34,671 nt of DNA. Origin: a virus. Taxonomy: Duplodnaviria > Caudoviricetes. Below the pieces are notes generated by a model. It searched no databases. It saw only the letters and a list, made by a program, of their open reading frames with translations, and had not been told where the DNA came from. The position numbers were made by a program, and so were the translations under genes. Shown here piece after piece: positions 1 through 34,671 of the stretch (position 1 is the stretch's first letter; each line of letters starts with the position of its first letter). The stretch is from IMG/VR virus record IMGVR_UViG_3300046779_000127, positions 1 to 34,671 of that record. One strand, given 5' to 3'.

Positions 1-127
1 ACAAAGACGCAGAAGAATCTAAAAACAGATGGCAAATCGTTAATTATGAAACTGCCAGCAGAAACGGCGAGCCATTTGAAGCCGTAATTAGAAAGAAAAA
101 TTATTTACCCAATCCGGTTACACGATT
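1..127. repeat. Terminal direct repeat, copy 1 (identical to 34545-34671); assembly circularisation overlap
   Basis: acaaagacgc...cacgatt is identical at both ends. The length of 127 equals a common maximum assembler k-mer, and the repeat lies inside a CDS that reads through the join. Confidence 0.95.
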
Positions 128-626
128 CTGCACAATTGAAATGAAAATCCGCACAATTGCGAATTACCTTTTATCAATTGGATTTTGTGAAACCCGATCC
201 GAAGGCGAATACATGAGTTGGGTTGGAATACGGGCAGATGAGCCCAGACGAGCCGCAAAAATACCACGAGACAGAACTCCATTGGTTACCGCAGGAATTG
301 GAAAAGAAGATGTAGGTAATTTTTGGAAATCTCAGCCGTTTGATTTGCAACTGCCAAACTTTAATGGCGTGACATACCACGGTAATTGTGACCTTTGTTT
401 TCTTAAAGGCGAATCACAGACCAGAAGTTTAATTGCTGAAAAACCAGATCGTGCAATTTGGTGGGCAAAAATGGAGGCGCTGGCGCTGGCGCTGGCAAGC
501 AAGCCTGATGGTGCGCGTTTCAGAAAAGACAGAGATTCATACCAATCAATGTATGAATTTGCTCAAAATCAAATGCCAATGTTTGACAATCCTGACGAAT
601 CAATCCCTTGTTTTTGCGGAGATTAA
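1..626 (+). CDS. PAPS reductase/DndC-like PP-loop family protein, 3' part (continues from 34328 across the circular join; about 280 aa in total)
   Basis: In frame with 34328-34544. Motifs RFCTxxMK, GIRADE, NCDLCFLK and C-terminal CFCGD. Confidence 0.85.
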   Translation, partial: KDAEESKNRWQIVNYETASRNGEPFEAVIRKKNYLPNPVTRFCTIEMKIRTIANYLLSIGFCETRSEGEYMSWVGIRADEPRRAAKIPRDRTPLVTAGIGKEDVGNFWKSQPFDLQLPNFNGVTYHGNCDLCFLKGESQTRSLIAEKPDRAIWWAKMEALALALASKPDGARFRKDRDSYQSMYEFAQNQMPMFDNPDESIPCFCGD

Positions 627-1055
627 ATGACTTTTATGCTTCACTTCCACGTTGAGGGCACACCAGTCCCCAAAAAACGACCCAGATTCCGTCAGTTCAA
701 CGGCATCGTCCAGTCCTACACCGACAAGGGAACCCGGACGTATGAAGATCATGTGCGTCTGACCTCCCAAAGCGCCATGGGATCGAACGAACCGCTAGAA
801 ACCCCTGTAGGCGTTTATCTATACATCAGGCTGGGTATCCCTAAGTCGCACTCCAAAAAGCGCACAGAGGACTGTTTAACGGGCTTAGAGAAGCCAATTA
901 AGAAGCCAGACATCGACAACCTTGCAAAATCCCTTTTGGATGGCATGAATGGAGTGGTTTTTAAGGACGATTCACAGATTGTTTCGTTGCACTGCACAAA
1001 GGTGTATTCGAGTGAGCCTGGCGTTGACATCATGGTAAAGGAGGAACTGGAATGA
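627..1055 (+). CDS. rusA: RusA-like Holliday junction resolvase
   Basis: N-terminal G-x-PVPKKRPRF, KPDIDNLAKSLLDGMNGVVFKDDSQIV catalytic motif. Confidence 0.9.
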   Translation: MTFMLHFHVEGTPVPKKRPRFRQFNGIVQSYTDKGTRTYEDHVRLTSQSAMGSNEPLETPVGVYLYIRLGIPKSHSKKRTEDCLTGLEKPIKKPDIDNLAKSLLDGMNGVVFKDDSQIVSLHCTKVYSSEPGVDIMVKEELE

Positions 1056-1204
1056 GCGAAAAGATTGATCTAAACCCGTATGAAACTGAAGTACGGAATA
1101 GAACCATTGAGGAGATTGCCCGAGCAATTGAGCAATTTAAGGCTTTTGGGCCAAATACATTGGCTAGTTTTGCTGTGTTTATAAGGAGCATGAAACGTGA
1201 GTGA
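1052..1204 (+). CDS. Small hypothetical protein, 50 aa (MSEKIDLNPYETEVRNRTIEEIARAIEQF...), not in ORF track
   Basis: ATGA overlap with rusA stop, GAGGA RBS, translated by hand. Confidence 0.75.
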   Translation: MSEKIDLNPYETEVRNRTIEEIARAIEQFKAFGPNTLASFAVFIRSMKRE

Positions 1205-1292
1205 TTGGCCTTTCCCACCCTTTCCGTTACCTCCGTACAAAGAACCTCGGGGGCCGAAATATCCGTCTGACGCAGAGGATGCGCCGTGGTGA
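1197..1292 (+). CDS. Small Pro-rich hypothetical protein, 31 aa (MSDWPFPPFPLPPYKEPRGPKYPSDAEDAPW)
   Basis: GTG start 8 nt after AAGGAG; fills the gap and overlaps both neighbours. Confidence 0.6.
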   Translation: MSDWPFPPFPLPPYKEPRGPKYPSDAEDAPW

Positions 1293-1486
1293 CAAAAAGA
1301 ATCACGATTCCAATTGATGGGAATATTGATGCGATTAAAGACGCATTACAAAAACAGTTGGGCATTTCGATGTCTTATCACCAGGTGATTAACTATTTGA
1401 TTAAGTTCTACAGCGACAGACATAAGCCCCGCACAACTTGGGCTGATGTTGTGAGTGAACGAATTAAACAGGATGCGCCTTTGTGA
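1286..1486 (+). CDS. Hypothetical protein, possible ribbon-helix-helix DNA-binding protein
   Basis: GAGGA RBS; N-terminal KRITIPI beta-strand followed by two predicted helices. Confidence 0.6.
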   Translation: MVTKRITIPIDGNIDAIKDALQKQLGISMSYHQVINYLIKFYSDRHKPRTTWADVVSERIKQDAPL

Positions 1487-1581
1487 ATGACGCCACCGAA
1501 TCATTGCTGATTTTGTTTGGCTTAATTGGCTTGGTTGGGTTTGTTTTCTTTTTAATAGTGCTTGTAATGGTGAAAAAATGA
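1483..1581 (+). CDS. Small single-pass membrane protein, 32 aa (MNDATESLLILFGLIGLVGFVFFLIVLVMVKK)
   Basis: GTGA/ATGA overlaps on both sides; hydrophobic stretch ending in KK. Confidence 0.6.
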   Translation: MNDATESLLILFGLIGLVGFVFFLIVLVMVKK

Positions 1582-1718
1582 ATGATGAAACAGAAGAATT
1601 GAAAGCATTGGTTTGGTGGCAAAAGAAACGCCACTATCGTTTGATGGGCGCTCCTGATTGCCGTGATCCAGACCATCCCGGTTGCGAAAGATGTATGGAT
1701 GAGGAGGACGATGAATGA
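1578..1718 (+). CDS. Small hypothetical protein, 46 aa, with CRDPDHPGCERC putative metal-binding motif
   Basis: ATGA overlaps at both ends; Cys/His cluster and acidic tail. Confidence 0.7.
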   Translation: MNDETEELKALVWWQKKRHYRLMGAPDCRDPDHPGCERCMDEEDDE

Positions 1719-2044
1719 GCCCCGAAAAAGCCGCAGAATCCATCCGAGAAAAAGCGCCTCGATTTGGTCAGGCAAAAGGGCGCAGAACGTATCTGGAGGA
1801 GTACAGAAGGGTTCAGAAAGCCATTTTGATGAAAGATGCGCTCACCAAAGGGATAGAGGCAGCAAACGCCCAGGAGCGTGAAGCACTAGCCGATCCTGAA
1901 TACCAAAGCCTGTTGACAGACCTTCAGGGGGCGGTGGAGGTTGAGGAAACGCTCAAATGGGAACTGGAAAGCCATCGGCTAGACATTGAGATTTGGCGAA
2001 CCCGTCAGGCAAGCGCTAGGCTACAGATCAAGAGTCACGAATGA
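1715..2044 (+). CDS. Hypothetical coiled-coil phage protein (109 aa)
   Basis: GAGGAGG RBS, ATGA-coupled to both neighbours, helical composition. Confidence 0.8.
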   Translation: MSPEKAAESIREKAPRFGQAKGRRTYLEEYRRVQKAILMKDALTKGIEAANAQEREALADPEYQSLLTDLQGAVEVEETLKWELESHRLDIEIWRTRQASARLQIKSHE

Positions 2045-2715
2045 AAATAACAATTGGTGATGCAACGCTTTACCTGGGCGATTGCATGGACATTTTGCCA
2101 ACTTTAGACAAGGTGGATGCGGTGATTACTGACCCGCCTTATGGGATAAACGAAAACAGCAAAAAAGTAGCAAGCCGTGGAAAACTTGCCGCACCTAAAG
2201 ACTATGGCGATTTTGATTGGGACAAAGCTCCACCACCTGATGAGTTGATTGAACTAATAAGAACAAAAGGTCAGCACCAGGCGTTTTTTGGTGGTAACTA
2301 TTTCACTCTACCGCCAACATCATGTTGGCTGGTTTGGGACAAGCTCAATGGCGACAATGATTTTGCGGATTGCGAGTTGGCCTGGACTAATTGGCCTAAA
2401 GCTGTAAGGCGTTTGCAGTGGCGCTGGAATGGGATGATTCGTCAAGGCAATGAGGAGCGTTATCACCCAACTCAAAAGCCAATTGGCGTAATGAAATGGG
2501 TTATTGAACTTTGCCCTAAAGCCGAAACAATCCTAGACCCATTTATGGGAAGTGGTACAACAGGCATTGCGGCAATTCAAATGGGGCGCAAGTTCATTGG
2601 CATAGAACGAGAACCAAAATACTTTGACATAGCCTGTAAACGCATAGAACAAGCATCTAGGCAGGTAGATATGTTTATTGAACAACCAAAACAGGAACAA
2701 ACAAGTTTTCTATGA
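2041..2715 (+). CDS. DNA N6-adenine/N4-cytosine methyltransferase (beta class)
   Basis: DPPY catalytic motif before HPTQKP and the DPFMGSGTTG SAM-binding motif. Confidence 0.92.
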   Translation: MKITIGDATLYLGDCMDILPTLDKVDAVITDPPYGINENSKKVASRGKLAAPKDYGDFDWDKAPPPDELIELIRTKGQHQAFFGGNYFTLPPTSCWLVWDKLNGDNDFADCELAWTNWPKAVRRLQWRWNGMIRQGNEERYHPTQKPIGVMKWVIELCPKAETILDPFMGSGTTGIAAIQMGRKFIGIEREPKYFDIACKRIEQASRQVDMFIEQPKQEQTSFL

Positions 2716-3083
2716 AGTTCCCCAAAACCCAATACGTCAGGAGCAAAAAACTGCTCAAACTGGTTGCAGGTCTGGACTGCCAATGGTGCGGGTCAGGCCA
2801 GCAAGTACAGGCGGCTCACAGCAATTGGGGCGGCGGGAAAGGGCGGGGGATAAAGGCAAGCGACAACGAAATTGCCGCGCTTTGCTTCTGGTGTCACTAC
2901 CAGATTGACCAGGGTAAGGAATTGTCCAAAGAGGAGCGAAAAAACAGGTGGGAACAGGCCCACCTGAAAACTCTCCAGAGTTTGGCAACTGCCGGGTTAT
3001 GGCCCGAGGAGATTCCGTTTACGGATCAGTACTTACGCATATTGGGCAAAGGGGCGTCTTTCTGTGAGCCTCCCTGCGGGTGA
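2712..3083 (+). CDS. Zn-binding His-Me/HNH-like putative nuclease (DUF968/YbcO-like)
   Basis: CQWCG...AAHSN...ALCFWCH pattern; typical position in the nin-like region. Confidence 0.65.
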   Translation: MKFPKTQYVRSKKLLKLVAGLDCQWCGSGQQVQAAHSNWGGGKGRGIKASDNEIAALCFWCHYQIDQGKELSKEERKNRWEQAHLKTLQSLATAGLWPEEIPFTDQYLRILGKGASFCEPPCG

Positions 3084-3235
3084 GCGCGATCCATAGGCAT
3101 TTTCTCGTGTGCCTTGAGTTCCTTTTCCAAAGCAGCAATCTTGCGTGCTTCTTTTACATACTCTTTTTCAATCAGATACTCTTTGGGCTCGTCATTACGG
3201 GCCTTGGCGCGTGCAATAGTCATTTTGGTTGCCAT
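3026..3235 (-). CDS. Hypothetical basic protein (69 aa), last gene of the late operon
   Basis: AAGGAG RBS; begins 2 nt after the endolysin stop. Confidence 0.7.
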   Translation of the reverse strand: MATKMTIARAKARNDEPKEYLIEKEYVKEARKIAALEKELKAHEKMPMDRAHPQGGSQKDAPLPNMRKY

Positions 3236-3237
3236 GA

Positions 3238-3669
3238 TTACTCCTTGTAAATACGGGTTCCGGTTTTGTCAATGATAAGGGCTTGTCGGCGCGGTGTGTC
3301 GGCAATTGTGTTGGGAACAGAAATATGTGTCCAACGGTCAAATTCTCGAATGATTTGGTCGTAGCCAATCCCAGAGGCAATCACAGCCTTGACCACCTCA
3401 TCTGGGGTCATGCCGGGAACCCGAATGTCAGCAGCGCAGCCGATACGATGCTGAGAAGTATCTTTAGACCCCACAGCATCATTGACTTGCTTACAGCGGA
3501 ATGCTGAATTGACCATGATGGGTTTCCCTCCAAGTACATCCTTGACCTGCTCAAGAAACTCTGCCAGCCGTTTAAGGTTATTTTTCTCTGCGTCATTGGG
3601 GGTGTTGTCAAACTCACGGTGATCCGTGTGCGTCAGTTCTTCTAGGGTGAAATGAGGAGAAAGGTTCAC
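3238..3669 (-). CDS. Endolysin, peptidase M15A family
   Basis: LSPHFTLEEL start, SAFRC..VN..VG, SQHxxGxAAD and WTHIS Zn-ligand motifs. Confidence 0.9.
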   Translation of the reverse strand: MNLSPHFTLEELTHTDHREFDNTPNDAEKNNLKRLAEFLEQVKDVLGGKPIMVNSAFRCKQVNDAVGSKDTSQHRIGCAADIRVPGMTPDEVVKAVIASGIGYDQIIREFDRWTHISVPNTIADTPRRQALIIDKTGTRIYKE

Positions 3670-4070
3670 TTTTTGCCCTTCATATCGATGATTTTCTCAA
3701 GCGTGCGCCCACCAAAGTAAAACGACATGATGAGCATCCCCCATTGTCCCAAAAGCTGGACATAAGATTCATTGGTGTCCATTCCAAAGGCAGACATTAG
3801 GGCAAAAGTGAAATATCCCGCCAGGATCGCTATAAGGGTCATGGGGCGGATATTTTTTGATAACCAAGAGTCACTACCCATGTCGGCCTTGAGGCGCTCT
3901 GTGAGGTTGTTTTGCTCAGTCTCAAATAGCTTAGAGTCGTTTGCTATCCGAGCCAACTCACCATCCTGGGCTAGTTTGGCAAGTTCTAATTGCGCTTTTG
4001 CTTTTGCTTCTGGGTCAGGAATTAGCTTGTCAATTAACTTGCCACCAACGTTTAGCAAAGCGTCTAACAT
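3666..4070 (-). CDS. Holin, 3TM gene-transfer-release family
   Basis: LIDKLIPDPEAKAKAQLEL, WLSKNIRP, two C-terminal TM helices, FYFGGRTLEK; directly upstream of the endolysin. Confidence 0.8.
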   Translation of the reverse strand: MLDALLNVGGKLIDKLIPDPEAKAKAQLELAKLAQDGELARIANDSKLFETEQNNLTERLKADMGSDSWLSKNIRPMTLIAILAGYFTFALMSAFGMDTNESYVQLLGQWGMLIMSFYFGGRTLEKIIDMKGKK

Positions 4071-4339
4071 CATTTTTTCCCCATCTTTTCACGTTCTTCA
4101 AGCAACTGAACTTTGACTTGTAGCTGGTGAATGTCTTTATAAATTTCCTCTTTCATGGCATGACGCCTTTCAGCAGAAATAGGGCTATCTGTTGGCACAC
4201 CTTCTTTGGTAATCAAAGCAGGCATTGATCCCTCGATCTTGGTTAACCGCAAGGAAAAGTCAGATACCTGGCCTAAAAGCCAGGCAAGTGAAGCCACAAT
4301 GACCGGGATAACTGCTTTTAGAACATCTGACCAATTCAT
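4070..4339 (-). CDS. Small membrane protein (N-terminal TM plus coiled coil), lysis-associated candidate
   Basis: VIPVIVASLAWLLG TM segment; coupled to the holin. Confidence 0.7.
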   Translation of the reverse strand: MNWSDVLKAVIPVIVASLAWLLGQVSDFSLRLTKIEGSMPALITKEGVPTDSPISAERRHAMKEEIYKDIHQLQVKVQLLEEREKMGKK

Positions 4340-4491
4340 TTCTCTGCCTTTTTGTTGATAAGTTCAAACAGGGTTTTGACCTTCTCCTCCAAAACAGCAA
4401 CACGCAAATCAAGTTTTGATAGAACAATGATGAGCGTAATGATTGCTAGCAACATGGGCCAGCCTTTGGCAAGAATGTCAAATAAGTCCAT
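4336..4491 (-). CDS. Small membrane protein, 51 aa (MDLFDILAKGWPMLLAIITLIIVLSKLDLRVAVLEEKVKTLFELINKKAEK), not in ORF track
   Basis: Exactly fills the gap with TGATG and ATGA overlaps; TM plus heptad coiled coil. Confidence 0.8.
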   Translation of the reverse strand: MDLFDILAKGWPMLLAIITLIIVLSKLDLRVAVLEEKVKTLFELINKKAEK

Positions 4492-4712
4492 CACTTATCT
4501 GCCTTGTGGTCTAGCTTGGCAAAAATTTGCTTACAGATGTCCTTCAACTCATCTATGTCCCGGTGGTAATCTTCCTTGGTGACATAAACATGAGGCATGG
4601 CACGAACATCCGTGTCTAGTCTCTCAATGGCCTTGGTGATGCTGTTAAGCATCCAACCGCCAAAGAAAGCCGCAATCCCAACAATAATATTGAAGATGTA
4701 TTGCGTTTCCAT
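4491..4712 (-). CDS. Small membrane protein (N-terminal TM plus coiled coil), holin-like candidate
   Basis: IFNIIVGIAAFFGGWML TM segment, YVTKEDY motif, ends LDHKADK. Confidence 0.75.
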   Translation of the reverse strand: METQYIFNIIVGIAAFFGGWMLNSITKAIERLDTDVRAMPHVYVTKEDYHRDIDELKDICKQIFAKLDHKADK

Positions 4713-4713
4713 G

Positions 4714-5256
4714 TTAGGTTTTCATGATGTAGGCGAGGGAATAGTACAAAGGCAGGTTCGTGCCGCCAGAGCCAGCCACAGCAGACGTAAATCCACCAGC
4801 ATTGCCAACAGCATAAGTATTGCCCGCCCCAACCACAAACCGATCACGCAGATCAGGAGTGCCGTTGCTGCCGTTACAGATCACATAACCGGCAGGAATT
4901 GATCCAATAGAACCCGACCACATGATGATTGATCCAGCAGGGACAGACGTACCTGCTGACGTACTAGAAGGGATTGGATACAGGTTGTCGTAGGTTTGGA
5001 TGGTTACAAAGTTTGCATCCTGAAGCACAAACTTATAGGAGTAACCAGACAAAAGCCAAATCTCCTGGGGAGGTCTGCCATCAGTACCCAACACAATTGG
5101 GTTGGTGTTAGATGCCGTACCGTTGGAGTCGGTGTAAGTTGCAATGGGAGTAGATGAACCAGCTTGGTAGGTATAAATCAAACCACCAGCCAAAGGCAAT
5201 CCAGTAGTTGTGAAAAACTGAAAGCCATTACCGATTGGGGAAAGTAGATATGCCAT
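4714..5256 (-). CDS. Short tail appendage protein: virion-attachment N-terminal domain plus tail-collar domain
   Basis: QFFTTTGLPLAGGLIYTYQAGSSTP...NTNPIVL N-domain; GSIIMWSG..IPAGYVICNGSNGTPDLRDRFVVGAG collar motif. Confidence 0.75.
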   Translation of the reverse strand: MAYLLSPIGNGFQFFTTTGLPLAGGLIYTYQAGSSTPIATYTDSNGTASNTNPIVLGTDGRPPQEIWLLSGYSYKFVLQDANFVTIQTYDNLYPIPSSTSAGTSVPAGSIIMWSGSIGSIPAGYVICNGSNGTPDLRDRFVVGAGNTYAVGNAGGFTSAVAGSGGTNLPLYYSLAYIMKT

Positions 5257-7688
5257 TATTTTTCCTTGCTGTATTCAACGAAATCACGAATCTTGTTGAG
5301 CTTCTTGTTGGTTTGCACTTTGCCGTAGATTTGCTTGCCAATCATTGCAACCGGCAACGGAACACCCGTCATAGCCGTTTGTGCGCCCATTTCAGCCATT
5401 GCCGCCAACATGGTTGACGCAGTACCAGACGGGTTGGTTGTGCCGACAGGAACGGTCTGGAGGTCTTTTGTCACCTCGTTCAAAGTGCGGTATTGCTCTG
5501 CGCCTTGCTTGCCAAACAACAACTCAAGTTTGCCGCTACGGTCAAGGTCAACAATCATCTTGTTGAGCCCCTGGGTAGACACATATGGCATCCCGTTAAT
5601 GTCCCGTCCCACGCCTTTTGTTGCCTCATCCTTGATGCGTTGAGCAACATAACCACGCAGTTCGTTAATCATCTGCTGACCTTCTGGGCCAGCTTTCTCC
5701 AACGTGCTGAATAGTTGCAAAACATCTGAGCGTGGGCCTTTGAGCATTGACTTTTCAATCAAATCCTCAATTGCAACGGCGCGTTGGGTAGAACCCTTTT
5801 TCATGGACAGAATGTTCTTAACTACAGGCGTGTCCTCGAACTCGCGCATATAGTCAGCATTCAAACGGCGTGCTTTCTGATACAGAGTGCCACCTTTGCC
5901 CTCGGTCATCTTGTCAATGATGCGGATTGCCTGACGCCCATAATGAGAGTTTGGCCCACTATCTTGCGCCAATACACCAGCCATCTTGCGGATTTCCTCA
6001 AGGTCATTGATAGAAATTTCACCGTCTTTGGCAAGGCGTTTAATCTCGCTACCAACCGCAGAAATAACCGGAGCATTCTTAGCGGCAGATTGATTCTTGT
6101 CCACAAATTCAGACAAGCGGTTAATCTGGACAGGCACATCCATCTGACCGGCTGCGCGTGCGGCATCGTATGCAGTACCGATTGCGTTTTTGCGGGTCTG
6201 CTGATAAGGGCCAATTGCATTCACCAACATCTGACCAACTTCACCTGGCGCGGCTCCAGTAAATTCAGCCCCAGACGTTTCAATAAAGTGGTCTAGGTTC
6301 TTCTGAATCTTCAAGTTGTCATCTGCGTATTTGGCTTGCAAGGCTTGACCCAAAACAGGGTCTTTTGCCGTTTCTCGCGCAAAACGAACATCAGCGGGGT
6401 CGCGGGTTGCCTGATCTTTAGACAACTCAATTGGAACAGGCAGTTCTTTGGCACGCTGAACACGCAGTTTTTCTGGCGTAACTTCAGCCGCCCCAACCCC
6501 GATAAGTTTACGCGCCTCCACATTAGAACCAGGCAGCGGCGTAACAGGCACTTCAGGCGTTGCAGGTGCTGGCGCTTGCGGCAATCCAGCTTTCTTAGCC
6601 TCAAACTGCGCTTGCATTTCAGCAACGGCTTGCGGAGCCATTTGCTGCGGTCTAGCAGTCATTTGTGCCTGAAGTTCTGCCCGCCTTGCGGGAGGAATGT
6701 TTAGGTTTGTCACCGGGCTAGGCGGGGCGGCAGGGGCTTGCACACCAACCGGGGCAGGTGCTTTAAGGCGTGCAAACTGATCCTGTAATTGAGCCTTGGC
6801 AGCAGGTGCTAACGGGGCAAAGCCAGCAACCTCGGGAACCAAAACAGGAGGAATCTTAGAGGCTTCTGCGGCACTGCCCAACGCCCCAAGAATCTCCTGT
6901 CCAGCCTGGGTGCGCGGAGCATAAGTCAACGCCTCTTGGACTTGAGCAGCACGCTGTTTGCCTTGTTGAATTGCTTGTTGCGTTCCAAATTGAGGGCTTG
7001 TTGCAGTCTGATAAATACCAGCCAATGCGCCAGCAGGAGCCGCCAAAGCGCCAGTTACAGCACTCAATCCAGCCTCACCTACGCCTTTTAGCTTGTCGCC
7101 AACAAACTCGGCAAACGTGCCTTGCGGCTGCTTTGCTTGCGCTTGCATCTCCTCAATCATCTGGCGAGGCTTAGACACCTCTTTTTCAGGTTCTTTTTGC
7201 GCTCCTGGCGCTTGTTCAACGCGAGCAGTGCCACGAATCAATTGCTCTAATTCATCGCCAGCAGGTTGAGGTTTTGCTTCTGGTTGACGACCAGGTTCAG
7301 TCCCTTTGACCTTGGCAATGTAACCAGATGGGTCTTTAGTGACAAAGCCACCATAACCAGCAAGCGCCTTGTCTAAGTCGCCGCCGCTTTTGTTGACCAG
7401 TTCGGTTAGATACTTTCTCGCCGCTTCCCGAGATTCTTTTTCATCAAAAGCGTTAAATTTGTATCCCTTACGATGCAGATCAGCAACTGTTTCAGGCATG
7501 AATTGATAGGGGCCAAGCGCCTTAGTCTGCTTGTTGACAGCATAAGGGTCTGAGCCGCTTTCGACCTTCCTCAAACGATCAAGCAACTGATCCGTCACCA
7601 AATTGCTGTAATCTTTTTGAGCAGTTGGTTGAGATGCTGGCTTAGAAGATGGTTGAGAACCGCGAATCAGTTGCTCTAGTTCGTCCAT
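5256..7688 (-). CDS. Large DNA ejection (internal virion) protein with N-terminal lytic transglycosylase domain
   Basis: VESGS...ALGPYQFMPET...ALAGY lysozyme-like motifs; third gene of the ejection cluster (P22 gp16 position). Confidence 0.75.
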   Translation of the reverse strand: MDELEQLIRGSQPSSKPASQPTAQKDYSNLVTDQLLDRLRKVESGSDPYAVNKQTKALGPYQFMPETVADLHRKGYKFNAFDEKESREAARKYLTELVNKSGGDLDKALAGYGGFVTKDPSGYIAKVKGTEPGRQPEAKPQPAGDELEQLIRGTARVEQAPGAQKEPEKEVSKPRQMIEEMQAQAKQPQGTFAEFVGDKLKGVGEAGLSAVTGALAAPAGALAGIYQTATSPQFGTQQAIQQGKQRAAQVQEALTYAPRTQAGQEILGALGSAAEASKIPPVLVPEVAGFAPLAPAAKAQLQDQFARLKAPAPVGVQAPAAPPSPVTNLNIPPARRAELQAQMTARPQQMAPQAVAEMQAQFEAKKAGLPQAPAPATPEVPVTPLPGSNVEARKLIGVGAAEVTPEKLRVQRAKELPVPIELSKDQATRDPADVRFARETAKDPVLGQALQAKYADDNLKIQKNLDHFIETSGAEFTGAAPGEVGQMLVNAIGPYQQTRKNAIGTAYDAARAAGQMDVPVQINRLSEFVDKNQSAAKNAPVISAVGSEIKRLAKDGEISINDLEEIRKMAGVLAQDSGPNSHYGRQAIRIIDKMTEGKGGTLYQKARRLNADYMREFEDTPVVKNILSMKKGSTQRAVAIEDLIEKSMLKGPRSDVLQLFSTLEKAGPEGQQMINELRGYVAQRIKDEATKGVGRDINGMPYVSTQGLNKMIVDLDRSGKLELLFGKQGAEQYRTLNEVTKDLQTVPVGTTNPSGTASTMLAAMAEMGAQTAMTGVPLPVAMIGKQIYGKVQTNKKLNKIRDFVEYSKEK

Positions 7689-9097
7689 CACAGTTCCCCT
7701 GTTTCAGACAACTTCTGAATGTTTCGGTACTTGTCGCCAAACTCATTACGCATTTGTTTGTAGCGATTCATCATTGCGTTGTATTCGTCATCAGACTTGA
7801 ACATCTTGCGTTCAGGAGGCGCGCCAAGCAAGGCATCTATTGCCTTTTGACGTTCCTGCGGGTTCTTTACACTCTTAAAAATGCTGATTGCTTCAAACAC
7901 CTTGGAGTCTGCGTTCTCAGACCATTTTTGCTTGAAATAGTTGAGGTTGTTGTCGCCATACTTTTGAGCAAATTGAGATGCACCTTTAGCTTGCATATCA
8001 AGGTTTGTCAGGTCGGCATACGTTCTGCGTGCAATGTTAATCAGCACAGACGGAGGATACGTTTCATCTCCGTTAGCAATCCGGGCCAATTGCTGACCCG
8101 CAACGGTATCCATTGAACCGCCCACTGCTTGGATGTTGGCGATCTGTACGTTAGCCAAATCCTTGCTCAATTGCTTGTAAGTTGTGTCGCCCAACATGGT
8201 GCTCAACTTGCGGTTAATGTCGCCGGCCAAACCTTTAGACCAGAAACTTTCTGGGTCAAGTTTCGTAGCTTCTTTGATAACCTCATCAAGATTTCGGCGT
8301 GCCGTAGACAGGTCTGTTTGACGATTCGTTAGGCTTTGACGATATGCTTGATTCTTGGCGCGGTCAGATTCTTCACCTTGCGACAAAGGCGTAATGTCAC
8401 CAGGCTGGCGAACTCGATACGGCAGCGCCATTTGCGTTGGCGTAACCGCTTGGGGAGCCGCGCCAGGAGCGCCCATTTGCGGAGCGCCTTGAGGGGCAAC
8501 TTGCACAGGTTCAACAGCGCCAGGGCCAGGACGGAACAGGGCAGGTTGACCACCAGAGGTCGTGAGTTGCGGCGTTTGCAGGGCTTGTTGACCCGTAGCG
8601 CCAACACCAAACTGAATTGCATTCTTAAACGCTTGCGGGATGGCTTCAGGAGTTTTTACGCCTTTAGTGATGAGCCGATCAAATACGCTGTTAACCTTGC
8701 GTTCTGCGTCTGGAACGTCAGCAAAAAGACTTGCCGCTTCGTTTTTAATTTCTAGCAGTTTTTCGCTAACTTTTGCACGATTGCCGCTGTTAATATCTGG
8801 GTCGTTGGCATACGCACCAAACAGTTGATACAGCTTGGCGTTTTGATCCATGTCTAACTGAAAACGCGCTTGCTCTGCTTGGGCTGCTGCTTGTTGAACT
8901 TGCAACGGGTTCAACCTTTCAGCCTGTTGAACCTGCTGTTTTAATTGCTGAACTTGCAAAGGATTCATCTCAGCAGCTTGCTGATAGGTTTGCATTCCAC
9001 GCGCAAGGTTAAGCATATCCGAAAGCCCCGTCATGGGACTTTGGACTTGCATGGGCTGAACCGTCAGGTTCGTATTGAAGGGAGCAGTAGCCATCAT
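7688..9097 (-). CDS. DNA ejection protein (P22 gp20 position)
   Basis: Gln/Ala-rich helical protein between the two other ejection genes; synteny. Confidence 0.6.
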   Translation of the reverse strand: MMATAPFNTNLTVQPMQVQSPMTGLSDMLNLARGMQTYQQAAEMNPLQVQQLKQQVQQAERLNPLQVQQAAAQAEQARFQLDMDQNAKLYQLFGAYANDPDINSGNRAKVSEKLLEIKNEAASLFADVPDAERKVNSVFDRLITKGVKTPEAIPQAFKNAIQFGVGATGQQALQTPQLTTSGGQPALFRPGPGAVEPVQVAPQGAPQMGAPGAAPQAVTPTQMALPYRVRQPGDITPLSQGEESDRAKNQAYRQSLTNRQTDLSTARRNLDEVIKEATKLDPESFWSKGLAGDINRKLSTMLGDTTYKQLSKDLANVQIANIQAVGGSMDTVAGQQLARIANGDETYPPSVLINIARRTYADLTNLDMQAKGASQFAQKYGDNNLNYFKQKWSENADSKVFEAISIFKSVKNPQERQKAIDALLGAPPERKMFKSDDEYNAMMNRYKQMRNEFGDKYRNIQKLSETGEL

Positions 9098-11688
9098 TAA
9101 CCTTTCATAGCGGCTGCAATGTCAGGCAGTTGCGACAACAAAAGTGCCTGATTGATTCCACCCAAAGCACCACTGTACGCACCGGCTTGACCAATTTGAC
9201 CAGCGGCTTGAGCCCCGGCTTGCCCAACGTTCAGGTTGGTTTGAGCGTTTGCCAAGTTAGTGCCCAATGTGTTAGCTTGTTGTTGACTTGTCTGACCAAT
9301 TCCAGCAATACCGGCAAGCGTGTTGTAAATGTTGGAGCGTTGCGTTTGGAAGCGGTTGAAAGCATTACCAAACTCTTGACTTGCTTGACCTTGGGTGTAG
9401 TCCTGCAAGCCACGCATGACGTTGCCGCCAAGACCACCACCAGAAACATTACCCAAACGCTGGTTTGCCATCTGACCCTGTTGCAGTCTGAAGGCATAGC
9501 CAGGATCAATCCCTTGCTGGAACATCTCAGGCGTAAATTGTTGGGTCAAATAACCCGTACCCGTTGCCATACCCATAGGATTGCCTTGGGCGTCATATTG
9601 CGTATATTGACCCGGCAACATCCCCTGAATCTGGTTCAAAGCACCGTAACCAGCGCCACGGTATGGGGCTTGTTGCTGGTTCAGCGTGTTGAACATCTGC
9701 AATTGTTGGGCGCGAGAAGCCGCCGCAGCGTCAGCCTGAAGTTGAGCCGCCTTGTTTGAGGCATTTGCGCCAATCAGACCCTGCAAAACACCGGCAGCAC
9801 TAGAACCCAAAGCAGCTTTGCCAAGCGCCGATGTGGGCAACAATCCTTTGAGCAGGGATGCTAGAGCAGTACCGCCAGCAGAAGTGCCACCACCGCCGCC
9901 CGTAATACCGCCAAGACTGCCGCTAGTGCCGCCGCCGCCGCCGCCAGTTGGCGATCCCATCCCAACATCGCCCATAGCATTCAAATCAGCGCCAGCGCCG
10001 AGATTCATGCCGACATCACCCATTGCGTTTATGTCATCTTGGCTAATTTGGTCGTAAATATTCCCGGCAGGATTCCAGCCACCGCCAAAATCAATGTTGT
10101 CAAAACTCGTGTCAACTGCAGCAGGATTCCAACCACCACCAACGTCAATGTTGTCAGGTGATGTATCGCCACCCAAATAGTCTAAGATGTCTGCCATAGA
10201 ATTTCCTTGACCCGATGCGGTGGGTTGATTATCTTGTAAATTAGTGTTGGTAACAACGTCATTCTCGACCTCTTGAGTCTCAGGCGCTTGCGTTTGATTT
10301 ACCTGGCTGTCCAGAATTCCGATGTTTTCTGGCTGTCCTTGGTTGTTCGAGGTAAGCTGGTTTGACCCAATGTTGGCAATGTCAGACAAAGAGTAGTTCT
10401 GGTATGCGTTTCTACCGGCCTGAAGCGCCTGGGAGATAAGGGCGCTAGTCGGGTCTTTACCCGTCATTTCACTAGCAACCAGCGCATTGATGGAGTTCTG
10501 CGCCATTGATGGAAGGCTAGAAAATCCCTCAATTTGGCCTGTAATCATGGGAGCCGCAGCAGATGCGCCCATGCTTGCCAAAGTGGTCAAAGGGTCGTAT
10601 TTTGCGCCTGTTAAGGCAGAAGATGTCGCCCCTTGCGCCAAGGTTCCAGCGGCATTTCCAATCAAATCCCCTGCCGTTTTCATACCGGCTTCTTGGGCAG
10701 CAAGCATTGCAGTTTGCTGAGAAGCTAGGTCGGTTCCGTATTGGGAAGCCGCCGCCGCCTGGTCGCCAAAGATACCGGCTTGCTGACCAACTTGACCTAC
10801 AGCGTAGGACGTTGCAGCAGACTTCAGAATGTCGCCAATGTCTCCACCTGCGGCAGCGGTTTGTGCGCCAGCCAAATATGGCAAGAATTCAGGGGCAAAA
10901 ATTGCCGTGGCAATGGTTGCAACAGGCCCAAGTTTTTCAAATAAAGACTTTTCTCTTTCTTTTGGTTGATAGACGTATTTTGATTGCGTCAAATCTGGCG
11001 CAGATGCTATGCCGGTATTAGGATCAACTTTGACCGTACCCTGCAAAGAACCCTGCGCGTTGGGGCTGTAAACAGAATATTTGTACTCATTGGGGTTGCC
11101 CGTTGGCGTCAAACCAATGGGGGCAGAACCATCGTTGCGGTTTAGCGAATAACTACCGTCAGATTGCGTGAGTCTGTAGGGATAGTTAACATCGCTAAAT
11201 CCACCCAAAAAGCCAAAACCACCCTGACCTTGATACAGTTTGGTCAAAGAGTTTTGAACGGCTTGCTGCGGGGTTGTATCGTAAGCAATGTCATCTAAGG
11301 TGACTTTAGGATACAGCTTTTGAGCTTCTGCTAGTGTTGCCTGTCGGATCGGCAAATATCTGGCCTCACGCTCTGCAATCGCCGCATTAACAGCTTCTTT
11401 GCTTGTTAATGGAGTTGTTGTGTTTAATAAACCGCTAAAAGGTGTTGACTGCGTAACTGGCGCAGGAGTTGGTTCAGGCGTTGGAGTAGGTGCTGGAGCC
11501 GGTGCTGGAGCCACAGGTTGAGCAAGAACCTGGTCACGATTCATCACAGCATTACGATACTGAGCAAATTGCGGTTGGGTGTTAAAAAACCAATCCCAAC
11601 CCATCATGTCAACCATCCATTGGTTGCCAGAATTTAACCAGTCTTGTGCGCCTTGTGCGGCTGATCTTTCTTCTGCTGAATAAGCCAT
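9097..11688 (-). CDS. DNA ejection/pilot protein (P22 gp7-like C-terminal part) with a long N-terminal extension
   Basis: C-terminal ASNKAAQLQADAA...QAPYRGAG...DPGYAFRLQQG...ASQEFGNAFNR pattern; Gly/Ala-rich. Confidence 0.7.
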   Translation of the reverse strand: MAYSAEERSAAQGAQDWLNSGNQWMVDMMGWDWFFNTQPQFAQYRNAVMNRDQVLAQPVAPAPAPAPTPTPEPTPAPVTQSTPFSGLLNTTTPLTSKEAVNAAIAEREARYLPIRQATLAEAQKLYPKVTLDDIAYDTTPQQAVQNSLTKLYQGQGGFGFLGGFSDVNYPYRLTQSDGSYSLNRNDGSAPIGLTPTGNPNEYKYSVYSPNAQGSLQGTVKVDPNTGIASAPDLTQSKYVYQPKEREKSLFEKLGPVATIATAIFAPEFLPYLAGAQTAAAGGDIGDILKSAATSYAVGQVGQQAGIFGDQAAAASQYGTDLASQQTAMLAAQEAGMKTAGDLIGNAAGTLAQGATSSALTGAKYDPLTTLASMGASAAAPMITGQIEGFSSLPSMAQNSINALVASEMTGKDPTSALISQALQAGRNAYQNYSLSDIANIGSNQLTSNNQGQPENIGILDSQVNQTQAPETQEVENDVVTNTNLQDNQPTASGQGNSMADILDYLGGDTSPDNIDVGGGWNPAAVDTSFDNIDFGGGWNPAGNIYDQISQDDINAMGDVGMNLGAGADLNAMGDVGMGSPTGGGGGGTSGSLGGITGGGGGTSAGGTALASLLKGLLPTSALGKAALGSSAAGVLQGLIGANASNKAAQLQADAAAASRAQQLQMFNTLNQQQAPYRGAGYGALNQIQGMLPGQYTQYDAQGNPMGMATGTGYLTQQFTPEMFQQGIDPGYAFRLQQGQMANQRLGNVSGGGLGGNVMRGLQDYTQGQASQEFGNAFNRFQTQRSNIYNTLAGIAGIGQTSQQQANTLGTNLANAQTNLNVGQAGAQAAGQIGQAGAYSGALGGINQALLLSQLPDIAAAMKG

Positions 11689-11700
11689 GTCTTTTCCCGT

Positions 11701-12288
11701 TTAAGGAGTTATCTGGTTGACAGTTGCAATTACCGACAGCGTTGCGGGCCTTGTTGGAGTGCTTGCTGGCGCATAGTATTTAATGCTCGTGGTTGTCGCC
11801 GTTGTTGACCAAACCAATTGAACGTAGTCATTAGCATTCAATTGCAGAAAGTAATTCCAGCCGTTGACGCTATGCCCAGGCGTGCCACCATGAGAGTTTG
11901 GAACGCTTATGTAGCCAGTTGAACCAACAACATCAACGCCATTGACCCTGACCCAAATGGAAACGTCACTCAATTGAGTGTCCGTGTTTTCCAATTGTGC
12001 GCTGAATTGGATATTGTAAGTTCCAGCGTTAGCAACCACCAACTTGTTTCCGCTACTTACCGTCACACCGTTGGAGTAATCCGTTGTGTTGAATGTAATT
12101 AGGGTCGCTGTGTTGGCTGTCGCCGTTTGTGTCGTTGTGTCTGAAAACGCACCATATTTCAGATAACCAGAGAACAAACTACCCAACTTCAGCAGATACA
12201 TCAACCATTCCCTAGAGGGGCGGTTTGTCTGCACATCCAAGAATGGGCTTCTTGGAATGTTGATGTCGCCGATGTTATTGGTTGCCAT
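11701..12288 (-). CDS. Virion tail protein in the tail-needle (gp26) position, beta-rich C-terminal domain
   Basis: Follows the gp10-like gene; GTYNIQFSAQL...LNANDYVQL resembles a C1q/TNF-like beta-sandwich. Confidence 0.55.
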   Translation of the reverse strand: MATNNIGDINIPRSPFLDVQTNRPSREWLMYLLKLGSLFSGYLKYGAFSDTTTQTATANTATLITFNTTDYSNGVTVSSGNKLVVANAGTYNIQFSAQLENTDTQLSDVSIWVRVNGVDVVGSTGYISVPNSHGGTPGHSVNGWNYFLQLNANDYVQLVWSTTATTTSIKYYAPASTPTRPATLSVIATVNQITP

Positions 12289-14270
12289 CAGTTTTCCCCG
12301 ACAGAGGCTTTCAGATTGGCAGAAACAATTACAGCGTTAACAGGATCAGTTACAACAACCTCAAACACACGGTCACGGGCCATGCCCAGACGCCGCCAAA
12401 TCGCACGATTCTTGTACTTACCAAGAGCGCCGATGCTGACCCAATATTCATTCGACCAAGTTGAGCCGCCATCGTTAGACCAACGCAACATGGCTTGAGG
12501 ATTGGTTGTAACGTCCCCTGTGCTTGCGGTTGTGCGGTTAGCAATATATAGCGTCACGTTAGGAGCAACAGTCAGGGTAGCGTTTGGATAGATGTAGTAC
12601 GGGTCACCAATGTAGTTATTAGTGTCTTGCGTTGACAGGCCGGTAGTCCCAACGCCGGGTTGGAATTGAATCTGGAACTCGTCAAAGTATTGGCGTTGCA
12701 GGTCAGACACTAGGTGAGGAGCGCGGCGAACCCTGCGGATTTCCTGACCATCATCCGTGTAGACCTGTTTGCTTAGTTCGTACAGCTTACCGTTCTCATG
12801 GTCGCCAACAATAATCAAACCTTGGAACAAAGCAGAACAATTGCCACGGTGACGGTGGTAAACATTGTCGTTATCCACCCACAGCCACTTGTGCCACATC
12901 TGGGTTGTTGCGTCATACGCCCAAGTCAGATCAAGAGTCGGGAAGCTAACAACGTAAACCTCGTGGCCTTCAAGCTGGTAAGTCCAAGCAATTGCGTCAT
13001 CAATGTATTGGTTTTGCAGCGTGTTCTCAACAGCGTGAGTAGAAATCCGTGTGGGCGTGTAGCCGTTCATCTGAACGATTTGACCTTGACCACGAATGTT
13101 GCGGGACACATAAGCAAACGAATTGCCAACCCGAGCAACCGAGAACACAGAAGCAATACCGTGTTGGGTAGACGTACCTGGGATGCGTTGGAACGGGAAA
13201 GGAACAGCACCAACATCAACCCAGACCTCGGAGGAGTTTTCACCAAGCAGGTAAATCTCTCGATGGTCAACAATCAACGACACCAGATCGTCAGGAGCGC
13301 CATCTTTTAGCCCGTATGACAACTGAGGAGATACGGGGCTAAGAAAGTCAGAAGCGCCCCATTGCTGCGTGTTTGGGTTGTTGTAAACAAAATAATTGTC
13401 AACAATGTCCACGGTGTTTCCACCCGAGAATGCGCCATCAGAGGACGGAATCTGGGTGAAGTTCAGCGCATAAAGGGTTGTTGAGCTGACCGTTTGCGAG
13501 GTGCTGACGGTGTACGTTCCCGCCCCACCAGTGCCTGAAACAAGCGCAGTAATCATGGTGTCGGCAGTTACACCAGTACCCTGAATGGTTTGACCAACGT
13601 ACAGCGTGCCAGAAGTCACCGCAGAAACGGTTAGCGTTGTGCCTGAGATTGATCCGGTCACAATTGCGCCAGCCGCAGCCGTAGACATATCCTCAGATGC
13701 GATTGTCTGAGAGATATTGATTGTGTAAGTTCCCGCGCCGCCAGTACCAGTGCCAAGCGCGGTAATGACGGTTTCGTTGGTAACACCAACCCCAAACACC
13801 TGTTGACCAACAGCCAATGTGCCGCTTGTCACAGTGGCCACGGTTAGCGTAGTACCAGAAATGCCGCCACGGAAAATCGCCGCAGCAGGGGTCGAAATGC
13901 GCCAGGTGTAACGGTACGCACCGTCAACAATGTAAACGTTAATGCCGTTGTCGGTAATGCCAACCCGCCCCGTAGATGTGTTTAGGAATCCAACGATTGT
14001 GGGCGTCAGATTTGACGACAGAACGTAGACGTAAGGGCCAGATACGGCAACAAGCTGTTCACCACCAGAAACAGTACGCAAACCACGGATTTCGCCGTAG
14101 TTCAGCACCGCCTTGGCAACTAGTCCAGGGGTCGGATAGAGGGCAACAACGCCACGAACACCAGGCTGTTTAAGCGGATCAACTTCAGGGAAAAAGTTAA
14201 TACATTCCTGTGCATCTTGGTAAATGCTTGGAGCTTCGTAAGATGGCCCGACAAACCCAAAATCTGCCAT
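12288..14270 (-). CDS. P22 gp10-like DNA stabilisation/tail hub protein with two inserted beta-rich repeats
   Basis: [50 protein letters not shown] motifs. Confidence 0.88.
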
Positions 14271-14279
14271 GACTTATCC

Positions 14280-15263
14280 TTAACGGAAGAAACCACCCGA
14301 GAGAATCCAACCTGCGTCTTTTGCTCTGCCAACCAGCAACGAATCAGGATAACGCGCTGTCTGCATGGGCGTCATGTTGTTGCGCTTGATCGTAGACTTT
14401 GATTGCGCTGCGTATTGCTGAATCATCGCAATCTGCACTTGAGAGGCTTTGCCGTACATAGGCATCAAACGCTCTGCCAAACACCATCTGAGGGCCATCT
14501 GATAGCCTTGCGGGAACAGAATGGTGTCGTTGATGGTTTCGTAGCGGGTAAAAATCGTGTTGGCGAACAGGTGCATCTCGCCTTGTGACGGGTTAGGCCA
14601 CACAAACACGTTGCCAGAATCTGCGCCGGGATTGTAGTAAATCGCCTTGGGCCAAGGGCCGTTCAGCGTCTTTAGTCCAATCATTTCGTAATCTTCAAGC
14701 GCCAACACCGCAACAGGATAGTCCAAACCGCCAGAGATGATCGGCTGACCGTTAGAGGTCGTGTTGATACGCACAAACGCCGAGTTAATCTGCAAGGGCT
14801 TTTGGTAGTAAGCGGTGATCGTGGTCGAGGCAACCGATTGGTTGATGTTGACCTGATACGTCCCCTGTTCGTTGACGTTACCACCTGCGCCGGTCAGGAA
14901 TTGGGTGATTTTTGTACCCGCCTGGATGCCAGTACCGCTAAGAGTTTGTCCTTGAGCAACCGCGCCAGAGTTAATGCCGGTAACGGTCAAGATGTTTCCA
15001 GAAATGGAGCCGGTAAACGATGCGCCAATAAAGTTTTGAGTGCTAGGATCAGGGCCAATCGTGTATTGAACCTGACCAGCAATGACGGGGAAAATGATCT
15101 CCGTCACGTTGAAAACCATCATGTTTTCGTTTGACCACTGGTCGATCATGTCGTTCAGCATATCAAACGCATCCTGCGCTGCGTCAGGGGTCGGTGTCTC
15201 TCCTGCTTCCAATGCGCCGATGTCTTTTAGGGCTCTGCTAATAATGTCTATCGGCTGAGTCAT
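14280..15263 (-). CDS. Head-to-tail adaptor (P22 gp4-like) with an inserted beta-rich domain
   Basis: [11 protein letters not shown]...[14 protein letters not shown]-terminus, [16 protein letters not shown]; directly upstream of gp10. Confidence 0.75.
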
Positions 15264-15272
15264 TTTGTGTCC

Positions 15273-15596
15273 TTATAGGTCAGGAGTGAACACCTGGGGC
15301 ATCCAAGGGGCAACTACAGGTTTACGGCTTGCCAACGCCTCTAATTGCTCCTCTAAGCGGGATTTTATGACGCATTTCCCGTCACGCATAGATGATCCCT
15401 CAATCCAGCCAACTACCATTTCTTCAGTCACATCAGCAAAAGGAATCGTAGCATTTCCCTCGAAAAACCAGTTTCCCTCCGTGTCCACAGAGAAACCATC
15501 TGCCTCTGCGGTAACGTGATATTTAGCAGATGTGATGCGTCCATCTTCAGCCTGAAGATCGGTAACGCTCCACTTGTAGGATATGGGTGATTGCAT
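15273..15596 (-). CDS. Hypothetical protein, paralogue of the upstream gene (possible fibre-associated protein)
   Basis: YKWSVT...IPFADVTEEMVVGWI...PW; ATG start at 15596 chosen. Confidence 0.7.
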   Translation of the reverse strand: MQSPISYKWSVTDLQAEDGRITSAKYHVTAEADGFSVDTEGNWFFEGNATIPFADVTEEMVVGWIEGSSMRDGKCVIKSRLEEQLEALASRKPVVAPWMPQVFTPDL

Positions 15597-15598
15597 GG

Positions 15599-15946
15599 TC
15601 AGGCCCAAGGCAACGGCGGCGTAACCACCGGAGGATTGATCTGATTGTTGATCTGTTGCTGAACAGCAGCTTCCGTTGCGTTTTTATCTACGCCATTAGC
15701 CCAAATCCAGCCAAGAACCTGTTGCTCGGTAAGTTGGTTGTAGGGTGTGAAAGATTCGCCTGTCGGTGCAGGAACGTTGCAAGTGCTATATACAGAACCG
15801 TTATAGGTGTTGCCGCCTGAAACTTGCTGTCCAGAGCAAGTCCAATGCACCGTAAAAACCACATCTGTTTCCCCATCAAATTGTGGGTAGCAGTCCATAG
15901 CAGTAACGTCCCAAGTGATGGCAATAGAGGTTAATGTGTCGGTCAT
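15599..15946 (-). CDS. Hypothetical protein downstream of the tail fibre (possible fibre-associated protein)
   Basis: ITWDVT...VVFTVHW...FTPYNQLTEQQVLGWI...PLPW; start at MTDT is inferred. Confidence 0.75.
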   Translation of the reverse strand: MTDTLTSIAITWDVTAMDCYPQFDGETDVVFTVHWTCSGQQVSGGNTYNGSVYSTCNVPAPTGESFTPYNQLTEQQVLGWIWANGVDKNATEAAVQQQINNQINPPVVTPPLPWA

Positions 15947-15964
15947 GATTTTTCTTTTCAAAAA

Positions 15965-17320
15965 TTATTTAAGTTCAAGTTGCGCCACACGAACGCGGAG
16001 AGATTGCAGTTCAGCAATAATATTGGCAATAAATTCGGCAGAGCCGTACTCCATTTGCTGCATCTGTTTACCATCCTTTTCGCCCACCACGCTGCTTGGG
16101 CTGACTTCTTGTACTTCATGAGCAATAAAACCAACGCCATGAATACCTGTTTCTTTCCAAACCCAGGTTTTAGGCTTGAGTGCGTCAATGAATGCGCCAC
16201 TTCCGGTTAGCGGTTGCGGATTGTCCTTGAGTCGGTAATCAGATGAGGTATTAAAAGCAGTATTGGCCCCATCCGTTGTAATTGAGCCGCGCGGACTTGC
16301 CCCAGAGCCATCTCTAAAATAAGCCTGATACCTTGTTCCGCTTGTTGCGGAATTCCAAAGATTAAGAGCCTCATAACCTGCGTTGTTGGACTTAAATAGC
16401 GGGCCAAACGTTCCAGATGCATCTACAGCAAGTTTAGTTGAAAATCCAGCCCCAGCGCCAGCAGTTGTCGTCCCCACCAGCAAGTTACCGCTGGAGTCAA
16501 GCGTCATTGCCTGAGTCCAAGTTATGTTGTTTCCTGCTGTGCCTGATGCGGCGTTAAACCATCTGTGAAGATTATCAGTTAACTGATAACGCGCAGAAAA
16601 TCCTGTTATGCCATATAACCAGCCGCCGTTGTAATAAGCGTTATTTACAAGGTTAAGGTCAACGTTTGACGTTGCATGGATACCTGCGCCAACTTGATTA
16701 AGGTTAAATAATTTTCCACCAGATGTTGCTGGCGGCGTAACTCCAAGCCCAAAGTTACCACTAGAGTCAAGCCGCATTCCTTCTGTTAGCGTGCCGCCGG
16801 TGTTTGCGTAAGAGAATGTTAGGCCAGTTGCTTCATTACCGTCACGATAAGCAAATACCCTTGCGCGGAGTGCATTAGAGCTACCAGTGGTTCTACGGAA
16901 GTCAATACCCCAAGAGTTGCCTGCAGTGTTGTCTGCTTGTTGCAGAGTAAGCAAACCTTGAGTTCCAGAGGAAGCGGTATACGCTTCAAGTTTTGTATTG
17001 GGAGAAGTTGTCCCAATGCCGACACTACCAGTGCTTGTTGCAAAGTTAGATGCCCCGGTATGAGTAAAAGTTGTGCCGTTAAATGTAAGGTTTGCAGAAC
17101 CGGCAAATGCGCCAGAACTGTTGTACTGAACCTGCGTATTTGATCCACCAGCAGCCGTTGTAACGCTTGCAAATGACAAGGTTCCAGTGCCGTTAGTAAC
17201 CAATGCCTGACCATTAGTGCCATCTGCGCTTGGGAGCGTGAAGTTAACCGTTGATGCGGTGTTAGGGCCAACAAGGTTAACAGCCCCGCCCAAGTTTGCT
17301 TGAAAAACTAGAGTTCCCAT
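15965..17320 (-). CDS. Tail fibre/spike with C-terminal intramolecular chaperone (peptidase S74) domain
   Basis: VGIGTTSP and two M-x-LDSSGN repeats; SDYRLKDN cleavage motif, GFIAHEVQEV, terminal coiled coil; AAGGA RBS. Confidence 0.88.
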   Translation of the reverse strand: MGTLVFQANLGGAVNLVGPNTASTVNFTLPSADGTNGQALVTNGTGTLSFASVTTAAGGSNTQVQYNSSGAFAGSANLTFNGTTFTHTGASNFATSTGSVGIGTTSPNTKLEAYTASSGTQGLLTLQQADNTAGNSWGIDFRRTTGSSNALRARVFAYRDGNEATGLTFSYANTGGTLTEGMRLDSSGNFGLGVTPPATSGGKLFNLNQVGAGIHATSNVDLNLVNNAYYNGGWLYGITGFSARYQLTDNLHRWFNAASGTAGNNITWTQAMTLDSSGNLLVGTTTAGAGAGFSTKLAVDASGTFGPLFKSNNAGYEALNLWNSATSGTRYQAYFRDGSGASPRGSITTDGANTAFNTSSDYRLKDNPQPLTGSGAFIDALKPKTWVWKETGIHGVGFIAHEVQEVSPSSVVGEKDGKQMQQMEYGSAEFIANIIAELQSLRVRVAQLELK

Positions 17321-17329
17321 ATCGTTTCC

Positions 17330-20173
17330 TTATGGCGCAATGATTAGCTTGTTGCTGACAGTCAGAGCCCCGGTTGAGGGATTAAATGACAGTTTAGTTG
17401 AGGATACTTTTTGCGGCAAATTACCAGTGTTTGCGGTCACCCAGGTCGGATAAACCGTGGCATTGGTAGTCGTGTCATCTGTAATCGCCGTGTTGGTGGC
17501 GTTGGTTGCAGTCGTTGCAGATGTTGCACTTGTTGCGGTTGCTGCGTTGCCACCGATGGACAGGCTAGATGCCGTACCCGTCAAACCCGTACCTGCTCCG
17601 CTAAACGATGTTGCACTCAGTACGCCAGTTGACGGGACAAACGACAGCTTTGTCGAGGCAGTCTTGACAGGCAGATTGCCCGTTGTGGTTGATACCCAAG
17701 CCGGGTAAACAGATGTCGCCGTAGTCGTGTCATCCGTAACACCCACGTTCACGGCGTTTGTGGCGTTGGTAACGGCAGTCGTGCCGATCACAGCAACCAC
17801 TTGGGCGGCTGTTGCGGCGCTAAAAGCAGCCGTTCCATTGCCGTAAGCCAATCCCGTCAGAGTCGTAACACCTGTCCCGCCATTGCCAACCGCAACCGTT
17901 CCGGTCACGTTTAGAGCAGTCCCGCCAATAGACAGACCAGAGGCAGTCCCGGTCAAGCCAGTACCCGCGCCGGTAAACGATGTGGCTGTCAAAATGCCCG
18001 TAGAAGGGTTAAATTGCAGCTTGGTAGAACTAACGTATTCGGTGGTCAGATTACCAGCCGTAACAGACGCAAACAGCGGATAACGGGTCGCGTTTGTGGT
18101 CGTGTCGTCCGTCACCGTGGCGTAAGCCGTGGGCGTTGTCCAGGTCGGGGCGCTTGATCCGTTGGAGGTTAAGACTTGTCCTGAAGTGCCAGCAGCGACA
18201 AAAGATGTAGCGCCAGCACCAGACTGATAGGGAACATAACCAGCGCCGCCACCAGCGAGATTGGTCGCGGTTCCAACCGAAACGGTACTGGAGGCAACGT
18301 TTTTCCAATATTGGAGGGCTGAATCGTATTGAAGCAATGACCCGTCTGTTGGAGTTCCCGTGATCTGGACGTTTTGGTCTGTGCCGCCAAGCTGCGAACC
18401 CGGAAACAGGGAGACATACATTGACCCCGATCCACCAGAGCCGTTGTTGATGACAATACCAACTTCAGCCTTCAGGTTAGGCGCAGAGGGCTTAGTAGCG
18501 GTTAGCGCACCACCACCCGCCGGGTCGTACCAAAGCGTGTCATTGTTGTTGTAGGCAGAAAGGTTAAATCCTTTCACAACACCCTGAACAACAACCCGAC
18601 CAAAGCTACCGGATGCAATCGGCTCACAGGCAATTCCAACGATGGCATTCCCGTCCGTCAGACCTGCGGTTGATGGGCCAAACTGGATCACGCCAGACGC
18701 ACCAACCACGCCGGTTTTGATGATGACCTGACCAATAGAGATGGCAGAAGATGCTTTGCCGTAGGTATAGACGACCTCACCCACAGGCATTACGAGACTA
18801 GCGCCACCATCCAAGCCAACGCTCAAACCGCCTGTGTTATTCCAGTAGAGTTTCCCGTAAGCGTAAGTCGCACCTGCCGAAACATTCAGTTGCAAATAAT
18901 CAGCGCCCAAGTTGGTCAACCCGGTTGCCGTTCCACCCGTAATCGCCACGCTACTAGCGTTCTGGGTAGACATGGTTCCCAACCCGGTAATTGCGGTGTT
19001 CGGGATGGTTGTGGAAGCTGTTACAGCACTTGTATCGTTGCCGTAGAGGTATCCGGTCAGACCAAGCGTTTTAAGCGTTCCTACAGCGATTGAGCCACCC
19101 GTAATGGCTACGTTGTTGGCGTCCTGCGTGGACATCGTGCCCAGGCCGGTTATATCCGTGTTCGGGATCGTGGCAACAGTCGAAAACGCCGTGGTTCCGT
19201 TGGCTTTCAAATAGCCAGCAGTAAACGTTGTCGCACCCGTACCACCATAGCCAACGCCAATCGTAGAACCGTTCCAAGTTCCTGCAGTTAACGTCCCAAC
19301 ACCCGTAATTCCGGTGTAAGAACCAGAGATTCTGGCGGTATCAATCGTCCCAGACGTTATCTGAGAGGCGGCAATTGCAATCGATGTGTCGGTAACAGAG
19401 GTCAGTTGACCCTGTGCATTAACCGCAAAAACCGGCACAGATGACGCAGAACCATAGGTTGCAGCGGTTACACCTGTGTTTGTGATGCTAAAAACGTAGT
19501 TATTTAGCGTTAATCCAGTACCAGCAGAATACAGAGCATTGACGCTGAAATAAGACCAATTGATTGCCGTTACACCAAGCGTTCCGCCTGGTTGAGCAGG
19601 GCAATACCAAGCAGTTCCACCCAAAGTCGCGCCGGTTTCAATGAAAACGACAGCGGAAACTAATTCATCCCATGTGTTGGCGTCTGCCGATCTAGTCCAA
19701 GGGCCAGAACTAACGACATAAATACCGTTGTCGGCTGCGGCAACCTGGTTCTTGACCAGAATACGCATTCCAGCGGTCAAAGAAGCAAGCCACTCACCTC
19801 CTGCCTGAGTCCCAAGGCCAGAAAGCGTGATGTCTGCGGTTGTCCCGTAGTTAACGGGCGGCTTCCAGGCAATGCCAGCAACGTAGGCGTCAACATATTG
19901 CTTGTTTGCTATGTCGTTGTTGGCTGACGGAAGCGTTGAAATCGTGCCAGTTGTCGTGGCGATATTAGTGAAAACCCCAGTAGAGGGTGTCGTAGCGCCG
20001 ATCGTTGTGCTGTTGATCGTGCTATTTGTAATGTTTAACCCAGATTGGCTTGGGTTAACAGTCGCATAGAACGGCTGACCCTGCCCAATAAATGTCTGAA
20101 AAGTCCCATCTACGGCGAAATACGCCTGAACGGGGAGCAGATTCTGGTCACTTGATTGCGCGGGGTCAGCCAT
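17330..20173 (-). CDS. Long Thr/Gly/Ala-rich fibre-like structural protein (947 aa) with internal repeats
   Basis: ANKQYVD, RILVKNQ...NGIY, 2x ITGLGTMSTQ(D/N)AxxVAITGG, 3x TDDTTTxxxxYP modules. Confidence 0.8.
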   Translation of the reverse strand: MADPAQSSDQNLLPVQAYFAVDGTFQTFIGQGQPFYATVNPSQSGLNITNSTINSTTIGATTPSTGVFTNIATTTGTISTLPSANNDIANKQYVDAYVAGIAWKPPVNYGTTADITLSGLGTQAGGEWLASLTAGMRILVKNQVAAADNGIYVVSSGPWTRSADANTWDELVSAVVFIETGATLGGTAWYCPAQPGGTLGVTAINWSYFSVNALYSAGTGLTLNNYVFSITNTGVTAATYGSASSVPVFAVNAQGQLTSVTDTSIAIAASQITSGTIDTARISGSYTGITGVGTLTAGTWNGSTIGVGYGGTGATTFTAGYLKANGTTAFSTVATIPNTDITGLGTMSTQDANNVAITGGSIAVGTLKTLGLTGYLYGNDTSAVTASTTIPNTAITGLGTMSTQNASSVAITGGTATGLTNLGADYLQLNVSAGATYAYGKLYWNNTGGLSVGLDGGASLVMPVGEVVYTYGKASSAISIGQVIIKTGVVGASGVIQFGPSTAGLTDGNAIVGIACEPIASGSFGRVVVQGVVKGFNLSAYNNNDTLWYDPAGGGALTATKPSAPNLKAEVGIVINNGSGGSGSMYVSLFPGSQLGGTDQNVQITGTPTDGSLLQYDSALQYWKNVASSTVSVGTATNLAGGGAGYVPYQSGAGATSFVAAGTSGQVLTSNGSSAPTWTTPTAYATVTDDTTTNATRYPLFASVTAGNLTTEYVSSTKLQFNPSTGILTATSFTGAGTGLTGTASGLSIGGTALNVTGTVAVGNGGTGVTTLTGLAYGNGTAAFSAATAAQVVAVIGTTAVTNATNAVNVGVTDDTTTATSVYPAWVSTTTGNLPVKTASTKLSFVPSTGVLSATSFSGAGTGLTGTASSLSIGGNAATATSATSATTATNATNTAITDDTTTNATVYPTWVTANTGNLPQKVSSTKLSFNPSTGALTVSNKLIIAP

Positions 20174-20177
20174 ATTC

Positions 20178-20528
20178 TTACGATTGATCTGCTGCGGGAG
20201 TTACATACAGGGTAGTGCTGTCACTACCGCCACAAATCGCCGACAAGTAATAAGGCGTTGTCGGGGTCGCAAGGATCAACGGCATAACCATGTTCCCAGG
20301 GAGAACAAAGTCACCGTTTGTGCCATCCGTGGGAAACACCGGGGTTCCGACATTAGCGTCAGTTGTACCCCAACGAATCGCACACGGCTTGGTTCCAACA
20401 TTCAGGAAACTGGTGTAGTTCACCTGGTCGTTGGTGTTGTCGTTAATCACAACGTTGGCGTGAGCCGAGGCCGTGACTGCAAGGGCTACTGTAACCCCTG
20501 CATTACGCTGGACTGTAGACGATGCCAT
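20178..20528 (-). CDS. Hypothetical structural protein (116 aa, MASSTVQRNAG...)
   Basis: ATG 1 nt after the upstream stop; beta-rich; lies in the head-gene region. Confidence 0.7.
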   Translation of the reverse strand: MASSTVQRNAGVTVALAVTASAHANVVINDNTNDQVNYTSFLNVGTKPCAIRWGTTDANVGTPVFPTDGTNGDFVLPGNMVMPLILATPTTPYYLSAICGGSDSTTLYVTPAADQS

Positions 20529-20529
20529 T

Positions 20530-20856
20530 TTAGACAGCGTTGGAGGCCAACGGCAACGATTCTGCGCGGTCAACCACAACGGTATAAGTACCAGCGGCAG
20601 CAGAGGCCGAGGAACCCGTAGCGTTGATGAATTGAATCGTCAGGGTGTTAGCGGCAGAAACGTAAGCGTTAGCAATGCCAACACCAGTGGTTTGAGCAGC
20701 GGGGAGGGTAACGGAAACGGCATCACCAACTTGCAGACCGGGGACGGTCACGTTCTTGGATGCGCCAGAGGTGGCAACAGTCGTTGCGGTGACAGAAACA
20801 CCCATCACGAACGAATTAAGGATGTTTCCACGCAAAACGGTGGTTTGCAGAGCCAT
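20530..20856 (-). CDS. Small beta-rich virion protein (decoration/cement candidate)
   Basis: AAGGAG RBS; Ala/Thr/Val-rich, VTVPGLQVGDAV. Confidence 0.7.
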   Translation of the reverse strand: MALQTTVLRGNILNSFVMGVSVTATTVATSGASKNVTVPGLQVGDAVSVTLPAAQTTGVGIANAYVSAANTLTIQFINATGSSASAAAGTYTVVVDRAESLPLASNAV

Positions 20857-20887
20857 GATTTCTCCTTAGAGATGATTGATTTTAACC

Positions 20888-20929
20888 AGAAAAAGAGAAA
20901 AAGCCACCCCTTTTTGAGAGGCGGCTTTT
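20888..20929 (-). terminator. Rho-independent terminator after the coat/decoration genes
   Basis: Minus strand AAAAGCCGCCTCT-CAAAA-AGGGGTGGCTTTT (G-U pairs work on this strand) followed by TCTCTTTTT. Confidence 0.85.
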
Positions 20930-20947
20930 CTGCTTCATCGCGGCTGA

Positions 20948-21250
20948 TTAAGCAGCGATAAGACCCAAAGCCTTCAGCGCGGCAACAACGTCACCAACCG
21001 TGTAGGCAGTCGAGCCAGAACCGCCAGTGAACGTGGTGTTCACATAGACAGCCGTGGTCGAACCAGCAGCGGAGGTCGTAACGTTACCGGAAGCGGTAGG
21101 TTGGGTCGAGCCGGTAGCACCAAAGAAGGAAACCAAACCGCCGTTGGGGGCGATTGCGGTTCCGTCAGTGCTGTCACCATCAATCAGATAGTGGGGGCTG
21201 GTGGTAACGGCAGGGCCGTTGTTGGTGTAGGTAGTAGGAGACAAAGCCAT
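20948..21250 (-). CDS. Head decoration/head fibre-like protein
   Basis: Immediately after the coat gene and before the terminator; VSFFGAT...DVVAALKALGLIA ending. Confidence 0.65.
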   Translation of the reverse strand: MALSPTTYTNNGPAVTTSPHYLIDGDSTDGTAIAPNGGLVSFFGATGSTQPTASGNVTTSAAGSTTAVYVNTTFTGGSGSTAYTVGDVVAALKALGLIAA

Positions 21251-21267
21251 GATTTATTCCCTTTCAA

Positions 21268-22506
21268 TTAAGCTGCGACACGGCAAGCGAGTTCGGGGTA
21301 CAGAGGAGCCCAACCGTACAACACATCCAGACGAGTCGGGATAGAGTCGTTGTTGATCGTGTACTGGCGAACCACACGCATCGACAGGCCGATTTCCTTG
21401 TCGGAAGCGCGACCGGCGAAATGCACACCTTCCGGCAGTTCCAGATCAGCCACTGCCAGCGTGAACGCATTGCGGTGCATGATGATGTTCTGCGGAGAAA
21501 CCGTACCCGTCTTGTTGAAGAAGTTAACGGTAGCCGTAGAGGAGGTGCTAGGAATCGTCACGTTCTGGAATTGACCAGCGGTGATGACTGCGGGGCTGAC
21601 GGTCACGTTGAAGGTTGCGCCAGTGCCAGAGGCAGCGGCTTTCACCACAAAGTTACGCAGCTTGTTCGAGCCGTAGGCTTGACGGTTCTGGGGGTTAACA
21701 GCGTACACGCCATCAATCGTAATCACATCGCCAGCGTTCAGGGAAACTGCGCCGGTAGAGGTGATGCTGATCGTGGAGGACGATGCCCAACCAGAGGTCA
21801 GGAAGCCCGTGGCAGCGGTCGTGGAGCACACAGCCGTACCAGCGAACGAACCGAACGTCTGGGAAACCACGTTCTGATCCATCTTCCAGTTCATGCCAGC
21901 AGAGTCACGGCCCATCAGACCTTTACGGTACTGCTCGCCAATGGCTTCCTGGGGAACGAACAGACCTTTCAGGCTGTCAACAATGGTTGCGCTCGTGAAC
22001 GGTTCAACAATACACGAACGGCGACCATCGCGGGGTGCGCCTTCAGCGTCCAGATACGCACCTGCGGTCAGGTAGGTAATCAGGCCGGTGGGGGGCGTGC
22101 CAGCAGTACCAACGATGTTGGCGGTTTGCAGGGTAGCCATCGACAGACCGTCACGGTCAATTTTGTTGGCGATAGCGGCAACGGCGGGCTTCAGCACGCG
22201 ATCCGAGAACATATCCAGAGACAGAGCCAGGTCTTGAGTCGTGAACTGGGTGTCAACGTGGAATTGGGTGCTCAGGGTCACGGGCACGCTCGTCTCGTTG
22301 AAATCTTCAACGTTCAGGGCGGGGCCAGTCGTACCGATGAAACGACCTGGACGGCGAACGTTGACCGTGTTACCGATCTTCGCGCCGACCACAGCAAACT
22401 GGTCGTCATAATTGCGGTCTACTTCACTGGTGAAGGTCAACTCGTTTTCCAAGACCATCAACGCTTCGTTGGTGATCTTGCTAATAGTTAGCAAGGTATT
22501 TGACAT
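21268..22506 (-). CDS. Major capsid protein, P22 coat (gp5) family
   Basis: MSNTLLTISKITNEALMVLEN, KIGNTVNVRRP, IANKID, RLDVLYG; AAGGA RBS. Confidence 0.93.
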   Translation of the reverse strand: MSNTLLTISKITNEALMVLENELTFTSEVDRNYDDQFAVVGAKIGNTVNVRRPGRFIGTTGPALNVEDFNETSVPVTLSTQFHVDTQFTTQDLALSLDMFSDRVLKPAVAAIANKIDRDGLSMATLQTANIVGTAGTPPTGLITYLTAGAYLDAEGAPRDGRRSCIVEPFTSATIVDSLKGLFVPQEAIGEQYRKGLMGRDSAGMNWKMDQNVVSQTFGSFAGTAVCSTTAATGFLTSGWASSSTISITSTGAVSLNAGDVITIDGVYAVNPQNRQAYGSNKLRNFVVKAAASGTGATFNVTVSPAVITAGQFQNVTIPSTSSTATVNFFNKTGTVSPQNIIMHRNAFTLAVADLELPEGVHFAGRASDKEIGLSMRVVRQYTINNDSIPTRLDVLYGWAPLYPELACRVAA

Positions 22507-22530
22507 TTGGTTTCCTTAAAAAGATTAGGT

Positions 22531-23427
22531 TTACCGAATCTTCCCGGCTCTCCTTGCTTGCTTCCAGGCTTGGTAACTGCCTTCCCATACACCATCGCTG
22601 GACATAGGGACATCTACTGCGCCTTTGCTTGCTCGGATCGGCCTGATAGGTTCGGGGGCTTTGCTTTTGACTACAGGAGCGCTCGTTTCTTGGGGTTTAG
22701 CCTCAAAACGTGCCTCAAGTTTTCCAATTTCTCTTAATGCGCTGATCGGAGGCAATTTGGCAATCTTCTGGGCAATTTCAGGATTCTCAGCCAGGTGATA
22801 CAGAAGTTTTGCACCGTGATCGCTGTCCATAATCGCATCGCGTACATGGTCAGGAACGACCACATCGCTAGAGGCAACCATGTCATCAAAGTCGGGCAAC
22901 TCATCCTTAACAGCATTCACCTTCTCGGCCCAAGTTTTCACAAACTTTTCCCGTTCGGTTTCCTGCTTCATCTGCTGAATCTTCAAATTTGCTGTGTACT
23001 CGGCTAGAGCTTCAGCATATTCAAAAGCATCCTTGAATTGCTCTGGTCGGGGTTTGTTGTCGCTAGGTTGCTGCACTTGTGGTGCGGCTTTCTGCTCTAA
23101 CTGCCTCAACCGATCTTCCAGTTGCATCCTCGCTTCACGTTCCCGTTGCGCTTCTTTACGCGCTTCTTCCCGTTGGCGAGTTATTTCCGAAAAACGCTTT
23201 TCAAGTTTTGGATTTTGCTTGCGTTCCTCCTGCGGTTTTGCGGCGTCTGCTTCAGTAGGTTCACTCCCTTCACCCTCTGCAACCGGCTCTGTTTCGGCTG
23301 GCGTTTCTGCCTTTTCCTCAACAGCCACAGCCTCAGTTGGCTTTTCGGCTAAACCTAATCTCTCTGCATAAAAATCCGCTGCGTTTTCGCTAGTTACAAC
23401 CGAACTAGCACTTTTTTCTTCAGACAT
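22531..23427 (-). CDS. Scaffolding protein
   Basis: Between portal and coat; acidic N-terminus, KRFSEITRQR coiled coil, basic C-terminus RRAGKIR; ATG at 23427. Confidence 0.85.
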   Translation of the reverse strand: MSEEKSASSVVTSENAADFYAERLGLAEKPTEAVAVEEKAETPAETEPVAEGEGSEPTEADAAKPQEERKQNPKLEKRFSEITRQREEARKEAQREREARMQLEDRLRQLEQKAAPQVQQPSDNKPRPEQFKDAFEYAEALAEYTANLKIQQMKQETEREKFVKTWAEKVNAVKDELPDFDDMVASSDVVVPDHVRDAIMDSDHGAKLLYHLAENPEIAQKIAKLPPISALREIGKLEARFEAKPQETSAPVVKSKAPEPIRPIRASKGAVDVPMSSDGVWEGSYQAWKQARRAGKIR

Positions 23428-23494
23428 AGGTATTACCCTAAGAATTAGCCCCGTGAAACCCACGGGTAGGTTTGGTCAATATAGACCGAATTGG

Positions 23495-25618
23495 TTACTG
23501 CGTCAATCCACCTGTAAACGGATTAGCACCATGCTCAATGTCTTGGGCGGCTAGTTGGGCATACCCCATCTGCTCGGCGTTCCTGCGGTCAATCTCCGCA
23601 TTCAGGCGTGCCGTGTCCATGTTGTGCAACAGAAGCTGAACAATTGCGTCAATTTCCGTCTTATTCTGGGACGTAATCGAGCGAGTATTTTGGTCGTTGA
23701 CCCGCACTTCTGCCATCGTTTCGGTATTGTGGGCGCGTGCCGTGACATCCATGAGTTTGCGCTTGGTTTCGGCGTCTTGCTTGACCTGCTCAATGTCTTG
23801 GCGCTGTTTCATTGCCATCTGCATAGCTTGCATCTGCTGTTGCATCTGCTGGACTTGCGCTTGGGCTTGTTTGAGTTGCATCTGAACCTGGGGCGGCACA
23901 TCAGACTTTTCGTCAATCTGGGCCAACGGATTCAGGGCAGCAAGGCGATCTGCAATCATGTCTGCGCCGGGGAAATCCATGTTGCGGAACACCAGGTCAG
24001 AAGCGGCGTTGAACAGTTCGCTATTGCCCGACAGAAGCGGCATCATGGCTTCCACAGCCTCCTGGCGCTTAGAGTTGTAGCCTGGGCCGGTTTCCATCAC
24101 CACATCGTAGCGACCAACCGTAACGTCATTCAGCACCTTGCCAACTGCGTCCTTCTCATTCACCGTAATCATCTCAGGCTTGCCATCGTCACCAATGATC
24201 CGCAGCACCCGTTGGGTGTCATAGATCGTGGGAACTAGGTCAAGGATGATCCGGGCAACGTGAGCCAGGGATTTAGTCAGGTTGTCGTAGAAGTCAAAGT
24301 TCGTCAGGTCAATCTGCTGTTGTTGACCGTTCAATGCCTTGCCAGAGATATTGCCTTGCTTCAGTTGCGCCGGGTCAAAGATGCCCATCAGAGTCTTGAT
24401 GTCATCATCAATCGCAACCGTGGCCTGCATGATGCCGTTGGCTGGCGGCTCGGGCTGAAGGCGTTGGGGCGCAGGGGCGGCGCGTCCGTCAATGTCCGTT
24501 TGCTTGTACCGCAGGACGGGGTAAGACTTAACGTTAGCCTGTGCCCAATCGTTTTCGTGGCCCTCGTCCTGGCCCTCTGCCATAAGCCATTTGGCCTTAG
24601 GAGCAAGCGCCACAGATTCGGTCAGGCTGGTCTGCCAGAAGTTATACATCCGTTGGGCGTCTTTGCCGTGACGCACCATGCCAAACTTCTTACGCTTGTC
24701 GCCAATAACGACATGACGACCATAAACAGGAATAACCGGGATGTAGCGACCTGGGAAAACCTTTTCCTCAAGCACCTCGATGGCAGTCAGCTTGCACCAG
24801 CGGATTTCCTTCTTGACGGTGCGGCGGCGGTCAACGATGGAGATGCCAGCGGTTGCAAGAACTTCGTCTGAGGGCAGTTCCTCTTTGTAAACCGTAGTCC
24901 CATCCGACAACATGATGAGTTCGGTTTCCTTACGAACCGTGTAGAAGTATTCAGCAAGGCGAATGTCCTCCTTGGTGATCCATTCGGATTGGGCATCACC
25001 CGTCCCGCGCTGCTGAAAGGAATCAACCTCTGCGTCAGGATATTGGTCAGAGAACGCCTTTTTGCTCATCATGGTGGTGATAAGCACGCGCTCGGCATCC
25101 GATCCGTCAGGCAGGATACTGTTTGGGTCGTAATAGACGGTGAACGGGTTGTCTACCGGGTCGATGTAGATTTCCTGCTCAAACGTATCCTCAGACAAGT
25201 AATCGGTACGCAGACGGATATAGCCCCAACCCATGCGAACAGCATAGTCAACGGCATTGTCGTAGGCGTTGTCTGCGTTGGAATTGGCCTCGATGTGGCG
25301 AATAATGCCTTGGAGGACTTGGGCAACCTTGGAGTCGGCCTGGGAGTTCATCCCATGAACCTTGGGACGGGGGCGTTGTTGCCTGATCTGGTTGACCACC
25401 TGGCGGCAGTAACCGTCAAGTTTGTTAATAGTCAGAACGGGGCGGGATTCTAGGTTTCGGCTGTTTTGCAGTTCAACGGGCCATTGGTCGCCGTTAACGA
25501 ACTTCAAATCCTCTAATCCCTCTTGCCGATTCATAGTGTCTGAATCGTTGGCAAGTTTAAGGAATTGCTTTGCTTCCTCGATTAGAGGGTTGTAATCGCT
25601 ACCGTTTTCTTCAGCCAT
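23495..25618 (-). CDS. Portal protein, P22-like
   Basis: 707 aa after TerL; GDQW, RPVLTINKL, YIPVIPVYG, KDAQRMYN, Gln-rich C-terminal barrel helix. Confidence 0.93.
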   Translation of the reverse strand: MAEENGSDYNPLIEEAKQFLKLANDSDTMNRQEGLEDLKFVNGDQWPVELQNSRNLESRPVLTINKLDGYCRQVVNQIRQQRPRPKVHGMNSQADSKVAQVLQGIIRHIEANSNADNAYDNAVDYAVRMGWGYIRLRTDYLSEDTFEQEIYIDPVDNPFTVYYDPNSILPDGSDAERVLITTMMSKKAFSDQYPDAEVDSFQQRGTGDAQSEWITKEDIRLAEYFYTVRKETELIMLSDGTTVYKEELPSDEVLATAGISIVDRRRTVKKEIRWCKLTAIEVLEEKVFPGRYIPVIPVYGRHVVIGDKRKKFGMVRHGKDAQRMYNFWQTSLTESVALAPKAKWLMAEGQDEGHENDWAQANVKSYPVLRYKQTDIDGRAAPAPQRLQPEPPANGIMQATVAIDDDIKTLMGIFDPAQLKQGNISGKALNGQQQQIDLTNFDFYDNLTKSLAHVARIILDLVPTIYDTQRVLRIIGDDGKPEMITVNEKDAVGKVLNDVTVGRYDVVMETGPGYNSKRQEAVEAMMPLLSGNSELFNAASDLVFRNMDFPGADMIADRLAALNPLAQIDEKSDVPPQVQMQLKQAQAQVQQMQQQMQAMQMAMKQRQDIEQVKQDAETKRKLMDVTARAHNTETMAEVRVNDQNTRSITSQNKTEIDAIVQLLLHNMDTARLNAEIDRRNAEQMGYAQLAAQDIEHGANPFTGGLTQ

Positions 25619-25619
25619 A

Positions 25620-26891
25620 TCAGCCCATCCATCCGTAAGAAAGCGGCGCGTTTTGCAATGGTCTGACCCGCCTTGGTTGTTTGGGTTCGTTCACCATAAG
25701 CCCAATCATCCTGAATGCGTCTGCGCCGTGTGAGTAATGGTCATGCAACGGATTACGGCTGAATTGGCCCGTTTCTGGGTCAACTTCGTACCGATAATGC
25801 CTAAGACATTGTAGACCATCATGGCAATTTTCCCTATCAAACCAGCAATTTCGGAACATTGTTCGGGCAGCGTTGATTGAGTCAGCCACCGGAACCCTGT
25901 CCAGAATCCTTGTTTTGTAGCCTGCCGCTCTGACGATTTCCTCAATGCTTCTGCCGTTTGCTGCCAGCGTTTTATTCTGGGCATCGTGCGGTAGCCACAA
26001 AGTATCGTAAACATAACCGAAAGTCTGCATCTGGGCAAGATACTCAGACATCGTTTTCTGGTTGCCCTCGATGTACCGAATCAGCCTGGTTTCCATTCCA
26101 ATGAACTGAAGGAACCAGATTGCCGTGGCGTCTGCCCATCCCAAGTCAAAGATGGCATGGACGGGCTTCGTGGCGTCATAGCCGACCTTGGTGATTCGGC
26201 CTTCCAGGTCAGCCATCTGCATTTCACGGGCAAAAATAGCCCCGTCTACAGTCTGGCGGCACAGACCTTCCCAGACCACGTTGTAGGCAGCAGGGTCGCG
26301 GTTCTTGAGGCTATCCTTCTCCAACCGCAGGGTTTCAGGAAACCAGGGGTTGTCGTTCCAGTTGATCTTGACCGAAACGCAGTTATCAGGCGGGTTCAGC
26401 ACAAACCGCTGGTAAGTCTCGTCTGTTTCTAGTTCCGGGTTGAAGCTGACCCAGATTTCTGAGCCTTCCTTACGGATTGTCGGGATCAGGACGTTCCAAG
26501 AGTTGCGGCTTACCGTCTGGGCTTCCTCAACCCAACAGATGTCCACGCCCTCATAGGACTTGACGTTGGCTACGTTGTTCTTCAGGCCAACAAAGGCGAA
26601 TTCCGTCCCGTTTTTGCCCCGAATACTGTTCTGGGTAATTTCGTAGAAGTCCAGCAAGCCAATATCAACGATCTGGTCGCACAGCAGCTTGTGGACGGAA
26701 TCCTTGATTGAGGTTTGAAATTCACGGGCGCACAGGATTCGGAGGGGATTCTTTACCCCAAGGATCAGGAGAGCCCTGGCAAATCCCCATGATTTAGCGC
26801 CGCCCCTGCCGCCCCAAGCGCATTTGTACCGGCTTTTGCGGAACAAAAACTCCAGTTTTACTGGAAATTTTACGTCTGCAAAGCTACTCAT
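25620..26891 (-). CDS. terL: Terminase large subunit
   Basis: Walker A GGRGGAKS, CAREFQ, Walker B WVEEAQ, SFNP, nuclease DLG...SHGADAFR. Confidence 0.95.
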   Translation of the reverse strand: MSSFADVKFPVKLEFLFRKSRYKCAWGGRGGAKSWGFARALLILGVKNPLRILCAREFQTSIKDSVHKLLCDQIVDIGLLDFYEITQNSIRGKNGTEFAFVGLKNNVANVKSYEGVDICWVEEAQTVSRNSWNVLIPTIRKEGSEIWVSFNPELETDETYQRFVLNPPDNCVSVKINWNDNPWFPETLRLEKDSLKNRDPAAYNVVWEGLCRQTVDGAIFAREMQMADLEGRITKVGYDATKPVHAIFDLGWADATAIWFLQFIGMETRLIRYIEGNQKTMSEYLAQMQTFGYVYDTLWLPHDAQNKTLAANGRSIEEIVRAAGYKTRILDRVPVADSINAARTMFRNCWFDRENCHDGLQCLRHYRYEVDPETGQFSRNPLHDHYSHGADAFRMIGLMVNEPKQPRRVRPLQNAPLSYGWMG

Positions 26892-27234
26892 TGGGCTTTA
26901 CAAATGAGACTTGAATGCCCTGCAACGGCTCTCCATCAGCACCTGTAAGCTCATTCTTGACCGTTTCAGACCACCGCATTTGGCTTTTCGTCCACCAGAT
27001 CAGGCTGGTTGTGTCGCCAGCCACAGCCTTTTGATATAGCGTCTTGGCAATCTGGCTGTTGGCTTTGGCCTTGCCTGTATCCAATTCTGCCCGGTAATAC
27101 TTCCGCAGCGTCTTGTCATCAATGCCCACCAGAATGGCTATTTGCTCGTGCGGCAAGCCTAATCCGCTGGTGCTTTCAACCAGTTTACGGAATTCATCCG
27201 TTGGAACATGAGGTTCTTGAGGTATTACGGGCAT
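26884..27234 (-). CDS. terS: Terminase small subunit
   Basis: HTH (EQIAILVGIDDKTLRKYY), ELTGADGEPL C-terminal motif; overlaps the terL start. Confidence 0.85.
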   Translation of the reverse strand: MPVIPQEPHVPTDEFRKLVESTSGLGLPHEQIAILVGIDDKTLRKYYRAELDTGKAKANSQIAKTLYQKAVAGDTTSLIWWTKSQMRWSETVKNELTGADGEPLQGIQVSFVKPNE

Positions 27235-27259
27235 TTTATAAAGGGGAACTCGCTAATAT

Positions 27260-28459
27260 TTAAGCAGTTTCGGTTAATTCCGTCAACAAAACAGCCTTTT
27301 TGCCGGTGAAATCTTCCCACCGCTTTACGATCACATCGCAATACTTTGGGTCTAGTTCCATCAACCGAGCAACACGCCCGTTCTTTTCAGCAGCAATTAG
27401 CGTAGTTCCGCTTCCACCAAAGCTATCCAGCACAATATCGCCGCCTTTAGTGTTATTAAGCATTTGGTATTCAAATAGCGCAACAGGCTTCATTGTGGGA
27501 TGTTCGCCATTCCTAGACGGTTTGTCGAATTCCAGAATGGTTGTTTGCTTGCGGTCTGTGGCCCATAGATGCCCCGCACCTTCCTTCCAACCATACAGAC
27601 AGGGTTCGTGCTTCCAATGGTAATCTTGCCGCCCCATAACCATAGTGGACTTCTTCCATATTAAGCATTGGCGTACTTTCCAGCCTGCATCTTGCGCCGC
27701 CCCTCGAAAGTTATAACCTTCAGAATCAGCGTGCCATATATAAAAGACCGCCCCCGGCTTCATAACCAAGTCAGCAGTAACGTATGCATCTCGCAAAAAT
27801 TGACGGAATTGGTCGTCGCCCATGCTGTCGTTTTGAATTTTAAGGGCGTCTTTTGTTTTGCCTTCGTAAGCCACGTTATAAGGCGGGTCGGTCAGCCACA
27901 TATCCACAAGCAGCCCATCGCATAGCTTTTCCATGTCATTGGTGCTACACGAATCACCGCACATCAGCCGGTGCTTGCCCAATTGATATATATCGCCAGG
28001 CTTTGTCTTGGCCTCCGCGGGAACATCTGGGGCGGCATCCTCGTCCGTCAGCCCCTCCGTGAGTTCCGCGGGCTTCAGCGCGTCTATTTCCTCAAGGCTG
28101 AAACCGGTCAGTTCTAGATCAAAGCCTAATTCCTCAAGTTCCTGGAATTCTATGTTTAGCAGTTCATTGTCCCAACCGGCATTAAGCGCCAGCTTGTTGT
28201 CGGCAATGATGTAAGCCTTGACCTGGGCGGTAGTAAGATTTTTTACCTCGATGCAAGGAACTTTACTCATTCCAAGTTTCCGAGCCGCCATTAGCCGCCC
28301 GTGACCTGCAATGATGCTGTTATCGGTTATCAGGATCGGGTTTGTCCAGCCAAATTCCTTAATGCTTGCCGCAATCTGTGCCACCTGTTCATCGCTATGG
28401 GTGCGGCTGTTGTTAGCATAAGGTATTAGTTCTGCGACATTCTTTTCCGTAATATTCAT
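27260..28459 (-). CDS. ParB-like N-terminal domain fused to DNA N6/N4 methyltransferase
   Basis: PYANNSRTH...FGWTNPIL...AGHGRL...ADNKL (ParB); DPPYN, HPTMKP, DSFGGSGTT (methyltransferase). Confidence 0.92.
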   Translation of the reverse strand: MNITEKNVAELIPYANNSRTHSDEQVAQIAASIKEFGWTNPILITDNSIIAGHGRLMAARKLGMSKVPCIEVKNLTTAQVKAYIIADNKLALNAGWDNELLNIEFQELEELGFDLELTGFSLEEIDALKPAELTEGLTDEDAAPDVPAEAKTKPGDIYQLGKHRLMCGDSCSTNDMEKLCDGLLVDMWLTDPPYNVAYEGKTKDALKIQNDSMGDDQFRQFLRDAYVTADLVMKPGAVFYIWHADSEGYNFRGAAQDAGWKVRQCLIWKKSTMVMGRQDYHWKHEPCLYGWKEGAGHLWATDRKQTTILEFDKPSRNGEHPTMKPVALFEYQMLNNTKGGDIVLDSFGGSGTTLIAAEKNGRVARLMELDPKYCDVIVKRWEDFTGKKAVLLTELTETA

Positions 28460-28599
28460 TTCTTTTTGGCTTTGCTTTGTGCTTCTCGCTTAGTGCTGTA
28501 AGCAATCGCCACCGCCTGTTTAACAGGTTTCCCCGCCTTCACCTCGGCTTTGATGTTATCTTTGAAGGCTTTTTCACTCTTTGACTTCACTAGCGGCAT
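28456..28599 (-). CDS. Small Lys-rich protein, 47 aa (MPLVKSKSEKAFKDNIKAEVKAGKPVKQAVAIAYS...)
   Basis: GGAG RBS before the ATG at 28599; KQAVAIAY motif; ATGA overlap with the next gene. Confidence 0.8.
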   Translation of the reverse strand: MPLVKSKSEKAFKDNIKAEVKAGKPVKQAVAIAYSTKREAQSKAKKK

Positions 28600-28753
28600 T
28601 TTGCTTCTCCAGTTCAGACATGAACCATTGGCATTGTTGCAGCGCACCATTGATCTGCTGCAATTGCACCTGGGTCTGGTGAGCAGTTTGCTCCAATTCC
28701 TTGCCTTTGGCAATCAAGTCTTGAATACGGGCTTCAATCAGTTCTTTAGTCAT
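28574..28753 (-). CDS. Small coiled-coil protein, 59 aa (MTKELIEARIQDLIAKGKELEQ...), not in ORF track
   Basis: Fills the gap between groES and the 47-aa gene; heptad pattern. Confidence 0.75.
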   Translation of the reverse strand: MTKELIEARIQDLIAKGKELEQTAHQTQVQLQQINGALQQCQWFMSELEKQNAASEVKE

Positions 28754-29006
28754 TTTCTACTACCGCACAAATGTCGGCTTCCTGGATGATTTGATAATCC
28801 TGCCCATTGATGCGCTGGACAGGCCAATTGAGATAATCGCCGTTTCCATACTTGATGAAATCGCCGACCTTGGTTTGATCCACCAATGGCCCAATCGCAA
28901 CCACAGTACCCTCGTTAAAAGGTTCCGTGTTGTTCACATGGATAATTGTGGATAACTCTCTGACTGTGGGTTTTACCACAACGCGATCACGCAGAGGTTT
29001 TAGCAT
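28746..29006 (-). CDS. groES: GroES/Cpn10-like co-chaperonin
   Basis: LKPLRDRVVVKP, GTVVAIGP, KVGD, IIQEADICAVVE; GGAGG RBS. Confidence 0.88.
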   Translation of the reverse strand: MLKPLRDRVVVKPTVRELSTIIHVNNTEPFNEGTVVAIGPLVDQTKVGDFIKYGNGDYLNWPVQRINGQDYQIIQEADICAVVEND

Positions 29007-29232
29007 TTTGCCTCCGGGTGTATTTGCGTTTTTTGGGCTCTGTCATTGCATCAACAACAGGCAATATGACTGCGCTACCAGCAGATACCGTGACCGTGGT
29101 GTTTGGCAGCGGTTTGGGTGACAGTTCCCCGCACCAATCGTTTCGGTGCTTGTGGACAAATTGTGGATGGGCTCGGCACTGACCCATCACCTCGTGATCG
29201 ACAAAGTGTCGGCAATCGCTACAATGATTCAC
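28987..29232 (-). CDS. Cys-rich hypothetical protein (CxxC...C...WCGE) with basic tail
   Basis: AAGGAG RBS, GTG start, four-Cys pattern. Confidence 0.75.
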   Translation of the reverse strand: MNHCSDCRHFVDHEVMGQCRAHPQFVHKHRNDWCGELSPKPLPNTTVTVSAGSAVILPVVDAMTEPKKRKYTRRQNAKTSA

Positions 29233-29298
29233 AGATTCAACTCCTTAACAGTTGAGTTTAGAGGACGTTAGGGAGGGCATTCCCTAGCGTTCCTCGTT

Positions 29299-29514
29299 TT
29301 AGCGGTATTCGCTACGGGTATGGGTGTAGCAAACGCCGGGGGTGCGACCAGTGTTGAACTGCTTGTCAGCGCCCGTTGCATCTTCCATACCCATTGCCAC
29401 GCCGCCTACCATCTTGCCCTTGCGCTCACCAGACATATCGCTGGAGGTTGCGCCCTTGGGAGGGGTTGCGCCGGTGGTGCTCTTAACACCTTTCATGCTG
29501 TCCATTTTGCCCAT
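29299..29514 (-). CDS. Hypothetical Gly/Met/Lys-rich protein (71 aa), probable first late gene
   Basis: AAGGA RBS before the ATG at 29514. Confidence 0.75.
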   Translation of the reverse strand: MGKMDSMKGVKSTTGATPPKGATSSDMSGERKGKMVGGVAMGMEDATGADKQFNTGRTPGVCYTHTRSEYR

Positions 29515-29545
29515 TTTGATTCCTTGCAAGGTTGTGGGAAATTCA

Positions 29546-29573
29546 ATTTTCGACAAATCTTAAGACTTGTCAA
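29546..29573 (-). promoter_or_regulatory. Putative late promoter with overlapping 20-bp dyad operator
   Basis: Minus strand TTGACA (29573-29568), 16 nt, GAAAAT; palindrome GACAAATCTT|AAGACTTGTC at 29552-29571 with one mismatch. Confidence 0.55.
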
Positions 29574-29887
29574 GCACACATTGTAGCCGCCCACTCCCGT
29601 TCTTGGCGACCTGATTTGTTCTTTACGGTGCGCCCGGTTAACTCCACCAACCCCAAGGTCTGAAGCTCTTTCATGCGTCTGGCGACCTGGTTTCCGTCCA
29701 AATAGGTCACCTCGGCAATCTGATCCTTGCCCATTGGCCCGTAAGCCACTAAAGCCTGGACAATGATTTCCCCATGCTGGATGGACAGGTTACCCGCCTT
29801 GTCAGCAGCCTCGGCGCTTGTGTTGGGGTCGGTGTTGCGAACCCTGGGGAAGATGTTGGTTTTCTTCAGAATGTCAAAAATGCTCAT
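29570..29887 (-). CDS. Winged helix-turn-helix DNA-binding protein
   Basis: RNTDPNTSAEAA, GPMGKDQIAE...QVARRMKELQTLGLVELTG, wing KSGRQEREW; GGAG RBS. Confidence 0.8.
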   Translation of the reverse strand: MSIFDILKKTNIFPRVRNTDPNTSAEAADKAGNLSIQHGEIIVQALVAYGPMGKDQIAEVTYLDGNQVARRMKELQTLGLVELTGRTVKNKSGRQEREWAATMCA

Positions 29888-29905
29888 GTGTGTGCTCCAA
29901 ATGGT

Positions 29906-29983
29906 GGGCGGGTCGCATAAAGCAGCGTAGGCTTGAACAACACTTTAGAAAAGTGACCACGGCGCTAACCCGTTTTCCCGCCC
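29906..29983 (-). ncRNA. Candidate structured RNA/ssDNA element (three-stem junction, possible pseudoknot)
   Basis: GGGCGGG/CCCGCCC closing stem, ACGG-GTTAGCG-CCGT and CACTTT-TCT-AAAGTG hairpins, loop TAGCG complementary to CGCTG. Confidence 0.5.
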
Positions 29984-29988
29984 GTTAA

Positions 29989-30237
29989 TCAAAATGGTAC
30001 GTCATCAAAGTTGTCTGAGGGGAACCCATCGTTTCGGCGCTCCTCCTTGGGACGGTGCAGGAAGGCTTTGAAATACCCATCCCAATTGGCAGACTGCGGA
30101 ATGCTGTCTAACTTAATGGTGACTTTGCCTTCATCATCAATCCACATTGTTCCATGTTGGCTCCAGTAAGTCTTTTCCTGACCATCTTGGGTAGTGTATT
30201 TACGGGCGGCGAATTTGATGTCGTATTGCTTTTTCAT
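29989..30237 (-). CDS. Small single-stranded DNA-binding-like protein
   Basis: Beta-rich core (YTTQDGQEKTYWSQHG...IKLDSIP), acidic DDVPF tail, follows the exonuclease. Confidence 0.7.
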   Translation of the reverse strand: MKKQYDIKFAARKYTTQDGQEKTYWSQHGTMWIDDEGKVTIKLDSIPQSANWDGYFKAFLHRPKEERRNDGFPSDNFDDVPF

Positions 30238-30845
30238 GCGATTAATTTGTTTAGTTGCTCCACCTTGGCTGTGACTTCTGCCAAGAACTTTGTTATTTCT
30301 TGTTCCATCTCCTTTATAAAACCATCGTCCCTTTGCACCCTTTTGACAAAGAGTTGAGCCTTGGTAGGCATCCTTGGGTCAAAAGAGACAAAATCACACC
30401 ACTGACGCCCGGTACACGCCATCTGGAATTGCATCTGCGTAATGTATTTCCCAGGCACAGTCTGCGTCAATAGCGTATCAATGTGGGTCGCCGTGTTGGG
30501 GCATTTGATCTCCACCAACCCATCTTCACCCACTAACCCATCCGGGGAAGCACCCGCCATCGCAATCGTTGGATGGTCAACTAAGCCGGTTTCATCCACC
30601 AAAACGTTCTGTTGGACTTCGTAAGCCGCCCTTGCAAACGGCTCTTGATCCGTTCCCCATTGCATGGCAGCGTTGGTAAAAGATTCGGCCTGGGTGTTGG
30701 TCATGCGTTCCACCACCAATTGAGCCATGTAATTTTCACGGCTGGCGCTGTAACCCGTCTTGGTCTTGGCGATTACGTCAGCAACGCGGCTTGCGGTTAC
30801 CTTGCCTAGACGGGCTTTGAACCATTCTTCTGATCTTTGATCCAT
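30234..30845 (-). CDS. YqaJ/lambda-type exonuclease
   Basis: QRSEEWFKARLGKVTAS, WGTDQEPFAR, GASPDGL, EIKCP, QMQFQM. Confidence 0.93.
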   Translation of the reverse strand: MDQRSEEWFKARLGKVTASRVADVIAKTKTGYSASRENYMAQLVVERMTNTQAESFTNAAMQWGTDQEPFARAAYEVQQNVLVDETGLVDHPTIAMAGASPDGLVGEDGLVEIKCPNTATHIDTLLTQTVPGKYITQMQFQMACTGRQWCDFVSFDPRMPTKAQLFVKRVQRDDGFIKEMEQEITKFLAEVTAKVEQLNKLIA

Positions 30846-31342
30846 TAAATTGCCTCCTTAATTATTGATTCAAAATCTTGTGCCTTTATTGCGTAATTTT
30901 CAGGCAGTTGATGTTTTGCTTTTGTGTGCTGGCTCACCGCAACTGAATCATCTTTCAGGGCATAACAAACCGTGTTGTGGAATTGTCCTAATTCATACAC
31001 GGATTCATATATACCCAAAGCATTTTCTGTTGACCATTGCCAATCATCAAGTAGCCCACAAACCTCATCCATTTCTTTTTGAACACGTTTGCCTATGATC
31101 GTATTTTTCTTTGGTTTGATTAGCCAATAACCTTCATAGCTTGTCGGCAAAGTAAACCCAGATCGAACTGTTTTTTCTTTGTAGATCAATCCCAAACCTT
31201 GGCGCTCAATCCTTAACAAGGCCTCTGCTTTTTCTTTTTCAAGAAATTCACGTTTTGCTTTTAATGCCGCATCTTTTGCTCTCTTAAATTTAATCACCGC
31301 AAATCCAGCAAAGTCACTTGGTAAAAGGTAATGCTTTCTCAT
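30845..31342 (-). CDS. Hypothetical protein (165 aa), AT-rich
   Basis: AGGAG RBS, coupled to both neighbours, no recognisable motif. Confidence 0.75.
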   Translation of the reverse strand: MRKHYLLPSDFAGFAVIKFKRAKDAALKAKREFLEKEKAEALLRIERQGLGLIYKEKTVRSGFTLPTSYEGYWLIKPKKNTIIGKRVQKEMDEVCGLLDDWQWSTENALGIYESVYELGQFHNTVCYALKDDSVAVSQHTKAKHQLPENYAIKAQDFESIIKEAI

Positions 31343-31563
31343 GTATTGACTCCTAACCTTTTTGCCAGCCTTTCTATGCAGTCTTGAGGGCTTATGCTCA
31401 ATGCTTTTCGAATCAGTTTTAAAGATTCATCAATAATTTCATCGTAAGTGCCTGGGTCTGCTTTTTTGATTGATTCAAGAGTAATTTGAGCATCTTCCAA
31501 CGCAGACAAATCAGCACTGTTTAATTCAAAAAGCAAATCTATGTCTTGTTGAATGTTATCCAT
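31339..31563 (-). CDS. Hypothetical acidic protein (74 aa), AT-rich
   Basis: AAGGAG RBS, overlaps the erf stop. Confidence 0.75.
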   Translation of the reverse strand: MDNIQQDIDLLFELNSADLSALEDAQITLESIKKADPGTYDEIIDESLKLIRKALSISPQDCIERLAKRLGVNT

Positions 31564-32158
31564 TTGACAACTCCTTTTTGCGCTTGTCTTTTGCTGCCAT
31601 TACCTTTGCTTGCCATACCGCATCCCCGTCACAAGACGCATAGGCGGCGTTGTAGGTATTCTTGAGTGTTGCCATATCAATGCATGCCTCGATTGCCGCC
31701 AGGTGGTCTGCCATCATGCCGGGGTCAACCTTTGTCGTGGGCTTGGGTTCTGGCTTACCAGACGCAGCATTACCGTCATCATCTTCTGGAGCAATACCGC
31801 AAGCCGCCATCAAGCTGTATCGGCGTGCGTAGGTCAGAGCAGAACCGTAGCCATGCGCGTCATGCTTGGTCGCCGGGACATGAAGCATTCCGCCCTCAAG
31901 CGCCTCGCCAGATTCATGCAGGAACACAGTCTCCAACATAACCCCGTCTTTGCATTCATAAGAACGTTGGATCAAGGCAATACCGTTGTTGTTCAAGGCG
32001 TCAATCACCGCATCAATGCAAGAGGCCAGATCAGCATATCGGCTAACCCTGCCGTTTTGCTTGAATGCCTGATTGCTTGACAGCTTAAGTGCAGGGCCAA
32101 ACTCTTTCTGAGCCTTGACAAATGCCGCCGCTACTTTCATTCCGATTGGTGTTTCCAT
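31556..32158 (-). CDS. erf: ERF-family single-strand annealing recombinase
   Basis: AFVKAQKEF, YADL, GSALTYARRYSL, GIAPEDDDGNAA; AAGGAG RBS. Confidence 0.93.
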   Translation of the reverse strand: METPIGMKVAAAFVKAQKEFGPALKLSSNQAFKQNGRVSRYADLASCIDAVIDALNNNGIALIQRSYECKDGVMLETVFLHESGEALEGGMLHVPATKHDAHGYGSALTYARRYSLMAACGIAPEDDDGNAASGKPEPKPTTKVDPGMMADHLAAIEACIDMATLKNTYNAAYASCDGDAVWQAKVMAAKDKRKKELSNG

Positions 32159-32167
32159 GATGTCTCC

Positions 32168-32416
32168 TTACCACTTAGGGGCGCAAGTTACGTCAACCAC
32201 AACGTCTGTGGTGTAGCCATTGATCTTGCGTTTGCCAAAGATCATCACGGCGCGGGTTTTGTTGGTTTCGCATTCACGAACCGCATAGATCACCTCGTTG
32301 CGGCTCAAAGGCTGAACGTGCTTGTCAAGCACCAACTCTTGTTGTGCCGCATTGGGCGCGGAGGTAGATGAACAACCCACCAGGAAGATTGCAGGGACTA
32401 GGGCTAGATATTTCAT
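32168..32416 (-). CDS. Lipoprotein (82 aa)
   Basis: MKYLALVPAIFLVG-C lipobox, GGAGG RBS, ATGA overlap; ATG at 32416. Confidence 0.8.
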   Translation of the reverse strand: MKYLALVPAIFLVGCSSTSAPNAAQQELVLDKHVQPLSRNEVIYAVRECETNKTRAVMIFGKRKINGYTTDVVVDVTCAPKW

Positions 32417-32598
32417 TTCGCCTCCAGTTCGCGCTGAATCTCGCGCATGGCTTCCACGGTGTTGTTGTAGATGAAACAAAGCTCCATGATCTTTGTCTCA
32501 AGGCAGCCCACCTGATACTCGTTACGCATGGGGTCGTCTTTAGAAAAATGGGCGTCACGGTAACCGCGAATGCTCTCAATGATTTGTTGTGCGTTCAT
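32413..32598 (-). CDS. Hypothetical protein (MNAQQIIESIRG...)
   Basis: GGAGG RBS; part of the early leftward operon. Confidence 0.7.
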   Translation of the reverse strand: MNAQQIIESIRGYRDAHFSKDDPMRNEYQVGCLETKIMELCFIYNNTVEAMREIQRELEAK

Positions 32599-32600
32599 GT

Positions 32601-32744
32601 TCAACCTCCAAAAACAATCATGGCAAGCAAGAAACCTGCGGTGAATGCGTAGACATACCGCAAAACCTTTTCAGGCTTACTGGTGGCGTAGCCAACCGTA
32701 TAGGTGGCATCTGCAAAGTTGCGGGGGGTTTGATAGTTCTTCAT
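32601..32744 (-). CDS. Small protein with C-terminal TM helix (47 aa, MKNYQTPRNFADA...), first gene of the leftward operon
   Basis: GGAG RBS before the ATG at 32744; TPR motif followed by a hydrophobic tail. Confidence 0.75.
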   Translation of the reverse strand: MKNYQTPRNFADATYTVGYATSKPEKVLRYVYAFTAGFLLAMIVFGG

Positions 32745-32790
32745 AAGTGCTCCAAAAAATACCGTATGCGTTGCGCTCCGGGATGTGTGT

Positions 32791-32819
32791 AATGTATAGC
32801 AAACTTCACAGATGTGCAA
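32791..32819 (-). promoter_or_regulatory. Leftward early sigma70-type promoter
   Basis: Minus strand TTGCAC-17 nt-TACATT in the divergent intergenic region. Confidence 0.7.
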
Positions 32820-32879
32820 TACCCAAGCAAAAAATAGGGTTATCCGTTGTTTTTTGGTTTAGCCCGCTACACTTTCAAG

Positions 32880-33044
32880 ATGTTAACAAAAGAAAAAGCC
32901 ATCGAACTTGCTGGATCACAAGCCGATCTGGCGCGTCTACTTGGGGTTACCAGGTCGGCTGTTTGGCAATGGAAAGAGATTCCTCAAGGCAGGATTTATC
33001 AGCTAATGGTGCTGCGTCCATCATGGTTTGAGGTTATTCAGTAG
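32880..33044 (+). CDS. Cro-like HTH transcriptional regulator (54 aa)
   Basis: AIELAGSQADLARLLGVTRSAVWQW..IPQGR; first gene right of the divergence; ATG at 32880. Confidence 0.88.
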   Translation: MLTKEKAIELAGSQADLARLLGVTRSAVWQWKEIPQGRIYQLMVLRPSWFEVIQ

Positions 33045-33056
33045 GGACTTTCCCTA
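33042..33056. promoter_or_regulatory. Palindromic site TAGGG-ACTTT-CCCTA
   Basis: Perfect 5-bp arms at the end of the cro-like gene; related half-sites at 32835 and 23427-23440. Confidence 0.35.
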
Positions 33057-33088
33057 ATTTGTTGGTTTTTCACAAAGGAGTTTGAAAC

Positions 33089-33241
33089 ATGAAAAAAGCA
33101 ATCATTGCCGCCTGGTTTGCCCTCTCAGCCACGATGGTTTGGGCGTCTTGTACTACCCACACGATCATGCAGGGAGGCCGCATGGTTACCTGCACAACCT
33201 GTTGCTATCCTGGCGGGAATTGCACTACGTCTTGTTTTTAA
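33089..33241 (+). CDS. Small secreted six-cysteine peptide, 50 aa (MKKAIIAAWFALSATMVWA-SCTTHTIMQGGRMVTCTTCCYPGGNCTTSCF), not in ORF track
   Basis: AAAGGAG RBS, classical Sec signal peptide with V-W-A cleavage site, 6 Cys in the mature part. Confidence 0.85.
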   Translation: MKKAIIAAWFALSATMVWASCTTHTIMQGGRMVTCTTCCYPGGNCTTSCF

Positions 33242-33249
33242 TGTATACT
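33220..33249 (+). promoter_or_regulatory. Putative sigma70 promoter for the structured RNA/replication operon
   Basis: TTGCAC (33220-33225), 18 nt, TATACT (33244-33249); the first hairpin starts about 6 nt downstream. Confidence 0.6.
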
Positions 33250-33290
33250 CAGAACCGTCTGGTGTGGCAATCAGACGATGAAACTAGTAG

Positions 33291-33409
33291 AAACCCCGCA
33301 GGGTACTGTGTGGTCTTGTCGTACAGCATGACGAGTCTTTTGACTAGTTTCAATCGTCTTGTTGTTGCTCTCGCCAAGAGCCAAGACCACAGAGCATCTT
33401 GCGGGGTTT
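33291..33409 (+). ncRNA. C4/P4-CI-like antisense RNA
   Basis: Long closing stem AAACCCCGCAGGG/TCTTGCGGGGTTT plus TGTGGTCTTG/CAAGACCACA enclosing two arms. The unpaired parts of the arms (TAGTTTCAA, CGCCA) are complementary to the upstream leader (TGAAACTA, TGGC). Confidence 0.65.
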
Positions 33410-33421
33410 TTGCTTTTGGCC

Positions 33422-33599
33422 CAGACCGTCAGGGCGCGTTAGCAAATGGTCTGCATGGACTGAACCCAAGAAACACCGGCATTGCGATACACCCCGCAGT
33501 TTGCCGACCAGCGTTGATTGAGCGACTGGTAAAGGATTGGGTACAACGGTGGAACAAGGCCCGATCTATAAGCGAATCAATCCCTCATGGGCACTTGGG
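33422..33599 (+). ncRNA. Candidate multi-stem structured RNA domain
   Basis: CAGACCGT/ATGGTCTG hairpin, then CCCAAG/CTTGGG enclosing four hairpins; several G-U pairs valid only on the + strand. Confidence 0.55.
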
Positions 33600-33689
33600 C
33601 TTTTGTTGAGTTTATAAGGAGCATATATGGAGCATGAATCAAAAGTCGGAGAGGGCAGGATAGTTGATCTATCCACCCTTGGAGAACCT

Positions 33690-34052
33690 ATGTTCAAAAC
33701 AGGATTCGATAGATTCTGGGAAGCCTGGCCTAAGTCCACACGCAAGGGGGCAAAGGCTGAATGCAAGAAAAAATGGGTCAAGAACTATTGCGAGACTTGC
33801 GCTGACCAAATCATCAAACACGTTGAGTGGATGAAAACCACAGACCAATGGCGCAAAAATGAAGGGGCATTCATACCCGCCCCGCTTGTGTACCTCAACC
33901 AACAGCGTTGGGATGGCGCAGAAATCCCCGAAATCAAGCCTACAAGCGCAAAAGACCCGGCGTTGGTCAAACTGGACGAGGACAACAAAAAAGCCGCCCC
34001 TATGCCCGATTCTGTGCGTCAGCGGTTGGCTGAACTGAGAGGCATGAAATGA
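33690..34052 (+). CDS. Replication-initiator C-terminal-like domain protein (alternative upstream start at 33627)
   Basis: FDRFWEAWP...KAECKKKW...FIPAPLVYLNQQRW motif; GGAG RBS at 33681, with AAGGAG also present before 33627. Confidence 0.7.
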   Translation: MFKTGFDRFWEAWPKSTRKGAKAECKKKWVKNYCETCADQIIKHVEWMKTTDQWRKNEGAFIPAPLVYLNQQRWDGAEIPEIKPTSAKDPALVKLDEDNKKAAPMPDSVRQRLAELRGMK

Positions 34053-34282
34053 CCAACACAGAAGCGCACCAAATTTTGGACGGAACAAAAAATGGTATCC
34101 CGACCCCGCAATACAAAATCATCCTCGCCTTACTCGTCACCGGCGACCTTGGAATTTCTACGCGACACGGAAGCGCGGGAATGGATCAGGAGATACCGGG
34201 AGAAAGCCAAAGAGGTTGGCCCCAACGAAGCCAGGATGTGGTGGGACAGAATCATCAGTCACATCACCAGGCTACGCGGTGA
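34049..34282 (+). CDS. Hypothetical protein (MTNTEAHQILD...ALLVTGDL)
   Basis: GAGG RBS, ATGA overlap; the 3' half overlaps the next ORF. Confidence 0.6.
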   Translation: MTNTEAHQILDGTKNGIPTPQYKIILALLVTGDLGISTRHGSAGMDQEIPGESQRGWPQRSQDVVGQNHQSHHQATR

Positions 34283-34331
34283 AGATGCAGCTTTTGATTT
34301 ACGCCAACGAATGAACAGGTTTAACAAATGA
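34149..34331 (+). CDS. Hypothetical helical protein (..FLRDTEAREWIRRY...RGEDAAFDLRQRM); start uncertain
   Basis: Protein-like from TTG 34149 onward; ATGA-coupled to the PAPS-reductase-like gene. Confidence 0.6.
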   Translation: MEFLRDTEAREWIRRYREKAKEVGPNEARMWWDRIISHITRLRGEDAAFDLRQRMNRFNK

Positions 34332-34671
34332 ACCCTTTTGAAATAAAAGAACCAACTTGCATCAGCTTCTCTGGCGGCAGAACCTCGGCTTATATGCTTT
34401 ACCGGGTGCTAGAGGCTCACGACATGAGCCTACCTGATGATGCTGTTGTGTGTTTTGCAAATACCGGCAAAGAAGATGAGGCAACGTTAAAGTTTGTCCA
34501 TGATTGCGAAACTAACTGGAATGTGCCGATTGTCTGGCTAGAATACAAAGACGCAGAAGAATCTAAAAACAGATGGCAAATCGTTAATTATGAAACTGCC
34601 AGCAGAAACGGCGAGCCATTTGAAGCCGTAATTAGAAAGAAAAATTATTTACCCAATCCGGTTACACGATT
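34328..34671 (+). CDS. PAPS reductase/DndC-like PP-loop family protein, 5' part (continues at the start of the window)
   Basis: MNPFEIKEPTCISFSGGRTSAYML PP-loop, FANTGKE; open to the end of the window and in frame with ORF 141-626. Confidence 0.85.
   Translation, partial: MNPFEIKEPTCISFSGGRTSAYMLYRVLEAHDMSLPDDAVVCFANTGKEDEATLKFVHDCETNWNVPIVWLEYKDAEESKNRWQIVNYETASRNGEPFEAVIRKKNYLPNPVTR
34545..34671. repeat. Terminal direct repeat, copy 2 (identical to 1-127)
   Basis: Direct sequence identity with the start of the window. Confidence 0.95.

Follow-up and report, generated by a model that had tools for sequence, protein, structure and literature searches.

What is the heavily paired stretch of sequence that precedes the replication gene of this phage, and what would it do there? 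The window (the whole stretch of DNA that was analysed, 34,671 nucleotides) holds a 34.7 kb phage genome, which is apparently circular since a PAPS-reductase-like gene spans both of its ends. Its genes include those for portal, coat, terminase, Erf and RecE-like proteins, a cro-like gene (32880–33044) and a 120-aa gene at 33690, and a scan of 50 window ORFs against PHROGs found no repressor, integrase, helicase, primase or polymerase. The early operons diverge at 32744–32880; they include a cro-like gene, a repressor gene is lacking between them, and an integrase was not seen. The phage encodes a GroES-like co-chaperonin on the minus strand (28746–29006; Pfam Cpn10, E 2.8e-8). A first-pass annotation had proposed that a novel structured non-coding RNA with kissing loops, under selection on the plus strand, lies at 33422–33680. 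The features that define the locus are as follows.

33244 to 33249, + strand: TATACT, from its sequence the likely −10 hexamer of the cassette's own promoter
33256 to 33417, + strand: c4/P4-CI-like leader ending in a terminator-like stem and U-run; long inverted repeat I1, fold of −81 kcal/mol
33426 to 33692, + strand: the whole element, here called module A, with 203 homologues; scaffold (33426–33601), linker and 3' start-region domain (33644–33692)
33690 to 34052, + strand: stand-alone C-terminal domain of a phage replication initiator, without the N-terminal DNA-binding domain (PHROG 9474/270)

All the helices named in the first-pass annotation can be drawn where it had placed them, including the three G-U pairs of 33534–33567. 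The region does not fold better than shuffled sequence, an outcome that the first-pass annotation had named as counting against it: z was −1.42, and −1.46 for 33422–33680, with a median of +0.12 for the core in 37 homologues. The case for an RNA therefore rests on homologues, whose covariation outweighs the z-score because minimum free energy folding cannot model a pseudoknotted RNA. Loci were gathered by way of the rep protein, by DNA patterns in IMG/VR and the JGI metagenomes, and from GTDB. Our profile matched 268 of 325 sequences (13 of the 268 incomplete), and 252 complete parses reduced to 200 distinct sequences; adding the atypical loci L001, L296 and L298 gave 203 distinct homologues of module A, found in freshwater podophage contigs. 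Alignment A1 comprises 73 representatives with ∼52–100% identity to the window. We estimate that there are roughly 250–300 matching stretches in IMG/VR and ∼250 in the JGI metagenomes. GTDB contained three matches, all on 4–9 kb MAG contigs with three unrelated labels, and a search for a host link matched 1 of 151 family genomes, that one being the MAG itself. A pattern scan for variants with a base other than G after GGTG gave none. A weak covariance-model match at window positions 10200–10375 (E 0.005) lies inside a coding gene and was taken as chance. Eight RNA runs provided contigs only, possibly containing DNA, and the joints seen in them were relatives with divergent middles.

Over the 73 representatives the structure as first drawn was 76.2% paired: P4, P5 and P6 held (97–100%) and two helices failed. 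Both ACCAG/CTGGT (98.9% paired) and GGATTGGGT/GCCCGATCT (97.1% paired, with both sides changed in eight of nine pairs) are conserved and covary, the CCT/GGG hairpin is 100% paired across the 73, and the TTGCG/CGCAG hairpin is kept with a stem of at least 4 bp in 70. The 5' hairpin CAGACCGT/ATGGTCTG (51% paired) and the closing stem CCCAAG/CTTGGG (69% paired, with no mutual-information support) are not conserved, and P2, P2b and P7 take their place. The fold revised from mutual information and pair counts in A1 has 47 pairs, 97.7% of cells paired and 25 pairs changed on both sides; none of 500 shuffles scored as high and slid controls were 26–44% paired. Absent from the earlier drawing were the pseudoknot 33516–33521/33577–33582, P7, and the docking of loop L5 on 33673–33681 (98.6% and 96.9% paired). 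A further closing helix, CCG/UGG, that would join both ends was rejected, having no mutual-information support. The scaffold and its closing helix consist of the following elements.

33432 to 33467, + strand: P2 (33432–33434/33465–33467) around P2b (33448–33452/33457–33461, loop GCAU/GAAU), by covariation
33477 to 33506, + strand: P3/P3b hairpin, whose loop L3 (33487–33494, with CACC at 33490–33493) is the cis competitor for L5, by structure-anchored count
33507 to 33530, + strand: P4, with invariant CAG-CG/CG-A-CUG and bulged A33525; its loop (33516–33521) forms PK1; 96.7% paired
33534 to 33567, + strand: P5, whose loop L5 carries the guide segments GGUGG(A) (33548–33553) and CAAG (33555–33558), by covariation
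33577 to 33582, + strand: 3' strand of pseudoknot PK1, partner 33516–33521; 96.3% paired, five of six pairs changed on both sides
33583 to 33591, + strand: P6, a short hairpin; 100% paired, GC/CG exchanged seven times on the tree
33594 to 33651, + strand: P7 (CUUGG-GCU 33594–33601/AGU-CGGAG 33644–33651), closing the variable linker; mutual information, 97.7% paired

These helices are maintained by very different sequences. P2 has at least 3 bp in 72 of 73 representatives (anchored count) and occurs as GGG/CCC, CCA/TGG, ACT/AGT and CCT/AGG, and the inner P3 hairpin occurs as 22 different stems. P2b is 100% paired, with 12 independent joint changes at 33449–33460, and P4 shows 17 at 33508–33529; P7 is also present in the minimum free energy fold of the window. 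When the tree was built with the tested columns removed, joint changes on both sides numbered 7–27 for each scaffold pair, ∼6–8 for CWAG/CUWG and 3–4 for GGUGG/CCACC, counts that may be inflated by recombination among these phages. Outside the helices, 41 positions are at least 90% conserved, which suggests a bound protein or small molecule. On this comparative evidence module A is a real conserved RNA of ∼270 bases, larger than first noted, and covariation thus supports the proposal of a structured plus-strand RNA under selection; its novelty is in keeping with Rfam, which had no match at E ≤ 1 in the window.

We found no codon-like conservation: no frame is open over the core in 30 of 73 representatives and spacing modulo 3 is distributed 30/21/22. 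Coding by ORF 33082–33609 was rejected as an explanation, even though 28 of 73 keep this frame open through the core. The linker closed by P7 varies (CTTGG to CCACC, 36–89 nt). In the window phage it contains a Shine–Dalgarno (SD) sequence (33616–33621) and an in-frame AUG (33627); such an SD and AUG occur inside the linker in 24 of 73 representatives, 19 of which stay in frame without a stop. A conserved leader peptide, absent in 49 of 73, was rejected.

The clue to function lies in loop L5, which has two partners. The first is L3: the proposed kiss between CACC (33490–33493) and GGTG (33548–33551) is kept as an exact complement of at least 4 bp in 71 of 73 representatives, the remaining two L3/L5 kisses pairing by wobble or in a shifted register (by eye). 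The second lies in the start region, the features of which are listed here.

33652 to 33679, + strand: P8, a local hairpin that conceals the docking site (at least three of the five CCACC bases in 72 of 73); median −10.7 kcal/mol
33672 to 33681, + strand: docking site UCCACC-CUUG for L5, at −18 to −9 from the AUG; 5–7 bp with L5 in 73 of 73
33688 to 33692, + strand: near-invariant CU-AUG, likely a gated start codon, at a fixed distance from CCACC

Docking forms two helices, GGUGG/CCACC (33548–33552/33673–33677) and CAAG/CUUG (33555–33558/33678–33681). The L3 and docking-site partners of L5 are mutually exclusive, and all three alternative pairings are kept in 71–73 of 73 representatives. In L296 three sites have changed together (L3 CTCC, L5 GGAGG, target CCTCC), and L080, L145 and L263 carry compensatory GGTGA/TCACC. 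Pairing of L3 with the freed arm of P8 is possible but weak (median −4.6 kcal/mol; −4 or lower in 44 of 72). P8 of A does not include the SD or the AUG, and docking covers −17 to −9, including the first G of GGAG; the computed median opening cost falls on docking from 12.2 to 4.4 kcal/mol, partly by construction since the calculation took docked bases to be open. A small G81–C88 loop-out (by eye) sets CU-AUG directly against the docked helix. That GGUGG has a second, stronger partner beside a start codon points to control of translation initiation, and on the same comparative grounds the element through P8 and the start codon is one unit.

The start codon itself is strongly conserved. Among the 203 homologues the codon 17 nt from CCACC is ATG in 188, TTG in 11, and GTG, ACG and ATT in one each, with one further GTG at 16 nt; a single base separates each variant from AUG. 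The next long ORF shares the frame of this codon in 25 of 51 junction clusters, the rate for pseudo-starts being 12 of 102, and in the L088 and L241 clusters the conserved codon is the sole start of a long HNH-like gene without an SD. A usable SD is missing from 23 of 43 distinct 3' segments, and CU-AUG/U is kept even where it starts only an ORF of 2–12 codons without an SD. Of 74 distinct rep junctions, 28 have a conserved codon that is out of frame or has no SD; rep has its own SD and ATG in all 28, so that the conserved codon is often not the start of the gene. Stops of such mini-ORFs are only mildly enriched near the next start (17 of 51 versus 30 of 102).

A distant subfamily, E, indicates which of these properties are conserved. 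It consists of eight loci, of which five distinct types were used, and a second scan for it gave no new contig. The covariance model built from A detects all five types tested (E 1.8e-6 to 0.04). Subfamily E retains the scaffold, PK1 (CCGTA/TACGG and TCACA/TGTGA) and a terminal CUAUG/CUAUU. Here it is L3 that pairs, over 7–9 bp and with covariation, with a G-rich GGGGUYRUC-like segment at −11 to −3: in L562 the pairing is GACAACCCC/GGGGTTGTC, L571 has one extra C and G, and L574 has an L3 loop identical to that of L561, in which the pairing is 9/9. L5, as CYGAC, pairs with GUCRG near −23 and also covaries. Both targets lie inside a long local hairpin of −23 to −32 kcal/mol that, undocked, encloses the SD together with all or most of CUAUG. 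Again CU-AUG abuts the docked helix, and docked L3 covers the SD position itself. Since E applies different guides to the same region, the conserved function is loop docking just before CU-AUG, the guide sequences being free to change. That L5 is a displaced SD-like segment pairing with 16S rRNA was rejected as a family trait: the A variants are all SD-like, but E uses CYGAC.

Module A forms part of a cassette whose parts recombine. A −10-like hexamer occurs in the matching upstream zone of 47 of 61 homologues, against 1 of 61 in a control zone, although a consensus promoter scan found none in the window. Immediately before the element, 69 of 72 homologues have a GC stem with a U-run. At least three unrelated leader types, with hypervariable complementary specificity segments, precede module A, and leaders and downstream modules recombine at ∼33420, the leader shuffling independently of module A. 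A trigger by the upstream c4-like RNA was rejected, the longest complement being 7.46 nt for cognate and 7.41 nt for non-cognate pairs (n=72). Behind one leader type, 115 of 115 loci hold a large module (A 25, B 73, other 17). The element had been placed directly before the replication ORF, which is common but not obligatory: rep is directly downstream in 125 of the 164 homologues in which it is detectable, further downstream in 27 and upstream in 12, and was not seen in the other 39 of the 203. Other genes next to A are methylase-like, HNH-like or genes that follow the terminase, and are mutually unrelated.

The same slot holds other RNAs. Module B (L051:1765–2003 and 35 other rep loci; L340, L348) is an unrelated structured RNA of ∼240 nt with a direct repeat (after GGCUCC and after the 3' CACC), the copies of which change together in at least six variants and have no RNA complement; this repeat needs a DNA-template, antisense or copying explanation. 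Modules C (L377, L384, L390, L442, L454) and F (L460) are large and structured-looking. Module D (L401, L415, L429) has an A-like 5' domain, long G-runs and an int-alpA RNA motif (RF02996, 37 bits in L415) right before the ribosome-binding site. Rfam had no match over the A, B, C, E or F regions in 16 + 8 loci, nor for modules C and F over L377, L442 and L460. In L105 (876–1223) three tRNA genes lie between the terminase and the promoter–leader–module A cassette, and in L121 (1243–1299), L152 and L182 a short terminated RNA resembling Betaproteobacteria toxic sRNA (32 bits, below the gathering score) lies upstream of the cassette.

In the reading that we favour, and to which we give an even chance, module A would be a cis-acting two-state translation switch at CU-AUG with docking as its ON state. 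Covariation across the homologues shows a rigid scaffold, the dual complementarity of L5, the enclosure of CCACC in P8 and CWAG/CUWG pairing; the order of folding and the polarity of the switch we infer. Transcription from the cassette's own promoter would have to read through the c4-like terminator. The first fold, with L3 kissing L5 and P8 closed, would be OFF. Strand exchange would then dock L5 on −17 to −9 and unzip P8, leaving CU-AUG single-stranded beside the docked helix, and L3 may take up the freed P8 arm. The output would be ribosome loading at CU-AUG, which would start the next gene directly or else a mini-ORF, from which the ribosome is handed on or which determines polarity. An upstream ribosome could act as trigger only in the third of homologues that have a linker start.

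Such a switch would resemble a known plasmid mechanism. In ColIb-P9 repZ the sequence GGCG of one loop forms a helix with CGCC, which directly precedes the SD, and competition comes from the Inc loop through kissing (PMC4705826). Module A shares with ColIb-P9 repZ and IncB repA (PMC4705826, PMC8383071, PMC10286972) a G-rich loop that pairs at long range with a C-rich 4–5-mer 5' of the SD, itself otherwise held in an inhibitory hairpin, and a competing second loop of the same C-rich sequence, which acts by kissing; the arrangement often precedes a replication initiator gene. The differences are that the competitor loop L3 acts in cis, whereas theirs is a trans antisense RNA; that module A has no conserved leader peptide whose translation or stop opens the hairpin; that it has a 175-nt pseudoknotted scaffold and a second guide segment; and that its SD is dispensable and its downstream gene variable. 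The inhibitory hairpin of the plasmids masks the distal pseudoknot strand, the SD and the start codon; P8 masks the docking site, the SD and AUG lying outside it in A, and in E the SD and most of CUAUG are masked. The overall order of promoter, structured RNA with terminator and readthrough isoform is shared with P1/P7 c4, and with P4 CI/seqA and Gifsy-1 IsrK (PMC4825925). At the Gifsy-1 isrK locus a terminator-readthrough isoform is activated for translation (PMC4825925). Translation of the readthrough isoforms in these systems needs a structural switch, often via a mini-ORF. Unlike them, module A offers no cognate target to the upstream RNA, folds separately and recombines freely with several upstream types. 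A search of full-text literature found no description of the module A RNA. The motif strings are absent from the readable supplements of PMC10690425, and a fragment of 29–151 nt may be among the 8,495 IMG/VR candidates of that study. Taken together, our analysis points to module A as a real and new RNA family, most likely working like the known plasmid switch and not a member of it.

Subfamily E poses a difficulty for this switch. Because its SD position is paired in both states, 'docked is ON' fits it poorly unless initiation is SD-independent. In a possible though doubtful alternative the scaffold, as one of at least five interchangeable large RNA modules at the head of gene blocks in freshwater phages, would replace SD pairing, clamping the start region with its guide loops and presenting the AUG without an SD as a natural bacterial IRES-like element, or cutting beside it to give a leaderless message.

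In another reading, unlikely in our judgement, module A would be a self-processing ribozyme, its loops being substrate guides that place CU-AUG in a catalytic core, so that cleavage would turn the message on irreversibly and leave it leaderless or with a defined 5' end. Comparable in size are the lariat-capping (GIR1) and group II ribozymes, in which guide loops likewise capture a 3' segment in cis, close before an ORF. Two guide segments on adjacent target segments, CU-AUG abutting the docked helix in both subfamilies, the 41 conserved non-helical positions and the retention of CU-AUG/U without an SD, even for tiny ORFs, would all suit such an RNA. Against it, no variant has an Rfam ribozyme match and none of the catalytic signatures of GIR1 or group II was found in module A; inspection by eye showed neither a group I G-site pattern nor group II domain V spacing nor a conserved bulged branch A. 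The contigs of the RNA runs, which cannot show ends, gave no informative joint or RNA end. Group I introns have a P7 guanosine site with a G-C pair and a P3–P7 pseudoknot; in module A the bulged A33525 precedes a C-G pair, not G-C. Group II introns have a domain V triad 5 bp from a 2-nt bulge and a bulged branch A in domain VI; in A1, inspected by eye, AGC lies opposite a 1-nt bulge, and A33675 is paired in several lineages, including the L012 and L034 types.

The polarity could also be the reverse, a ligand or protein stabilizing docking so that the scaffold occludes the ribosome-binding site, but we consider a riboswitch-like OFF switch of this kind rather improbable. Kissing-loop and pseudoknot translational riboswitches such as those for cobalamin combine a conserved core with loop docking on the ribosome-binding region. 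Module A shares with riboswitches conserved, aptamer-like core nucleotides and alternative pairings over the start region; docking covers −17 to −9 in A and, in E, the SD position entirely, and P8 of A contains neither the SD nor the AUG. It differs in having no Rfam match, unrelated downstream genes and a built-in decoy loop. The downstream genes (initiator, methylase-like, HNH-like and those after the terminase) share no pathway or ligand-related function. Moreover, P8, with its opening cost, abuts the ribosome footprint, and the undocked hairpin of E makes the undocked state look closed too.

Still less probable is a scaffold that acts on transcription or in trans, whether by processive antitermination, as a 5' stabilizer after processing from the c4-like RNA, or as an intermolecular L3–L5 multimer, with pairing to the start region incidental. 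The cassette is independent of position and gene, has its own promoter and, behind one leader type, always holds a large module, all of which such a scaffold would accommodate, but in two subfamilies that differ in sequence, covariation couples the loops of the scaffold with the start region.

The remaining explanation, raised in the first-pass annotation, concerns the neighbouring gene. The PHROG 9474/270 match of the 120-aa product covers the C-terminal part of the initiator only. This stand-alone domain has 571 relatives in IMG/VR and 27 longer relatives, several with DUF1376 or HTH_36 domains; with the full-length protein P0002 as query, the best 80 matches were short initiators only. Its predicted structure (pLDDT 80) had no Foldseek match (best VIA Z 4.8). 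Phages with the short initiator would have to recognise an origin by means other than that DNA-binding domain or iterons. Module A (44) or module B (36), never both, is present at each of the 80 loci of the short initiator, and the element sits where full-length initiators encode the DNA-binding domain. Full-length initiators in four named phages leave no space immediately upstream for such an RNA, and in-gene tandem repeats are present in three of these; repeats lie within the initiator genes of IME-AB2, CP2 and phiPSA1, and none were found in the window. The lack of room and the in-gene repeats had suggested an RNA origin. That the RNA replaces the origin-binding domain of the initiator, at first supported, is contradicted as a rule by G003, G004 and G008, in which A lies kilobases from a full-length initiator followed by a helicase-like gene (identity by eye in G003 and G008), and in G001 it follows the terminase. 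Primers of the ColE1 type are made where an upstream RNA copy pairs with the template strand, at a direct repeat with no RNA partner; in A the repeat does have an RNA partner, L5, and it is module B that shows a covarying, partnerless repeat. A primer or origin-opening RNA that forms an R-loop with DNA at 33673–33681, the truncated initiator loading a host helicase in a phage for which no helicase, primase or polymerase was seen among the ORFs scanned, is thus the least probable reading and very improbable, since the element also occurs far from replication genes in phages with an initiator and helicase-like gene of their own, every covariation in A is satisfied within the RNA, and the conservation and frame bias of the start codon are left unexplained.

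Few conserved RNAs with pseudoknots are as large and complex as this one, and ribozymes and riboswitches are among those known. The natural compensatory variants of module A, including those with SD-less starts, specify mutate-and-rescue designs. If the scaffold does replace SD pairing, it would be a natural element for SD-independent initiation or a new class of large ribozyme. If the switch reading is true, phages that seemingly have no repressor would gate their early genes by a self-contained RNA version of the repZ switch.
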